Assembly (NCBI RefSeq): GCF_003334255.1 | Contig: NZ_QOWU01000078.1 | Source of the DNA: Escherichia coli | GTDB taxonomy: Bacteria > Pseudomonadota > Gammaproteobacteria > Enterobacterales > Enterobacteriaceae | DNA: 14,890 nucleotides | Direction: 5' to 3' (one strand) | In this document: piece by piece, positions 1 through 14,890 of the stretch | How positions within the stretch are numbered: the first letter of the stretch is position 1 | Layout: the number at the start of each line of letters is the position of its first letter | Made by a program: the position numbers and the translations under genes | The notes under the pieces: generated by a model | The model's input: only the letters and a program-made list of their open reading frames with translations | Database searches by the model: none | What the model was told of the DNA's origin: nothing

Positions 1-105
1 ACGCGAGGCATCGTCTTAACGAGGCACCGAGGCGTCGCATTCTTCAGATGGTTCAACCCTTAAGTTAGCGCTTATGGGACTTCCCCCCCTGATAATGCCT
101 GATAT

Positions 106-1650
106 TTACAGGTGTACTTCATCAATGTCTAACAATGACTTTTGAAGCACTTCAAAGACTGAACTATGGTCAAAGTCTTTGTTTTCTCGTGCAACTGAAA
201 TACCAGAGAAAGATTTACCATTCAATAAGCGTATAGTTATTTCTTGCTTGTAGTAGTCAAAAATCATCTCTTTGATAAATGACTTTATGGCAAGTTGTAG
301 TTTGATACGTCCCTCTACAGTTTTCCGGTCACTGTCTTGGATATCATTGTCTGACCTTAATGACTGGATAGCTTCAGCCTGTCTTAAATCCTTCTTCTTA
401 GATTCAAGTTCAACACGGTTGTTTGTTATTCTTTGGGCTAATGTGTCAAGGTCACCCAATCCTCTTTCTGCAAGGCTAATTAGGTTATTAATCCCTTTTT
501 CTAGTGATGTGATATCGGCTTTAAGCGTGGTAACAGAAATATTGTCACCATTACTCTTAAGGCTCAGATACTGAAGTGTGGGGAATACCTTTTGAATGAG
601 TATATCTTCAATCAATGAACGGTTAAATGCCTTAGAATTACAACGTCCAAGTTGACGATTACGACATTCAAGATAGCCTCTAGGGTAGCGTCCTTCTGGT
701 GTCTTCTTGGTATTACGCTGACGCAGTGTAGAACCACATTCTGCACACTTGCATATCCCTTTAAAGATATCAATAGAACTTGGTTGTCGTGAGGTTGGCT
801 TCTTGCCTTTGCCTTGACCTCTAATCATCTGTACGGCATGAAACTTTTCTTTTGAAATAGCAGGGGGGAAATAGTCACTGACTCCGTAAGCAACGCCAAT
901 TAGAGACTCCTTTAATAAAAGGTCACGTACTCTTGTAGGTGTCCAGCCTGTGTCTACCTTTTTATTCGTAATGGTGGGGATGTTTTCAAGATTTAAATCT
1001 CTGGCGATTGCATGTAGTGATTTTCCTGAAAGTTTTTCGTCAAAGATTCTATGAATTGTTTCTACGTGGTGAGGTATTAACGAAAATGATTTTCCGTCAG
1101 AATTGAGTTTTAACCATCCGGGGCAATTACCGGTTATCTTTGTTCCATCCTGTTCAAACTGTTGTCGTTTATGTGACCATACCTTTTTAATACGGTCAGA
1201 TTTAATAACAGACTCGTTATGGCTACGCTCTTGTAGGATAATCATTCTGATTAATGCGAGAGAATCATCAAGAGATTGGCGGTTATACGTTTCACCGTCG
1301 CTTAGAGTGACAACCGTAATACCTTGCTCAAGAATAGCCCTGATAGTTTCCTGTGCATGGCTGATTGACTGACGGCTTACACGGTCTAACGATTCCACCA
1401 GCAAGACAGAATCTGGCGGTATCAGACCTTGCTTAACAGCTTCAAGAAAAGCCCTGAGTGCTCCACCTTCTTTTAGATGGTCACCGTGAAAGGCTGAACG
1501 ACCTAAATCTTCAAAACTAAGAGATTCGTCTAGGATGTGGTCTGGATGGCTGGCTAACCAATCCTGTATGGCCTTACTCTGTCTTCGATGACTATCACCA
1601 AAAGCTTGTTTCGTTGACGAAAAGCGAATGTAACTGTAAACCTTCCTCAT
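106..1650 (-). CDS. Large serine recombinase (serine integrase; resolvase-type catalytic domain + recombinase domain + zinc ribbon + C-terminal coiled coil)
   Basis: 514-aa ORF. N-terminus YIRFSSTKQ fits the resolvase/invertase catalytic serine motif. A Cys cluster (CKCAECGS...YLECRNRQLGRCNS) fits the zinc-ribbon domain, and the C-terminus is heptad-rich and coiled-coil-like. An in-frame stop lies 6 codons upstream of the ATG, and there is no clear Shine-Dalgarno sequence. Confidence 0.85.
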   Translation of the reverse strand: MRKVYSYIRFSSTKQAFGDSHRRQSKAIQDWLASHPDHILDESLSFEDLGRSAFHGDHLKEGGALRAFLEAVKQGLIPPDSVLLVESLDRVSRQSISHAQETIRAILEQGITVVTLSDGETYNRQSLDDSLALIRMIILQERSHNESVIKSDRIKKVWSHKRQQFEQDGTKITGNCPGWLKLNSDGKSFSLIPHHVETIHRIFDEKLSGKSLHAIARDLNLENIPTITNKKVDTGWTPTRVRDLLLKESLIGVAYGVSDYFPPAISKEKFHAVQMIRGQGKGKKPTSRQPSSIDIFKGICKCAECGSTLRQRNTKKTPEGRYPRGYLECRNRQLGRCNSKAFNRSLIEDILIQKVFPTLQYLSLKSNGDNISVTTLKADITSLEKGINNLISLAERGLGDLDTLAQRITNNRVELESKKKDLRQAEAIQSLRSDNDIQDSDRKTVEGRIKLQLAIKSFIKEMIFDYYKQEITIRLLNGKSFSGISVARENKDFDHSSVFEVLQKSLLDIDEVHL

Positions 1651-1668
1651 CTGTATATTTATCCAGTA
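1649..1668. promoter_or_regulatory. Candidate LexA (SOS) box abutting the recombinase start codon
   Basis: The plus strand reads CTGTATATTTATCCAG (CTG-N10-CAG, AT-rich spacer), 13/16 identical to the dinB SOS box core. On the minus strand it reads TACTGGATAAATATACAG immediately followed by the ATG. Confidence 0.45.
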
Positions 1669-1704
1669 CTATAATGACTCTATGACCAGATTATAAGGGG
1701 TGTT

Positions 1705-1734
1705 TTAGGAAGTGAAAATCATGATTTTACGCAT
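1705..1734 (-). pseudogene. dinB: dinB (DNA polymerase IV) 5' end, truncated: 14 nt of dinB (ATGCGTAAAATCAT) fused to element DNA, giving a 9-codon ORF (MRKIMIFTS*)
   Basis: The minus strand reads GAGGTGAGCA-ATGCGTAAAATCAT, matching the recalled dinB ribosome-binding site and start (MRKI from MRKIIHVDMD...). The sequence diverges after codon 4 and hits TAA at codon 10. Confidence 0.7.
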
Positions 1735-1750
1735 TGCTCACCTCTCAACA

Positions 1751-1770
1751 CTGGTAAAGTATACAGTGAT
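1751..1770. promoter_or_regulatory. dinB: dinB promoter LexA box
   Basis: The minus strand reads CACTGTATACTTTACCAGTG, identical to the recalled dinB SOS operator, about 16 bp upstream of the dinB ATG at 1734. Confidence 0.8.
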
Positions 1771-1804
1771 TTCAGGGTTTGAGAAATGCGTAAAGATTCA
1801 GCAT

Positions 1805-2560
1805 TTAACGCGTTCGCTGCGAAAGCACCTGCTGCTTATCCAGCTTTTGCACCAGCGGCTGCACCACTTTATCCCCATGCTGACCAAAGTATTGATACAG
1901 CGTATCGGACGCACTTTTGGTCAGCACCATAATCTCAATGCGCCGGTTGCCCGCGCTTTGCGGATTTTTGGAATCCAGCAGCATCTGGTCCGCCATTGCG
2001 CTTACCTGCATCACTTTATCTTCCGGCATTCCGGCCTCTTCCAGCACCCGACGAGCCGAAAGCGCGCGGTCACCCGAAAGGTTCCAGTTGTTGTAGATAT
2101 TGTTTTTGTAGGCCATCGCATCGGTATGCCCGGTAATAATAATTTTATTATCGAGCGAGTCGAACACTGGCGCGAGCTCCACCAGCAGCGTTTTAAAGAA
2201 CGGCATAATCTTCGCGCTGCCGCGTTCAAACATATTGCGGTTCTGGTCGTCTTTAATCAGCACGCGTAATCCCTGGGGAACAATCTCCATCTCCAGATTC
2301 GCTTCCATATGCGCATCACGGGCAATGGTGTTGATACTGGTTGCCAGCTCACCAAGCTCGGTGGCGGATTTCTTCTTCAGCAGCGCCGTTTTCTCATTCA
2401 CATCACGCGCTTTTTTCTCCGTCTCTTCCGGCACCGCCACGGTGGCAGGTTTTGGCGGATGAGACGGGCTGATTTTATTTAACGGCGACAGCCCACCACC
2501 GTTAAAAATCGACTGCCCGTGCAGCGCGGCGATAATGCTTTCACGCTCGGATTTACTGAC
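1805..2560 (-). pseudogene. lafU: lafU remnant (MotB-like lateral flagellar motor protein, N-terminally truncated Flag-2 relic)
   Basis: The translation has a MotB/OmpA-like C-terminal domain (NWNLSGDRALSARRVLEE...RRIEIMVL) but lacks the N-terminal transmembrane helix. The six-frame ORF extends to 2695 only by reading antisense through lfhA. Position between lfhA and PdinB matches K-12. Confidence 0.75.
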
Positions 2561-4274
2561 GCTGTTGACAATCAACTTTATTGTCGTCACCAAAGGGGCC
2601 GAGCGTATTTCCGAGGTTTCTGCCCGCTTTACCTTAGACGCGATGCCCGGCAAACAGATGGCGATTGACGCCGATCTTAACGCCGGATTGATCAACCAGG
2701 CGCAGGCGCAAACCCGGCGTAAAGATGTTGCCAGCGAGGCCGATTTCTACGGCGCGATGGACGGGGCATCGAAGTTTGTGCGCGGGGACGCCATCGCCGG
2801 GATGATGATTCTGGCGATCAACCTGATCGGCGGCGTCTGTATCGGGATCTTCAAATACAACCTGAGCGCCGATGCTGCCTTCCAGCAGTATGTGCTGATG
2901 ACCATCGGCGACGGCCTGGTGGCGCAGATCCCTTCCCTGCTGCTCTCCACCGCGGCGGCGATTATCGTCACCCGCGTCAGCGACAACGGCGATATCGCCC
3001 ATGACGTGCGTAACCAGCTGCTGGCAAGCCCGTCGGTGCTCTACACCGCCACCGGGATTATGTTCGTGCTGGCGGTGGTACCGGGAATGCCGCACCTGCC
3101 GTTTTTGCTGTTCAGCGCCCTGCTTGGTTTTACCGGCTGGCGGATGAGCAAACAGCCGCTGGCGGCGGAGGCGGAAGAGAAAAGCCTCGAAACGCTGACC
3201 CGCACCATCACCGAAACCAGCGAGCAGCAGGTCAGTTGGGAAACCATTCCGCTGATCGAGCCTATCAGTTTAAGCCTCGGTTACAAACTGGTGGCGCTGG
3301 TGGACAAAGCACAGGGTAACCCGCTCACCCAGCGGATTCGCGGCGTGCGGCAGGTGATTTCTGACGGCAACGGCGTGCTGCTGCCGGAGATCCGCATTCG
3401 GGAAAACTTCCGCCTTAAGCCCAGTCAGTACGCCATTTTCATCAACGGCATAAAGGCTGATGAAGCGGATATTCCGGCGGATAAACTGATGGCCCTGCCC
3501 TCCAGCGAAACCTACGGCGAGATTGACGGCGTGCAGGGGAACGACCCGGCGTACGGGATGCCGGTCACCTGGATCCAGGCGGCGCAGAAAGCGAAGGCGC
3601 TGAATATGGGGTATCAGGTGATCGACAGCGCCAGCGTGATCGCTACCCATGTAAATAAGATTGTGCGCAGCTATATTCCTGATTTGTTTAACTATGATGA
3701 TATTACGCAGTTGCATAACCGTTTATCGTCGACGGCACCGCGTCTGGCGGAAGATTTGAGCGCGGCGCTCAATTACAGCCAGTTGCTGAAAGTGTACCGG
3801 GCGCTGCTGACCGAAGGCGTTTCCCTGCGCGATATCGTCACCATCGCCACCGTGCTGGTCGCCAGTAGCACGGTGACGAAAGATCATATTCTGCTGGCGG
3901 CCGATGTGCGCCTGGCATTGCGGCGCAGCATTACCCATCCGTTCGTTCGCAAGCAGGAGCTGACGGTGTATACGCTGAATAATGAGCTGGAAAATCTGCT
4001 GACCAACGTGGTGAATCAGGCGCAACAGGGCGGGAAAGTGATGCTCGACAGCGTGCCGGTCGATCCGAATATGCTCAACCAGTTCCAGAGTACGATGCCA
4101 CAGGTGAAAGAGCAGATGAAAGCGGCGGGGAAAGACCCGGTGCTGCTGGTGCCACCGCAGCTGCGCCCTTTGCTGGCGCGTTATGCAAGGTTGTTTGCGC
4201 CGGGGCTGCATGTGCTGTCGTATAACGAAGTGCCGGATGAGCTGGAGTTGAAGATTATGGGGGCGTTGATGTAA
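2535..4274 (+). pseudogene. lfhA: lfhA remnant (FlhA-family flagellar export apparatus protein, N-terminally truncated Flag-2 relic)
   Basis: 579-aa ORF with FlhA-family motifs (VVTKGAERISEVSARFTLDAMPGKQMAIDADLNAGLI) that begins inside the conserved transmembrane region, so about 100+ N-terminal residues are missing. Length matches the recalled K-12 lfhA fragment. Confidence 0.8.
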
Positions 4275-4297
4275 GTATCCAGCATTGGTGCACAACT

Positions 4298-4487
4298 GCC
4301 GGATGCGGCGTGAACGCCTTATCCGTCCTACCGTTCAGGCACAAGTTTGTAGGCATGATAAGACGCGCCAGCGTCGCATCAGGCATCTGCGCATAACTGC
4401 CGGATGCGGCATAAACGCCTTATCCGGCCTACCGATCCGGCACAAGTTTGTAGGCATGATAAGACGCGCTAGCGTCGCATCAGGCAT
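4298..4487. repeat. BIME: four REP (repetitive extragenic palindromic) units in alternating orientation
   Basis: GCCGGATGCGGCGTGAACGCCTTATCCGTCCTAC (4298-4331) and GCCGGATGCGGCATAAACGCCTTATCCGGCCTAC (4399-4432) alternate with GTAGGCATGATAAGACGCGCCAGCGTCGCATCAGGCAT (4349-4386, 4450-4487). These are canonical E. coli REP sequences. Confidence 0.85.
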
Positions 4488-4497
4488 CTGCGCACAA

Positions 4498-4995
4498 TTA
4501 TGAAATGATACGCTCCCCGGCACTAAAATCCGTTACGTCCCCCGCCCAATCGATGGGATATAACCCTCGCGCGACATCGCGATGGAACGTTGAGAATGGC
4601 CAATCACTCACTTGCTTTACCCAACCATGCTTTACTGGATTTATATAAATATAATCAACATGATGCCTATAATCTTTGGTATTGCGGATGGCGTGCTCCC
4701 AAAAACGTGGTTGCCAGATATTTTTCAATCCACAAGCATGGGTAAATTGCTTTTTAATTTCCCGCCAGCGCGAGGAAAAATCATCATCGCCTTCAGGTAA
4801 TGTCCAGATACAGTGCATATGCTCTGGCAAAACGACCCAGGCGTTGATTTCAAAAGGCCTGTCTCGCTTAACTTTAATAATGGCGTGACGGAGCATCTGG
4901 TACTGGGTGGTCAAAAGTTGGCTTCGACGATTTCGTAAATTCACCGTGAAAAACCATGTTCCCCCCTTGATGTAATAACGACGATATTCAGACAT
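4498..4995 (-). CDS. rayT: REP-associated tyrosine transposase RayT (TnpA-REP, HuH family; IS200/IS605-like)
   Basis: 165-aa ORF matching recalled RayT/YafM (MSEYRRYYIKGGTWFFTVNL...), with the HuH motif (PEHMHCIW) and REP arrays on both sides. Confidence 0.9.
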   Translation of the reverse strand: MSEYRRYYIKGGTWFFTVNLRNRRSQLLTTQYQMLRHAIIKVKRDRPFEINAWVVLPEHMHCIWTLPEGDDDFSSRWREIKKQFTHACGLKNIWQPRFWEHAIRNTKDYRHHVDYIYINPVKHGWVKQVSDWPFSTFHRDVARGLYPIDWAGDVTDFSAGERIIS

Positions 4996-5090
4996 GGCGA
5001 CTCCTTTTTCTCAACGGTAAGAAGAAAAGGAAAGGTTGGCAATGAGGTTGTTTTATATCGGGAAAGCGGCTCGCAAATATTCGCGGGCTC

Positions 5091-5174
5091 GTAGGCATGA
5101 TAAGACGCGCCAGCGTCGCATCAGGCACCTGCGTACAACTGCCGGATGCGGCGTAAACGCCTTATCCGTCCTAC
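5091..5174. repeat. REP pair (BIME) on the other flank of rayT
   Basis: GTAGGCATGATAAGACGCGCCAGCGTCGCATCAGGCA (5091-5127) and GCCGGATGCGGCGTAAACGCCTTATCCGTCCTAC (5141-5174), in inverted arrangement relative to the 4298-4487 array. Confidence 0.8.
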
Positions 5175-5920
5175 AAAATCGTCTCTTCCGTCAAAATCCT
5201 GCGCGCGCCCAAAAAATGGTCCTGCCAGAAAGGTTCGGCTAATCGGCTTATCCGAATGGTTTCGCCGGTACGTGGCGACTCGATAAATTGCCCATCGCCC
5301 AAATACACGCCCATATGATCGGCTATCTCGCGGCTGTGGATATGGAAAAACAGCAAATCTCCCCGGCGCAGGTCGTTGTTCGCCACAATCGTTGCCCGGC
5401 GATAGTGGTACATCTCATTGGCCGTGCGCGGGAGCTTAGCCTCAAGGATCTTGTTGTAGGCATAAAAAACCAACCCGCTACAGTCAAAGCCTTTATCAGG
5501 CCGCGTACCGCCCCAGACGTAAGGCTTGCCAAGCTGCTGCTCCAGGCGGTGAATCGCCACTTCGGTAATGTTATGCAGATGGTCGCTGCTTAAAAAGTGG
5601 TTGTTTTCCGCCAGCGCCTGCCAGCGTCTGTCACTCGCCTTGAGCGGAGCAGGAAACCATTCTGGATGCTGTTTTATCTGCTCCCGGTTGTGCTGGCGTA
5701 GCGCCCTTTTGCTTTCGGCATTGCCTTCCACAATATAGCTGGCCTGCTTTTTCAGATGAGTTTGGTACTGTTTTAATAAACGCGCACGGTTTTGCATCCG
5801 CTGGCGGGCGGCGTAGCTGAAAGAGATATGTGATGTGGTGGCGCTGGCAAATGAAGAAAACGGCAAACAAATCAACAGTAATCCCGACAATACAAAGGAT
5901 GGAATCGACGGCAAGGACAT
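5171..5920 (-). CDS. yafL: NlpC/P60-family putative peptidoglycan endopeptidase/lipoprotein YafL
   Basis: The ORF 5171..5980 contains MSLPSIPSFVLSGLLLICLPF... from codon 21, giving 249 aa as recalled for K-12 YafL. The NlpC/P60 Cys motif (DCSGLV) and His are present. The start is chosen by homology, not by ribosome-binding-site analysis. Confidence 0.85.
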   Translation of the reverse strand: MSLPSIPSFVLSGLLLICLPFSSFASATTSHISFSYAARQRMQNRARLLKQYQTHLKKQASYIVEGNAESKRALRQHNREQIKQHPEWFPAPLKASDRRWQALAENNHFLSSDHLHNITEVAIHRLEQQLGKPYVWGGTRPDKGFDCSGLVFYAYNKILEAKLPRTANEMYHYRRATIVANNDLRRGDLLFFHIHSREIADHMGVYLGDGQFIESPRTGETIRISRLAEPFWQDHFLGARRILTEETIL

Positions 5921-6097
5921 ACTCAATAATGGCTGGTCATGCTTTAATGTTGCAGTGTATCCCGGATCGTTTCTGAACAAACTTAATAAACCATTATTAT
6001 AAAATTAACATATATATTTCAGTTAATTATGTAAAAACATCCGTTTATTAAATTACTCATGGATTGTCGCTGTTGCTCATTTGAGCTACAATTCAAG

Positions 6098-6113
6098 CTG
6101 AATAAATATACAG
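6098..6113. promoter_or_regulatory. LexA box in the dinJ-yafQ promoter
   Basis: CTGAATAAATATACAG (CTG-N10-CAG, AT-rich spacer), about 17 bp upstream of the dinJ ATG. dinJ is a known damage-inducible gene. Confidence 0.7.
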
Positions 6114-6129
6114 CACAGGAGATACCCCA

Positions 6130-6390
6130 ATGGCTGCTAACGCGTTTGTTCGCGCCCGAATCGATGAAGATCTGAAGAATCAGGCAGCGGACGTACTGGC
6201 CGGGATGGGGCTGACCATCTCTGACCTGGTTCGCATAACCCTCACAAAGGTCGCGCGTGAAAAGGCATTGCCGTTTGATTTACACGAGCCTAATCAATTA
6301 ACCATTCAATCAATCAAAAACAGCGAAGCTGGCATTGATGTTCATAAGGCCAAAGACGCCGATGATTTATTTGATAAATTAGGAATTTAA
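6130..6390 (+). CDS. dinJ: Antitoxin DinJ (RelB/DinJ family)
   Basis: 86-aa ORF matching recalled DinJ (MAANAFVRARIDEDLKNQAADVLAGMGLTISDLVRI...). Its stop lies 2 nt from the yafQ start. Confidence 0.95.
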   Translation: MAANAFVRARIDEDLKNQAADVLAGMGLTISDLVRITLTKVAREKALPFDLHEPNQLTIQSIKNSEAGIDVHKAKDADDLFDKLGI

Positions 6391-6392
6391 AT

Positions 6393-6671
6393 ATGATTCA
6401 AAGGGATATTGAATACTCGGGACAATATTCAAAGGATGTAAAACTTGCACAAAAGCGTCATAAGGATATGAATAAATTGAAATATCTTATGACGCTTCTT
6501 ATCAATAATACTTTACCGCTTCCAGCTGTTTATAAAGACCACCCGCTGCAAGGTTCATGGAAAGGTTATCGCGATGCTCATGTCGAACCGGACTGGATCC
6601 TGATTTACAAACTTACCGATAAACTTTTACGATTTGAGAGAACTGGAACTCACGCGGCGCTCTTTGGGTAA
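6393..6671 (+). CDS. yafQ: Toxin YafQ (RelE/YafQ ribosome-dependent mRNA interferase)
   Basis: 92-aa ORF matching recalled YafQ (MIQRDIEYSGQYSKDVKLAQKRHKD...), in operon arrangement with dinJ. Confidence 0.95.
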   Translation: MIQRDIEYSGQYSKDVKLAQKRHKDMNKLKYLMTLLINNTLPLPAVYKDHPLQGSWKGYRDAHVEPDWILIYKLTDKLLRFERTGTHAALFG

Positions 6672-6826
6672 AGCCCGCTTCCGATGAAATTTGTAAACCC
6701 TGCGCCGACAGGCTTGCGTAAAACTCTTTTGGTGATAATGTGAGCCTTCCAAATCCAGACTATTCCGATTTGGGATCCATTTTGCCGTCCTGGCGTGTGT
6801 AACCGTTTTATCAAGGAATAAGCAGT

Positions 6827-7567
6827 ATGCGTAAAATCGCATTAATTCTTGCGATGTTGTTGATCCCGTGCGTTTCATTTGCCGGTTTGCTGGGCAGCAG
6901 TAGCTCTACCACGCCTGTGAGCAAAGAGTATAAGCAGCAGTTGATGGGATCCCCTGTCTACATCCAGATCTTCAAGGAAGAACGTACGCTCGATCTCTAC
7001 GTCAAAATGGGCGAGCAATATCAACTGCTCGACAGCTATAAAATCTGTAAATATTCCGGCGGCTTAGGGCCAAAACAGCGTCAGGGCGATTTCAAAAGCC
7101 CGGAAGGGTTTTATAGCGTCCAGCGTAATCAGTTAAAACCAGACAGCCGTTACTACAAAGCGATTAATATTGGTTTCCCCAATGCCTATGACCGTGCGCA
7201 TGGTTATGAAGGGAAATACCTGATGATCCACGGCGATTGTGTTTCCATCGGCTGCTACGCAATGACCAATCAGGGTATTGATGAGATATTCCAGTTCGTT
7301 ACTGGTGCGCTGGTGTTTGGTCAGCCGAGCGTGCAAGTGAGTATTTACCCGTTCCGCATGACCGACGCCAATATGAAGCGCCATAAATATTCCAACTTTA
7401 AGGACTTCTGGGAGCAACTGAAGCCGGGTTACGACTACTTTGAGCAAACCCGTAAGCCACCAACCGTTTCTGTGGTCAATGGTCGTTACGTGGTCAGCAA
7501 GCCGTTAAGCCACGAAGTTGTGCAGCCACAACTGGCATCAAACTACACGCTCCCCGAGGCAAAATAA
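6827..7567 (+). CDS. yafK: YkuD-fold L,D-transpeptidase-like protein YafK (DpaA/LdtF, peptidoglycan-Lpp amidase)
   Basis: 246-aa ORF with an N-terminal signal peptide ([19 protein letters not shown]) and the YkuD catalytic region ([13 protein letters not shown]). A Shine-Dalgarno sequence (AGGAA) lies upstream. Confidence 0.9.
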
Positions 7568-8305
7568 GCGCCATTCGCCTGGCATAATCTTTTGCCAGGT
7601 TTCATTGCCCGTCAGCGGCTGTGTTGCAATCACCGTGACCACATCATTCGGTGTGGTCTGCGAGCTGAAGTCGATTTCCACATCCTGATCCAGCAACGTT
7701 GCCACGCCAAACGGCGCGCGGCGGGTGATCCAGTGTAAATTAGTCGAGCAATACGCCATTACATAGCGCCCGTCCGAAAGCAGCATGTTGAAAACGCCCT
7801 TCTGCCGCAGTTCATCCGCCAGTGAGGCGATATATTTAAATACCGCCGCCATGTTGCCCGGTGTGCGCGGGTAACGCTGCGTTAATTTATGCAGGAGCCA
7901 GCAGAAGGCTTTTTCGCTGTCGGTTTCGCCTACCGGGCGGAAGTTGCCGGTTTCCAGTGATTTGTAGCCCGTCAGTTGTCCGTTATGGGCATAAGTCCAG
8001 TTACGCCCCCATAACTCGCGGGTAAATGGGTGAGTATTTTCCAGCGCCACCTCGCCCCGATTAGCCTGGCGAATATGAGCCACCACCGAACAGGATTTTA
8101 TCGGGTAGTCCTGGACAAGTTTGGCGATGGGGGAATTAAAGCTGGGTTGTGGATCTTTAAATGTGCGACAGCCTTTACCTTCGTAAAAGGTAATGCCCCA
8201 GCCATCTTTATGTGGCCCGGTTCCACCACCACGCTGTACAAGCCCGGTGAAACTAAAGCAGATATCGGTAGGGACGTTGGCGCTCATCCCGAGCAATTCG
8301 CACAT
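7538..8305 (-). CDS. yafJ: Class II glutamine amidotransferase-like protein YafJ
   Basis: The ORF 7538..8320 contains [19 protein letters not shown]... from codon 6 (255 aa). An N-terminal nucleophile Cys follows Met, typical of class II amidotransferases. A GGAGG Shine-Dalgarno sequence lies upstream of this start. The 3' end overlaps yafK convergently by 30 nt. Confidence 0.9.
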
Positions 8306-8368
8306 GGGTAACCTCCACAACAGCGGGAGCGCATGGCCCCCGGCGAAGATTGATTTAAGAATTTTCAG

Positions 8369-8503
8369 GTCGGATGCGGCGTGAACGCATTATTCGGCCT
8401 ACGGTTCGCGTACAGATTTGTAGGCATGATAAGACGCGTCAGCGTCGCATCAGGCATCAGCGCACAAATGCCGGATGCGGCGTAAACGTCTTATCCGGCC
8501 TAC
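8369..8503. repeat. BIME: three REP units between yafJ and gmhA
   Basis: GTCGGATGCGGCGTGAACGCATTATTCGGCCTAC (8369-8402), GTAGGCATGATAAGACGCGTCAGCGTCGCATCAGGCAT (8420-8457) and GCCGGATGCGGCGTAAACGTCTTATCCGGCCTAC (8470-8503). Confidence 0.85.
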
Positions 8504-8510
8504 GCCAGAC

Positions 8511-9089
8511 TTACTTAACCATCTCTTTTTCAATCAACTGGATCAGGATATGGATCACTTTAATGTGAATCTCCTGAATGCGGTCGGCATAACCAAAGTG
8601 CGGTACGCGAATTTCGATATCCGCCGTGCCAGCCATTTTGCCGCCGTCTTTACCGGTCAGGGTGATCACTTTCATTCCCTTCTCACGCGCCGCTGCGATC
8701 GCTTTGATCACGTTTGCAGAGTTACCGGAGGTGGAGATCCCCAGCAGTACATCGCCTTCGCGACCTACCGCTTCAACGTAGCGGGAGAAAATATCATTGA
8801 AACCGAAATCATTACCGACGCAGGAAATATGACTAACGTCAGAAATAGCAATCGCCGGGTAGCCCGGACGGTTTTCACGGTAGCGACCGGTCAACTCTTC
8901 GGCAAAGTGCATAGCGTCGCAATGGGAACCGCCGTTGCCGCAGGAAAGCACTTTGCCACCGGCTTTAAAGCTGTCTGCTAACAGGACCGCCGCGCGCTGA
9001 ATGGCGTGAATATTGGCGTCATCTTTTAAAAAGTTAGCCAGCGTTTCCGCCGCTTCGTTCAGTTCGTTACGAATAAGATCCTGGTACAT
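8511..9089 (-). CDS. gmhA: Phosphoheptose isomerase (sedoheptulose-7-phosphate isomerase), LPS core heptose biosynthesis
   Basis: The ORF 8511..9122 contains [20 protein letters not shown]... from codon 12 (192 aa). The SIS-domain motif ([16 protein letters not shown]) is present. Confidence 0.9.
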
Positions 9090-9290
9090 GAGGATATCCT
9101 TCAGCATAAATGTAATAGACAAAATGCAGTGTACCGGATACCGCCAAAAGCGAGAAGTACGGGCAGGTGCTATGACCAGGACTTTTTGACCTGAAGTGCG
9201 GATAAAAACAGCAACAATGTGAGCTTTGTTGTAATTATATTGTAAACATATTGCTAAATGTTTTTACATCCACTACAACCATATCATCAC

Positions 9291-9307
9291 AAGTGGTCAG
9301 ACCTCCT
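9291..9307. promoter_or_regulatory. Candidate FadR operator upstream of fadE
   Basis: AAGTGGTCAGACCTCCT matches the FadR consensus AACTGGTCNGACCTGTT at 14/17 positions, about 20 bp upstream of the fadE start. Confidence 0.55.
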
Positions 9308-9328
9308 ACAAGTAAGGGGCTTTTCGTT

Positions 9329-11773
9329 ATGATGATTTTGAGTATTCTCGCTACGGTTGTCCTGCTCGGCGCGTTGTTCTATCACCGCGTGAGCTTATTT
9401 ATCAGCAGTCTGATTTTGCTCGCCTGGACAGCCGCCCTCGGCGTTGCTGGTCTGTGGTCGGCGTGGGTACTGGTGCCTCTGGCCATTATCCTCGTGCCAT
9501 TTAACTTTGCGCCTATGCGTAAGTCGATGATTTCCGCGCCGGTATTTCGCGGTTTCCGTAAGGTGATGCCGCCGATGTCGCGCACTGAGAAAGAAGCGAT
9601 TGATGCGGGCACCACCTGGTGGGAGGGCGACTTGTTCCAGGGCAAGCCGGACTGGAAAAAGCTGCATAACTATCCGCAGCCGCGCCTGACCGCCGAAGAG
9701 CAAGCGTTTCTCGACGGCCCGGTAGAAGAAGCCTGCCGGATGGCGAATGATTTCCAGATCACCCATGAGCTGGCGGATCTGCCGCCGGAGTTGTGGGCGT
9801 ACCTTAAAGAGCATCGTTTCTTCGCGATGATCATCAAAAAAGAGTACGGCGGGCTGGAGTTCTCGGCTTATGCCCAGTCTCGCGTGCTGCAAAAACTCTC
9901 CGGCGTGAGCGGGATCCTGGCGATTACCGTCGGCGTGCCAAACTCATTAGGCCCGGGCGAACTGTTGCAACATTACGGCACTGACGAGCAGAAAGATCAC
10001 TATCTGCCGCGTCTGGCGCGTGGTCAGGAGATCCCCTGCTTTGCACTGACCAGCCCGGAAGCGGGTTCCGATGCGGGCGCGATTCCGGACACCGGGATTG
10101 TCTGCATGGGCGAATGGCAGGGCCAGCAGGTGCTGGGGATGCGTCTGACCTGGAACAAACGCTACATTACGCTGGCACCGATTGCGACCGTGCTTGGGCT
10201 GGCGTTTAAACTCTCCGACCCGGAAAAATTACTCGGCGGTGCAGAAGATTTAGGCATTACCTGTGCGCTGATCCCAACCACCACGCCGGGCGTGGAAATT
10301 GGTCGTCGCCACTTCCCGCTGAACGTACCGTTCCAGAACGGACCGACGCGCGGTAAAGATGTCTTCGTGCCGATCGATTACATCATCGGCGGGCCGAAAA
10401 TGGCCGGGCAAGGCTGGCGGATGCTGGTGGAGTGCCTCTCGGTAGGCCGCGGCATCACCCTGCCTTCCAACTCAACCGGCGGCGTGAAATCGGTAGCGCT
10501 GGCAACCGGCGCGTATGCTCACATTCGCCGTCAGTTCAAAATCTCTATTGGTAAGATGGAAGGGATTGAAGAGCCGCTGGCGCGTATTGCCGGTAATGCC
10601 TACGTGATGGATGCTGCGGCATCGCTGATTACCTACGGCATTATGCTCGGCGAAAAACCTGCCGTGCTGTCGGCTATCGTTAAGTATCACTGTACCCACC
10701 GCGGGCAGCAGTCGATTATTGATGCGATGGATATTACCGGCGGTAAAGGCATTATGCTCGGGCAAAGCAACTTCCTGGCGCGTGCTTACCAGGGCGCACC
10801 GATTGCCATCACCGTTGAAGGGGCTAACATTCTGACCCGCAGCATGATGATCTTCGGACAAGGAGCGATTCGTTGCCATCCGTACGTGCTGGAAGAGATG
10901 GAAGCGGCGAAGAACAATGACGTCAACGCGTTCGATAAACTGTTGTTCAAACATATCGGTCACGTCGGTAGCAACAAAGTTCGCAGCTTCTGGCTGGGCC
11001 TGACGCGCGGTTTAACCAGCAGCACGCCAACCGGCGATGCCACTAAACGCTACTATCAGCACCTGAACCGCCTGAGCGCCAACCTCGCCCTGCTTTCTGA
11101 TGTCTCGATGGCAGTGCTGGGCGGCAGCCTGAAACGTCGCGAGCGCATCTCGGCCCGTCTGGGGGATATTTTAAGCCAGCTCTACCTCGCCTCTGCCGTG
11201 CTGAAGCGTTATGACGACGAAGGCCGTAATGAAGCCGACCTGCCGCTGGTGCACTGGGGCGTACAAGATGCGCTGTATCAGGCTGAACAGGCGATGGATG
11301 ATTTACTGCAAAACTTCCCGAACCGCGTGGTTGCCGGGCTGCTGAATGTGGTGATCTTCCCGACCGGACGTCATTATCTGGCACCTTCTGACAAGCTGGA
11401 TCATAAAGTGGCGAAGATTTTACAAGTGCCGAACGCCACCCGTTCCCGCATTGGTCGCGGTCAGTACCTGACGCCGAGCGAGCATAATCCGGTTGGCTTG
11501 CTGGAAGAGGCGCTGGTGGATGTGATTGCCGCCGACCCAATTCATCAGCGGATCTGTAAAGAGCTGGGTAAAAACCTGCCGTTTACCCGTCTGGATGAAC
11601 TGGCGCACAACGCGCTGGTGAAGGGGCTGATTGATAAAGATGAAGCCGCTATTCTGGTGAAAGCTGAAGAAAGCCGTCTGCGCAGTATTAACGTTGATGA
11701 CTTTGATCCGGAAGAGCTGGCGACGAAGCCGGTAAAGTTGCCGGAGAAAGTGCGGAAAGTTGAAGCCGCGTAA
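9329..11773 (+). CDS. fadE: Acyl-CoA dehydrogenase FadE (beta-oxidation)
   Basis: The ORF 9251..11773 contains [24 protein letters not shown]... from codon 27 (814 aa). A Shine-Dalgarno sequence (AAGGGG) lies about 8 nt upstream of the ATG at 9329. An acyl-CoA dehydrogenase core follows the N-terminal membrane segment. Confidence 0.95.
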
Positions 11774-11781
11774 ATGAATAA

Positions 11782-11806
11782 CGGAGCCGAAAGGCTCCGT
11801 TTCTTT
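11782..11806. terminator. Candidate bidirectional intrinsic terminator between convergent fadE and ivy
   Basis: CGGAGCC-GAAA-GGCTCCG hairpin (7-bp GC-rich stem, 4-nt loop) followed by TTTCTTT on the plus strand and flanked by an A/T-rich run on the other side. Confidence 0.6.
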
Positions 11807-11815
11807 ATCCGCTAA

Positions 11816-12289
11816 TTATTTAAAATTAAAGCCATCCGGATGGTTTTCCAGGCTGCCGGTCAACGCCGCGAACAACACCGTTTTACCATCAATCGAAAGC
11901 GCATCGTTCACATTCAGCCAGGTGAGTTTCTCTTGCGACGTTTTCTCATCAATAGTCGAGAACAGCCCCGTCATCTGATTAGATTTCTCGGACCACATCA
12001 CAGCGATACGTTGCGAGCCACAGTCATGCGGTTTGCACGCGCTCATCACCTGATACGTCTCATCTCCCAACGTTACGGTTTGTGCGGGAGTATAAGTACC
12101 GCCTTTCATCACCCAGGCAGGCAGCTTATGCCCTTGTACCATCTGATTAAATGCAGCTTTGGTGGTTTCGCCCTTTGCAAGGCTGCTAATGGTTAAATCA
12201 TCCTGCGCCATTGCACTGGTGGCGATGACCAGAGCGGCGACTGTCGTTATTGCCTTAAACATCATTCCTCCCGAGCTTATCCTGCCCAT
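11816..12289 (-). CDS. ivy: Inhibitor of vertebrate (C-type) lysozyme, periplasmic
   Basis: 157-aa ORF matching recalled Ivy, with a signal peptide (MFKAITTVAALVIATSAMA) and the CKPHDC inhibitory loop motif. Confidence 0.9.
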   Translation of the reverse strand: MGRISSGGMMFKAITTVAALVIATSAMAQDDLTISSLAKGETTKAAFNQMVQGHKLPAWVMKGGTYTPAQTVTLGDETYQVMSACKPHDCGSQRIAVMWSEKSNQMTGLFSTIDEKTSQEKLTWLNVNDALSIDGKTVLFAALTGSLENHPDGFNFK

Positions 12290-12442
12290 GTTATTAACCT
12301 CCTAAAGCCTGGCGATAACACGATAATTTGCAAATCAGATATTTCCAATATCAGCATTTGTTATCAATTTATTCTGCGCTAAGGCAACTGCCTGATAAGG
12401 TGTTAAAGTTATAAAACCCTTCGCATAAAGGAGTTGTACACC

Positions 12443-13213
12443 GTGCCTGGTTTGAAGATTACGCTTTTGCAGCAACCACTGGTGTGGATGGATGGTCCTG
12501 CCAACCTGCGTCATTTTGATCGTCAACTGGAAGGTATTACCGGGCGCGATGTGATCGTTCTACCGGAGATGTTTACCAGCGGCTTTGCCATGGAAGCGGC
12601 AGCTTCGTCGCTAGCACAAGATGACGTAGTGAACTGGATGACAGCTAAGGCGCAGCAGTGCAATGCGCTGATTGCAGGCAGTGTTGCATTACAAACGGAG
12701 TCTGGTTCGGTTAACCGCTTTTTGCTGGTTGAGCCGGGCGGCACGGTACATTTTTATGATAAGCGTCATCTGTTCCGCATGGCAGATGAGCATCTACATT
12801 ATAAAGCGGGCAATGCGCGAGTGATTGTGGAATGGCGCGGCTGGCGTATTTTGCCGCTGGTGTGCTACGACTTACGTTTTCCTGTGTGGTCGCGCAATCT
12901 CAACGATTATGACCTCGCCCTGTACGTCGCCAACTGGCCTGCTCCGCGCTCTCTGCACTGGCAGGCATTGCTGACGGCCCGCGCGATTGAGAATCAGGCG
13001 TATGTGGCGGGATGCAATCGCGTCGGCAGCGATGGCAACGGCTGCCATTATCGCGGTGACAGCCGGGTGATTAATCCGCAAGGAGAGATTATCGCTACTG
13101 CCGACGCGCATCAGGCAACGCGCATTGATGCGGAGCTGTCGATGGCAGCATTGCGGGAATATAGAGAAAAGTTTCCGGCATGGCAGGATGCGGATGAGTT
13201 TAGGTTGTGGTGA
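12443..13213 (+). CDS. yafV: Nitrilase-superfamily omega-amidase (2-oxoglutaramate amidase) YafV
   Basis: CN-hydrolase fold with the catalytic triad context (E in VLPEMF, K in YDKRHLF, C in LVCYDLRFP). The GTG start at 12443 is chosen 9 nt after the AAGGAG Shine-Dalgarno sequence; the ORF-track TTG at 12434 directly abuts it. Confidence 0.9.
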   Translation: MPGLKITLLQQPLVWMDGPANLRHFDRQLEGITGRDVIVLPEMFTSGFAMEAAASSLAQDDVVNWMTAKAQQCNALIAGSVALQTESGSVNRFLLVEPGGTVHFYDKRHLFRMADEHLHYKAGNARVIVEWRGWRILPLVCYDLRFPVWSRNLNDYDLALYVANWPAPRSLHWQALLTARAIENQAYVAGCNRVGSDGNGCHYRGDSRVINPQGEIIATADAHQATRIDAELSMAALREYREKFPAWQDADEFRLW

Positions 13214-13253
13214 GTGGGGGTTGTGTTTAAGGACGGGGAGAGTCGGGGTATTA

Positions 13254-14390
13254 CTACGAAAGCCCGCTCCCCGCAAGGACTGACGCCAGGTAGTTTCTGT
13301 CCATGGCTGCTTTTCGCATCTTACGTCTTAACCCTGCCTTGAATACCTTCTCATTCGTCAAAATATTAATAGCAATGTGCCGTATCCCTGAAAATAATTC
13401 TGCTGCGTTTCCTCTTCTTATTTTGTAGTCGTCTTCATTCATTACCACGTCCAGACGCCTGTGCAGCTTATTCTCCACGTGCCAGTGGTTTCGGATTGCT
13501 GTGGCGAACTTCTCTGCGGTTAAATCAGCAGAACTGATATAATATCTGACCGTCATTTCGAGCTCTTTCTTTTGTTCTGCTATTATGGACCGAAAGGAGA
13601 CTGCCACGCATAATTTCTTCAGCCCTTTCCATTCAAACGTGAAATCAATAAGTTCATCAGGGACATCGCAAACAATATGAAGACGGATTTCTTCTCTGCC
13701 GTGACTCTTTTCACTCATTGCGTAACTGTCATGCTCTGGATTATTTAATTCTTTCAGCGGAAATTTTTCCTCAAAGGCTTTATTTAGCCGCCCCTGGTTT
13801 CCTTTTACCGCGAATAAATAATCACCTCCCTGTTTTTGTATCTTCTCTGCAATATCTTTCTGGCAACCCATCGCATCAGTTGTGATGATTTTTCCTTTAA
13901 TATCCAGCATGTTAAGAAGTTCAGGGATAGCTGTAATCTCATTGGATTTCTCATCCGTCCTGATCTGTCCGATGACCAGACTGTGCATTGTTGAGAACGC
14001 ACTAATGACATGAATCGCTCCCTTGCGGCGACTCTTGTCATAAGAATGCCGGAGTGTTTTTCCATCAATTGCGATGACGTCTTTATCATCTGAAGTATGG
14101 CAATCTCGCATCCAGTTAATAAAGCACTCGTGAAATTTTGAAGGACTGATACAGGATACAACTCTGGCGATGGTATCGTGAACAGGAATACCATTTTCAA
14201 AATCACCATATTGTTTTAAAAAATCGAGATGTGTTTCCCCAAAATCCTCTATATCTTCCCAGCCTTCTGCACCAGAAATAACGGCACAAATAGTCAACAG
14301 TAGAATATCCGATAATTTATGTTCCACTTTCCAGGCTTGTCTGTAATCGGGGATAATAGAAATATGTTCCATCAATTTTTTAAGTTCCAT
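13254..14390 (-). CDS. ISAs1-family transposase (H-repeat-associated ORF-H protein), apparently intact
   Basis: 378-aa ORF closely resembling E. coli H-repeat proteins (YhhI/YdcC/YbfD family). The K-12 equivalent position is recalled to hold only a short remnant (yafF). The IS ends were not delimited. Confidence 0.85.
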
Positions 14391-14488
14391 TTTGTTCTCC
14401 TTAATTATGTAAGGAGTATTTGATCATGTATAAGCAATAAAAAACAGCTTCAGGTAATGAGGAATATCTCAATTTTTAAACATAAAAT

Positions 14489-14534
14489 GCGAATTATTTA
14501 GTACAAAAAATCAGCGTTACGTGATCTTTCCCTG
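14489..14534. repeat. Direct repeat copy 1 (~46 bp)
   Basis: GCGAATTATTTAGTACAAAAAATCAGCGTTACGTGATCTTTCCCTG. Near-identical copy at 14741-14787. Confidence 0.6.
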
Positions 14535-14740
14535 CCCCTGCGCTCACTACCATGGCTCTTTACCACAGCAGCCGGGGTTGTTTGGGACCGACTTCCGACA
14601 GCAGATCCCGGTGGGCCTGCCACCATCTCTTCACAAGCTTATGCTTATTACATGCAAAACGTCCCGTTTTGCATCTTTGTGCCTACGGCACACCGGTGAT
14701 CTTTCCCTGATGAGGGATATATTAACTATTGAACATTAGC

Positions 14741-14787
14741 GCGAATTATTTAGTGCAAAAAATCAGCATCACGTGATGCTTTTCCTG
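14741..14787. repeat. Direct repeat copy 2 (~47 bp) containing a 16-bp perfect palindrome
   Basis: GCGAATTATTTAGTGCAAAAAATCAGCATCACGTGATGCTTTTCCTG. AGCATCACGTGATGCT is a perfect palindrome with a CACGTG core. Confidence 0.6.
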
Positions 14788-14890
14788 CTATTAATAACCT
14801 CCTCTATTTAACTGGTGATGCTGCCAACTTACTGATTTAGTGTATGATGGTGTTTTTGAGGTGCTCCAGTGGCTTCTGTTTCTATCAGCT

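Follow-up and report, generated by a model that had tools for sequence, protein, structure and literature searches.

The window analysed here is a 14,890 nt stretch of the E. coli contig NZ_QOWU01000078.1, in which the start of dinB, the gene for DNA polymerase IV (Pol IV), is joined to foreign DNA. The chromosomal flank upstream of dinB contains lafU (1805–2695, minus strand). A full Flag-2 cluster had been considered for this window, but the K-12-type deletion is present instead. The native dinB promoter and LexA box lie at 1749–1785 on the minus strand and, in the orientation found in the window, point at a recombinase gene; a consensus scan located the promoter-like TTCTCA-16-TATACT at 1785–1758, and the LexA box, CTGTATACTTTACCAG, is at 1751–1766. 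The first 14 nt of dinB (ATGCGTAAAATCAT; minus strand, 1734–1721) are retained, and AT-rich foreign DNA starts beyond them. The orphaned dinB start now opens a short ORF (1705–1734, minus strand) that reads ATG CGT AAA ATC ATG ATT TTC ACT TCC TAA, i.e. nine codons (MRKIMIFTS) and a stop. The promoter, the SOS box, the first 14 nt and the divergence leading to a stop after nine codons were all found where the first-pass annotation had placed them. It had also put the insertion in codon 5. The insertion is indeed within the early codons of dinB, but the junction is best drawn at 1721–1722, where codon 4 ends and codon 5 starts. The G + C content of the DNA to the left of position 1722 is 38–43%, compared with approximately 52% in the flanks.

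The recombinase gene (106–1650, minus strand) is intact and encodes a 514 aa large serine recombinase (LSR) with the catalytic motifs YIRFSSTKQ and DRVSR. The gene starts with an ATG 70 bp away from the junction, and transcription runs into the element (ORF 1650–106), as first claimed. The assignment to the serine integrase type was borne out by Pfam, which found all three LSR domains: Resolvase (PF00239, residues 4–163, 1.5e-13), Recombinase (PF07508, residues 193–276, 7.9e-13) and then Zn_ribbon_recom (PF13408, residues 295–355, 1.3e-8). Residues 356–514 had no Pfam match, and no PDB chain matched the LSR at E ≤ 0.001. The ORF is identical in many genomes, and the index of the collection lists it in 871 blocks. 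The best promoter-like site of the region, TTTTCA-17-TATAAT (1690–1718, minus strand; 10/12 consensus matches), is presumed to be the recombinase promoter and has its −35 hexamer within the att arm. In the window orientation, the dinB promoter and the recombinase gene share one direction of transcription, which places the gene downstream of an SOS promoter.

The first-pass annotation placed the interior and cargo of the element outside the window. The window does not start in that cargo, however: positions 1–75 are the outer end of a copy of IS421 (IS4 family) and not part of the element proper. Identity to IS421 stops at position 75, identity to relatives of the element begins at position 76 in the alignment, and the 75 bp match 8,423 places in 2,144 genomes, beside annotated IS421 transposase. 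A group II intron was considered for this segment and rejected, as the segment aligns to the IS421 end. The IS421 copy is inserted approximately 30 bp beyond the stop codon of the recombinase gene, and the intervening DNA (76–105) belongs to the element and includes a G/C-run IS target, GGGACTTCCCCCCC. IS elements have entered several copies of the element. Searches of Rfam with window positions 1–2000 and with the whole element returned nothing credible.

When the window was compared with 5,426 complete E. coli genomes, a match to the query was found in 5,422. The dinB gene is uninterrupted in approximately 5,400 of the 5,426, and such genomes match only from position 1721 (e.g. H27–H30), while 26 carry the LSR and the DNA to the left of position 1722. 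Carriers also include several hundred draft assemblies. No genome with an uninterrupted dinB contained the sequence to the left of 1721. In relatives the element is 5.5–11 kb and its far end adjoins the rest of dinB, as seen in 1218KP, APEC O18 and SCU-484. These comparisons confirm that a real, foreign mobile element lies in the first codons of dinB, and support the interpretation that it is an LSR-encoding mobile element that inserted there. The suggestion that dinB is a new integration site also stood up, with a literature search finding no paper in which the Pol IV gene dinB serves as the attachment site of a serine recombinase. Nor is dinB among the phage-disrupted E. coli genes catalogued in PMC3603311. 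The 'dinB' target of the Enterococcus ICE Tn7740 (PMC12271512) is a 525 bp E. faecium gene, and its size suggests a member of the DinB superfamily rather than Pol IV.

The element was found in both orientations, with eight genomes sharing that of the window (orientation I) and 17 having the commoner opposite arrangement (orientation II). In SCU-484 (I) and NC101 (II) the 5,558 bp element is inverted with no mismatches and one gap, the element protein accessions are the same, and identity in the flanks is 99.93% and 99.96%. The 1,647 nt that include the LSR gene and element end in the window (I) likewise match those of TUM9757 (II) with no mismatches and one gap, and the LSR of TUM9757 has the same protein accession as that of 1218KP. 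As opposite orientations were found with no mismatches in 5.5 kb, the flip is recent. The same LSR allele was also seen in combination with more than one cargo variant and in more than one chromosomal background.

Alignment of the junctions to uninterrupted dinB defined the crossover dinucleotide as the palindromic AT at 1721–1722: uninterrupted genomes align from position 1721 and genomes with the inverted element align up to position 1722. Each of the four junction types is exact, with no variation across 17 loci, and attB, the inferred attP and the four junction types have no sequence in common other than AT. The core cannot be CA or TT: at the right junction of orientation I the base to the left of AT differs, and at the left junction the base to its right does. 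The attB site is GCGTAAAATC-AT-TCATGTGGAT. The attP site is likely the pseudo-palindrome AAAGTGAAGATT-AT-GATTTTCACTT, and the circle junction of an excised element would read …GTGAAGATT-AT-GATTTTCAC…. In the window, the P′ half-site AGGGGTGTTTTAGGAAGTGAAAATC is at 1696–1720, and the attP arms are symmetric about AT at 17/25 positions. An attP of approximately 50 bp that is pseudo-palindromic and shares only the 2 bp crossover with attB is as expected for the LSR family. The asymmetric central dinucleotide that is typical of LSRs, though not strictly defining, is absent, and the core is the self-complementary AT. A free or circular attP (GTGAAGATTATGATTTTCAC or a 302 nt version) was not found in IMG/VR, metagenome contigs, complete E. 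coli genomes or PLSDB plasmids; the single metagenome match was due to chance and falls within an unrelated ORF that is not homologous to the element.

The sequence suggests that dinB is not simply knocked out, as a new in-frame start appears to be supplied by both ends of the element. Each end carries GTGAARATY, restoring an open 350-codon dinB frame (MKIIHVD...), and the frame from the element GTG is open for 350 codons in 15/16 loci, in both orientations. In the window, the copy at 1712–1722 (plus strand; GTGAAAATCAT) is unused, but in orientation II it is positioned as the in-frame replacement start, and the RefSeq annotation of NC101 begins dinB at the equivalent GTG. RefSeq often starts dinB at the downstream Met9 (343 aa), and such a product would lose the catalytic Asp. 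The Shine–Dalgarno spacing ahead of the replacement GTG is unusual. A perfect TATAAT hexamer that faces out of the element (1670–1675, plus strand) is the putative dinB promoter in orientation II. It was not listed by the consensus scan because it has no good −35 partner.

A predicted LexA operator, ATCTGTATATTTATCCAGTA (1649–1668; CTGT-N8-CCAG), abuts the recombinase ATG. Using a PWM trained on a set of LexA sites, which gave a held-out dinJ box 21.2 bits, this operator scored 22.2 bits, compared with a median of 21.3 bits for the true sites used in training and 13.5 bits for the native dinB box. Shuffled sequence yielded 0.085 sites of at least 14 bits per window. The site therefore scores like proven LexA boxes, and its CTG-N10-CAG pattern is kept in the 95% variant as well as in APEC O18. 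At the opposite (Dit) end, a candidate LexA box scored only 8.2 bits and was rejected. These features suggest that the element is subject to SOS regulation and that it affects dinB expression.

The cargo is a compact module that encodes a tape-measure protein, a Dit-like protein, an HNH endonuclease and a small serine DNA invertase. The invertase gene (183–204 aa product) is in both the long form of the element and a short form that is without most of the cargo. The cargo module was found in 570 genomes at three sites, and those other than dinB are occupied by elements with other LSRs. These unnamed sister elements in yecE and wrbA (e.g. in MS10495 and M9) have the same approximately 10 kb cargo, with 78–88% DNA identity, and share the tape-measure, Dit-like, HNH endonuclease, invertase and ORFan genes as well as an ORF-free stretch. 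However, their LSRs are only approximately 38–39% identical to that of the dinB element, are at the opposite end of the cargo and have other target genes, and a PWM scan found no comparable LexA box beside them. The yecE element has an inferred TT core, rather than the AT at dinB, and served as a control for orientation. No inverted junction was detected in approximately 198 genomes at ≥80% cover, and five genomes that matched at 72% cover did so owing to a terminal inverted repeat of greater length.

The cargo is not a phage, and the element is a member of a compact and widespread cargo family. From the head, tail, lysis and replication modules and free genome expected of a complete prophage, only the tape-measure, Dit-like and HNH genes were recognizable. 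A close match to a parent phage was not found in 50,697 phage records (tblastn) or in IMG/VR; the best match to the LSR in the phage records was to YbcK-type LSRs (34% identity, tblastn) and the best in IMG/VR was a 22% fragment. None of the hallmarks of known phage satellites such as P4-like elements, PICI, cfPICI and PLE (primase or replicase, capsid or capsid-size redirection, AlpA-type regulator, tyrosine integrase) was detected with PHROGs or NCBIfam, but most cargo proteins are ORFans. NCBIfam returned only weak XisF, Mpi and tape-measure domain matches, and PADLOC found no defence system in the cargo. The possibility that the small invertase flips an internal segment was considered and rejected, as the long-form elements compared are collinear.

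We conclude that window positions 76–1722 are probably the recombinase end of an orientation-free element that was inserted by its LSR, has an AT core and rebuilds dinB. The LSR would have placed the 5.5–11 kb element between codons 4 and 5 of dinB by conservative recombination at AT. As AT is self-complementary, the sites have no polarity, which would permit either integration in both directions or in-place inversion by the LSR acting on the two junctions, and would account for the two natural orientations. Experimental precedents exist: with a symmetric core, A118 integrase produced 52.5% deletion and 47.5% inversion (PMC3556126), and phiBT1 integrase behaves similarly with GC cores (PMC3836970). 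Because each end has an in-frame GTG-AAR-ATY-AT, whichever end abuts the dinB body would rebuild the 350-codon gene, with MKIIHVD... replacing MRKIIHVD... and the catalytic Asp kept. In orientation I, the LSR gene would be directly downstream of the native dinB SOS promoter and the dinB body would be fed from the cargo side. In orientation II, the outward TATAAT and the strong predicted LexA operator, which has the LSR start codon on one side and the att arm on the other, would stand ahead of dinB. In this model LexA would bind the operator, the promoters would be used as described and the rebuilt DinB would be made and active.

How the two orientations arose can be explained in other ways. 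Perhaps no in-place inversion occurs and the orientations, random because of the AT core, reflect independent excision and re-integration or independent acquisition, a possibility that we take seriously but consider somewhat unlikely. It would keep the symmetric core and the LSR as the mechanism, differing from our preferred explanation in route only. Recombination of attP with attB needs the integrase alone, and recombination of attL with attR needs a directionality factor, so a canonical LSR that lacks this factor should not act on attL and attR. No candidate directionality factor was identified among the element proteins, but these factors have no common sequence signature. Independent insertion is also consistent with the finding of one LSR allele with varied cargo and backgrounds, which points to horizontal spread. 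However, the free attP form was absent from every collection searched, and SCU-484 and NC101 differ solely by the inversion, for which one recombination event is the simplest explanation. Inversion of the whole element by the small Hin/Gin/Mpi-like invertase, with the LSR responsible only for the original integration, is improbable. While both element forms have the invertase gene, and the half-sites adjacent to the core (GTGAAAATC) loosely resemble the A-rich crossover half-sites of invertases, the breakpoints of the inversion are, to the base, those of the integration crossover. Furthermore, the half of each junction that comes from dinB bears no relation to invertase sites, no hix/gix-like 26 bp site is present at the ends or elsewhere in the element within three mismatches of the consensus, the wrbA sisters have a homologous invertase, and no flipped copies were seen in the yecE control. 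The flipping was therefore probably performed by the LSR and not by the small invertase.

We give marginally less weight still to the view that the element is an inert prophage remnant, with an inactive recombinase, an old orientation polymorphism, and replacement starts and a LexA box that are coincidental half-site similarities. The tape-measure and Dit-like genes are the only structural genes left, most of the cargo is missing from the short form, several copies contain IS elements, and resemblance between B and P half-sites is expected of any LSR. An intact LSR ORF that is identical across many genomes is at odds with this, as is the recency of the flip. Random decay would not give the same compact cargo in 570 genomes at three sites, and the LexA box, which occurs only in the lineage that targets dinB, has a higher score than the median true site. 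Assemblers are known to have trouble with repeat-flanked inversions, but it is most improbable that the opposite orientations are assembly errors or products of RecA-dependent recombination between inverted repeats. They are seen in 25 independent complete assemblies from many laboratories and in 10 further NCBI assemblies, and terminal repeats matching at only 17/25 positions have far too little similarity for homologous recombination or to confuse an assembler.

A more ambitious reading, which we regard as doubtful, is that this natural, orientation-free serine-integrase cassette acts as a switch with two heritable states that is tied to the SOS response, with flipping or excision triggered by DNA damage. 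In orientation I, the LexA-controlled dinB promoter would drive the recombinase, and Pol IV expression would come from the cargo side, with no good LexA box. In orientation II, Pol IV would be behind the stronger LexA operator of the element, and the recombinase would keep only the autoregulated promoter in the att arm. If this were true, lineages would differ stably in the regulation of a mutagenic polymerase.

With these findings, dinB, which encodes the mutagenic SOS translesion polymerase Pol IV, joins the attachment sites of E. coli mobile elements. The element is present in the widely used strains NC101, NGF-1 and APEC O18, where dinB is severed from its textbook promoter, and this bears on work on stress-induced mutagenesis, on dinB-based typing and on annotation. 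It appears to represent a natural case of a polarity-free serine integrase with a symmetric crossover, known so far from engineered att sites, and natural populations show the outcome predicted for a symmetric core, namely both orientations. Orientation control could readily be tested in this system, which may also provide a compact inversion module based on an integrase. The wider tape-measure/Dit-like element family is present in approximately 10% of complete E. coli genomes, and we found no description of it.

Among known systems, the phage serine integrases (A118/LI, phiC31, Bxb1, phiBT1 and TP901-1) have the same Resolvase, Recombinase and Zn ribbon architecture as the dinB element LSR. 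They too use a pseudo-palindromic attP that has only a 2 bp core in common with attB, and the integrase gene adjoins the att junction. A118 also enters a host gene, comK. The natural cores described for A118 (GG; PMC3556126) and phiBT1 (GT; PMC3836970) are asymmetric and set polarity. In contrast, the dinB element has a symmetric AT and occurs in both orientations in nature, its sequence similarity to them is remote, and it is not a phage. The closest phage-borne relatives of its LSR are the YbcK-type LSRs of lambdoid coliphages and DLP12 (34% identity over 94% of the protein), which have the same host species. These genes sit in the middle of the phage genomes and have no link to dinB, and we know of no att site that has been assigned to them.

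The dusA-specific islands insert in the early codons of their target gene and rebuild its 5′ end, using tyrosine integrases and in a single orientation. As in the dinB element, the replacement start and upstream signals are supplied by the incoming DNA, but in the dinB element either end can rebuild the target gene. The invertible Hin, Gin, Cin and Pin segments share with the dinB element two alternative orientations and the involvement of a serine recombinase. However, those systems have a small invertase, 26 bp hix/gix sites and an enhancer, whereas the unit that is flipped in dinB is a whole mobile element between the att junctions of an LSR.

The left end of the window lies within an insertion in dinB, the gene for DNA polymerase IV (Pol IV). 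As described in the first-pass annotation, the minus strand retains the dinB promoter (a promoter-like TTCTCA-16-TATACT, 1785-1758), the LexA box CTGTATACTTTACCAG (1751-1766) and the 14-nt start remnant ATGCGTAAAATCAT (1734-1721), after which the dinB frame is lost and an orphaned short ORF, MRKIMIFTS* (1734-1705), stops after nine codons. The 514-aa serine recombinase placed about 70 bp from the junction was also recovered. The minus-strand ORF 1650..106 (514 codons, starting 70 bp past the junction) includes the Pfam domains Resolvase (4-163), Recombinase (193-276) and Zn_ribbon_recom (295-355) and, in translation, the catalytic motifs YIRFSSTKQ and DRVSR, and is an intact large serine recombinase (LSR). 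Cargo had been placed outside the window; positions 1-75 are the end of an IS421 (IS4 family) copy and not cargo. This IS is inserted into the G/C-run target GGGACTTCCCCCCC (within 1-89), approximately 30 bp 3' of the LSR stop codon, and was found at this spot in no complete E. coli genome of the collection, which places the strain of the window outside that set.

When window 1-2000 was used as a megablast query, matches were found in 5422 of 5426 complete E. coli genomes. The match in genomes with an uninterrupted dinB begins only at 1721, and the LSR DNA is present in only 26 genomes. The G+C content is 36-43% in the element and approximately 52% in the flanks. In 1218KP, the junction is identical to that of the window and the far end of an 11.2 kb element adjoins the dinB body, followed by yafP; the layout is the same in APEC O18 and SCU-484. 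The recombinase domains, the boundary at 1721 and the dinB body at the far end, on which the first-pass annotation had staked the insertion, all favour that reading. The chromosome to the right of the junction is of K-12 type (lafU, Flag-2 deletion scar, rayT, yafL, dinJ-yafQ, dpaA, yafJ, lpcA, fadE). This K-12-type scar is seen at 1805-4274 as an overlap of lafU with a truncated flhA/lfhA remnant. A complete Flag-2 lateral-flagella cluster is retained in 1218KP, NC101 and SCU-484; thus, the element occurs in both Flag-2 backgrounds.

The LSR end is not always beside the dinB promoter, as it is in the window (orientation I). In 18 of the 26 LSR-carrying genomes the match to the query ended at 1722, and in NC101, TUM9757 and 2018-11-3CC it is the LSR end that adjoins the dinB body, with the opposite end next to the dinB promoter (orientation II). 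A junction-specific search found orientation II in 17 genomes, compared with eight in orientation I by megablast, and ten further NCBI assemblies encoding the identical LSR protein were all in orientation II (10/10). Over flanks of 12 and 16 kb, SCU-484 (I) and NC101 (II) share 99.93% and 99.96% identity, and their 5558 bp elements are inverted with no mismatches, one gap and identical accessions for all proteins. Similarly, 1647 nt of LSR and element end in the window (I) align to TUM9757 (II) with a single gap and no mismatch. As these pairs are near-identical yet oppositely oriented, we conclude that the flip is recent.

In the dinB sense, the empty site (attB) is GCGTAAAATC-AT-TCATGTGGAT. 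The left and right junctions of orientation I are ...AAAATC-AT-GATTTTCACTTCC... and ...AAAGTGAAGATT-AT-TCATGTGG..., and those of orientation II are ...AAAATC-AT-AATCTTCACTTTC... and ...GGAAGTGAAAATC-AT-TCATGTGG..., with the same crossover and the element inverted. Junction sequences were invariant in 17/17 loci examined. As the left junction departs from attB directly right of AT and the right junction directly left of it, AT is the sole possible 2 bp crossover. Joining the element ends gives an inferred attP of ...CACAGGGTGCATAAGAAAGTGAAGATT-AT-GATTTTCACTTCCTAAAACACCCCT..., with arms symmetric about AT at 17/25 positions. The attP form was not found in IMG/VR, metagenome contigs, complete E. 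coli genomes or plasmids, and no recombination directionality factor was identified.

Since AT is self-complementary, integration at this core could leave the element either way round, and the route between orientations would be either in-place inversion or excision followed by re-integration. Flipping by the small serine invertase encoded in the cargo is unlikely, as the inversion breakpoints coincide with the integration crossover and a search allowing up to 3 mismatches found no hix/gix-like site in the element. Homologous recombination or assembly error is excluded as the source of the opposite orientations by terminal repeats that are short and imperfect and by the many independent assemblies, and zero-mismatch copies in opposite orientations are hard to square with an inert remnant. 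A sister element in yecE, its core placed at TT from attP symmetry, served as a control. Among approximately 198 genomes carrying the yecE LSR, none matched a synthetic inverted junction at the threshold of at least 80% cover. Five gave 72% cover, because a normally oriented variant has a terminal inverted repeat of greater length. Some yecE-type elements, among them those of GN02350 (H148) and ARS-C301 (H144), have a terminal inverted repeat of approximately 86 nt, compared with pseudo-symmetric arms of approximately 25 nt in MS10495.

In every carrier, dinB is cut off from its native promoter. However, GTG-AAR-ATY-AT is in frame at both element ends, and a start there gives dinB an open frame of 350 codons (MKIIHVDMD...) in 15/16 carrier loci, in either orientation. 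The exception is L016 (GCA_045344575.1), where the frame stops 38 codons from the GTG. The native N-terminus is MRKIIHVDMD, and a start at the element GTG keeps Asp8, a catalytic residue of Pol IV, whereas a start at Met9 (343 aa) would lose it. As the element GTG gives an open frame that keeps Asp8, the insertion is no simple inactivation of dinB. Annotation is inconsistent across carriers: RefSeq uses Met9 (343 aa) in five loci (L001, L003, L007, L008 and L009), while the element GTG (350 aa) is used in NC101 RefSeq and in gene calls on NCBI assemblies in the large collection.

A predicted LexA operator, ATCTGTATATTTATCCAGTA (1649-1668), lies directly against the LSR ATG. With a matrix derived from 17 E. 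coli LexA boxes, dinB and dinJ excluded, it scored 22.2 bits, against a training median of 21.3 and 13.5 for the native dinB box. The held-out dinJ box at 6096 scored 21.2 bits, and shuffled windows gave 0.085 sites of at least 14 bits. The site is kept as CTG-N10-CAG in a 95% variant and APEC O18, and for the yecE and wrbA elements the same matrix found no comparable box beside the LSR. The best promoter-like site of the region, TTTTCA-17-TATAAT (1718-1690, minus strand), points toward the LSR with its -35 within the att arm, and just beyond the predicted box there is a perfect outward-facing TATAAT (1670-1675). In orientation I the LSR also follows the native SOS promoter of dinB, and in orientation II the outward signals and predicted box stand ahead of dinB. 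This SOS wiring of the LSR and dinB is partly inferred. An 18-nt motif, ACACCCCTTATA(A/G)TCTGG, includes the -10 of the presumed LSR promoter (21611-21628 in the 1218KP locus, L001; window 1686-1703), and an inverted copy is found within the element, close to the gene for the small invertase (L001 18659-18676); it may be a shared operator. Elsewhere in the window, the dinJ-yafQ ORFs (6130-6390 and 6393-6671), a known SOS-regulated toxin-antitoxin pair, are preceded by their strong LexA box, AGCTGAATAAATATACAGCA (6096-6115, 21.2 bits).

The element is not a phage. In searches with PHROGs and NCBIfam and in precomputed Pfam hits, the recognisable products were limited to the small serine invertase, an HNH endonuclease, a tape-measure protein (PF20155) and a Dit-like protein (PF21821, annotated 'baseplate'); the remainder is ORFans and a 1.6-1.9 kb ORF-free stretch, and PADLOC found no defence systems. 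The cargo module (L001 10454-19965, and 5940-15735 and 6001-15506 in loci L005 and L006) is approximately 10 kb, is present in 570/5426 complete E. coli genomes and has mostly been lost from the short form in NC101. It is also found at yecE (MS10495) and wrbA (M9), with LSRs that are approximately 38-39% identical and at the opposite end of the cargo. This module, joined to differing LSRs at dinB, yecE and wrbA, appears to represent a family of small and possibly satellite-like mobile elements that has not been described; no paper on it was found. The conserved ORF-free stretch (L001 17110-18989, L005 12687-14264, L006 12499-14395) has no annotated gene or Rfam match, and includes a pair of 50-nt direct repeats (L001 17703-17752 and 17798-17847) that lie 95 nt apart; it may serve as an origin or packaging site or encode a non-coding RNA. 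Directly upstream of the Dit-like and tape-measure genes are the two copies of a 71-nt direct repeat (L001 11381-11451 and 13610-13680, 93% identity), which may be a shared regulatory leader.

LSR elements lodged in host genes are already known. The new features are dinB as the target, a natural palindromic core with both orientations documented, rebuilding of the start codon by either element end, and a predicted LexA operator specific to the dinB-LSR lineage. No description of any of these was found in the papers searched. The dinB LSR falls in a 90% cluster of its own, and its closest phage-borne relatives, YbcK-type proteins, are 34% identical. A pseudo-palindromic attP is the usual serine-integrase anatomy (PMC3783163), and the inferred attP of the dinB element is likewise pseudo-palindromic. 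When the core of A118 integrase sites was made symmetric, 52.5% deletion and 47.5% inversion resulted, which led the authors to credit directionality to the native asymmetric core alone (PMC3556126); phiBT1 sites whose core is GC also recombine in antiparallel alignment (PMC3836970). Therefore, while the native A118 core is asymmetric, the dinB element, with its self-complementary AT, fits what theory predicts for a natural symmetric core.

Follow-up and report, generated by a model that had tools for sequence, protein, structure and literature searches.

A LexA-type box abutting the recombinase gene of an element found in both orientations within Escherichia coli dinB, and its probable role in SOS control of the recombinase

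Introduction

When a mobile element inserts into a gene of the SOS response, is its recombinase governed by the damage-inducible promoter of the host, by an operator that the element itself carries, or by neither? The question is posed by a 14,890-nucleotide stretch of Escherichia coli DNA (contig NZ_QOWU01000078.1; hereafter the window), in which positions 1649-1770 form a hybrid attachment site, the boundary between host dinB, present as its promoter and the first 14 nucleotides of its open reading frame, and a phage-like element. Among the mutagenic polymerases of the E. coli SOS response, Pol IV, the product of dinB, is the principal one. Two LexA-type boxes stand within this interval, one in the dinB promoter region and one, here called box 2, next to the recombinase gene of the element. 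A sequence-only reading of the window had drawn attention to the pair, and the analysis below considers them together with carrier genomes, related recombinases and mobile elements of known regulation.

Results

Comparison of the junctions with K-12 and with six carrier genomes places the insertion point at ATGCGTAAAATC-AT-TCATGTGG, past nucleotide 14 of dinB. On the minus strand the dinB start, ATGCGTAAAATCAT, occupies 1734-1721, and upstream of it follow the dinB ribosome-binding region, the SOS box and the promoter (Table 1). The AT is the sole identity common to the four junction types and the K-12 attB, which identifies it as the crossover dinucleotide. Alignment of the two ends of the element shows that they are imperfect inverted repeats, ATGATTTTCACTTCCTAAAACACCC and ATAATCTTCACTTTCTTATGCACCC, as would be expected if each were one half of the attP of a serine integrase. 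The corresponding excised-circle junction, AGTGAAAATCATRATCTTCACT, had no match in metagenome or viral collections, and neither empty-site nor circle evidence was found in the carriers. The sequence-only reading had overlooked that the insertion lies within the dinB open reading frame.

Table 1. Positions in the window of the features at the junction between dinB and the element
Feature	Position	Strand	Remarks
Large serine recombinase gene, integrase of the element	106-1650	minus	open reading frame, 514 aa
Box 2, element-borne LexA box, ATCTGTATATTTATCCAGTA	1649-1668		20-mer; touches the recombinase ATG
Weaker alternative recombinase promoter (predicted)	1668-1696	minus	TTATAA, 17-bp spacer, TATAGT; 8/12 consensus matches
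Outward perfect TATAAT	1670-1675	plus	3 bp past box 2; -35 matches 2/6
Best-scoring recombinase promoter (predicted)	1690-1718	minus	-35 TTTTCA 1718-1713, 17-bp spacer, -10 TATAAT 1695-1690
Recombinase-proximal att arm, ...GGGGTGTTTTAGGAAGTGAAAATC	1698-1720		imperfect inverted repeat of the opposite end
GTG in the recombinase-proximal arm	1712-1714	plus	restarts dinB in the reversed orientation
Crossover dinucleotide AT	1721-1722		palindromic; from junction comparison
First 12 nt of host dinB, ATGCGTAAAATC	1723-1734	minus	severed from the remainder of the gene
Host dinB LexA box, CACTGTATACTTTACCAGTG	1749-1768	minus	same as K-12; index 7.14
Host dinB promoter	1758-1785	minus	TTCTCA, 16-bp spacer, TATACT; aimed at the recombinase in the window orientation

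The Pfam domains of the recombinase (Resolvase, E-value 1.5e-13; Recombinase, 7.9e-13; Zn_ribbon_recom, 1.3e-8) are those of a canonical large serine recombinase, that is, a phage-type serine integrase. The element that carries it is 5.5-12.4 kb long among carriers and encodes a replication-initiator-like protein, a small DNA invertase, a distal-tail (Dit)-like protein and a tape-measure protein, together with an HNH endonuclease in part of the copies; most of its open reading frames have no family match, and no directionality-factor candidate was recognised among them. The recombinase is carried by 26 of 5426 complete E. coli genomes and occupies the same dinB position in all 26. Copies at 96-100% identity occur only in E. 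coli and always at dinB. A search of one genome per species returned only distant Firmicute recombinases, and IMG/VR a single distant match. No phage record contains the recombinase or the element, the nearest sequences being YbcK-type recombinases from lambdoid phages, which are 34% identical, and a literature search found no paper reporting an element in dinB. Four relatives of the recombinase, at 35-39% identity, sit at yecE and other sites, and no LexA site was found near the start of any of them.

The second CTG-N10-CAG box that had been claimed beside the recombinase ATG is present inside the element, with its core, CTGTATATTTATCCAG, at 1651-1666 and the ATG at 1650-1648 on the minus strand. 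Box 2 agrees with the gamma-proteobacterial LexA operator consensus TACTG(TA)5CAGTA at 16 of 20 positions. The host operator, previously placed at 1751-1770, is likewise present, but the coordinates require a correction of up to 2 nt: its CTG-N10-CAG core spans 1751-1766, and the full 20-mer, CACTGGTAAAGTATACAGTG, matches the K-12 dinB operator with no differences. The reported identity of 13 of 16 core positions between the two boxes holds only when the minus-strand reading of the dinB box is set against the plus-strand reading of box 2. We considered whether box 2 might be a copy of the host operator acquired through imprecise excision and rejected the idea, as similarity beyond the box motif is negligible and the spacing from box to start codon differs as well (44 nt versus 14 nt).

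The quality of both boxes was assessed with a heterology-type index (Berg-von Hippel/Lewis-type), built on 30 E. coli LexA sites and with three known sites (dinB, dinJ and ruvAB) as internal controls. This calculation, which had been suggested together with the original proposal, gave 4.85 for box 2, the better of the two, and 7.14 for the dinB box, both within the 0.95-10.5 spanned by the training sites. The published index of 6.80 for Salmonella dinP (PMC8072944) is near our value for dinB, which indicates that the scales are comparable. No site at 4.85 or lower occurred in 300 dinucleotide-preserving shuffles of the window, and sites at 7.14 or better occurred in the same shuffles at 0.007 per window. 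At a threshold of 10.5 the window contains, besides the two boxes, only the site before dinJ (6096-6115), which was absent from the training set and so is usable as a positive control; at a threshold of 9, about 250 kb of real E. coli loci yielded only dinB, dinJ, ruvAB, box 2 and one unknown site. Box 2 exists in three variants (indices 4.85, 5.57 and 6.5), and the substitutions in its core are confined to the spacer, leaving CTG and CAG intact in every variant. By score, then, both boxes are good LexA sites, and box 2 very probably functions as a binding site for LexA. A metagenome copy of box 2 has an additional change in the flank, outside the 16-mer core.

Upstream of the recombinase, the minus-strand TATAAT noted earlier at 1690-1695 is present and has a TTTTCA 17 bp further upstream. 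The resulting promoter matches consensus at 10 of 12 positions and is kept in both main lineages of the element, including the NGF1 variant; its predicted start lies near 1683, so that box 2 covers +16 to +35. The weaker alternative has a predicted start near 1661, within box 2, which then covers -7 to +13, and its NGF1 counterpart reads TTTATA-18-TATATT. No Shine-Dalgarno sequence was found between box 2 and the recombinase ATG. The claim that the dinB promoter, PdinB, lies about 100 bp upstream and points in the same direction is borne out: PdinB aims at the recombinase with no predicted terminator between them, and none is predicted anywhere within 1500-1900.

This arrangement is one of two. 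At dinB the element lies as in the window in 8 complete genomes and the other way round in 18, and two metagenome contigs have the window orientation. In the window orientation the recombinase end meets the PdinB side; in the reversed orientation the recombinase end meets the dinB body, PdinB runs into the opposite end of the element, and recombinase and dinB are divergent. Our own grouping of obvious re-sequenced strains leaves about 11 reversed lineages and 8-10 as in the window, that is, roughly equal numbers of independent lineages for each orientation. The 5.5-kb form is found in opposite orientations in NGF1 and SCU-484, with 0 mismatches over 5551 bp and one 7-bp indel, and comparison of the flanks between these strains gives 1 and 3 substitutions per 16 kb. 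The presence of an identical element in opposite directions in such near-clonal strains argues that the recombination system was active recently. The long form, with one recombinase allele, also occurs in both orientations, in GB089 and TUM9757. The sequence-only reading had seen in this locus a direct capture of a host SOS promoter. The occurrence of both orientations at one dinB position does not support this as a built-in property of the insertion, since the tandem of PdinB, box 2 and recombinase is one of two states and no fixed capture.

Serine integrases read the polarity of their sites from the central dinucleotide only, and a symmetric core allows both alignments (A118, PMC3556126; PMC3783163). 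The asymmetric dinucleotide that usually fixes a single orientation for large serine recombinases is absent here, and the element can occur either way round because its crossover AT is palindromic. In at least 278 genomes the yecE element, whose recombinase is 39% identical, points the same way, and possible exceptions number no more than 22, which marks freedom of orientation as special to the dinB element. Two other causes of flipping were considered. Homologous recombination between the ends was rejected because they share only an imperfect repeat of about 25 bp and, further, because every junction falls exactly at the AT. The small DNA invertase, a less likely agent, appears to act on its own internal 1.6-kb segment.

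Discussion

The interpretation that we favor, with a rough probability of 0.55, is that box 2 is a high-affinity, element-borne LexA operator that would gate all transcription into the recombinase gene, and that PdinB adds read-through in the window orientation only. Two boxes of good quality, the location of box 2 inside the element and the unobstructed path from PdinB together make SOS wiring of the recombinase the likeliest reading of the locus. The recombinase inserted its element into dinB, and box 2 lies downstream of, or over the start of, the predicted element promoter or promoters. Because box 2 touches the ATG, any transcript entering the recombinase gene would have to cross it, whether it came from an element promoter, from flanking host DNA including PdinB, or from the joined ends of an excised circle. 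In an undamaged cell, occupation of box 2 by LexA would prevent expression of the recombinase, and cleavage of LexA during the SOS response would lift this block. In the window orientation SOS-controlled PdinB, 100 bp upstream, would provide a second and co-regulated source of read-through, which is absent in the reversed orientation; box 2 and the TTTTCA-17-TATAAT promoter are constant in both states. Repression by LexA from +16 to +35 would rely on a roadblock, which is less usual than overlap with the -35 or -10 element. Binding of LexA, the positions of transcription starts, a rise in recombinase during the SOS response and any influence on how the element moves are predictions from DNA sequence. 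The original proposal that recombinase expression, and hence mobilisation, is wired to DNA damage can be divided along these lines: the boxes and PdinB make wiring of expression most likely, but its link to mobilisation is incomplete. Excision by large serine integrases normally depends on a separate directionality factor (PMC3783163), and so transcription of the recombinase alone does not imply excision.

The relatives of the recombinase at other insertion sites have no LexA boxes, so box 2 is not a feature of the family, and its purpose could lie with dinB and not with the recombinase. It is possible, though somewhat unlikely in our estimate, that box 2 serves mainly, or also, as a substitute SOS operator for the displaced gene, through which Pol IV would stay under SOS control. 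The insertion puts 5.5-12.4 kb between the dinB open reading frame and PdinB, and each end of the element brings an in-frame GTG (GTGAAAATCAT or GTGAAGATTAT) at which some RefSeq (PGAP) annotations start a 350-aa DinB (MKIIHVD... versus MRKIIHVD...); none of the six element-carrying genomes examined has dinB flagged as a pseudogene. The only Shine-Dalgarno-like runs, however, are separated from the GTG by 1 nt or by about 11 nt, and the GTG codons, like the symmetry of the ends, may merely reflect what the recombinase requires of its half-sites. An outward-facing TATAAT is present at both ends, 45-46 bp from the crossover and at the opposite end 46 bp from it; with the element reversed, the one at the recombinase end would direct transcription into the body of dinB. 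Box 2 would cover -34 to -15 of that promoter, a classical position for repression, and would lie 44 bp upstream of the rebuilt dinB start, but the outward promoters have very poor -35 elements (2-3 of 6 matches) and failed a consensus scan. The polarity in which box 2 reaches 13 of 16 identities with the dinB box is the one that faces dinB, although box 2 points away from that gene when the element lies as in the window. The opposite end has a LexA-like ATG-N10-CAG box beside its TATAAT; there ATG replaces CTG, and the index of 10.8-12.1 is beyond the range of the training sites. The restart of dinB from a GTG at both ends and the plus-strand TATAAT at 1670-1675 were overlooked when the window was first read.

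The two orientations invite the further idea of a true two-state switch, in which flipping, or excision and reinsertion, alternates both the gene targeted by PdinB and the element end that feeds dinB. The outcome would be heritable variation in Pol IV and recombinase, with both boxes in a feedback loop and more recombinase made under SOS in the window orientation. We regard such a switch as quite unlikely. The identical element found both ways in near-isogenic strains, the roughly even division of independent lineages and the nearly uniform orientation of the yecE relative are what a switch would lead one to expect, but a palindromic core alone predicts random orientation with no selected function, and the opposite orientations were seen between strains only. 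In addition, recombination of attL with attR by a serine integrase normally needs a directionality factor, for which the open reading frames of the element offered no candidate, and metagenome and viral collections did not contain the circle junction. A fuller combination, in which the element dwells in the 5′ end of dinB, flips through its palindromic crossover, rebuilds the dinB start and ties both recombinase and Pol IV to damage by an operator of its own, with orientation setting the boost from PdinB, is in our view unlikely. Finally, box 2 would have to be a chance AT-rich palindrome if it had no regulatory role, and this we consider very improbable. The surrounding region is AT-rich, and the 72-bp leader, with 3 differences between the window and NGF1, diverges no less than the gene overall (about 4.5%); however, an equal score was never reached in the 300 shuffles, real E. 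coli DNA almost never scores so well outside known SOS boxes, and the substitutions observed in the core spare CTG and CAG.

If LexA gates the recombinase, as we favor, antibiotics that damage DNA would mobilise or flip an element residing in the gene for Pol IV. Were the fuller combination true, the element would constitute a heritable, damage-responsive switch on a mutagenic polymerase. The locus also raises the question of whether an element that comes between an SOS gene and its promoter itself restores the regulation that is lost. A natural serine integrase with a symmetric crossover opens the loss of insertion polarity to study in nature. For carrier strains, which include the widely used NC101 and NGF1 and the pathogen APEC O18, regulation of dinB like that of K-12 cannot be assumed.

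Among known systems, SOS control of recombinases by LexA has been described for both serine and tyrosine enzymes. In SCCmec, LexA is the repressor of ccrC1 and ccrAB, which encode large serine recombinases (PMC5397144). The likeness to the dinB element lies in a chromosomal mobile element with a LexA site within or beside the promoter, here a predicted one, of its large serine recombinase gene; in SCCmec damage raises expression of the recombinase, as is predicted here. SCCmec differs in its staphylococcal host, its LexA motif and its insertion in orfX, which is not an SOS gene; in the dinB element, known from sequence alone, the box abuts the ATG and a host SOS promoter can lie upstream. Integron integrases are under SOS control through a LexA box over the intI promoter, and share with the present case a gamma-proteobacterial CTG-N10-CAG box at the gene for a site-specific recombinase (PMC3108266). 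IntI, however, is a tyrosine recombinase, and its box overlaps the -10 element of PintI and is a family-wide feature, whereas the relatives of the dinB-element recombinase have no box.

In its integration machinery the element resembles A118, Bxb1 and phiC31 in domain layout, in an att site 70 bp from the start of the integrase gene, in a 2-bp crossover and in imperfect inverted-repeat ends, and A118 also inserts inside a host open reading frame, comK. The palindromic AT and the two orientations are natural in the dinB element; in the model systems symmetric cores have only been engineered (PMC3556126). Flanking inverted repeats and occurrence in both orientations also recall invertible switches of the Hin/fim type, with the distinctions that the orientations are here seen between strains and that the counterpart of the internal promoter of such switches would be an outward TATAAT at both ends with a poor -35. 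In 'active lysogeny', excision restores a host gene that the resident element had disabled; here dinB is cut off from PdinB, and because its open reading frame regains a start codon, GTG, the insertion does not simply inactivate it. Prophages that rebuild their target gene include e14 and phage 21 in icd and the integrators into tRNA genes. Like these, the dinB element provides a replacement for the end of the target gene that it displaces; unlike them, it replaces the 5′ end and the start codon, does so at both of its own ends, and severs the gene from its regulated promoter. SOS control of a mobile-element recombinase is thus already familiar from SCCmec ccr and integron intI, and what is unusual in the dinB element is that it sits in an SOS gene, that its crossover is naturally palindromic and accompanied by both orientations, and that the start of its target is rebuilt at both ends.

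Relatives of the recombinase and a putative invertible segment within the dinB element

In addition to the recombinase of the dinB element, relatives of this large serine recombinase with 35-39% identity are present at four other loci (L012, L018, L019 and L021), where they lie ~10-70 bp from a host gene (yecE or genes at other loci). A small resolvase/invertase gene occurs near the relative in three of the four (L018, L019 and L021), and none was called in the examined stretch of L012. At L018 the small gene is followed by a 227-aa ORF resembling one in the dinB element. The recurrence of the small gene, together with this shared ORF, suggests that the large and small serine recombinases form a conserved module.

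The 12-kb forms of the element carry an internal segment bordered by inverted repeats of 21-26 nt (TCTGTTAAGTATCTTTTCAGG / CCTGAAAAGAG.CTTCACAGA), and a small DNA-invertase gene located within this segment lies on one strand in APEC O18 but on the other in TUM9757. With such repeats around an invertase gene whose orientation differs between two strains, the segment appears to be an invertible switch of the Hin type, the second within the element.

Coordinates of predicted LexA sites and element features (lower index, better match)
Feature	Sequence	Locus	Position	LexA index	Location
Strong predicted LexA box	AGCTGAATAAATATACAGCA	window	6096-6115	6.0	15 bp upstream of dinJ (6130..)
LexA-like site	GACTGGTTGCGTATACAGTA	L010 (TUM9757)	33456-33475	7.6	3' end of tyrosine integrase gene
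Internal segment, ~1.6 kb		L017	18180-19896		directly downstream of recombinase gene, 12-kb forms
Internal segment, ~1.6 kb		L010 (TUM9757)	18290-19896		directly downstream of recombinase gene, 12-kb forms
Dit-like 'baseplate' gene		L001	10215-10985		element

Sequence variation and LexA-like sites

The end of a copy of IS421 (IS4 family) forms positions 1-~95 of the window, the insertion point lying ~10-30 bp beyond the recombinase stop codon (106). This copy is absent from elements that are identical in other respects, GB089 for example, and the match of these elements to the window begins at position 76. At the opposite end of the gene, one metagenome copy (L024, contig OKMN01000093.1) begins the recombinase gene with GTG in place of ATG (plus strand, CAT>CAC); the substituted base is number two in the 20-mer of the candidate LexA box abutting this codon, so that the CTG-N10-CAG core of the box is unaltered. 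The dinJ box, which is outside the training set, served as positive control for the LexA index. The tyrosine integrase gene holding the other LexA-like site is part of a thrW-linked island.

DNA shared with lytic phages

The Dit-like gene of the element shares ~530 bp at 92-97% DNA identity with a hypothetical gene of Felix O1-like lytic phages (Felixounavirus), whose hosts are E. coli and Salmonella. Identity at this level over such a length points to recent exchange between virulent phages and the chromosomal element, and possibly to a satellite-helper relationship between them.

Follow-up and report, generated by a model that had tools for sequence, protein, structure and literature searches.

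Positions 1697–1742 of the DNA stretch studied here, 14,890 nucleotides from Escherichia coli to which we refer as the window, probably make up a hybrid attachment site, P-AT-B', of a large serine recombinase. A phage-derived element would have given rise to it on inserting into the start of dinB, a locus at which natural strains carry the element in either orientation. We assign a probability of about 0.85 to the explanation as a whole, which includes an AT core devoid of polarity. If the host is read in the plus direction of the window, the hybrid site is attR.

Junctions between the element and dinB

The window contains one junction only, and the opposite junction was read from genomes that carry the whole element (GB089, APEC O18 and SCU-484). 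BLAST identity to genomes with an empty site, including K-12 MG1655, begins at base 1721, and alignment with the K-12 empty site places the element boundary at 1720/1721. On the minus strand, bases 1734 to 1721 read ATGCGTAAAATCAT, which is the first 14 nt of dinB severed from the remaining gene. After ATGCGTAAAATCAT, K-12 goes on with TCATGTGGAT while the window goes on with GATTTTCACTTCC.

A preliminary description of this region had assigned bases 1715–1720 to the element and 1721–1728 to dinB, and had viewed the junction as a candidate hybrid serine-recombinase site. The split is borne out by the empty-site BLAST search and by the match to the dinB start, with one refinement: the AT at 1721–1722 is common to element and host. 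The view of a hybrid site is supported by the empty-site alignment, which mapped the boundary to 1720/1721 and not elsewhere, by a related half-site at the far junction (an inverted repeat on AT in 17–18 of 24 positions), and by the adjacent gene for a large serine recombinase.

In the window orientation, attB of K-12 reads ...CCACATGA-AT-GATTTTACGCATTGC... (inner part, ...CCACATGA-AT-GATTTTACGCAT...). The near junction is ...TTTTAGGAAGTGAAAATC-AT-GATTTTACGCATTGC..., and the far junction of GB089, APEC O18 and SCU-484 is ...CCACATGA-AT-AATCTTCACTTTCTTATGCACC... (inner form, ...CCACATGA-AT-AATCTTCACTTTC...). The bases that surround AT are TGA-AT-GAT in attB, TGA-AT-AAT in the far junction and ATC-AT-GAT in the near junction; on neither side of AT do attB and the element have the same neighbouring base (A/C to the left, G/A to the right). 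AT is the sole stretch common to attB and both junctions in this orientation, and no longer target duplication exists. Because AT is the sole overlap, an exchange with a 2-nt stagger can lie nowhere else, and the dinucleotide at 1721–1722, shared by attB, attP and both junctions, is the predicted crossover.

Insertion in two orientations

The recombinase gene was detected in 26 of 5426 complete E. coli genomes, and in all 26 it is located at dinB. Two arrangements were found. Eight of the 26 genomes share the arrangement of the window, with the P arm and recombinase gene bordering on the side of lafU and the dinB promoter; the remaining 18 have them next to the dinB body. Ten further assemblies with distinct contexts and an identical protein all showed the latter, opposite orientation. 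Variants of the recombinase that are at least 98.8% and about 95.5% identical to that of the window occur in both orientations each. The junctions of the opposite orientation are ...ATGCGTAAAATC-AT-AATCTTCAC... and ...GGAAGTGAAAATC-AT-TCATGTGGAT..., with AT again at the core.

A pair of near-isogenic strains, SCU-484 and NC101, illustrates the difference. Their flanks show 1 mismatch in 11,143 bp, and their 5.55-kb elements show no mismatches and one 7-bp indel; the element is, however, inverted exactly between the two AT cores.

Sites of serine integrases synapse, cleave and rotate equally in either alignment, and productive exchange is decided by the central dinucleotide alone, according to a published account (PMC3783163, citing Ghosh 2003 and Smith 2004). 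At dinB, an asymmetric core with a single insertion orientation was not found: the AT core is its own reverse complement and the site therefore lacks polarity, which makes the presence of the element in both orientations an expected consequence.

The sequence of events might be as follows. A phage-derived element of 5.5–12.4 kb would have undergone recombination with the chromosome at codon 5 of dinB. A dimer of the recombinase would bind each site of ~40–50 bp, cleave all four strands at AT (1721–1722), leaving a 2-nt stagger, and then swap the half-sites. As AT is palindromic, attP × attB or attL × attR could be religated in either alignment. A change of orientation could take place by inversion in place (attL × attR in the other alignment) or by excision followed by re-integration, and both routes need a site-specific enzyme that acts at AT without polarity. 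The 514-aa enzyme encoded by the element is the candidate agent of integration and of the orientation events. The ratio of orientations is not 1:1 (8:18 among complete genomes, and all 10 further assemblies with the opposite orientation); selection or some asymmetry of the half-sites must also act to produce this skew.

A very unlikely alternative is that the integrase made the junction as described, whereas the orientations were generated by a small invertase of the Hin/Gin type or by another route. Inversion by Hin, Gin or Pin involves two inverted sites of ~26 bp, an invertase of ~190 aa and a Fis-dependent enhancer. A gene for an invertase of this kind, 181–204 aa, is present in every copy of the element examined, including the short forms of 5.5 kb, and the inner bases TGAAAATC presumably resemble the inner half of hix/gix sites (TGAAAACC). 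However, no invertase-type pair of sites, enhancer or second canonical site was found in the elements, and a scan of the elements for inverted repeats yielded noise only. The inversion ends at exactly the same bases as the integration crossover, and no resemblance to an invertase half-site is seen in TCATGTGG, the chromosomal B half-site, which nevertheless takes part in both hybrid sites. The invertase region is, furthermore, a mosaic of modules and not an invertible segment.

Symmetry of attP and position of the crossover

The P half-site (element arm) spans positions 1697–1720, with GATTTTCACTTCCTAAAACACCCC as its reverse complement, and matches the P' arm in 17–18 of 24 positions. The B' half-site is the chromosomal arm, made of dinB codons 1–4 and the 5' leader, and spans 1723–1742, the outer limit being nominal. 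When attP was rebuilt from the near and far junctions, the sequence obtained was TTTTAGGAAGTGAAAATC-AT-AATCTTCACTTTCTTATGCACC, with a shorter inner form of ~50 bp, …GGAAGTGAAAATC-AT-AATCTTCACTTTC….

The attP arms form an inverted repeat centred on AT, with 17 matches out of 24 in GB089 and 18 in APEC O18. Background symmetry has a mean of 6.1 and a standard deviation of 2.2, and a score of at least 17 was reached at 4 of 161,623 positions. If the centre is shifted by 1–4 bp, the score of attP falls to background. In attB the symmetry is weak (8/24). Comparison of half-sites gave 5/24 for B and P and 10/24 for B' and P, the innermost six bases of the latter two being identical. Hence, attP has ~50 bp with imperfect dyad symmetry on the core, and attB is distinct and less symmetric. 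Such anatomy, with a pseudo-palindromic attP of ~50 bp, a distinct attB and a central dinucleotide, is that of serine-integrase sites (PMC3783163, PMC3556126). In such sites, the outer motif contacted by the zinc ribbon is expected ~5 bp nearer to the core in B-type half-sites than in P-type ones. Here, the candidate stretch CACC was found at positions 19–22 in P and P' and at 17–20 in B', and was absent from B; a clean displacement of 5 bp was not visible.

These data bear on the location of the crossover. The preliminary description had remarked that a palindromic AT would be atypical, and that the crossover might be offset from the palindrome centre as a consequence. The first part holds, as the self-complementary core is real; the second does not, since AT is the sole overlap. 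An offset crossover, with the identity of AT being apparent only or the result of mutation after integration, is most improbable. An overlap of 8 bp (AAAATCAT) exists between attP and attB when the element lies the other way round, and seven crossover positions would be allowed by those junctions alone; in the window orientation, however, the flanks differ on both sides and only AT remains. Neither the identity of the junctions in all genomes read nor the location of the attP dyad axis on AT, with loss of symmetry upon a shift of 1–4 bp, agrees with an offset.

Searches for a free form of the site were negative. Exact searches with a 20-mer and a 23-mer of attP gave no match in viral and metagenome contigs; phage and plasmid records, like these contigs, yielded neither an intact attP nor a circular form. 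The match detected in plasmid records was to the end of an insertion sequence alone (window bases 1–95).

The palindrome at the junction

The sequence AAAATCATGATTTT at 1715–1728 is its own reverse complement, with its centre between 1721 and 1722. A check by reverse complementation thus confirmed the perfect palindrome that had been described earlier. The window has two perfect palindromes that are 14 bp or longer, compared with 1.32 expected in simulated first-order Markov sequences whose transition frequencies were taken from the window itself, and 73% of the simulated sequences contained at least one. A 14-bp palindrome is therefore unremarkable by its mere presence, and its significance rests on its position.

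The palindrome, AAAATC-AT-GATTTT, is the inner part of the hybrid P-AT-B'. Its perfection stems from the sequence GATTTT, with which, counted from the core, the chromosomal B' half-site and the P half-site of the element both begin. Such identity may well be a coincidence. The palindrome is absent from the junctions of the opposite orientation, and therefore it is not a conserved element in itself.

A reading of the palindrome as a chance occurrence or as an operator (for instance, a repressor site over the recombinase promoter), with a junction produced in another way, for example by transposition or illegitimate recombination, would accommodate the roughly one 14-bp palindrome expected per window by chance and the -35-like hexamer of the recombinase gene inside the palindrome, but is extremely unlikely in view of the recurrence of base-exact junctions across 26 complete genomes plus 10 other assemblies, a target-site duplication not beyond 2 bp, the strong symmetry of the attP arms, the large serine recombinase gene at the element end and the lack of a palindrome at opposite-orientation junctions.

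Two classes of junction were also considered and rejected. Transposons and insertion sequences are characterized by terminal inverted repeats, target-site duplications of at least 3 bp and varied targets; here, a single target was found in 26/26 genomes, with 2 bp shared. Attachment sites of tyrosine integrases go with a tyrosine recombinase gene, and their attL and attR have in common a core of some 7 bp or longer; the element carries no tyrosine recombinase, and the overlap in the window orientation is 2 bp.

The longest perfect palindrome of the window, 16 bp, lies elsewhere (AGCATCACGTGATGCT, 14765–14780), in a stretch of low GC content beyond an ISAs1-like ORF of 378 aa.

The recombinase and its relatives

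The gene at 106–1650 (minus strand), whose start codon is 70 bp from the crossover, encodes a product of 514 aa. Domain searches identified Resolvase (PF00239, residues 4–163, 1.5e-13), Recombinase (PF07508, residues 193–276, 7.9e-13) and Zn_ribbon_recom (PF13408, residues 295–355, 1.3e-8), and the comparison with the phrog_95 integrase gave 3e-73. The N-terminal motif YIRFSSTKQ, read from the sequence, fits a catalytic-serine motif. On the basis of these features, the predicted product is a large serine recombinase.

The protein forms an isolated cluster in protein searches. Its next relatives are E. coli and Citrobacter proteins of 507–509 aa with up to 39% identity, which leaves no close relative with known sites for a comparison of att sites. 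The closest sequence relatives are recombinases of the YbcK type (DLP12 and lambdoid E. coli phages), which share the three-domain architecture and the host species; however, their identity to the enzyme of the dinB element (34–39%) is too low for common target sites. In phage records, tblastn of the recombinase detected nothing above 34% identity, and hence no free phage with the attP. Among contigs representing one genome per species, the only matches were 22–25% identical and came from Firmicutes.

Content of the element and host background

Full forms of the element measure 11.5–12.4 kb, and short derivatives of 5.5–6.8 kb are common. The full forms encode a tape-measure protein, a baseplate or tail-fibre-like protein, an O/DnaD-like replication initiator, an invertase of the Hin/Gin type and the large serine recombinase. 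Among the element ORFs searched, none was seen to encode a capsid or terminase protein. To judge from its predicted gene content, the element is a phage remnant or a satellite-like element.

The orientation of the invertase gene relative to the large recombinase, as well as its neighbourhood, varies between copies (comparison loci L001, 18485–19054; L008, 11662–12210; L016–L025, about 4850–6070). We considered the possibility that the invertase region might be a simple invertible segment, and rejected it: comparison of copies revealed a mosaic of unrelated modules.

In the window, bases 76–1720 are foreign and 100% identical to a segment found in strains GB089 and 1218KP. Bases 1–75 are the end of an insertion sequence of the IS186/IS421 type (IS4 family), …CAACCCTTAAGTTAGCGCTTATG, inserted ~30 bp past the stop codon of the recombinase gene beside the run GGGACTTCCCCCCC (window 76–89). 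The copy of the element is thus interrupted at base 75/76, and its far end lies outside the window.

On the host side, comparison of window positions 1721–7500 with K-12 MG1655, which lacks the element, detected 1 mismatch in 5780. Among the genes in this part are lafU, rayT and the remnant of lfhA. The first 4.5 kb of the window are not matched over their whole length by any of the 5426 complete genomes. Taken together, near-identity to K-12 and lack of coverage indicate a K-12-like background outside the 5426 genomes.

The dinB start and its control region

Insertion separates the dinB body from its start and restores the latter from element sequence. The P arm rebuilds an in-frame dinB start, GTG AAA ATC ATT CAT, and the P' arm rebuilds GTG AAG ATT ATT CAT. 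The stretch GTGAA(A/G)AT(C/T) is carried by both attP arms (comparison loci L001, 10146–10168, and L004, 15625–15640), and therefore the dinB frame is restored in either orientation. The rebuilt protein would begin with MKIIHVD instead of the native MRKIIHVD, and the catalytic Asp is kept. Annotations differ on the dinB start: some use this GTG, with a 350-aa protein in certain cases, while others use the internal Met9.

In both orientations, the dinB body is cut off from the LexA-controlled promoter. Scans for promoters did not detect any promoter-like site facing the dinB body, whichever the orientation of the element. The idea that the element might supply dinB with a new promoter was therefore left without support by the scans.

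The severed control region faces the element. In the window orientation, the dinB promoter-like site (TTCTCA-16-TATACT, 1758–1785, minus strand) reads toward the junction. The LexA box CTGTATACTTTACCAG (1751–1766, minus strand), which is the dinB SOS box, precedes both the junction and the recombinase gene. Both read across the junction, through a fusion mini-ORF of 9 codons made of the dinB start and element sequence (MRKIMIFTS*, 1705–1734, minus strand), toward the recombinase gene, which lies 84 bp further on. Nothing like a terminator was found between the dinB promoter-like site and that gene.

The recombinase gene has, in addition, candidate control sites of its own. A promoter-like site, TTTTCA-17-TATAAT, identified by match to the consensus, is located at 1690–1718 on the minus strand; its -35 hexamer falls within both the P arm and the palindrome. 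Next to the start codon of the gene, at 1651–1666, is CTGTATATTTATCCAG, which resembles a LexA box. The variants examined retain this sequence, those of NC101 and APEC O18 with a single change, and it is identical in 15 of 16 positions to the box at 6098–6113. The latter (CTGTATATTTATTCAG) is a LexA-type box upstream of dinJ-yafQ, and served as comparison for the recombinase box. Control of the recombinase, and of recombination, by the SOS system is plausible from the arrangement of these predicted sites.

Comparison with known systems

In its predicted working, the dinB site resembles Bxb1 or phiC31 att sites with a core mutated to a palindrome. The large serine integrases of Bxb1 and phiC31 use, as predicted here, a 2-bp crossover on the dyad axis, with an attP that is pseudo-palindromic and an attB that is less symmetric. 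With an engineered palindromic core, both product orientations are obtained, as at dinB (PMC3783163, citing Ghosh, Kim & Hatfull 2003; Smith, Till & Smith 2004). There, however, symmetry of the core had to be introduced by mutation, as no palindrome is present in the wild-type cores (PMC3783163). In the dinB element, in contrast, AT is the natural core, both orientations occur in wild isolates, and the enzyme, known from its sequence, is not closely related to those integrases.

Location of an integrase-borne element inside a coding sequence has been described for Listeria A118/U153 in comK and for Bacillus SPbeta in spsM, with the integrase gene at the element end by the att site and an imperfectly palindromic attP of ~50 bp, as here (PMC3556126, PMC5499854). 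Those elements differ in having asymmetric cores (GG for A118) and one orientation, and they split a host gene that becomes whole again only when they excise (PMC3556126, PMC5499854). At dinB, insertion takes place at codon 5, and either arm rebuilds an in-frame start.

In the literature covered, which was incomplete, we did not find a description of an element inserted in dinB, nor of a serine integrase whose natural core is self-complementary and whose insertions occur in two orientations.

Significance

Serine integrases are prized because they act in one direction and yield one product orientation, and the latter is set by the asymmetry of the 2-bp core alone. The dinB element may provide a natural system with a symmetric core and a read-out at the population level, as both orientations are found at one site. 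The near-isogenic flipped pair and the existence of two orientations offer a test bed for unproductive inversions, for bias caused by half-site asymmetry and for SOS control. The attP/attB pair, native to E. coli and with dinB codon 5 as target, might also be of use as a tool.

One speculation, quite unlikely in our estimation, is that the element is a DNA-damage-controlled cassette without polarity, with which the start of dinB could be switched. With a LexA-type box at the start codon of the recombinase gene and, in the window orientation, the LexA-regulated dinB promoter reading into that gene, SOS induction would trigger flipping or excision. If this were true, flipping would alter the drive of both Pol IV and the recombinase, and strains could toggle a damage-inducible mutagenic polymerase. 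Independently of this speculation, dinB is uncoupled from its SOS promoter in 0.5% of the complete E. coli genomes.

Follow-up and report, generated by a model that had tools for sequence, protein, structure and literature searches.

Positions 1805 to 4274 of the window (the whole 14,890-nt stretch of E. coli DNA analysed here) hold two partial flagellar genes placed head-to-head, lafU on the minus strand and lfhA on the plus strand (Table 1). No Flag-2 gene lies between the two fragments, and the arms share three exact nucleotides at 2571–2573. The site falls between dinB and rayT/yafL. To its right the window is K-12-like; to its left, a serine-recombinase island with an IS421/IS186-type insertion has integrated after nucleotide 14 of dinB, and homology to ordinary E. 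coli chromosomes ends left of 1721. The spacer region between lafU and dinB presumably contains the dinB SOS promoter. The two repeat units beyond the lfhA stop codon, presumably REP sequences, are 93% alike.

Table 1. Features of the lafU-lfhA region and its immediate surroundings, in window coordinates
Feature	Position	Strand	Remarks
lafU-dinB spacer, native	1721..1804	-	first 14 nt of dinB = 1721-1734
lafU (mbhA) remnant	1805..2573	-	LafU residues 53-307 and stop codon (1805-1807)
Spurious extension of the lfhA ORF at its N-terminus (12 codons), MLSRSDLLTLLT	2535..2570	+	antisense lafU strand
Deletion junction	2571..2573	.	ATC; window sequence ...GACAATCAACTTT..., also given as ...GCTGTTGACAATCAACTTT
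lfhA (fhiA) remnant	2571..4274	+	LfhA residues 131-697 and stop codon
Spurious N-terminal extension of the lafU ORF	2574..2695	-	antisense lfhA strand
Presumed REP/BIME-type repeats between lfhA and rayT	4285..4495	.	2 units of ~101 nt, 4290-4393 and 4391-4494
rayT (yafM)	4498..4995	-	normally borders the scar on its right in K-12-like strains

The open reading frames at this locus extend further than the homology that they contain. The list of frames gives 296 amino acids at 1805..2695 (-) and 579 amino acids at 2535..4274 (+). The ATG at 2535 falls in antisense lafU DNA, and the longest lafU frame, which begins at a TTG at 2695, runs past the junction into antisense lfhA DNA. RefSeq/PGAP places the lafU fragment at 1805..2590, with a GTG start at 2590 (VTTIKL/IVNSVSK). 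A preliminary description of this DNA had the two frames overlapping at their truncated 5′ ends, at 2535–2560. As frame coordinates this holds, but the homologous sequences themselves do not overlap: the frames do so (2535–2590) because each continues across the junction on the antisense strand of the opposite remnant.

Truncation of the two proteins

We compared both translated remnants with protein family profiles and with the intact genes of E. coli 74-2. The lafU part (1808–2572, minus strand) matches the NCBIfam LafU equivalog NF005273 with E = 6.9e-143, and the lfhA part (2571–4271, plus strand) matches the FlhA profile TIGR01398 with E = 5e-178. As the preliminary description had proposed for these FlhA-like and MotB-like frames, the N-termini are missing. 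The LafU match covers profile positions 43–297 of 297 and the FlhA match positions 118–677 of 678, whereas the intact LafU and LfhA of 74-2 cover both profiles from their first positions. The lfhA part scores 593.5 bits on TIGR01398 against a curated cut-off of 772.1; intact LfhA scores 774.7.

In gene coordinates, window positions 2571–4274 correspond to nucleotides 391–2094 of intact 74-2 lfhA, and positions 1805–2573 to nucleotides 156–924 of lafU in the intact locus, base 2573 being the final base of the Trp52 codon. LafU residues 1–52, GAWKVAFADFTLAMMALFMTLW among them, are therefore absent, and with them the membrane helix, the plug, the conserved Asp region and the AFADF motif. Truncated LafU proteins in databases carry PF00691 only, in contrast to full-length LafU, which carries PF13677 (MotB_plug) and PF00691. 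On the other side, alignment to 74-2 shows the loss of LfhA residues 1–130 with the N-terminal membrane helices: of the hydrophobic segments, those within residues ~7–66 are wholly gone, and the one from about residue 108 is cut at residue 131. Considered as an FlhA/SctV (FHIPEP) export gate, the lfhA product thus has an incomplete N-terminal membrane domain and a score below the cut-off; considered as a MotB/LafU stator subunit, the lafU product is without the N-terminal helix bearing the conserved Asp and without the plug. Judged from these alignments, both N-terminal truncations are real, far beyond chance.

Correspondence with an intact Flag-2 locus

In E. coli 74-2 (NZ_CP050044.1) the same chromosomal site, the interval from dinB to rayT, is occupied by a whole Flag-2 cluster. 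Both arms of the window are collinear with the terminal genes of that locus, which lie 36,095 bp apart there. The left arm (1721–2573) is 98.2% identical to the dinB start and lafU, and the right arm (2562–4500) is 99.7% identical to lfhA and rayT (99.7–99.9% overall on the lfhA side), with 2 differences from intact lfhA over the 1704 nt of the remnant. The Flag-2 copy of 74-2 is itself damaged by an IS1 insertion and by an internal stop in a rod-binding protein gene. This alignment to a Flag-2-positive genome, for which we used 74-2 and not E. coli 042, located the deletion endpoints and upheld both the truncation and the earlier reading of the locus as a Flag-2 deletion scar.

The sequence comparison makes it very probable that window positions 1805–4274 are the deletion scar of the Flag-2 (lateral-type flagella) cluster, known as fhiA-mbhA of K-12, and we found nothing against this identification. 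The outermost, outward-facing genes of the cluster, lfhA (FlhA-type export gate) and lafU (MotB-type stator), have been joined head-to-head by one deletion, probably an illegitimate (short-homology) recombination event that removed ~36 kb, comprising both 5′ ends and some 40 flagellar genes. Because the genes upstream are gone, the remnants would lack their native upstream operon promoters. The rest of the apparatus is absent from the window, and the locus probably does nothing for motility and may be regarded as a pair of pseudogenes.

Occurrence in E. coli and published record

A megablast of window positions 1651–4500 against 5426 complete E. coli genomes recovered the region in K-12 MG1655. 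An 80-nt junction probe (window 2533–2612) is matched over its full length in 4086 of the 5426 genomes (~75%), and is 100% identical in K-12 MG1655. The deleted 5′ segment of lfhA is present in 1291 genomes and the interior gene lfiI in 1279; by these counts the scar and intact states are complementary, and together they cover 99% of the genomes. That the two frames could instead be short FlhA and MotB paralogues of independent origin, or the product of faulty assembly, has a vanishingly small probability, since the arms run collinear with, and are 98–99.9% identical to, the end genes of an intact locus that occupies the same place in the chromosome, and since the junction is reproduced in those 4086 independently assembled complete genomes. 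In the present comparisons we found no point in favour of a paralogue or an artefact.

The scar as a feature is already known (PMC3032704, PMC6993521, PMC11420993). Both PMC3032704 and PMC6993521 credit the fhiA-mbhA pair of K-12 to Ren et al. (2005). As summarised in PMC6993521, Ren et al. placed the deletion inside both reading frames, with direct repeats at its ends; of 100 E. coli strains, 76 were Flag-2-negative, and every one of these had it. De Maayer et al. (2020) described lfhA-lafU deletions in other Enterobacterales as well (PMC6993521), and Carter et al. (2024) reported the same 2.5-kb truncated locus in Flag-2-negative E. albertii (PMC11420993). Set against the literature examined, what appears to be new is the identity of the junction across genera, together with the undecayed state of the remnants.

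The deletion junction

The junction was fixed base by base in three-way alignments against intact lafU and lfhA alleles (three or four). The deletion joins lafU nucleotide 156 to lfhA nucleotide 391 at an ATC, the sole stretch exactly common to both parental sequences: the lafU side reads ...GTTGACAATC/CACAGC (also written ...GCTGTTGACAATC/CACAGC) and the lfhA side ...GATGATCATC/AACTTT (also written ...CTGATGATCATC/AACTTT). The preliminary description had expected the endpoints and any microhomology at about 2530–2560; the actual site is the ATC at 2571–2573. This ATC lies inside an imperfect direct repeat that matches at 11 of 15 positions. When lafU and lfhA of one intact locus are compared, 511 15-mer pairs reach 11/15 or better, and exact direct repeats of up to 11 nt are present. 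The microhomology at the junction is unremarkable, and the 11/15 repeat is at chance level. Given 511 equal or better pairs, a generic microhomology-driven deletion would not be expected to pick these nucleotides repeatedly.

Alignment to the intact alleles revealed no extended homology between the two breakpoints. Inspecting the breakpoint sequences by eye, we saw no transposon-like inverted ends on the excised segment; the only piece common to its two ends is ATAAACA, which derives from Phe-Met and Phe-Ile codons. The lafU breakpoint does sit, in E. coli, in the loop of a 9-bp inverted repeat (TGACGCTGT-N9-ACAGCGTCA). This placement speaks for a recurrent, sequence-directed excision, in which conserved membrane-helix coding sites would form a hot spot, for example for a trans-acting recombinase or nuclease or through DNA structure. 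The inverted repeat, however, is perfect in E. coli and C. amalonaticus and reduced to 7 of 9 positions in Kluyvera, where the junction is the same, which weakens the hairpin as a cause. The sites themselves offer such an excision little to act on, sharing 2–3 exact nucleotides and a repeat at chance level, and no recombinase gene is annotated in the Flag-2 cluster of the 74-2 locus. Slippage across 36 kb is mechanistically unlikely.

Excision mediated by RayT and REP sequences was considered and rejected. RayT is not a constant neighbour of the junction: in strain GB089 rayT is absent with hicAB in its place, and in Kluyvera and C. amalonaticus rayT is absent at the locus, with no transposase-type gene beside lfhA′.

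Scar and intact alleles within E. coli

We compared 10 scar-bearing E. coli, representing 7 distinct alleles, with 5 intact alleles. All of the scar remnants are open, with no indels and no stops, and differ from one another in lfhA′ by up to 109 of 1704 nt. Synonymous divergence (dS) reaches 0.28, and dN/dS is 0.015–0.065 among scars versus 0.023–0.060 among intact genes. Scar alleles are interleaved with intact alleles. The scar strain GB089 equals the intact strain 93_0495 over all 1704 nt of the lfhA side. Likewise, the scar strain S1-INA-02-A equals intact 74-2 at 853 of 853 nt on the lafU side and differs from it at 2 of 1704 nt in lfhA and at 2 of 3226 nt further right, which adds up to 4 nt over 5.8 kb of flanking sequence. 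One SNP, 12 nt away from the junction, is polymorphic among scar and intact alleles alike. The interleaving and the shared alleles indicate that divergence among scars is not the result of decay after the deletion.

These observations bear on how often the junction has formed. Near-identical pairs of scar and intact alleles (S1-INA-02-A and 74-2; GB089 and 93_0495 on the lfhA side), a SNP so close to the junction that is common to both states, and a dN/dS among scars that is the same as among intact alleles all point to repeated excision; the near-identity of S1-INA-02-A and 74-2, in particular, looks as if a single haplotype had switched state very recently, and counts against a single origin. 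By contrast, the interleaving of alleles also suits an inherited junction, and so do two further features of the locus. The intact lfhA alleles are visibly mosaic throughout the gene, and local diversity peaks here, at 4.65% in lfhA′ and 7.1% in yafL versus 0.3–1.7% in neighbouring genes. A sharp recombination breakpoint at lfhA nucleotide 390/391, which would be a sign of re-acquisition, was not seen in the intact alleles. The two lfhA differences between scar alleles and 74-2 were considered as markers of shared scar ancestry and proved uninformative, as both are private to 74-2.

The same junction in other genera

A peptide-seeded scan of species-representative genomes gave 3 close loci among 80, with ordinary FlhA dominating. 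Two of the three are intact lfhB-lfhA in Citrobacter. In the third, the type strain of E. albertii, NBRC 107761, has a scar with the identical junction and 92% nucleotide identity to the window; its lfhA′ carries a frameshifting deletion of 22 nt, and the 3′ end of its lafU′ is altered. A degenerate junction pattern, from which E. coli alleles were excluded, led to two large metagenome contigs with the same junction. Both are from Citrobacter and ~79% identical to the window. One of them matches the lfhA of intact C. werkmanii at 97.4% identity, from nucleotide 391 precisely, and has syntenic flanks (crl-frsA-gpt-pepD-dinB). A recent introgression of the E. coli scar into Citrobacter was rejected, because the flanks, by eye, show ~75–84% identity to E. 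coli all the way to the junction and because the 97.4% identity to C. werkmanii begins at the first base. No E. coli-like tract beside the Citrobacter junction was seen in a 157-nt alignment.

A protein search extended the distribution further. Truncated LafU with the same chimeric start (antisense-lfhA TTIKL or KL, followed by IVNSVSK) occurs within Citrobacter in C. gillenii, C. amalonaticus and one further member, within Kluyvera in Kluyvera ascorbata and one further member, and within Escherichia in E. coli and E. albertii; the same search returned full-length LafU from E. coli, from K. ascorbata and from strains bearing the label C. amalonaticus. The junction of C. gillenii is known at the protein level only. 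For K. ascorbata and C. amalonaticus, the DNA of scar and intact loci places the breakpoint at the same nucleotide. Over the 4.8 kb of flank that they have in common, scar and intact strains of K. ascorbata show 1.1% divergence, as much as separates two scar strains.

Between genera, lfhA′ of one scar differs from that of another with a dS of 1.0–1.4 and a dN/dS of 0.03–0.06, and all 567 codons are open. Across E. coli, Kluyvera and Citrobacter, the remnants were open and free of indels in 12 of the 12 scars examined. Given this divergence, low dN/dS and the open codons, the remnants are not pseudogenes that have gone unrefreshed since a common ancestor.

The open frames might suggest that the remnants are alive, that is, that truncated LfhA (with its cytoplasmic domain and part of its membrane domain) and/or LafU (with its OmpA-like domain) are expressed from new starts as a selected two-gene module. 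Each frame has gained a possible start codon beyond the junction, the frames stay open with low dN/dS in the E. coli, Citrobacter and Kluyvera scars examined, and a promoter scan of the scar, which returned only weak consensus matches, placed one of these at 2509–2536 (plus strand). We nevertheless regard a functional module as very unlikely, because each remnant groups with intact alleles from its own species and the remnants do not group together (from intact 74-2 the window differs at 2 of 1704 nt; from the Kluyvera and Citrobacter scars it lies at a dS of ~1), and because the E. albertii type-strain copy has begun to decay. Moreover, the truncated LafU has neither a membrane nor an export signal, and the start codons chosen by gene callers vary between taxa.

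History of the junction

The most likely history, which we hold with less certainty than the identity of the scar, is that the junction arose once or rarely and was then inherited, persisting as a presence/absence polymorphism beside intact loci. Frequent recombination with intact alleles would overwrite the flanks of the scar up to the heterology boundary, and such overwriting would explain why the remnants are native to each species and look constrained. We moderately favour this inherited junction over recurrent formation. The ordinary microhomology argues for it, in addition to the mosaic structure, interleaving and diversity peak described above, and De Maayer et al. found scars mainly in taxa that also hold intact loci (PMC6993521).

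The principal difficulty for an inherited junction is that the same junction stands in native, ~79% identical flanks in Citrobacter and Kluyvera. With flanks so diverged, common descent needs both states to have persisted across the genus splits (dS ~1–1.4); otherwise, rare transfer between genera must have been followed by complete erasure of the foreign flanks. A junction identical to the nucleotide across three genera, flanks that stay native as far as the breakpoint, and the 12 of 12 open remnants would be accounted for if sequence-directed excision had recurred independently in E. coli, E. albertii, Citrobacter and Kluyvera and every scar were recent. We consider this less probable, though a serious alternative, in view of the absence of an annotated recombinase, the inconstant rayT and the imperfect inverted repeat of Kluyvera. 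On this reading, loss of Flag-2 would not have been a one-off in the E. coli lineage, and the remnants would simply be too young to have decayed. The alternative to such repeated loss, in which a single junction survived genus splits as a balanced presence/absence polymorphism while intact alleles kept rewriting its flanks, would be nearly as unusual.

Significance and comparison with known systems

The scar itself is ordinary, and its identification is of use mainly in annotation, because in RefSeq the 261-aa lafU fragment, with its chimeric N-terminus, still bears a gene name. Of more specialist interest is that one breakpoint with an ordinary 3-nt microhomology is common to at least three genera, in each case beside remnants that look constrained and are native to their species, and in taxa where intact loci persist as well. 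If the junction is recurrent, it would imply an unrecognised mechanism of precise excision for a 36-kb surface-organelle locus. If, as we favour, it is inherited, it would be a presence/absence polymorphism of unusual longevity and would offer a natural setting in which to measure how recombination refreshes pseudogenes.

The closest counterpart of the window is K-12 MG1655, in which the same region has the same neighbours and is annotated as lafU and a 5′-truncated FlhA pseudogene. Both remnants are identical to fhiA-mbhA (b0229-b0230), with no differences over 768 + 1704 nt, bearing out the K-12 likeness noted in the preliminary description. The K-12 order is dinB-lafU′-lfhA′-rayT-yafL-dinJ-yafQ; the window follows it to the right (rayT, yafL, dinJ-yafQ) but differs to the left, where the serine-recombinase island separates dinB from lafU′. 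Because this island is inserted in dinB, the window strain is not K-12. The scar had also been thought to help place the strain background. Its presence alone says little, as the junction occurs in 4086 of 5426 E. coli genomes and in other genera, whereas the K-12-identical allele is informative.

Beyond K-12, the truncated loci of E. albertii (PMC11420993) and of other Enterobacterales (PMC6993521) have the same two fragments head-to-head as the window. Intact-type Flag-2 clusters have been named in E. coli 042, W and 74-2, and the intact locus of 74-2 is longer than the scar by 36,095 bp, which hold ~40 flagellar genes and the 5′ parts of both terminal genes. A comparable case is ETT2, a second, degenerate type III secretion cluster: this too is an ancestral secretion or motility cluster of which most E. 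coli retain no more than deletion remnants. ETT2, however, appears to have many deletion forms that differ between strains, whereas loss of Flag-2 has taken essentially one junction.

Mobile elements at the edges of the window

The left part of the window holds an island with a large serine recombinase, inserted after nt 14 of dinB; window positions 1721-1734 match dinB nt 1-14 in reverse complement. In E. coli GB089, another scar-bearing strain, the island measures ~11.5 kb, and its cargo also includes a second recombinase as well as genes for tape-measure and baseplate proteins. Past the island, dinB of GB089 restarts as GTG AAG ATT ATT, and it is therefore cut off from its native SOS promoter, which we take to lie next to the lafU remnant (lafU'). 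A full-length copy of the recombinase was found in only 26 of the 5426 complete E. coli genomes. Because the window and GB089 carry recombinase sequences with 100% identity despite a 2.6% difference between the adjacent lafU' alleles, the island appears to have moved recently.

Features of the window
Feature	Position	Strand	Product	Remark
End of IS4-family IS421/IS186-type element	1-75			
Island with large serine recombinase	76-1720			
Serine-recombinase gene	106-1650	minus	514 aa	within the island
lafU fragment (PGAP call)	1805-2590	minus	261 aa	ordinary protein-coding gene
ISAs1-family (H-repeat-associated) transposase	13254-14390	minus	378 aa	intact; beyond yafV

The IS421/IS186-type element with which the window begins is inserted ~30 nt downstream of the recombinase gene, in a G-run/C-run target site (GGGACTTCCCCCCC) that is unbroken in GB089. 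Elements of this type occur in 2144 genomes, on both chromosomes and plasmids, with a median of 3 copies and a maximum of 22. At the other end of the window, the ISAs1-family transposase differs by 3.7% from its GB089 counterpart, and the GB089 copy is interrupted by an internal stop.

Annotation and decay of the remnants

PGAP treats the lafU fragment as an ordinary gene because its score against the LafU model, 475 bits, exceeds the cut-off of 383 (WP_000207552.1 is a K-12 example of the resulting protein). The first 6 residues of this protein are antisense lfhA, and in RefSeq the pseudogene flag is carried by the lfhA fragment only. The sole decayed scar among those examined is that of the E. 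albertii type strain, NBRC 107761 (L025), in which the lfhA remnant (lfhA') is frameshifted by a 22-nt deletion (4430-4448) and the 3' end of lafU', near 2692-2762 of L025, does not align to window positions 1804-1831.

Haplotypes around the scar

Between the window and GB089 (L009), divergence reaches a local peak across window positions 1805-5920, with values of 2.6% in lafU', 4.65% in lfhA' and 7.1% in yafL, against 0.3-1.7% in dinJ, yafQ, dpaA, yafJ, lpcA, fadE and yafV. What lies between lfhA and yafL depends on the strain: rayT and REP repeats in some, the toxin-antitoxin pair hicAB in others.

Strain 74-2 (L004), our reference for an intact Flag-2 cluster, is itself in decay: a rod-binding protein gene has an internal stop and an IS1 is inserted in the cluster (L004 21202-21501 and 29552-30249), and lfhA carries two private non-synonymous changes, L439M and T544I, at codons 439 and 544. 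The yafQ gene (window 6393-6671) is intact in the window and in K-12; in 74-2 and in scar-bearing S1-INA-02-A it is broken by an internal stop. These two strains have this stop in common, together with the same yafL and dinJ proteins, which supports a single shared haplotype for them on the right-hand side of the scar.

The gene lfiI, from the interior of the Flag-2 cluster (L004 34957-36294), falls into two deep allele classes across E. coli genomes, with identities of at least 99% in 563 genomes, 90-95% in 634 and few between. Because of this split, lfiI suggests that E. coli may contain two old Flag-2 lineages.

Follow-up and report, generated by a model that had tools for sequence, protein, structure and literature searches.

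The locus lies in a 14,890-nt stretch of Escherichia coli DNA, the whole of which was analyzed and is called the window here. It contains rayT (also named yafM or tnpA-REP), an intact open reading frame (ORF) of 165 amino acids on the minus strand (4498 to 4995) that encodes an HUH/Y1 single-strand DNA nuclease-transferase. In the ORF list, the rayT region is bordered on the side of the lfhA pseudogene by an flhA-like ORF on the plus strand (2535 to 4274) and on the other side by yafL, an NlpC/P60 ORF on the minus strand (5171 to 5980) that ends at 5171. RefSeq also labels the locus rayT, flanked by yafL and a truncated flhA (flhA-like pseudogene). A 95-nt leader on the minus strand (4996 to 5090) runs from the repeats upstream of the gene to the rayT ATG, with AGGAG at 5005 to 5001, 5 nt before the ATG. 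A promoter scan found no sigma-70 consensus site upstream of rayT on the minus strand, and a terminator scan found no intrinsic terminator. Transcription of rayT may start at a weak promoter of its own or run on from yafL through the BIME. From 4150 to 5350 (1,201 nt), the locus agrees at 100% with sequences that include those of the K-12 derivatives J53 and MC4100.

The identification of the gene product as RayT in the first-pass annotation was borne out. The 165-residue product is 100% identical over residues 1 to 165 to chain A of PDB entry 4ER8, which is the TnpArep (TnpA-REP, or RayT) of E. coli MG1655, and it passes the NCBIfam equivalog model for REP-associated tyrosine transposases (NF047646) with a score of 179 bits (cutoff of 80; E value of 4.6e-53). 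The active-site residues given by Messing in 2012 are H59, M60, H61, Y115, N119, H123, and E161 (PMC3479197). In the translation, the HUH metal-binding motif H59-M60-H61 lies in PEHMHCIW, with numbering that matches 4ER8 in the same paper, and the single catalytic tyrosine Y115 of helix alphaD, N119 four residues on, and H123 all lie in HHVDYIYINPVKHG, while E161, which like H123 is a clade-specific ligand, lies in GERIIS. The HUH motif and the catalytic tyrosine, for which an alignment had been proposed as a check, are thus both present when the translation is read against the residue numbers of 4ER8. The Pfam Y1_Tnp model (PF01797) matched only residues 20 to 68 and stayed below threshold (E value of 0.082, 13.5 bits), and the family assignment therefore leans on NCBIfam and on the identity to the PDB entry. 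This marginal score fits the view that RAYTs form a clade separate from the IS200/IS605 transposases. A phmmer search of the PDB with E values of up to 10 did not reach the TnpA proteins of IS608 or ISDra2, and its extra matches (SAKe6FR and CcmK) were noise; kinship with IS200/IS605 is therefore taken from the literature.

To locate REP units, we scanned for overlapping approximate matches to the y and z2 consensus sequences of E. coli. Four lie on the 3' side of rayT. The outermost is a y unit on the minus strand (4297 to 4331) with its GTAG at 4331 to 4328 and two differences from the y consensus. It is followed by a z2 unit on the plus strand (4349 to 4385, GTAG at 4349 to 4352), which forms a tail-to-tail BIME-2/REPIN unit (4349 to 4432) with the next y unit (4398 to 4432, minus strand), and by a second plus-strand z2 unit (4450 to 4486), which is the nearest to the rayT stop codon at a distance of 11 nt. 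The 5' side holds a single BIME made of a z2 unit (5091 to 5127, plus strand; an iREP on the rayT strand) and a y unit (5140 to 5174, minus strand). The first-pass annotation had counted four units on one side (4298 to 4487) and two on the other (5091 to 5174); these counts are right, and the coordinates agree with ours within 1 to 2 nt. The y(-) z2(+) y(-) z2(+) succession in inverse orientation, with short linkers and a period of 101 nt, is that of a BIME-2. Two ORFs that cross this array, 4285 to 4503 (plus strand) and 4335 to 4523 (minus strand), were treated as repeat artifacts.

When the six units were aligned, each in its own orientation, GTAG was invariant at the 5' end of all of them, and they had the common core GATAAG...GCATC..GGCA. 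As single-stranded DNA, all six (35 or 37 nt) fold into a stem, a 2-by-2 internal mismatch, a second stem, and a tetraloop. The hairpin free energies were between -9 and -11 kcal/mol, with z scores of -2.1 to -3.6 relative to shuffled sequences; the outermost y unit gave -9.0 kcal/mol, and the y unit at 4398 to 4432 gave -11.0 kcal/mol (z score of -3.6). Hairpin and tetranucleotide, which had been named as a test of the flanking repeats, are therefore found in each of them by folding and alignment. With the GTAG-REP pattern GTAGGNNNGATAAGNCG and at most one mismatch, we obtained eight matches in the 14.9-kb window against 0.01 expected, a number that none of 200 shuffles reached; six of the eight are around rayT, and the other two are in a separate BIME at 8420 to 8503. 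The 32-nt oligonucleotide that was cocrystallized with the protein, GTAGGACGGATAAGGCGTTTACGCCGCATCCG (PMC3479197), occurs verbatim on the minus strand at 5174 to 5143 as the first 32 nt of the y unit on the 5' side. The yafL stop codon TAG (5173 to 5171, minus strand) is also the TAG within the GTAG of that unit (5171 to 5174), so the REP bound by RayT overlaps the end of the upstream gene yafL.

The first-pass annotation described the two flanking arrays as inverted, with opposing orientations, and this description is wrong. The right-hand BIME (5091 to 5174) is a direct repeat of part of the left-hand array (4349 to 4432), with 79 matches in 84 positions (94%). A repeat search found no inverted repeats within 4200 to 5300, which led us to reject the inverted arrangement. 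On both sides of the gene, every y unit is on the minus strand and every z2 unit is on the plus strand, and the two gene-proximal units are both z2(+), agreeing at 36 of 37 positions (4450 to 4486 versus 5091 to 5127). Along the coding strand of rayT, the succession is REP(y), iREP(z2), rayT, iREP(z2), REP(y), iREP(z2), and REP(y). The apparent mirror (y z2 y z2, gene, z2 y) comes from a shift of phase within a single alternating array that is co-oriented throughout. A REPtron was defined in 2010 by Nunvar as a RAYT with at least two inverted flanking REPs. At this locus only y/z2 pairs have that relation, for example, y(-) at 4398 to 4432 with z2(+) at 5091 to 5127 or z2(+) at 4450 to 4486 with y(-) at 5140 to 5174; the whole flanking arrays do not, being direct repeats with units of the same class co-oriented across rayT.

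The window has a second BIME at 8368 to 8503, some 3.2 kb away from rayT and between ORFs at 7538 to 8320 (minus strand) and 8475 to 8981 (plus strand). The REP scan resolved it into a degenerate y unit (8368 to 8402, minus strand), a z2 unit (8420 to 8456, plus strand), and a y unit (8469 to 8503, minus strand). The BIME-2-derived Rfam model naRNA4 (RF02564) scored above its gathering score on the minus strand at every y-z2 doublet, with 77 bits at 4352 to 4429, 73 bits at 5094 to 5171, and 74 bits at 8423 to 8500, and in practice it picks up generic BIME-2 units rather than a specific sRNA gene.

An indistinguishable BIME so far from rayT favors a possible, though doubtful, explanation in which the REPs are ordinary host-housekeeping BIME-2 elements. 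They would stabilize or attenuate the yafL and lfhA-side transcripts and serve as binding sites for gyrase, Pol I, or HU; rayT would be a relic that no longer takes part in moving them, and array size would vary through replication slippage or RecA-mediated unequal exchange between the 101-nt units. The y unit at 5140 to 5174, in overlapping the yafL stop codon, occupies a place suited to a 3'-end mRNA element, and a locus devoid of rayT (L007) retains a similar array. Much of the sequence evidence fits this main alternative, which does not exclude a role for RayT.

In the 3'-side array, two BIME-2 units of 101 nt stand in tandem (4297 to 4397 and 4398 to 4498), and Tandem Repeats Finder reported a period of 101 nt, 2.1 copies, and 92% matches over 4290 to 4497. 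The first-pass annotation had taken them for near-identical blocks of about 100 bp that suggested recent duplication. The tandem pair stands, but the blocks are identical at 93 of 101 positions (92%) and are not near-identical. The duplication is recent only relative to the split between phylogroups and is not specific to the strain, as the pair is also found in JX21CE33. The blocks of that strain equal the two in the window in the 90 nt that were compared, and the two loci agree at 98% over 1,201 nt; the duplication is therefore older than the split between the window and JX21CE33. Units 1 and 2 of the window are 93% alike over 90 nt, whereas unit 1 of the window and unit 1 of ST131 are 83% alike, and the linker sequences differ from lineage to lineage. 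Since units within a lineage are more alike than units in the same position across lineages, the sequences point to amplification or homogenization of the array after the lineages diverged, a pattern already described by Ton-Hoang et al. (PMC3333891).

Across complete E. coli genomes, rayT was present in 3,575 of 5,426 (66%), at a median of one place and a maximum of two places per genome, with nucleotide identities of 90 to 100% among the genomes that bear it. In all nine other rayT-bearing loci that were fetched, the gene adjoins yafL and has an flhA-like gene on its other side, and the same neighbors are named in nearly all other rayT-bearing matches listed. A RAYT is expected to be single copy at a conserved site, and this is what the genome survey and the fetched loci showed. 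The retention of an intact, single-copy gene at such identities in about two-thirds of genomes suggests conservation, which argues against rayT being a relic. None of the phage records encodes RayT. Among the matches listed, the 100%-identical plasmid copies were on 214- to 242-kb plasmids of laboratory K-12 cultures, which we take to be F-primes.

The distribution also bears on whether the REPs and rayT together are an autonomous insertion sequence of the IS200/IS605 type that moves as one unit. A Y1 gene between subterminal hairpins that share a strand, flanking z2 REPs that are direct repeats, and a weak match to Pfam Y1_Tnp would suit such an element, but the match is below threshold (E value of 0.082), and the copy number has a median of one and a maximum of two, with rayT beside yafL in 10 of 10 rayT-bearing loci (the window and nine others). 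Its absence from phages, and the restriction of the identical plasmid copies listed to large plasmids of laboratory K-12 cultures, likewise speak against a transposing block. Moreover, RayT is a monomer, whereas the IS200/IS605 transposases are obligate dimers (PMC3479197), and the original authors rejected this interpretation (PMC3333891). Because rayT is single copy at a fixed locus, we reject an autonomous element, which has next to no chance of being correct: it is effectively refuted, as neither a variable location nor a Y1_Tnp match above threshold was found.

The first-pass annotation had proposed that REP copy number at the locus be compared across E. coli, and we did so for the window and nine other rayT-bearing loci. 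The 5' side of rayT carried one z2-y BIME in all 10 loci, while the 3' side carried between two and eight REPs: two in O157:H7; three in strain 48; four each in the window, JX21CE33, ST131, ETEC1717, and 65COLEC; six each in WCHEC020032 and VTB96815v; and eight in GN4738. Ton-Hoang et al. had reported the gene in 74 of 110 genomes, with an invariant 5' BIME and a variable 3' side (PMC3333891). In O157:H7 TW14359, rayT (570 to 1067 of its locus) is annotated as a pseudogene with an internal stop; this locus also has the shortest 3' array (two REPs). In ST131 (L003) and in loci L005, L010, and L007, most 3'-array z2 units have GTCG in place of GTAG. These units should not be RayT substrates because published mutagenesis found GTAG to be required; arrays with such units nevertheless reach eight units. 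RefSeq has "hypothetical protein" coding sequences wholly inside BIME arrays (504 to 662 of L005 and 569 to 913 of L010), which are probably spurious ORFs born of the repeats, like those at 4285 to 4503 and 4335 to 4523 in the window.

Strains without the gene differ in what they keep at the site. Strain M8 has no rayT but retains a perfectly alternating array of six REPs, and its junction z2 unit joins the linker of the 3' array to the z2 sequence of the 5' BIME. As judged from these sequences, an exchange between two direct z2 REPs that deleted rayT would give exactly this junction. In strain C51, hicAB occupies the rayT site, and there are no REPs. The hicAB genes, a toxin-antitoxin pair different from dinJ-yafQ, fill the rayT site in rayT-less B1-type strains (L008). 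Precise excision of rayT in B2 strains and replacement by hicAB in B1 strains were reported by Ton-Hoang et al. (PMC3333891).

The MG1655 version of this locus defined the E. coli REPtron and is the source of the protein and of the DNA seen in the TnpA-REP crystal structure. RayT binds only single-stranded REPs, and both the GTAG and the stem mismatch are required (PMC3333891). Its cleavage sites are CT dinucleotides of the iREP or linker, where a 5'-phosphotyrosine is formed, and its strand transfer in vitro can add REP units, as found with MG1655 REPtron substrates (PMC3333891). It is monomeric, is auto-inhibited by its C-terminal tail, and is active only with Mn2+ (PMC3479197). The first-pass annotation stated that RayT nicks and mobilizes its cognate REP sequences. 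Nicking holds in vitro for these very REPs (PMC3333891), whereas we infer mobilization.

Taken as a whole, the best explanation, which we consider very probable, is that the feature is the chromosomal E. coli REPtron, that is, rayT inside an alternating y/z2 BIME-2 array between yafL and the lfhA pseudogene. RayT would be a single-copy, vertically inherited, domesticated HUH/Y1 enzyme. In the published experiments, the monomer grips the folded single-stranded REP through the 5' GTAG and the stem mismatch, forms the 5'-phosphotyrosine at Y115 in the presence of Mn2+ as it cuts CT in the neighboring iREP or linker, and can rejoin strands. In vivo, RayT may act in trans on REP/BIME (REPIN) units that are exposed as single strands and may slowly spread and maintain the REP population of the genome, while tandem copy number at a locus would shift by local amplification or deletion; the REPtron itself stays put.

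The evidence on RayT-driven spread is divided. Auto-inhibition, the need for Mn2+, and the finding by Ton-Hoang et al. that strains with rayT and strains lacking it show only minor differences in REP number (PMC3333891) count against it. So does mobilome sequencing, in which no circular REP or rayT intermediates were seen. Auto-inhibition (PMC3479197) and the slight difference in REP number (PMC3333891) also favor the host-housekeeping explanation, and changes in tandem copy number could come from slippage or unequal crossing-over without RayT. On the other side, RayT specifically recognizes and cuts these REPs in vitro (PMC3333891), and genomes without a RAYT hold fewer REPINs (PMC8049555), both of which argue against a purely housekeeping role. 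The slow spread has an estimated rate of about 1e-8 per REPIN (PMC8049555).

The contrast between the constant 5' BIME and the 3' array of two to eight REPs with lineage-specific linkers might reflect a preference of RayT for acting in cis on the adjacent downstream REPs, although we regard this as unlikely. In that case, the 3' array would naturally record in vivo what RayT does, and the rayT-less alleles would result from an exchange, catalyzed by RayT or just homologous, between the direct z2 REPs on either side of the gene. Both the asymmetry of the two sides and the "precise excision" were noted earlier by Ton-Hoang et al. (PMC3333891); only the reading as cis action would be new.

Compared with known systems, the locus shows no difference within the feature from the K-12 REPtron; the MG1655 REPtron (PMC2817692, PMC3333891, and PMC3479197) has a 100% identical RayT and, alike, one 5' BIME and two 3' BIMEs, and only the wider window differs, through a recombinase-like ORF in the place of dinB of J53 and an intact ISAs1 transposase toward its other end. 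The feature is real, was rightly identified, and is already known in full detail from work published between 2010 and 2012. It has little discovery value here, as the comparison of copy numbers among strains, the study of hairpins and GTAG, and cleavage in vitro all appeared in those years; our additions are only the corrections to the orientation and to the claims of near-identity and recency. With the TnpA of IS200/IS605 elements (IS608 and ISDra2), RayT has in common HUH and single-tyrosine chemistry on single-stranded DNA, imperfect hairpins with a 5' guide tetranucleotide, and a gene placed between hairpins on one strand. Unlike them, it is a monomer, is auto-inhibited by a C-terminal tail (E161), depends on Mn2+, has N119 rather than Q as a metal ligand, and is single copy and immobile, with hundreds of REPs as its presumed targets in trans. 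In the Pseudomonas REPIN-RAYT system (Bertels and Rainey 2011; PMC3116915), a single-copy RAYT also lies beside its cognate REP doublets, and the doublet is the presumed mobile unit there as in E. coli (here z2-y, 84 nt). In contrast to those of Pseudomonas, the doublets of E. coli are asymmetric, with a y and a z2 unit, and are commonly amplified in tandem as BIME-2.

Outside the rayT locus, none of the E. coli genomes among the best matches listed carried the whole window in one place. A 514-amino-acid ORF (106 to 1650, minus strand) lies beside lafU, where the K-12 derivative J53 has dinB, so despite its K-12-identical rayT locus, the window as a whole is not K-12. This ORF has a weak match to serine recombinases (XisF-like; 51 bits, below the cutoff). 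At the other end of the window, the Rfam model group-II-D1D4-2 (RF01999) matched over its full length at 14504 to 14624 on the minus strand (81.8 bits, E value of 1.6e-15), and an intact ISAs1-family transposase ORF (13254 to 14390, minus strand) ends just short of this match; this end may hold a group II intron, whole or in part. Just past yafL, the dinJ-yafQ type II toxin-antitoxin pair is found at 6130 to 6671.

Follow-up and report, generated by a model that had tools for sequence, protein, structure and literature searches.

The dinJ-yafQ toxin-antitoxin module of Escherichia coli with a putative DinJ operator and a LexA box at its promoter

Genes, proteins and genomic setting of dinJ-yafQ

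The DNA analysed here, referred to as the window, is a stretch of 14,890 nt from an Escherichia coli assembly (GCF_003334255.1, contig NZ_QOWU01000078.1). It carries dinJ and yafQ, a small antitoxin gene located directly upstream of a small toxin gene on one strand. Both genes and their translation signals are as follows.

6117-6121, plus strand: Shine-Dalgarno sequence AGGAG of dinJ, 8 nt before the ATG, assigned from sequence
6130-6390, plus strand: dinJ, antitoxin and repressor, 86 aa, allele R52H
6381-6384, plus strand: likely Shine-Dalgarno sequence AGGA of yafQ, within the 3' end of dinJ and 8 nt before the yafQ ATG, read from sequence
6393-6671, plus strand: yafQ, RelE-family ribosome-dependent mRNA endonuclease toxin, 92 aa, intact

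The TAA stop codon of dinJ (6388-6390) is followed by the dinucleotide AT and then by the ATG of yafQ at 6393, which leaves a gap of 2 nt. A preliminary description of this DNA had located both genes, the short gap between them and a LexA box ahead of dinJ correctly. The GGAG of the dinJ Shine-Dalgarno sequence is conserved at the same position in homologues.

The naming of the two open reading frames as DinJ and YafQ in that description was borne out at the protein level. DinJ is identical to the crystallised DinJ protein (PDB 4Q2U_A) in 85 of 86 residues, the sole change being R52H, and YafQ matches wild-type YafQ (PDB 4ML2_A) over its entire length (92/92). DinJ scores 82.3 bits against the family model TIGR02384 (RelB_DinJ; NCBIfam curated cut-off 45.65), and YafQ scores 120 bits against TIGR00053 (YafQ; cut-off 87) and 89 bits against TIGR02385 (RelE_StbE; cut-off 28), all above the curated values. 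DinJ is thus an antitoxin of the RelB/DinJ ribbon-helix-helix family. The translation of yafQ contains H50, H63, D67, H87 and F91, which we take to be the catalytic residues; judged from its sequence, YafQ has the RelE/YafQ RNase fold with these residues intact. As a ribosome-dependent endoribonuclease, YafQ cleaves in-frame AAA-A/G lysine codons, as established for the identical K-12 proteins, and the ribbon-helix-helix protein DinJ blocks YafQ by wrapping its C-terminus round it. Growth arrest by the toxin and its neutralisation by the antitoxin have likewise been established for the identical K-12 proteins (PMC2814082 and references therein).

The R52H allele arises from an A at window position 6284 and was found in only three complete E. 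coli genomes (G1/2, G6/7 and G8), which stem from one study. In an alignment of 13 family members, column 52 is occupied by R, H or Q, with H in three of the 12 homologues. A functional effect of R52H was considered and rejected as unsupported, since other genera naturally have H in this column. Because the column varies across the family, the exchange is taken as neutral and no functional change is expected.

The window is part of the E. coli chromosome and is K-12-like at dinJ-yafQ. Compared to K-12 MG1655, a single base differs over 11.8 kb (window 1721-13534; A at 6284, G in MG1655). The gene order is that of K-12 in reverse, namely lafU, a truncated flhA-like gene, rayT, yafL, dinJ, yafQ, dpaA (yafK), yafJ, lpcA and fadE, and the RefSeq annotation of K-12 has dinJ and yafQ in the matching position. 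The 850-nt stretch round dinJ-yafQ has a match in 5424 of 5426 complete E. coli genomes, with dinJ, yafQ and dpaA as the RefSeq labels. The module itself is carried by 3340 of the 5426 genomes and is missing from 2086.

Several strains differ at this locus. In strain PSS-11 (L099), an IS1 element takes the place of rayT, yafL, dinJ and yafQ. In the O157:H7 strain F7386 (L096, 654-930), yafQ is a pseudogene through a frameshift, and in strain KL53 (L098, 654-923) it is one through a short deletion and an internal stop. In both of these strains dinJ, the operator and the LexA box are still intact, so in some E. coli lineages the toxin decays and the antitoxin/repressor is kept.

An Rfam search of positions 6098-6671 yielded no match. 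Elsewhere in the window, matches to the REP-type family naRNA4 were found on the minus strand at 4352-4429, 5094-5171 and 8423-8500, two of which flank the REP-associated transposase gene rayT (4498-4995). Domains D1-D4 of a group II intron (RF01999, 81.8 bits, E = 1.6e-15) matched the minus strand at 14504-14624, near the right end of the window, where MG1655 shares no sequence.

Promoter, putative DinJ operator and LexA box

Upstream of dinJ, the following elements were found.

6064-6069, plus strand: predicted -35 hexamer TTGTCG, from a consensus scan
6071-6090: palindrome TGTTGCTCA-TT-TGAGCTACA, putative DinJ autorepression operator, overlapping the -10 hexamer, with 8 of 9 arm positions complementary
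6087-6092, plus strand: predicted -10 hexamer TACAAT, from a consensus scan
6096-6115: LexA box 20-mer AGCTGAATAAATATACAGCA, with the core CTG-N10-CAG CTGAATAAATATACAG at 6098-6113, over the predicted transcription start

The two hexamers, separated by a 17-nt spacer, agree with the consensus at 9 of 12 positions and form the sole sigma-70-like match upstream of dinJ. Transcription of dinJ-yafQ is predicted to start at about 6098-6102, within the LexA box. The core of the box begins at 6098, 6 nt past the end of the predicted -10 hexamer at 6092, and from the position of this hexamer the box is therefore predicted to lie over the expected +1. This is where working LexA boxes usually lie (PMC2814082, PMC8072944).

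The loose pattern CTG-N10-CAG has five matches in the window compared to 2.95 expected, and 38 of 200 shuffled sequences reach five. It is not significant as a test of the box on its own, and the full consensus and a matrix were used instead. With up to three mismatches allowed to the consensus CTGTATATATATACAG, the whole window gave two matches, at 1651 and 6098. Both have two mismatches, the latter being the dinJ core CTGAATAAATATACAG (2/16). Chance would be expected to give 0.01 such matches, and none of 200 shuffles reached two.

The matrix was symmetric and comprised 24 E. coli LexA boxes other than that of dinJ, which we take to be those listed by Lewis (1994) and Fernandez De Henestrosa (2000). 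The dinB box was the one among them to be checked, against the sequence of the window. The 24 true sites span 12.8-27.6 bits. Such scoring of the dinJ site had been proposed in the preliminary description, and it placed the site within this span, as it did two others.

1649-1668: element LexA box, 21.9 bits
1749-1768: dinB LexA box, 16.9 bits
6096-6115: dinJ LexA site, 21.2 bits
9256-9275: best position in the window beyond the three LexA sites, 8.1 bits

These values bear out the earlier count of up to three LexA-type sites in about 4.5 kb. For the dinJ site, a heterology index of 7.3 was calculated from the set of 24 boxes; the published index is reportedly about 7.1. A fourth CTG-N10-CAG, inside the dinJ coding sequence (6172-6187), was set aside as a chance match, since it does not rank among the top 12 positions of the matrix scan, none of which scores below 2.8 bits. 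Judged by matrix score, the dinJ box is a genuine high-scoring LexA-type site, predicted to lie where a repressor site would act.

The exact sequence of the box is present in 3025 of the 3340 complete E. coli genomes that carry the module, as counted with a 40-nt query built in such a way that any megablast seed spans the whole box. The variant CTGTATAAATATACAG, which is nearer to the consensus, occurs in 212 further genomes. Conservation within E. coli was considered as a sign of selection and is a weak one, because the overall identity of these genomes is 98-99%.

The palindrome at 6071-6090 lies 5 nt from the LexA 20-mer. It was found by comparison of homologues; a repeat finder with a 6-nt seed gave only AT-rich upstream repeats and missed it, the longest exact match between its arms being 6 nt. 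For the comparison, DinJ was aligned with 12 relatives, and this alignment served to retrieve 80 loci from a genome collection, one for each species. In 61 of these 80 loci the half-site GAGC[TC]A[CT] lies no more than 90 nt upstream of dinJ, compared to 1.9% of control windows, and 11 further loci have the rearranged palindrome GCTACAATGTAGC. The palindrome TGTAGCTCA-NN-TGAGCTACA, with its right arm running into the -10 hexamer TACAAT, is found in Enterobacterales as well as in genomes of alpha-, beta- and deltaproteobacteria, and in most homologues the operator arm is followed by TACAAT or TACAGT. Two layouts of the putative operator, which is conserved among bacteria of very distant relationship, were observed about 20-60 nt upstream of dinJ (L003-L082): TGTAGCTCA-NN-TGAGCTACA and one with swapped half-sites, GAGCTACA-AT-TGTAGCTC, the latter among others in Legionellales and Coxiellaceae.

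DinJ and the DinJ-YafQ complex were reported to bind a palindrome that partly overlaps promoter elements (PMC6529426) and to repress the operon through it (PMC6529426, PMC8138530). DinJ is described as the repressor, unaffected by YafQ, with control by LexA being external (PMC8138530). We infer that the palindrome at 6071-6090 is, in this exact sequence, the DinJ operator.

Distribution of the LexA box and an integrase element in dinB

When the LexA matrix was run on the 120 nt upstream of each of the 80 dinJ homologues, a LexA box was found in a single locus, that of Escherichia sp. (21.0 bits). The 120-nt regions of the remaining 79 loci showed no LexA box and reached at most 3.5 bits, similar to control windows. 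None of the dinJ homologues has an upstream match to the LexA motif of alphaproteobacteria (GTTC-N7-GTTC or GAAC-N7-GAAC). The leader from the operator to the ATG measures 40 nt in the window compared to typically 27-33 nt elsewhere, and this longer leader makes room for much of the LexA box.

Among other copies, those of Salmonella enterica located downstream of rtcBA have, in register with the E. coli box, the sequence AACTGTATAGAGACACAGTA (17.9 bits). Both CTG and CAG are retained in it, and of the 10 spacer bases 6 are identical and 4 differ. The region from operator to ATG aligns between the two over 62 nt without a gap, and in both E. coli and Salmonella the LexA 20-mer ends 14 nt from the ATG. 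The same distance was reported for STM14_4236 (PMC8072944) and agrees with the aligned position. In the S. enterica loci L083-L085 (1380-1510), rtcB-rtcA are closely followed by dinJ-yafQ. A further Salmonella cassette, located in a different context, carries the decayed box ATGAATGAATATACAG (13.5 bits), in which the left CTG is lost. No LexA box was found upstream of dinJ in the copies from Yersinia, Klebsiella, Pseudocitrobacter, S. diarizonae, Pectobacterium, Xenorhabdus and Photorhabdus. The DinJ protein of the Yersinia copy, which is located inside a prophage tail region, is 85% identical.

Since the Salmonella box keeps the E. coli distance to the ATG despite different flanking genes, it appears to have moved with the cassette. 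Its presence in Escherichia and some Salmonella copies and its absence from other relatives indicate, from the sequences compared, that the LexA box is a trait of one clade of the mobile cassette rather than of dinJ-yafQ in general.

K-12 lacks the left 1720 nt of the window. They represent the end of an integrated element (junction 1720/1721), which is inserted 14 nt into the coding sequence of dinB, with the dinB ATG at 1734. The window has a third LexA site because of this insertion.

106-1650, minus strand: large serine integrase, 514 aa, phrog_95
1651-1666: core of the element LexA box, near-consensus, adjoining the integrase start with no space for a ribosome-binding site
1751-1766: core of the dinB LexA box; the dinB SOS promoter now reads into the integrase gene

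The integrase gene is thus located behind two LexA operators, the element box and the dinB box. The palindrome AAAATCATGATTTT spans the junction between element and dinB. At least 80% of window positions 1-1900 are present in only 26 of 5426 E. coli genomes, and part of this region is multi-copy, with up to 23 places per genome. Excision triggered by the SOS response and restoring dinB is a hypothesis that fits this arrangement.

The same element, about 11 kb in length, occurs in strain 1218KP (L100), where it carries genes for baseplate, tape measure and HNH proteins and two recombinase genes. At its far end (10453-10560), where it joins the body of dinB, the element contributes the promoter-like sequence TGTGTATAAT, an extended -10-like sequence, as well as the start GTG-AAG-ATT-ATT, which is fused in frame with the remaining dinB. 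Because the element supplies both promoter-like sequence and an in-frame start, dinB in 1218KP may stay expressed, uncoupled from its LexA-controlled promoter. Window positions 1-78 are not common to the 1218KP element, whose match begins at base 76 of the window. These 78 nt have an identical counterpart within a short record, Escherichia phage ECO111 5-P, and possibly contain the end of an insertion sequence. This LexA-boxed integrase element in dinB is more unusual than dinJ-yafQ itself, which matters little alone.

Control of dinJ-yafQ and comparison with known systems

In the preliminary description the module was called SOS-controlled, and the published experiments bear this out in part. 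A passage in PMC4996492, citing Ruangprasert 2014, states that LexA binds the dinJ promoter, and a chromosomal dinJ-lacZ fusion was 2-3 fold up in a lexA sulA double deletion (PMC6015884). On the other side, PMC4996492 says of induction of dinJ-yafQ by DNA damage that it 'experimentally has not been seen', and ciprofloxacin did not activate dinJ-yafQ significantly while tisAB rose 1000-fold and symE 100-fold (PMC2826370). Binding by LexA and a modest rise without it are reported, and induction by damage, a defining feature of the SOS regulon, was not observed in the published tests. 'SOS-controlled' is an overstatement of these experiments, and because the published induction tests are negative, the label should not be passed on.

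We consider it likely that autorepression by DinJ is the main control of dinJ-yafQ and that LexA adds a weak, lineage-specific second layer buffered by feedback. One promoter would serve dinJ and then yafQ, with DinJ at the palindrome 6071-6090 acting as the ancestral and dominant repressor. LexA at 6098-6113 would cover the transcription start and provide the second, weaker layer of repression. The LexA box would be a lineage-specific addition within the 40-nt leader of the Escherichia and Salmonella cassettes; its absence from 79 species loci, together with the wide conservation of the palindrome, points to LexA as at most a secondary, lineage-specific input. Once LexA is removed, negative feedback by DinJ on its own promoter would presumably re-close it, and because of this feedback the removal of LexA would give a small steady-state rise and DNA damage alone little or no net induction. 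The dominant role of DinJ and the secondary role of LexA draw on sequence, comparison and literature, while we infer the buffering by feedback.

That dinJ-yafQ is a true member of the SOS regulon, with LexA as the main switch and strong induction of toxin and antitoxin by damage, appears improbable. The box does score as high as many confirmed SOS boxes and lies over the predicted transcription start. RegulonDB enters dinJ and yafQ as LexA-regulated (PMC4576408), reviews call the module LexA-regulated (PMC9040746, PMC2814082), and some simply class it as SOS-regulated (PMC9040746, PMC7781912). The derepression upon lexA deletion also speaks for this reading, but 2-3 fold is small for a 21-bit box. 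Apart from the negative ciprofloxacin test and the induction not seen after damage, it is at odds with the lack of a box in most dinJ homologues, the 85%-identical Yersinia copy included. The 7.8-fold rise of Salmonella dinJ with nalidixic acid (PMC8072944) was considered as proof of control by LexA and rejected: transcription of the RtcR-dependent RNA repair operon, an operon activated in the SOS response, also covers this gene (PMC9879122). Because of this co-transcription, the rise need not stem from LexA at the dinJ promoter, and read-through from the RtcR regulon can explain it. The same absence of damage induction (PMC2826370, PMC4996492) would suit a box that is vestigial, or a fortuitous AT-rich palindrome that LexA can bind in vitro with no regulatory effect in the cell. 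This reading, which we regard as quite improbable, agrees with the absence of the box beyond Escherichia and Salmonella, with its decay to ATGAATGAATATACAG in one Salmonella cassette and with a conservation in E. coli that is expected from 98-99% identity and is no proof of selection. However, such a site is very unlikely to have arisen by chance (0.01 expected), and the orthologous Salmonella box keeps CTG and CAG though 4 of 10 spacer bases differ. Furthermore, the sole common E. coli variant shifts towards the consensus (CTGAAT to CTGTAT, 212 genomes), and expression does rise 2-3 fold when lexA is deleted (PMC6015884).

It is highly improbable that the box is also, or instead, a binding site of DinJ, which would then occupy two promoter sites in competition with LexA. 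In favour of this reading, Hu, Benedik and Wood (2012) reportedly described repression of cspE by DinJ 'at the LexA palindrome'. Binding of DinJ at the cspE palindrome is also mentioned in PMC4996492, and box and operator are just 5 nt apart (6090 to 6096). Against this, the box is quite unlike the half-sites TGTAGCTCA/TGAGCTACA that are conserved, and homologues that lack the box still carry the operator.

Autorepression by DinJ with LexA as a secondary input, the reading preferred here, leaves room for a further suggestion, which we put forward tentatively and regard as rather unlikely. The LexA box would be a recent, clade-specific addition that moves along with the Escherichia/Salmonella dinJ-yafQ cassette and makes the promoter an AND gate, so that DinJ has to be degraded and LexA cleaved together before transcription rises. 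If true, this would explain the lack of induction by DNA damage alone, and strong induction would be restricted to combined proteolytic and genotoxic stress. The dinJ box would then add to an unusually dense group of three LexA operators in 4.5 kb, one of them brought by the integrase element. With the DinJ palindrome widely conserved and the LexA box confined to one lineage, the module offers a testable picture of a mobile toxin-antitoxin cassette gaining an input from host stress.

For E. coli K-12, dinJ-yafQ with its structure, its operator and its LexA box is textbook knowledge, and the system is already known. The K-12 module (b0226-b0225; PDB 4Q2U, 4ML0, 4ML2) shares the chromosomal position between yafL and yafK/dpaA with the window. 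Promoter, operator, LexA box and yafQ are all identical, and the window differs by one nonsynonymous change, R52H in DinJ (6284). The S. enterica module located downstream of rsr-yrlBA-rtcBA (STM14_4236 in strain 14028s) encodes a DinJ protein with 83% identity and has operator, -10 hexamer, LexA box and Shine-Dalgarno sequence in the same layout (PMC8072944). It differs in its genomic neighbourhood, in the sequence of the box (CTGTATAGAGACACAG) and in being co-transcribed with a sigma-54/RtcR-dependent operon (PMC9879122).

Clear induction by DNA damage is a feature of yafNO in the dinB operon and of the type I SOS toxins tisB, symE and hokE, whereas dinJ-yafQ is without it (PMC2826370); in the case of yafNO, induction by damage proceeds through the dinB promoter. 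With relBE and other type II modules of the RelB/RelE type, dinJ-yafQ has in common that the gene of a ribbon-helix-helix antitoxin lies upstream of that of a RelE-fold ribosome-dependent RNase, and that the operon is autorepressed at a palindrome in the promoter. It is distinguishable from them in that it is reported to be without conditional cooperativity (PMC4996492, PMC8138530) and in that it carries an extra LexA site.

Follow-up and report, generated by a model that had tools for sequence, protein, structure and literature searches.

Expression of fadE, which encodes the acyl-CoA dehydrogenase FadE, is directly repressed by FadR via a site in the fadE promoter (review PMC9329746, citing Campbell & Cronan 2002). 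In the Escherichia coli chromosome, a 17-bp palindrome lies between the divergent genes gmhA and fadE, and it raises two questions: whether this palindrome is the FadR operator, and how it is positioned relative to the promoter on which FadR would act. We addressed both questions in a window of 14,890 bp, which is the whole stretch of DNA analyzed, and all positions given below are positions in that window.

A FadR box 21 nt upstream of fadE

The box, the genes on either side of it, and the sequence between the box and the fadE start codon are arranged as follows.

9291–9307, strand ".", FadR operator (very probable), the 17-bp imperfect palindrome AAGTGGTCAGACCTCCT; from sequence reading, consensus, matrix, and orthologs
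9294–9303, strand ".", perfect palindromic core TGGTCAGACC; exact match to TGGTCnGACC
9329–11773, + strand, fadE coding sequence, acyl-CoA dehydrogenase of 814 aa beginning MMILSIL; open reading frame, RefSeq "acyl-CoA dehydrogenase FadE" in MG1655
8511–9089, − strand, gmhA (lpcA) coding sequence, the divergent neighbor; RefSeq annotation transferred from MG1655
9314–9319, + strand, putative Shine-Dalgarno-like AAGGGG; 9 nt 5′ of the fadE ATG

FadR has a published 17-bp palindromic consensus, aaCTGGTCnGACC(T/A)Gtt (review PMC9329746), with which the box 5′ of fadE agrees at 14 of 17 positions. Its core, TGGTCnGACC, is perfect, and the three mismatches all lie outside this core, at positions 3, 15, and 16, where the box has G, C, and C and the consensus has C, G, and T. 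A first-pass annotation, made from the sequence alone, had reported a 14/17 match about 20 bp from the fadE ATG; our recount returned the same score, and we measured 21 nt between the box and the ATG at 9329. GGAG- or GGGAG-type motifs are found in fadE orthologs at the place equivalent to that of the AAGGGG motif. A 501-bp segment surrounding the box has 100% identity with E. coli K-12 MG1655, and of 5426 complete E. coli genomes, 5424 contain it. We conclude that 9291–9307 is almost certainly the known FadR operator of fadE, which is established biology and nothing new.

The box is not explained by chance or by RNA structure

A 17-mer that deviates from its consensus at three positions might be a chance resemblance without any regulatory role, and we weighed this possibility using counts within the window, a position-specific matrix, and orthologous loci. 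When up to three mismatches to the FadR consensus were allowed, the fadE box was the sole match on both strands of the 14,890-bp window, and the exact core TGGTCnGACC occurred there once. Shuffled windows gave an expectation of 0.09 matches per window, with at least one match in 13 of 200 shuffles; this frequency and the three deviating positions are what speaks for chance. However, the match in the window sits precisely 5′ of a fad gene, and because the gmhA–fadE spacer (∼240 bp) makes up only about 1.6% of the window, a chance match at that very place is far less likely still.

As a check, the first-pass annotation had proposed a FadR matrix scan. We trained the matrix on seven other proven probes (fadL 1 and 2, fadD 1 and 2, fadBA, fabA, and fabB; PMC4259882), leaving fadE out, and symmetrized it, which is justified because the FadR homodimer binds a palindrome. 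The symmetrized seven-site matrix ranked the fadE box first in the window, at 13.9 bits versus 7.5 bits for the next best site, with a per-position probability of ∼5e-6; the score falls inside the leave-one-out range of proven FadR sites (−0.4 to 18.7). The non-symmetrized seven-site matrix gave 8.6 bits on the − strand (third in the window) and 5.0 bits on the + strand (13th). This version is overfit and penalizes the + orientation because all seven training sites have C at position 3, and its result is the weakest part of the site statistics.

For comparison among species, one genome per species was scanned with the first 400 FadE residues, which yielded 80 loci, 79 of them usable, from Enterobacterales, Vibrio, Aeromonas, and relatives. 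A box matching the consensus at 14/17 positions or better was present within 300 bp 5′ of fadE at 77 of the 79 loci versus 1 of 790 control 300-bp segments taken from the same loci. Plesiomonas is an exception, retaining the core only (GTCAGGTCAGACCTCTG), and the sole locus with no FadR-like box (at least 12/17) within 1.5 kb upstream of fadE was that of Arsenophonus nasoniae (L060), an insect symbiont. The E. coli-like group comprises 30 sequences (the window, L001–L028, and L065; some 20 genera), 29 of which have the identical 17-mer, and the box of E. albertii differs from the E. coli 17-mer at the central N alone. Serratia, Yersinia, Pantoea, Erwinia, Photorhabdus, Proteus, and others have the box AACAGGTCAGACCTCT(T/G), and Vibrio has AACTGGT(T/A)(A/T)GACCTCTT. 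Six loci also had 13/17 matches ∼1.2 to 1.5 kb upstream of fadE, which we rejected as FadR sites and treated as chance because they lack the core and are nearly the same sequence from one of these loci to another.

At the 48 loci outside the E. coli-like group, the box stands out as conserved against variable sequence on both sides: it has 1.67 bits per column versus 0.22 in the 30 bp before it and 0.33 in the 25 bp after it. These per-column values are somewhat too high, since the best motif match served as the anchor at each locus. Among 75 distinct orthologous rows, the core-flanking G, T, A, and C columns reach 1.9 to 2.0 bits, and the central N column ranks among those with the lowest conservation in the box alignment. 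Position 15 of the box (window 9305) is C in all orthologs (2.0 bits), where the FadR consensus has G. This invariant non-consensus C and the control-segment count are both free of the anchoring bias. Of 5425 E. coli records, 5380 have at least 99% identity over the 45 bp surrounding the box. Finally, a fadE_200-lacZ reporter carrying ∼200 bp upstream of the ATG (window ∼9129–9328) is induced by oleate and responds to deletion of fadR, being derepressed in the fadR mutant (bioRxiv 10.1101/2024.10.18.618624). A chance origin is effectively refuted by the control-segment conservation count, and we assign it next to no probability. The proposal in the first-pass annotation that fadE belongs to the fad regulon is supported both by the conservation of the box in three gammaproteobacterial orders and by the literature.

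The invariant C at position 15 could also be read at the level of RNA, where CUCCU in the right arm of the box (ACCTCCT/ACCTCTT) would pair with AGGGG of the Shine-Dalgarno sequence and limit translation, leaving the FadR match secondary. In line with such a role, every ortholog has C at this position despite the G of the FadR consensus, a terminator scan returned a 5-bp stem CTCCT...AGGGG (9303–9319) that is part of the minimum-energy fold, and CUCC or CUCU can pair with the GGAG-type ribosome-binding sites of the orthologs. However, the fold, at −11.0 kcal/mol, compares with a shuffled mean of −12.0 kcal/mol (z = +0.36), and 117 of 200 shuffles were at least as stable. An anti-Shine-Dalgarno role would also leave unexplained why the left arm and the symmetry of the palindrome have been conserved to the same degree, and among taxa the ribosome-binding site lies anywhere from 18 to >100 nt from the box. 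We therefore rejected the hairpin at 9303–9319 as the primary explanation, since it is no more stable than shuffled sequence, and we consider control of fadE by this pairing very unlikely.

A putative proximal promoter upstream of the FadR box

We next consider where the FadR operator stands relative to the start of fadE transcription. In the review, the FadR site overlaps a transcription start that is known from genome-wide dRNA-seq only, and it is presented as a puzzle how FadR and ArcA both repress fadE from "rather distant" sites (PMC9329746). The relevant features on the 5′ side of the box are the following.

9251–9256, + strand, putative −35 element TTGCTA of the proximal fadE promoter; conserved pattern in 62 of 79 loci
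9274–9279, + strand, putative −10 element TACAAC of the proximal fadE promoter; cTA.Aac island, 23 genera
9229–9260, + strand, published ArcA-P site, three direct repeats with 11-bp spacing (TTGTAATTATATTGTAAACATATTGCTAAATG); Park et al. 2013, Table S4
9232, − strand, mapped gmhA (lpcA) transcription start; Kim et al. 2012, supplementary table, 243400
9218–9222, + strand, conserved TGTGA, a candidate CRP half-site; at least 90% conserved, 23 genera

An alignment of 23 genera shows conserved islands 5′ of the box at 9217–9222 (tTGTGA), 9229–9238 (gTTGTAATTa), 9242–9247 (TGTAAA), and 9250–9258 (aTTG.TAAa), the last followed by a variable 17-bp spacer and the island cTA.Aac at 9273–9279. Between cTA.Aac and the FadR box lie 4 to 15 variable bp, with a mode of 11. 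Stated as a pattern, TTG[AC]TA-N16-18-TA[ACT]A[ACT][ACT] is found 4 to 15 bp 5′ of the box at 62 of 79 loci, 61 of them with a spacer of 17 bp. This conserved −35/N17/−10 pattern favors a proximal fadE start. Judged from the sequence pattern, the proximal promoter would initiate near 9286 and place the box at ∼+6 to +22.

A simple sigma-70 consensus scan of 9050–9400 called no promoter; it missed TACAAC because the final C fails the T6 rule of the scan. We keep the proximal promoter as putative because that scan was empty and the −35 element coincides with ArcA repeat 3, and also because the gmhA promoter overlaps the same block and Park et al. imply a fadE start near 9225. The overlap with ArcA repeat 3 could instead account for the conservation of the −35 element.

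Park et al. 2013 (Table S4) place the ArcA-P site of fadE at genome positions 243372–243403 (PMC3798270), which convert to window 9229–9260 (genome = 252632 − window). Its repeats, TTGTAAT, TTGTAAA, and TTGCTAA, are strongly conserved across Enterobacterales. With the proximal promoter, ArcA-P would span −57 to −26 and cover the −35 element, and both FadR and ArcA would be in classical repressor positions. Such a geometry would therefore answer the question raised in the review about the FadR and ArcA sites.

The two published placements of the fadE start disagree by ∼60 nt, one at ∼9225 and the other in the region of ∼9286. Were the start near 9225, the fadE transcript would have a leader of ∼104 nt and FadR, bound at ∼+67 to +83, would be a roadblock to elongating polymerase and would not occlude the promoter; in a variant of this arrangement, both fadE promoters may exist. 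The distal position is consistent with Table S6 of Park et al. 2013, which puts the ArcA site at +4 to +35 (PMC3798270) relative to a start from EcoCyc or Kim et al. 2012, and with the work of Sedlyarova et al. 2016, who treat the fadE leader as having a putative ArcZ site and Rho antitermination (summary in PMC12360218), a treatment that calls for a long leader. The review itself calls for clarification of the fadE start sites (PMC9329746), but it also has, from dRNA-seq, the FadR site overlapping the start, and the −35/N17/−10 pattern is conserved in 62 of 79 loci directly 5′ of the box. In contrast, the would-be distal −10 element, AACAAT (9213–9218), lacks conservation beyond the E. coli-like clade and is accompanied by no recognizable −35 element. 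As for Kim et al. 2012, their table gives the lpcA start at 243400, with a printed 51-nt sequence that is the reverse complement of window 9232–9282. This gmhA start, on the other strand at 9232, is alone in the region, and we found no fadE start in that table; nor did the Cappable-seq supplement have anything at 24332x–24337x. Taken together, we regard a distal start as unlikely and prefer the proximal promoter as the probable reading. In both geometries the box would lie downstream of the promoter and act negatively.

The conserved TGTGA at 9218–9222 also sits at the implied distal fadE start (∼9225). Its sequence makes it a candidate CRP half-site, and the corresponding 22-mer would be centered ∼61 bp upstream of the putative proximal start, which is a class I position; the second CRP half-site is poor.

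Comparison with other FadR operators

The E. coli fad operators (fadBA, fadL O1/O2, fadD O1/O2, fadH, fadM, and fadIJ) are, like the fadE box, 17-bp imperfect palindromes around TGGTCnGACC. In each case the regulated gene is a β-oxidation gene that is co-regulated by ArcA, and the operator sits at its promoter or shortly downstream, as the fadE box probably does too. The fadE region has a single box, whereas fadL and fadD have two each, and the fadE box departs from the fad-operator consensus at positions 3, 15, and 16. The sites at which FadR is an activator (fabA, fabB, and iclR) share with the fadE box the protein and the motif family, but they are upstream of the −35 element of the regulated promoter, whereas the fadE box is downstream of the putative −10 element, in the position of a repressor site.

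LldR and PdhR as possible users of the FadR box

Among the papers searched in full text, the 17-mer was printed only in PMC10272880, where it is labeled an LldR box. This raised the possibility that the box is a shared operator, used in vivo by LldR (lactate) and possibly PdhR (pyruvate) together with FadR, such that fadE would integrate organic-acid and fatty-acid signals and the "activation" by LldR could be competition with FadR, the stronger repressor. The LldR box AAnTGGTCnGACCAnTT and the PdhR box AATTGGTnnnACCAATT have their length, their symmetry, and a TGGT...ACCA skeleton in common with the fadE box. However, LldR and PdhR act physiologically on lactate and pyruvate genes, their effectors are lactate or pyruvate and not acyl-CoA, and their binding at fadE is weak and in vitro.

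The published data on LldR bear on this possibility from both sides. For the fadE/gmhA peak, the LldR gSELEX study lists the reverse complement of the box, AggaGGTCtGACCAcTT, as a 12/14 match to the LldR box (PMC10272880); the entry in its Table 1, AGGAGGTCTGACCACTT (12/14), is the reverse complement of window 9291–9307 and is an in vitro listing. Probes of the new LldR targets gave LldR–DNA complexes in gel shifts, fadE mRNA was >2-fold up on LldR overexpression and down in the lldR mutant (PMC10272880), and the two LldR boxes reported for fadL have exactly the sequences of the fadL probes FadR1 and FadR2 (PMC10272880; PMC4259882). Yet the LldR complexes needed 20 to 320 pmol of protein per 0.5 pmol of probe, the LldR peak at fadE was 7.3 versus 62.9 at lldP, and FadR is mentioned nowhere in PMC10272880. 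For PdhR, there is a weak gSELEX peak in the fadE/gmhA spacer (243432), fadE mRNA drops in the pdhR mutant, and a hand count gives the FadR box a score of 10/14 against the PdhR box. In the PdhR paper, however, the box credited with the peak is a different one, at window 9165–9181, which is an 8/14 match and is not conserved even in E. albertii; by the same hand count, the FadR box is the better PdhR-box match of the two. Furthermore, the FadR box tracks fadE across taxa, as expected of a core member of the FadR regulon.

Given that the LldR paper never mentions FadR and that these sibling regulators share a subfamily and nearly the same half-site, the simplest reading of these data is that LldR and PdhR cross-recognize FadR operators in vitro when protein concentrations are high. 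We consider use of the box by LldR or PdhR in vivo distinctly unlikely, somewhat more so than a distal fadE start. The sequence at 9165–9181 (AGGTGCTATGACCAGGA), which is "box 2" in the LldR and PdhR papers, was also considered as a second FadR-like box and rejected, as it matches the FadR consensus at 11/17 and has 5 differences in E. albertii.

Other features of the window

Several features elsewhere in the window are recorded here as observations in their own right. At its right end, the window departs from MG1655 and contains an intact ORF for a 378-aa ISAs1-family transposase (13254–14390, − strand; NCBIfam NF033564, 407 bits), the MG1655 copy of which is truncated; a group II intron D1-D4 fragment lies at 14504–14624 (− strand; Rfam RF01999, 81.8 bits). 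Toward the left end, an ORF of 514 aa at 106–1650 (− strand) occupies the place of dinB in MG1655; it weakly resembles large serine recombinases of the XisF type, scoring 51 bits where the curated cut-off is much higher. An element has probably been inserted beside lafU in this strain.

An FlhA homolog at 2535–4274 (+ strand) is truncated at its N terminus, covering profile positions 114 to 677 of 678, and corresponds to the flhA pseudogene adjoining lafU in the MG1655 annotation. Because this pseudogene is annotated next to lafU, the truncated homolog suggests a lateral-flagellar remnant. There are three naRNA4 matches (RF02564, 73–77 bits), at 4352–4429, 5094–5171, and 8423–8500, all on the − strand, and two of them flank the ORF at 4498–4995, which is rayT (REP-associated tyrosine transposase) in MG1655.

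Proposed mechanism and meaning

In the mechanism we propose, FadR, a GntR-family winged-helix homodimer, would use the 17-mer as the operator for repression of fadE. When long-chain fatty acids are absent, the FadR dimer would sit on the palindrome with one monomer on each TGGTC/GACC half-site and, bound immediately downstream of the fadE promoter, would keep RNA polymerase from initiating or from leaving. Long-chain acyl-CoA (≥C14) would then bind the C-terminal domain of FadR and move the recognition helices apart, and acyl-CoA-bound FadR would leave the DNA, allowing fadE to be transcribed. We infer the exact repressor geometry at fadE; the allosteric release and the regulation of fadE by FadR come from the literature, in which acyl-CoA of ≥C14 at the C-terminal domain alters the spacing of the recognition helices and the DNA is released. 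The review credits both FadR binding and its release by long-chain acyl-CoA to Campbell & Cronan 2002 (PMC9329746). In crystal structures, seven N-terminal FadR residues touch the DNA (PMC4259882), and fadE of Shewanella is also a predicted FadR target (PMC4537474).

The FadR box is centered ∼67 bp upstream of the gmhA start (9232, − strand), which itself lies inside the ArcA/−35 block, and gmhA adjoins fadE in the divergent orientation at 78 of 79 loci (Enterobacterales, Vibrio, and Aeromonas), with spacers of ∼210 to 570 bp. As a speculation, and one that we hold to be slightly less probable still than joint use of the box in vivo, FadR, LldR, and perhaps PdhR might compete on the fadE and fadL boxes, with the "activation" by LldR and PdhR being anti-repression through displacement of FadR, and the box could also couple β-oxidation to LPS heptose synthesis. 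The coupling to gmhA is raised because the box is ∼67 bp from the gmhA start and because the gene pair is conserved across three orders; we know of no effect of FadR on gmhA.

FadR regulation is in routine use in fatty-acid biosensors and biofuel engineering, and confirming the FadR operator of fadE brings no new biology. What the analysis adds concerns the surroundings of the operator and its reading in the literature. The sites published as LldR "targets" at fadE and fadL are the FadR operators themselves. In addition, the conservation footprint 5′ of the box supports a proximal fadE promoter at which the positions of FadR and ArcA would make mechanistic sense, a question that was flagged in the 2022 review.

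Follow-up and report, generated by a model that had tools for sequence, protein, structure and literature searches.

The segment from 13244 to 14534 of the window, by which is meant the whole 14,890-nucleotide stretch of Escherichia coli DNA analysed here, is very probably a resident ISEc1-like H-repeat (H-rpt), which inserted once before the examined lineages diverged, has stayed put, and is most likely not self-mobile. The locus illustrates that an intact transposase ORF does not amount to a mobile element, since one end of this copy appears to have decayed and the copy has remained in place across the lineages examined. The window is a complete draft-assembly contig, and the gene order examined along it is lafU, lfhA, a REP-associated tyrosine transposase gene (named rayT in K-12), an NlpC/P60-family gene, dpaA/yafK, yafJ, gmhA, fadE, ivy, and yafV, followed by the features listed here together with yafV itself:

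12443–13213, plus strand: yafV (2-oxoglutaramate amidase), the conserved chromosomal flank, from a 547-bit match to NCBIfam NF007757 and the RefSeq annotation of the identical region in relatives.
13244–14534, minus strand: H-repeat element, ISEc1-like, ISAs1 family, 1291 bp, from comparison with other H-repeat copies.
13244–13254, minus strand: apparently decayed outer 11 bp of the yafV-side terminal repeat (IRR), CGGGGTATTAC against canonical CAGGGCAAGAT, from comparison with yafV-linked and canonical copies.
13254–14390, minus strand: intact transposase ORF, 378 aa, from translation, NF033564 and Pfam matches, and alignment.
14397–14432, minus strand: transposase leader with a promoter-like TATACA-17-CATAAT and a 7-bp hairpin, from consensus scan and fold.
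14520–14534, minus strand: canonical tip CAGGGAAAGATCACG of the transposase-proximal terminal repeat (IRL), the same terminus as in the ydcC copy L003; homology to all copies ends at 14534.
14535–14693, minus strand: 5' 159 nt of a class D group II intron (E.c.I9-type), starting GTGTGCC at 14693, from an 81.8-bit match to Rfam RF01999 (gathering score 36).
14694–14709, minus strand: solo IRL tip of an H-rpt, CAGGGAAAGATCACCG, serving as 5' exon to the intron fragment, from a 14-bp exact repeat of the IRL tip.
14710–14787, minus strand: 78-bp left-end fragment of an older H-rpt, ~81% identical to 14457–14534.
14814–14890, plus strand: first 77 bp of IS1, running to the contig end, 100% identical to the second IS1 copy in a7 (L006 11938–12014).

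The borders of the element were set against three reference copies, namely the ydcC copy of Ecol_AZ153, the yhhI copy of LR-45, and the ydcC copy of O157. Window positions 13255–14534 are 96.9–97.5% identical, without gaps, to the ydcC and yhhI/RhsB copies, and whole elements, including the tip, are 96.6–97.7% identical to the window copy; the Ecol_AZ153 and LR-45 copies align gaplessly up to 14534 (or 14533), and the O157 copy covers this span as two separate alignments. At the transposase-3' end all three references carry 11 more bases, CAGGGCAAGAT, and their opposite end, read on the other strand, is CAGGGAAAGATCA, so that the element comes to 1291 bp with imperfect terminal inverted repeats. 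An earlier reading of the DNA, made from the letters only (the sequence-only reading), had given the span as 13214–14420, which does enclose the ORF; the element itself lies at 13244–14534 and runs 114 bp past the end of that span. The recognisable IS ends which the same reading had asked for are present on one side, where the IRL is canonical, but not on the other, where the outermost 11 bp of the IRR have degenerated, CGGGGTATTAC differing from CAGGGCAAGAT at five of 11 positions, the second base included; terminal repeats at both ends, as they occur in E. coli copies (CAGGGMAAGATYACG), are thus not found in the window. The target-site duplication of ISAs1-family elements that it had proposed to look for was absent at the window copy, whose flanks, GGAGAGT... 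and ...CCCCTGCG, are unrelated, and likewise at the ydcC and yhhI copies inspected. A de novo inverted-repeat search over 13100–14890 returned no terminal pair, because the IRR tip has decayed; one candidate repeat (I23, 13221–13230 / 14476–14485) was rejected, as the other H-repeat copies place the ends elsewhere. Judged in this way, the window copy would not count as a complete IS; an identity of 97% across 1280 bp leaves no doubt that it descends from the ISAs1 family.

The transposase gene is, in turn, entire. The minus-strand ORF 13254–14390 translates into 378 aa from an ATG start to a single terminal stop and takes up 1137 of the 1291 bp, without a frameshift or internal stop, and the full-length H-repeat/ISAs1-family ORF claimed by the sequence-only reading was borne out, since the protein is neither frameshifted nor truncated relative to reference H-repeat proteins. 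In the comparison with copies at Rhs loci, also called for there, it aligned gaplessly with the ISEc1 transposases at ydcC and yhhI/RhsB, with 97–98% amino-acid identity. It matches NCBIfam NF033564, “ISAs1 family transposase”, over model positions 1–314 of 314 with 407 bits (cutoff 70 bits), as well as Pfam PF13808 and PF01609, and these matches, together with its identity to RefSeq-labelled ISEc1 copies, mark it as an ISAs1-type DDE transposase; the RefSeq name is “ISAs1 family transposase” in every yafV-linked match listed. The residues D109, D172, and E306, assigned from their motifs as the putative catalytic DDE triad, are invariant in all four aligned H-repeat copies and the surrounding motifs are intact, which makes it plausible that the protein is active; a sequence search of the PDB for a relative by which the DDE residues could be placed found none. 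Two substitutions, I225M and P277L, are private to the window protein in the alignment with H-repeat copies. NCBI already lists an identical protein, WP_114322219.1, and this occurs only on the 14,890-bp draft contig. An AAGGAG Shine–Dalgarno sequence lies 6 nt upstream of the ATG, and at the other end the gap between the yafV stop at 13213 and the transposase stop codon measures 40 bp, the two genes being convergent, just as the sequence-only reading had stated.

The leader of the transposase gene contains, on the minus strand, the promoter-like site TATACA-17-CATAAT, found in a consensus scan, and a 7-bp hairpin (14397–14416) that in the predicted fold (−8 kcal/mol, z = −2.3) pairs the Shine–Dalgarno sequence, with the −10 hexamer sitting in the hairpin loop. 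Given this position of the −10 hexamer, native transcripts would start inside the hairpin and would be translatable, and transcripts reading in from outside would be silenced by folding. Silencing of read-through transcripts by folding is known for IS10 and IS50, and the promoter-like site and hairpin of the leader could have such a regulatory role here. The leader hairpin is invariant in seven H-repeat copies (one loop difference), with no evidence of covariation.

Upstream of the IRL the window preserves a nested arrangement of H-rpt ends. On the minus strand the old H-rpt fragment (14787–14710) is followed by the solo tip (14709–14694), the intron fragment (14693–14535), and then the complete H-rpt from 14534; three successive co-oriented H-rpt left ends thus stand at 14787, 14709, and 14534. 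The intron fragment shows the group II domain I sequence and structure with a GUGYG start (RF01999; GTGTGCC at 14693), and what is left is 159 nt abutting the H-rpt IRL, without a complete ribozyme or a reverse transcriptase ORF. The end of the Rfam alignment (the last 26 model positions, 14504–14534) was rejected as a spurious extension on the IS end; true intron sequence is found there in the O157 copy. In ATCC 8739 a full-length E.c.I9 intron splits an H-rpt IRL between its nt 15 and nt 16, and window 14535–14711 is 97.7% identical to the ATCC 8739 stretch with the solo tip and the 5' end of that intron. Leclercq and Cordaux (2012, PMC3522654) described E.c.I9-tr2, a class D, 159-bp fragment “in another Rhs region” of BL21/REL606 at ~0.2425 Mb, along with orthologous 193-bp intron fragments in O157 and other strains, and identified the Rhs IS as the target of E.c.I2 and E.c.I9. 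Its length, the published coordinates next to yafV, and the ATCC 8739 alignment match the window fragment to E.c.I9-tr2. This tip and intron recur in O157, at its ydcC-linked Rhs locus, with 35 more nt before the H-rpt tip, which places the junction at intron nt 193–194. A search of 5426 complete genomes found the intron fragment in 2616; both IRL/intron junction types together account for 2229 genomes, and the window type for at most 886. In L012 (NZ_CM139235.1 3784000–3792000), positions 1621–3511 contain another full-length group II intron, which carries ltrA and shares 86% identity with window 14541–14642; it interrupts an H-rpt transposase ORF at a point equivalent to window 13447/13448, and a second, intact H-rpt follows in tandem; this site is probably the other “Rhs IS” homing position of PMC3522654.

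The simplest history for these junctions, and one of several routes to them, is insertion followed by collapse. In it, the intron E.c.I9 would have invaded an old yafV-linked H-rpt at nt 15/16, a second H-rpt would then have landed in the intron at nt 159, and homologous recombination between the two co-oriented H-rpts would have collapsed the structure, joining a fresh IRL and ORF to the old IRR. The complete IRL tip that follows the intron fragment implies that a second H-rpt took part; the collapse step is inferred, and a check of the history by looking for an old-versus-young divergence gradient along the element gave no clear signal. A further reading is that the IRL/intron junctions, at nt 159 beside yafV and at nt 193–194 in the ydcC-linked Rhs locus, are footprints of the H-repeat transposase, left by repeated landing by or in resident H-repeats and subsequent collapse, which we consider unlikely. 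If it were true, landing and collapse would “refresh” decayed H-repeats and drive the turnover of Rhs toxin/immunity tips, and in a stronger version the protein would be retained for that host-level role.

The age of the insertion can be judged from its spread. A 141-nt probe for the yafV junction is covered over at least 80% of its length in 1726 of the 5426 complete genomes, and further genomes match at ~90% identity. The window shares its yafV/H-rpt junction with K-12, with the close relatives L002 and L006, and with the more distant L007–L010 and L013–L015; among the lineages examined, all those that have the island have this junction, and one junction shared by divergent lineages indicates an old insertion, which would predate much of E. 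coli diversification and would not have moved since before these lineages split. The fate of the copy differs among them: it is full-length and intact in the window and in relatives such as Iso00270 (L002) and a7 (L006), internally deleted by ~0.75 kb in the alignments of L007–L010, stopped at transposase codon 18 in L013/L014, and frameshifted in L016, and in L011, L015, and L016 a second, canonical-tipped H-rpt stands beside a remnant of the old tip. K-12 MG1655 is 100% identical to window 13100–13534 and then diverges, so the expectation that K-12 carries only a short remnant proved correct; it retains only window 13244–13534 of the element, annotated as the pseudogene yafF. No complete E. 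coli genome agrees with the window at 100%, the best match being 99.7%. The close relatives of the window have 5–7 H-rpt-matching places each.

These observations bear on the suggestion of the sequence-only reading that the intact copy may be transposition-competent, or, in its full form, that it is a functional autonomous insertion sequence still able to transpose. The uninterrupted 378-aa ORF with its full-length family match, the strong Shine–Dalgarno sequence and promoter-like site, and the canonical IRL would all suit such an element, and H-rpt ends have in the past been joined to new DNA, as is shown by the presence of IRL-tip/intron junctions at two intron positions. However, the IRR tip departs from canonical at five of 11 positions, position 2 among them, a target-site duplication is missing, divergent lineages have one and the same yafV junction, which implies no movement, and H-rpt transposition has not been observed (PMC3032704). 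An autonomous element is accordingly quite improbable, and transposition competence finds no support in the degenerate IRR, the missing duplication, and the shared junction. Since its IRR has decayed and a target duplication is absent, the copy most likely cannot transpose on its own; that the altered tip would block transposition is inferred by analogy with the general dependence of DDE transposases on terminal bases. The transposase could at most act in trans on H-rpt copies with two good ends, and one-ended or trans events of the window copy are possible because the ORF, the ribosome-binding site, and the IRL are all intact.

The H-repeat borders the aspV type VI secretion/Rhs island on the yafV side, and in island-bearing relatives an immunity gene, an RHS core, and VgrG stand immediately upstream of it in the same orientation. 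Beyond the H-rpt, L002, which is without the IS1, continues with a hypothetical gene, an RHS core, and VgrG, and the window contig ends in IS1 at 14890. Relatives without IS1 run on at 14814 into the immunity gene and RHS core; in a7 there is an IS1 at the window-equivalent site, within an alignment of 98.9% identity, followed by a deletion reaching aspV; and K-12 has lost everything past window position 13534, the type VI secretion island included. The sequence-only reading was right to regard this end of the window as variable, the relatives having an immunity gene, RHS core, and VgrG, an IS1-associated deletion to aspV, or nothing. The left end of IS1 (14814) was observed to be 8 bp from the site of the Rhs immunity gene stop in relatives. 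In E22 (L017) yafV is directly followed by tRNA-Asp, with no island; E22 was rejected as an “empty site”, its yafV 3' end and intergenic DNA being a different sequence which allows no before/after comparison. There, at 3064–3161, the last yafV codons and the spacer differ from those of other E. coli, and the terminator in the spacer contains ACGAAAGCCCG, identical to the 11 nt just inside the H-rpt IRR (~0.06 expected by chance). At the opposite end of the window, the region 76–1720 contains a 514-aa minus-strand ORF (106–1650) that resembles a large serine recombinase by a weak XisF-like match of 51 bits and is named “recombinase family protein” in RefSeq; next to lafU, at the point where dinB starts, the region takes the place of the sequence found in almost all E. 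coli. It is shared by only eight of the 5426 complete genomes and has the appearance of a rare integrative element located at or within the dinB 5' end.

The evolution of the H-rpt copies among themselves is that of a mosaic. Of 2628 informative site pairs, 547 fail the four-gamete test, and the window copy is less similar to its ortholog in the yafV-linked L013 (95.8%) than to paralogs at other loci (96.6–97.7%). Between the window and Iso00270 (L002), seven of the nine differences over 13100–14813 fall within 214 bp of the transposase gene (13560–13773), with identical flanks, which suggests a short conversion tract from another H-rpt copy. Taken together, the mosaic sites, the lower similarity of L013, and the clustered differences point to sequence exchange between paralogous H-rpt copies, whether by gene conversion or by recombination, and this would keep the inner part of the element young and leave the outermost tip beyond repair. 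Pairwise dN/dS among seven H-rpt copies is 0.04–0.15, which could also reflect selection on the transposase protein itself.

A rival proposal makes the H-repeat protein a domesticated transposase that the host retains for some task linked to Rhs loci, such as the capture or rearrangement of toxin/immunity tips. The low dN/dS extends to orthologous yafV-linked copies (the window and L002 transposases differ by seven synonymous and two non-synonymous changes), the H-rpt lies directly downstream of and co-oriented with the rhs/immunity module at every locus examined, and its positions are fixed and without target duplications. However, a low dN/dS is expected of any IS family with active masters and gene conversion, and the yafV-linked copy is truncated, internally deleted, or stop-bearing in many lineages, which argues against an indispensable role, so that domestication is very unlikely.

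The state of the IRR, on which the probable immobility of the resident H-repeat depends, can be followed in the yafV-linked copies. Their tips form a series, CAGGGTAAGAC in L015, CGGGGTAAGAC in L013/L014, CGGGCTAAGAC in L009, and CGGGGTATTAC in the window and K-12, and the 30-bp yafV flank is identical in the window, K-12, L002, L006, L007–L010, and L013–L015. Because copies with the same flank have intermediate tips, the 11 bp next to yafV are best read as a decayed repeat and not as a truncation. The latter, in which an adjacent deletion would have cut the element by 11 bp and fused it to the yafV flank, could draw on the megablast homology to other copies starting exactly at 13255 and on the window 11-mer matching the canonical tip at only six of 11 positions, but the L015 tip, in the same position and flank, matches it at nine of 11, which makes descent from a genuine IRR far likelier and a truncation barely credible.

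As a resident, ISEc1-like H-repeat, the element would probably have its main practical effect as a block of portable homology, through which adjacent Rhs/immunity modules could be swapped or deleted, as in K-12. The H-repeat, the yafF insertion, and the intron fragment are already known, and nothing in the locus is new in kind; it does account for the yafF remnant of K-12, with the borders of the element now fixed at 13244–14534, and its nested junctions document, on a small scale and in nature, what H-repeats and introns did in the past, which is of use for work on the turnover of Rhs/T6SS islands.

Compared with known systems, the window element most resembles the ISEc1/H-rpt copies at ydcC and RhsB (yhhI), with which it shares the 1291-bp layout, the single 378-aa ORF, and the position downstream of an rhs module in the same orientation, at 96.6–97.1% nucleotide and 97–98% amino-acid identity. 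Its IRL is that of the ydcC copy L003, whereas the yhhI copy differs inside the IRL. It departs from the ydcC and RhsB ISEc1 in the degenerate outer 11 bp of the IRR and in I225M and P277L, and the RefSeq label at its locus is “ISAs1 family transposase” rather than ISEc1. The yafF pseudogene of K-12 stems from the same insertion with the same yafV junction; the window keeps the full element, whereas K-12 is truncated past 13534. With E.c.I9-tr2 of BL21/REL606 the intron fragment agrees in length (159 nt) and, by coordinates, in locus, and no difference was detected. As to the wider family, its prototype is ISAs1 of Aeromonas salmonicida, and its members have a single DDE transposase ORF in an element of ~1.2–1.3 kb and are described as making target duplications of 8–10 bp. 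Set beside the prototype by this description, the window element differs in that neither it nor the two canonical E. coli copies examined have a target duplication; it matches the family HMM from end to end.

Follow-up and report, generated by a model that had tools for sequence, protein, structure and literature searches.

A reading frame at the end of an Escherichia coli draft contig very probably belongs to the left terminus of an IS1 insertion sequence

InsA of the insertion sequence IS1 is a zinc-finger plus helix-turn-helix protein whose gene has an A6C motif near its end, InsAB′ is the protein that moves the element, and insertion typically produces a 9-bp direct duplication of the target site. 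The element measures 768 bp (PMC12428005). Its left terminal inverted repeat (IRL) is a binding site of InsA and InsAB′ and is partially overlapped by the weak insA promoter; InsA binds both IRL and its right-hand counterpart IRR and represses the promoter located in IRL (PMC12428005). The DDE transposase InsAB′ is the product of insA joined to insB by a rare −1 frameshift at the A6C motif, and IS1 expression is reportedly affected by external read-through transcription into the element (PMC12428005). In the curated record of E. coli K-12, the mobile element IS1A occupies positions 19796-20563 and includes insA1 (20233-20508, minus strand).

The window analyzed here, 14,890 bp in length, is the entire draft contig QOWU01000078.1 (GCA_003334255.1), and its last 51 bases had been flagged in an earlier note as a possible gene start truncated by the window end. 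With very high confidence, based on sequence comparison, we assign positions 14814-14890 (plus strand) to the left terminus of an IS1 insertion sequence of the IS1A type, cut by the contig end. Alignment of these positions with the left end of the curated K-12 IS1A gave identity at 77/77 bases (100%), the IS1 of strain Z503 is likewise identical at 77/77, and in every copy compared the IS1 similarity begins exactly at GGTGATGCTGCC (14814), which is the annotated boundary of the element. In an alignment of the window with five IS1 copies taken from differing genomic contexts, the six sequences had unrelated flanks and identity started exactly at G14814. The visible part of the element, which closes the window with the bases ...TCCTCTATTTAACT GGTGATGCTGCCAACTTACTGATTTAGTGTATGATGGTGTTTTTGAGGTGCTCCAGTGGCTTCTGTTTCTATCAGCT, amounts to its first 77 bases, approximately 10% of its length, and the 51 flagged bases are IS1 positions 27-77, which take in the putative −10 hexamer, the insA ribosome-binding motif and the GTG with the first seven insA codons described below.

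Megablast with the tail as query returned thousands of places in each of two collections, 5,426 complete E. coli genomes and the plasmids of PLSDB; the places were annotated as IS1-like element IS1A/IS1B family transposase. The last 83 bases of the window match at least 5000 PLSDB plasmids from many enterobacterial genera, and the junction query has matches in 4990 of the 5,426 genomes, with a median of 10 and a maximum of 68 places per genome, which is the multi-copy, mobile distribution of IS1 over genomes and plasmids. No RNA family was found in 14814-14890 by Rfam at its gathering and E-value thresholds. The earlier view that too little sequence is present to call a feature is correct at the protein level but not at the DNA level, where these 77 bases can be regarded as diagnostic for IS1. 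An IS1 left end with a partial insA is ordinary and already known, neither a new gene nor yafU, and the consequence is annotation bookkeeping only, in that the tail should carry this label instead of yafU or a new gene. Under the IS1 reading, CTGTCCCTCCTGTTCAGCTACTGACGGGG... would follow 14890, and the complete element of 768 bp would close with ...GGAGTCATTACC.

Several functional parts of the element lie within the visible segment. The IRL core, GGTGATGCTGCCAACTTACTGAT (14814-14836, plus strand), is identical at 23/23 positions to the curated K-12 IS1A left end and agrees at 18/23 with the IS1A right end read in reverse complement, which identifies it as the terminal repeat; in the five other IS1 copies homology starts exactly at its first base. 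A consensus scan, which also yields approximately 1.5 sites in shuffled sequence, detected a promoter-like pair, CTGCCA-16-TATGAT (14821-14848, plus strand, spacer of 16 nt, 9/12 consensus matches), partly inside IRL. This overlap agrees with the published weak, IRL-overlapping and InsA-repressed promoter PIS1 (PMC12428005), and from the scan and the literature we infer that exactly these two hexamers are its −35 (CTGCCA) and −10 (TATGAT) elements. Direct reading of the sequence places a Shine-Dalgarno-like GAGGTG (14858-14863, plus strand) 5 nt ahead of the GTG start of insA, from which the window holds the first seven codons and one further base (14869-14890, plus strand). These codons, GTG GCT TCT GTT TCT ATC AGC (VASVSIS), are identical to the annotated IS1 CDS starts of RefSeq and K-12: the K-12 insA1 start is IS1 position 56, equivalent to window position 14869, and in Z503, YZ22PE67, a7 and EP91B, four genomes that have this locus in common with the window, the RefSeq IS1 family transposase (programmed frameshift) starts at the base equivalent to 14869.

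For analysis beyond the contig, the window was extended with the Z503 IS1, which is 100% identical across the 79 shared bases. In this extension the frame opened by GTG 14869 comprises 91 codons and yields a 91-aa InsA, which matches the NCBIfam model transpos_IS1 at 7.5e-26 and 91.3 bits, under its 100-bit cut-off for a whole transposase, and passes the IS1/IS1595 zinc-binding domain model with 41 bits against a cut-off of 28. The zinc-finger and helix-turn-helix codons of insA lie beyond the window end and are seen only in the identical extension copy. If the element here were complete, InsA would occupy both terminal repeats, repressing the promoter, and a rare −1 frameshift would give InsAB′, moving IS1. 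The nine bases abutting the element on its left, TATTTAACT (14805-14813), are a candidate left copy of the target-site duplication; strains without IS1 at the junction point run on ...TATTTAACT ATATTTTTCATTG.

Short-read assemblers break at multi-copy repeats. Since the window is the whole contig, its end is the contig end and the record holds no rightward sequence, and the sequence ends at 14890 because this short-read draft contig broke at IS1, a repeat of that kind. A look-up of the window's 378-aa ISAs1 transposase found this exact protein recorded on a single contig, QOWU01000078.1. IS1 extends for exactly 77 nt before the contig stops, a length typical of k-mer overlaps, which suggests a k-mer of 77. 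The left contig end (approximately 1-75/95) also corresponds to the terminus of a multi-copy element, present in up to 22 places per genome, and in strain FDAARGOS_1250 its match lies just downstream of an IS4-like IS421 transposase gene; IS termini at both contig ends are the usual signature of short-read assembly breaking at repeats. A public gene catalogue lists a partial 32-aa call at 14791-14890 on the minus strand, which passes through the terminal repeat of IS1 and off the edge of the contig (ADRNRSHWSTSKTPSYTKSVSWQHHQLNRGGY) and is almost certainly a contig-edge artefact.

The frame to which the earlier note drew attention is a different one from insA. The two strings that it quoted are present, ATGATGGTG at 14844-14852 and GAGGTGCTCCAGTGGCTTCTGTTTCTATCAGC at 14858-14889, and the plus-strand frame with a hydrophobic start is real: an in-frame TAG at 14838-14840 is followed by ATG 14844 and 15 open codons (MMVFLRCSSGFCFYQ) up to the window end. 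This opening is no more than expected by chance and hence uninformative, since 15 open codons follow 167 of the 272 plus-strand ATGs of the window (61%), with (61/64)^15 = 0.49. In the extension with the identical Z503 IS1, a stop codon closes the frame after 22 codons, 22 nt to the right of the window end, an outcome that the note itself had named as speaking against its proposal. As had been suggested, the window end does truncate a gene start, but the gene is insA, whose GTG 14869 sits inside GAGGTGCTCCAGTGGCTTCTGTTTCTATCAGC in another frame than ATGATGGTG.

It is very improbable that the 22-codon frame (MMVFLRCSSGFCFYQLSLLFSY; 14844-14890 of the window, plus strand, overlapping the insA start out of frame) acts as a regulatory upstream ORF of IS1 or encodes a real small protein, expressed from read-through transcripts, and equally improbable that this stretch, IS1 positions 31-99, is translated and, by way of read-through from flanking DNA, modulates insA/insAB′ translation. 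The frame does keep its length and stop position in both full IS1 copies translated, the IS1A type and the a7 variant, although these differ at 66/768 bases, and external read-through has a reported effect on IS1 expression. Between the two copies, however, the frame has 1 synonymous and 9 non-synonymous codon changes, many of them radical, whereas the overlapping first 22 codons of insA have 7 synonymous and 3 non-synonymous changes (15 and 5 over the 91 codons of insA); selection therefore acts on insA and not on the frame from ATG 14844. In addition, the two ATGs lie within and just after the TATGAT hexamer, so that transcription from the IS1 promoter probably starts downstream of them; the sequence before 14844 shows no evident Shine-Dalgarno motif, and the 22-aa peptide scanned against NCBIfam has no family. 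The frame is best described, from its sequence, as a chance ORF and not a gene. Still less likely is that the tail is the start of yafU or of another chromosomal membrane-protein gene running rightward from ATG 14844, as in K-12. The earlier note is right that K-12 has yafU in this orientation, and yafU there lies beside yafF: the K-12 order is yafV, yafF remnant and yafU, with yafU directly after the remnant and on the strand that is plus in the window orientation, and the peptide from ATG 14844 has hydrophobic residues at its start. Against this, the window is 99.992% identical to K-12 from 1721 to 13534 only, where K-12 diverges inside the ISAs1 transposase gene, and YafU of K-12 begins MSSERDLV... 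and not MMVFL, with a match of 2 residues only between the two peptides. No similarity was found by blastn and tblastn of the tail and of the whole window against K-12 yafU and its intact 304-aa homologue; with K-12 YafU (112 aa) and the 304-aa form of ET745, the best tblastn E value was 0.27, elsewhere in the window, with none at 14800-14890. The identification with yafU was rejected on the 77/77 match to IS1, the stop after 22 codons and the negative tblastn.

The remaining alternative, in which IS1-mediated rearrangement left behind a solo or truncated end and the 77 bases are not part of a complete 768-bp element, is unlikely but deserves more weight than the two readings above. The IS1 lies in a variable region between the ISAs1-family (H-repeat) element and the aspV tRNA island, and this locus is prone to rearrangement. 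The nine bases on either side of IS1 are unmatched in Z503 (L001 3498-4283; ACCCATGCT versus ACACATTTA) and in a7 (L004 4045-4821; TATTTAACT versus TAAGCAATA), and ET745 carries an IS1-bounded inversion (L007 4064-7084) with two oppositely oriented IS1 copies and ykfM split in two inverted halves; IS1-mediated deletion and inversion are therefore common at the locus. However, every neighbouring-strain IS1 inspected at the locus has its full length and an intact transposase CDS with the frameshift, and a multi-copy repeat of full length gives just such a contig break, exactly one k-mer inside the element.

Among the 5,426 complete E. coli genomes searched, none has a 100% single-piece match to the junction, and only a7 and EP91B share it, with a different IS1 variant located at the same nucleotide as in the window. 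IS1 is 90 bp further right in Z503 and the YZ22PE strains, and approximately 410-460 bp further right in ET745, OkiPb01684 and others. The divergent IS1 of a7 at the exact nucleotide of the window could reflect an insertion hotspot or IS1-to-IS1 conversion. In E. coli, the segment from the H-repeat element to tRNA-Asp (aspV) has been a recurrent target of IS1 insertion and rearrangement, which is ordinary genome plasticity.

Other features of the window are also of a mobile or repeated nature. An intact gene for the 378-aa ISAs1-family (H-repeat) transposase lies at 13254-14390 on the minus strand, where K-12 has only the 189-bp yafF remnant and where the YZ22PE67 copy has an internal stop. 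Between this gene and IS1, the Rfam family RF01999 (group-II-D1D4-2) has a full-length match at 14504-14624 on the minus strand (81.8 bits; gathering score 36). The match marks a fragment of a group II intron that carries no annotation, and no other domains of such an intron were detected. A 183-bp segment here occurs, likewise without annotation, in about 2,560 of the 5,426 E. coli genomes, usually once. The intron fragment is flanked by two direct repeats, one a pair of 37 nt at 92% identity (14489-14525 and 14741-14777) that extends to about 80 nt at 81%, the other the exact 14-mer GTGATCTTTCCCTG at 14521-14534 and 14696-14709, 175 nt apart; both may be duplicated ends of ISAs1-type elements. 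A terminator-like hairpin at 14765-14780 on the minus strand lies outside IS1, in a repeated segment. Compared with the window at 13534, K-12 (NC_000913.3 239098-239102; L003 4099-4103) has the 3′ part of the ISAs1 transposase gene joined to approximately codon 193 of the 304-aa yafU homologue, and the two alignments overlap by 5 nt at this junction. Relative to the gene order of the window and ET745, yafF and yafU, the adjacent pseudogenes of K-12, look like what one deletion left on its two sides; this deletion would have removed the intron fragment and a 130-aa hypothetical gene.

Toward the other end of the window, a 514-aa serine recombinase family gene (106-1650, minus strand) adjoins lafU. 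Near-identity to K-12 starts only at 1721, after a breakpoint at 1720/1721 located 13 nt inside the K-12 dinB start, and the recombinase is annotated beside dinB in some strains; together, the recombinase by dinB and the breakpoint suggest an integrated element at or in dinB. Three matches to Rfam naRNA4 (nucleoid-associated ncRNA, REP-type repeat) above the gathering score, at 4352-4429, 5094-5171 and 8423-8500 on the minus strand, coincide with repeated segments of 84-133 nt that are also present in K-12.

Compared with known systems, yafU (b0218) of K-12 occupies the equivalent neighbourhood and strand, after the yafF remnant, but has no sequence similarity to anything in the window; the K-12 gene is itself a remnant, retaining only 112 C-terminal codons for a 304-aa protein found intact in other strains. 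The IS1 copies of a7 (NZ_CP122496.1) and EP91B (NZ_CP149810.1) share with the window the same flank, ...CCTCTATTTAACT|, the same orientation and the same neighbours (ISAs1 transposase, yafV, ivy and fadE). They belong, however, to a divergent variant that differs from the IS1A type at 66/768 positions, 10 of which are within the first 77 bases, and in a7 the right flank of the element does not repeat the 9-bp target. The IS1A of K-12 MG1655 (NC_000913.3 19796-20563; insA1 b0022, insB1 b0021) differs in genomic location, K-12 being without IS1 at the yafF-yafU locus, but is identical to the window at all 77 visible bases, with the same element boundary and the same insA GTG at IS1 position 56.
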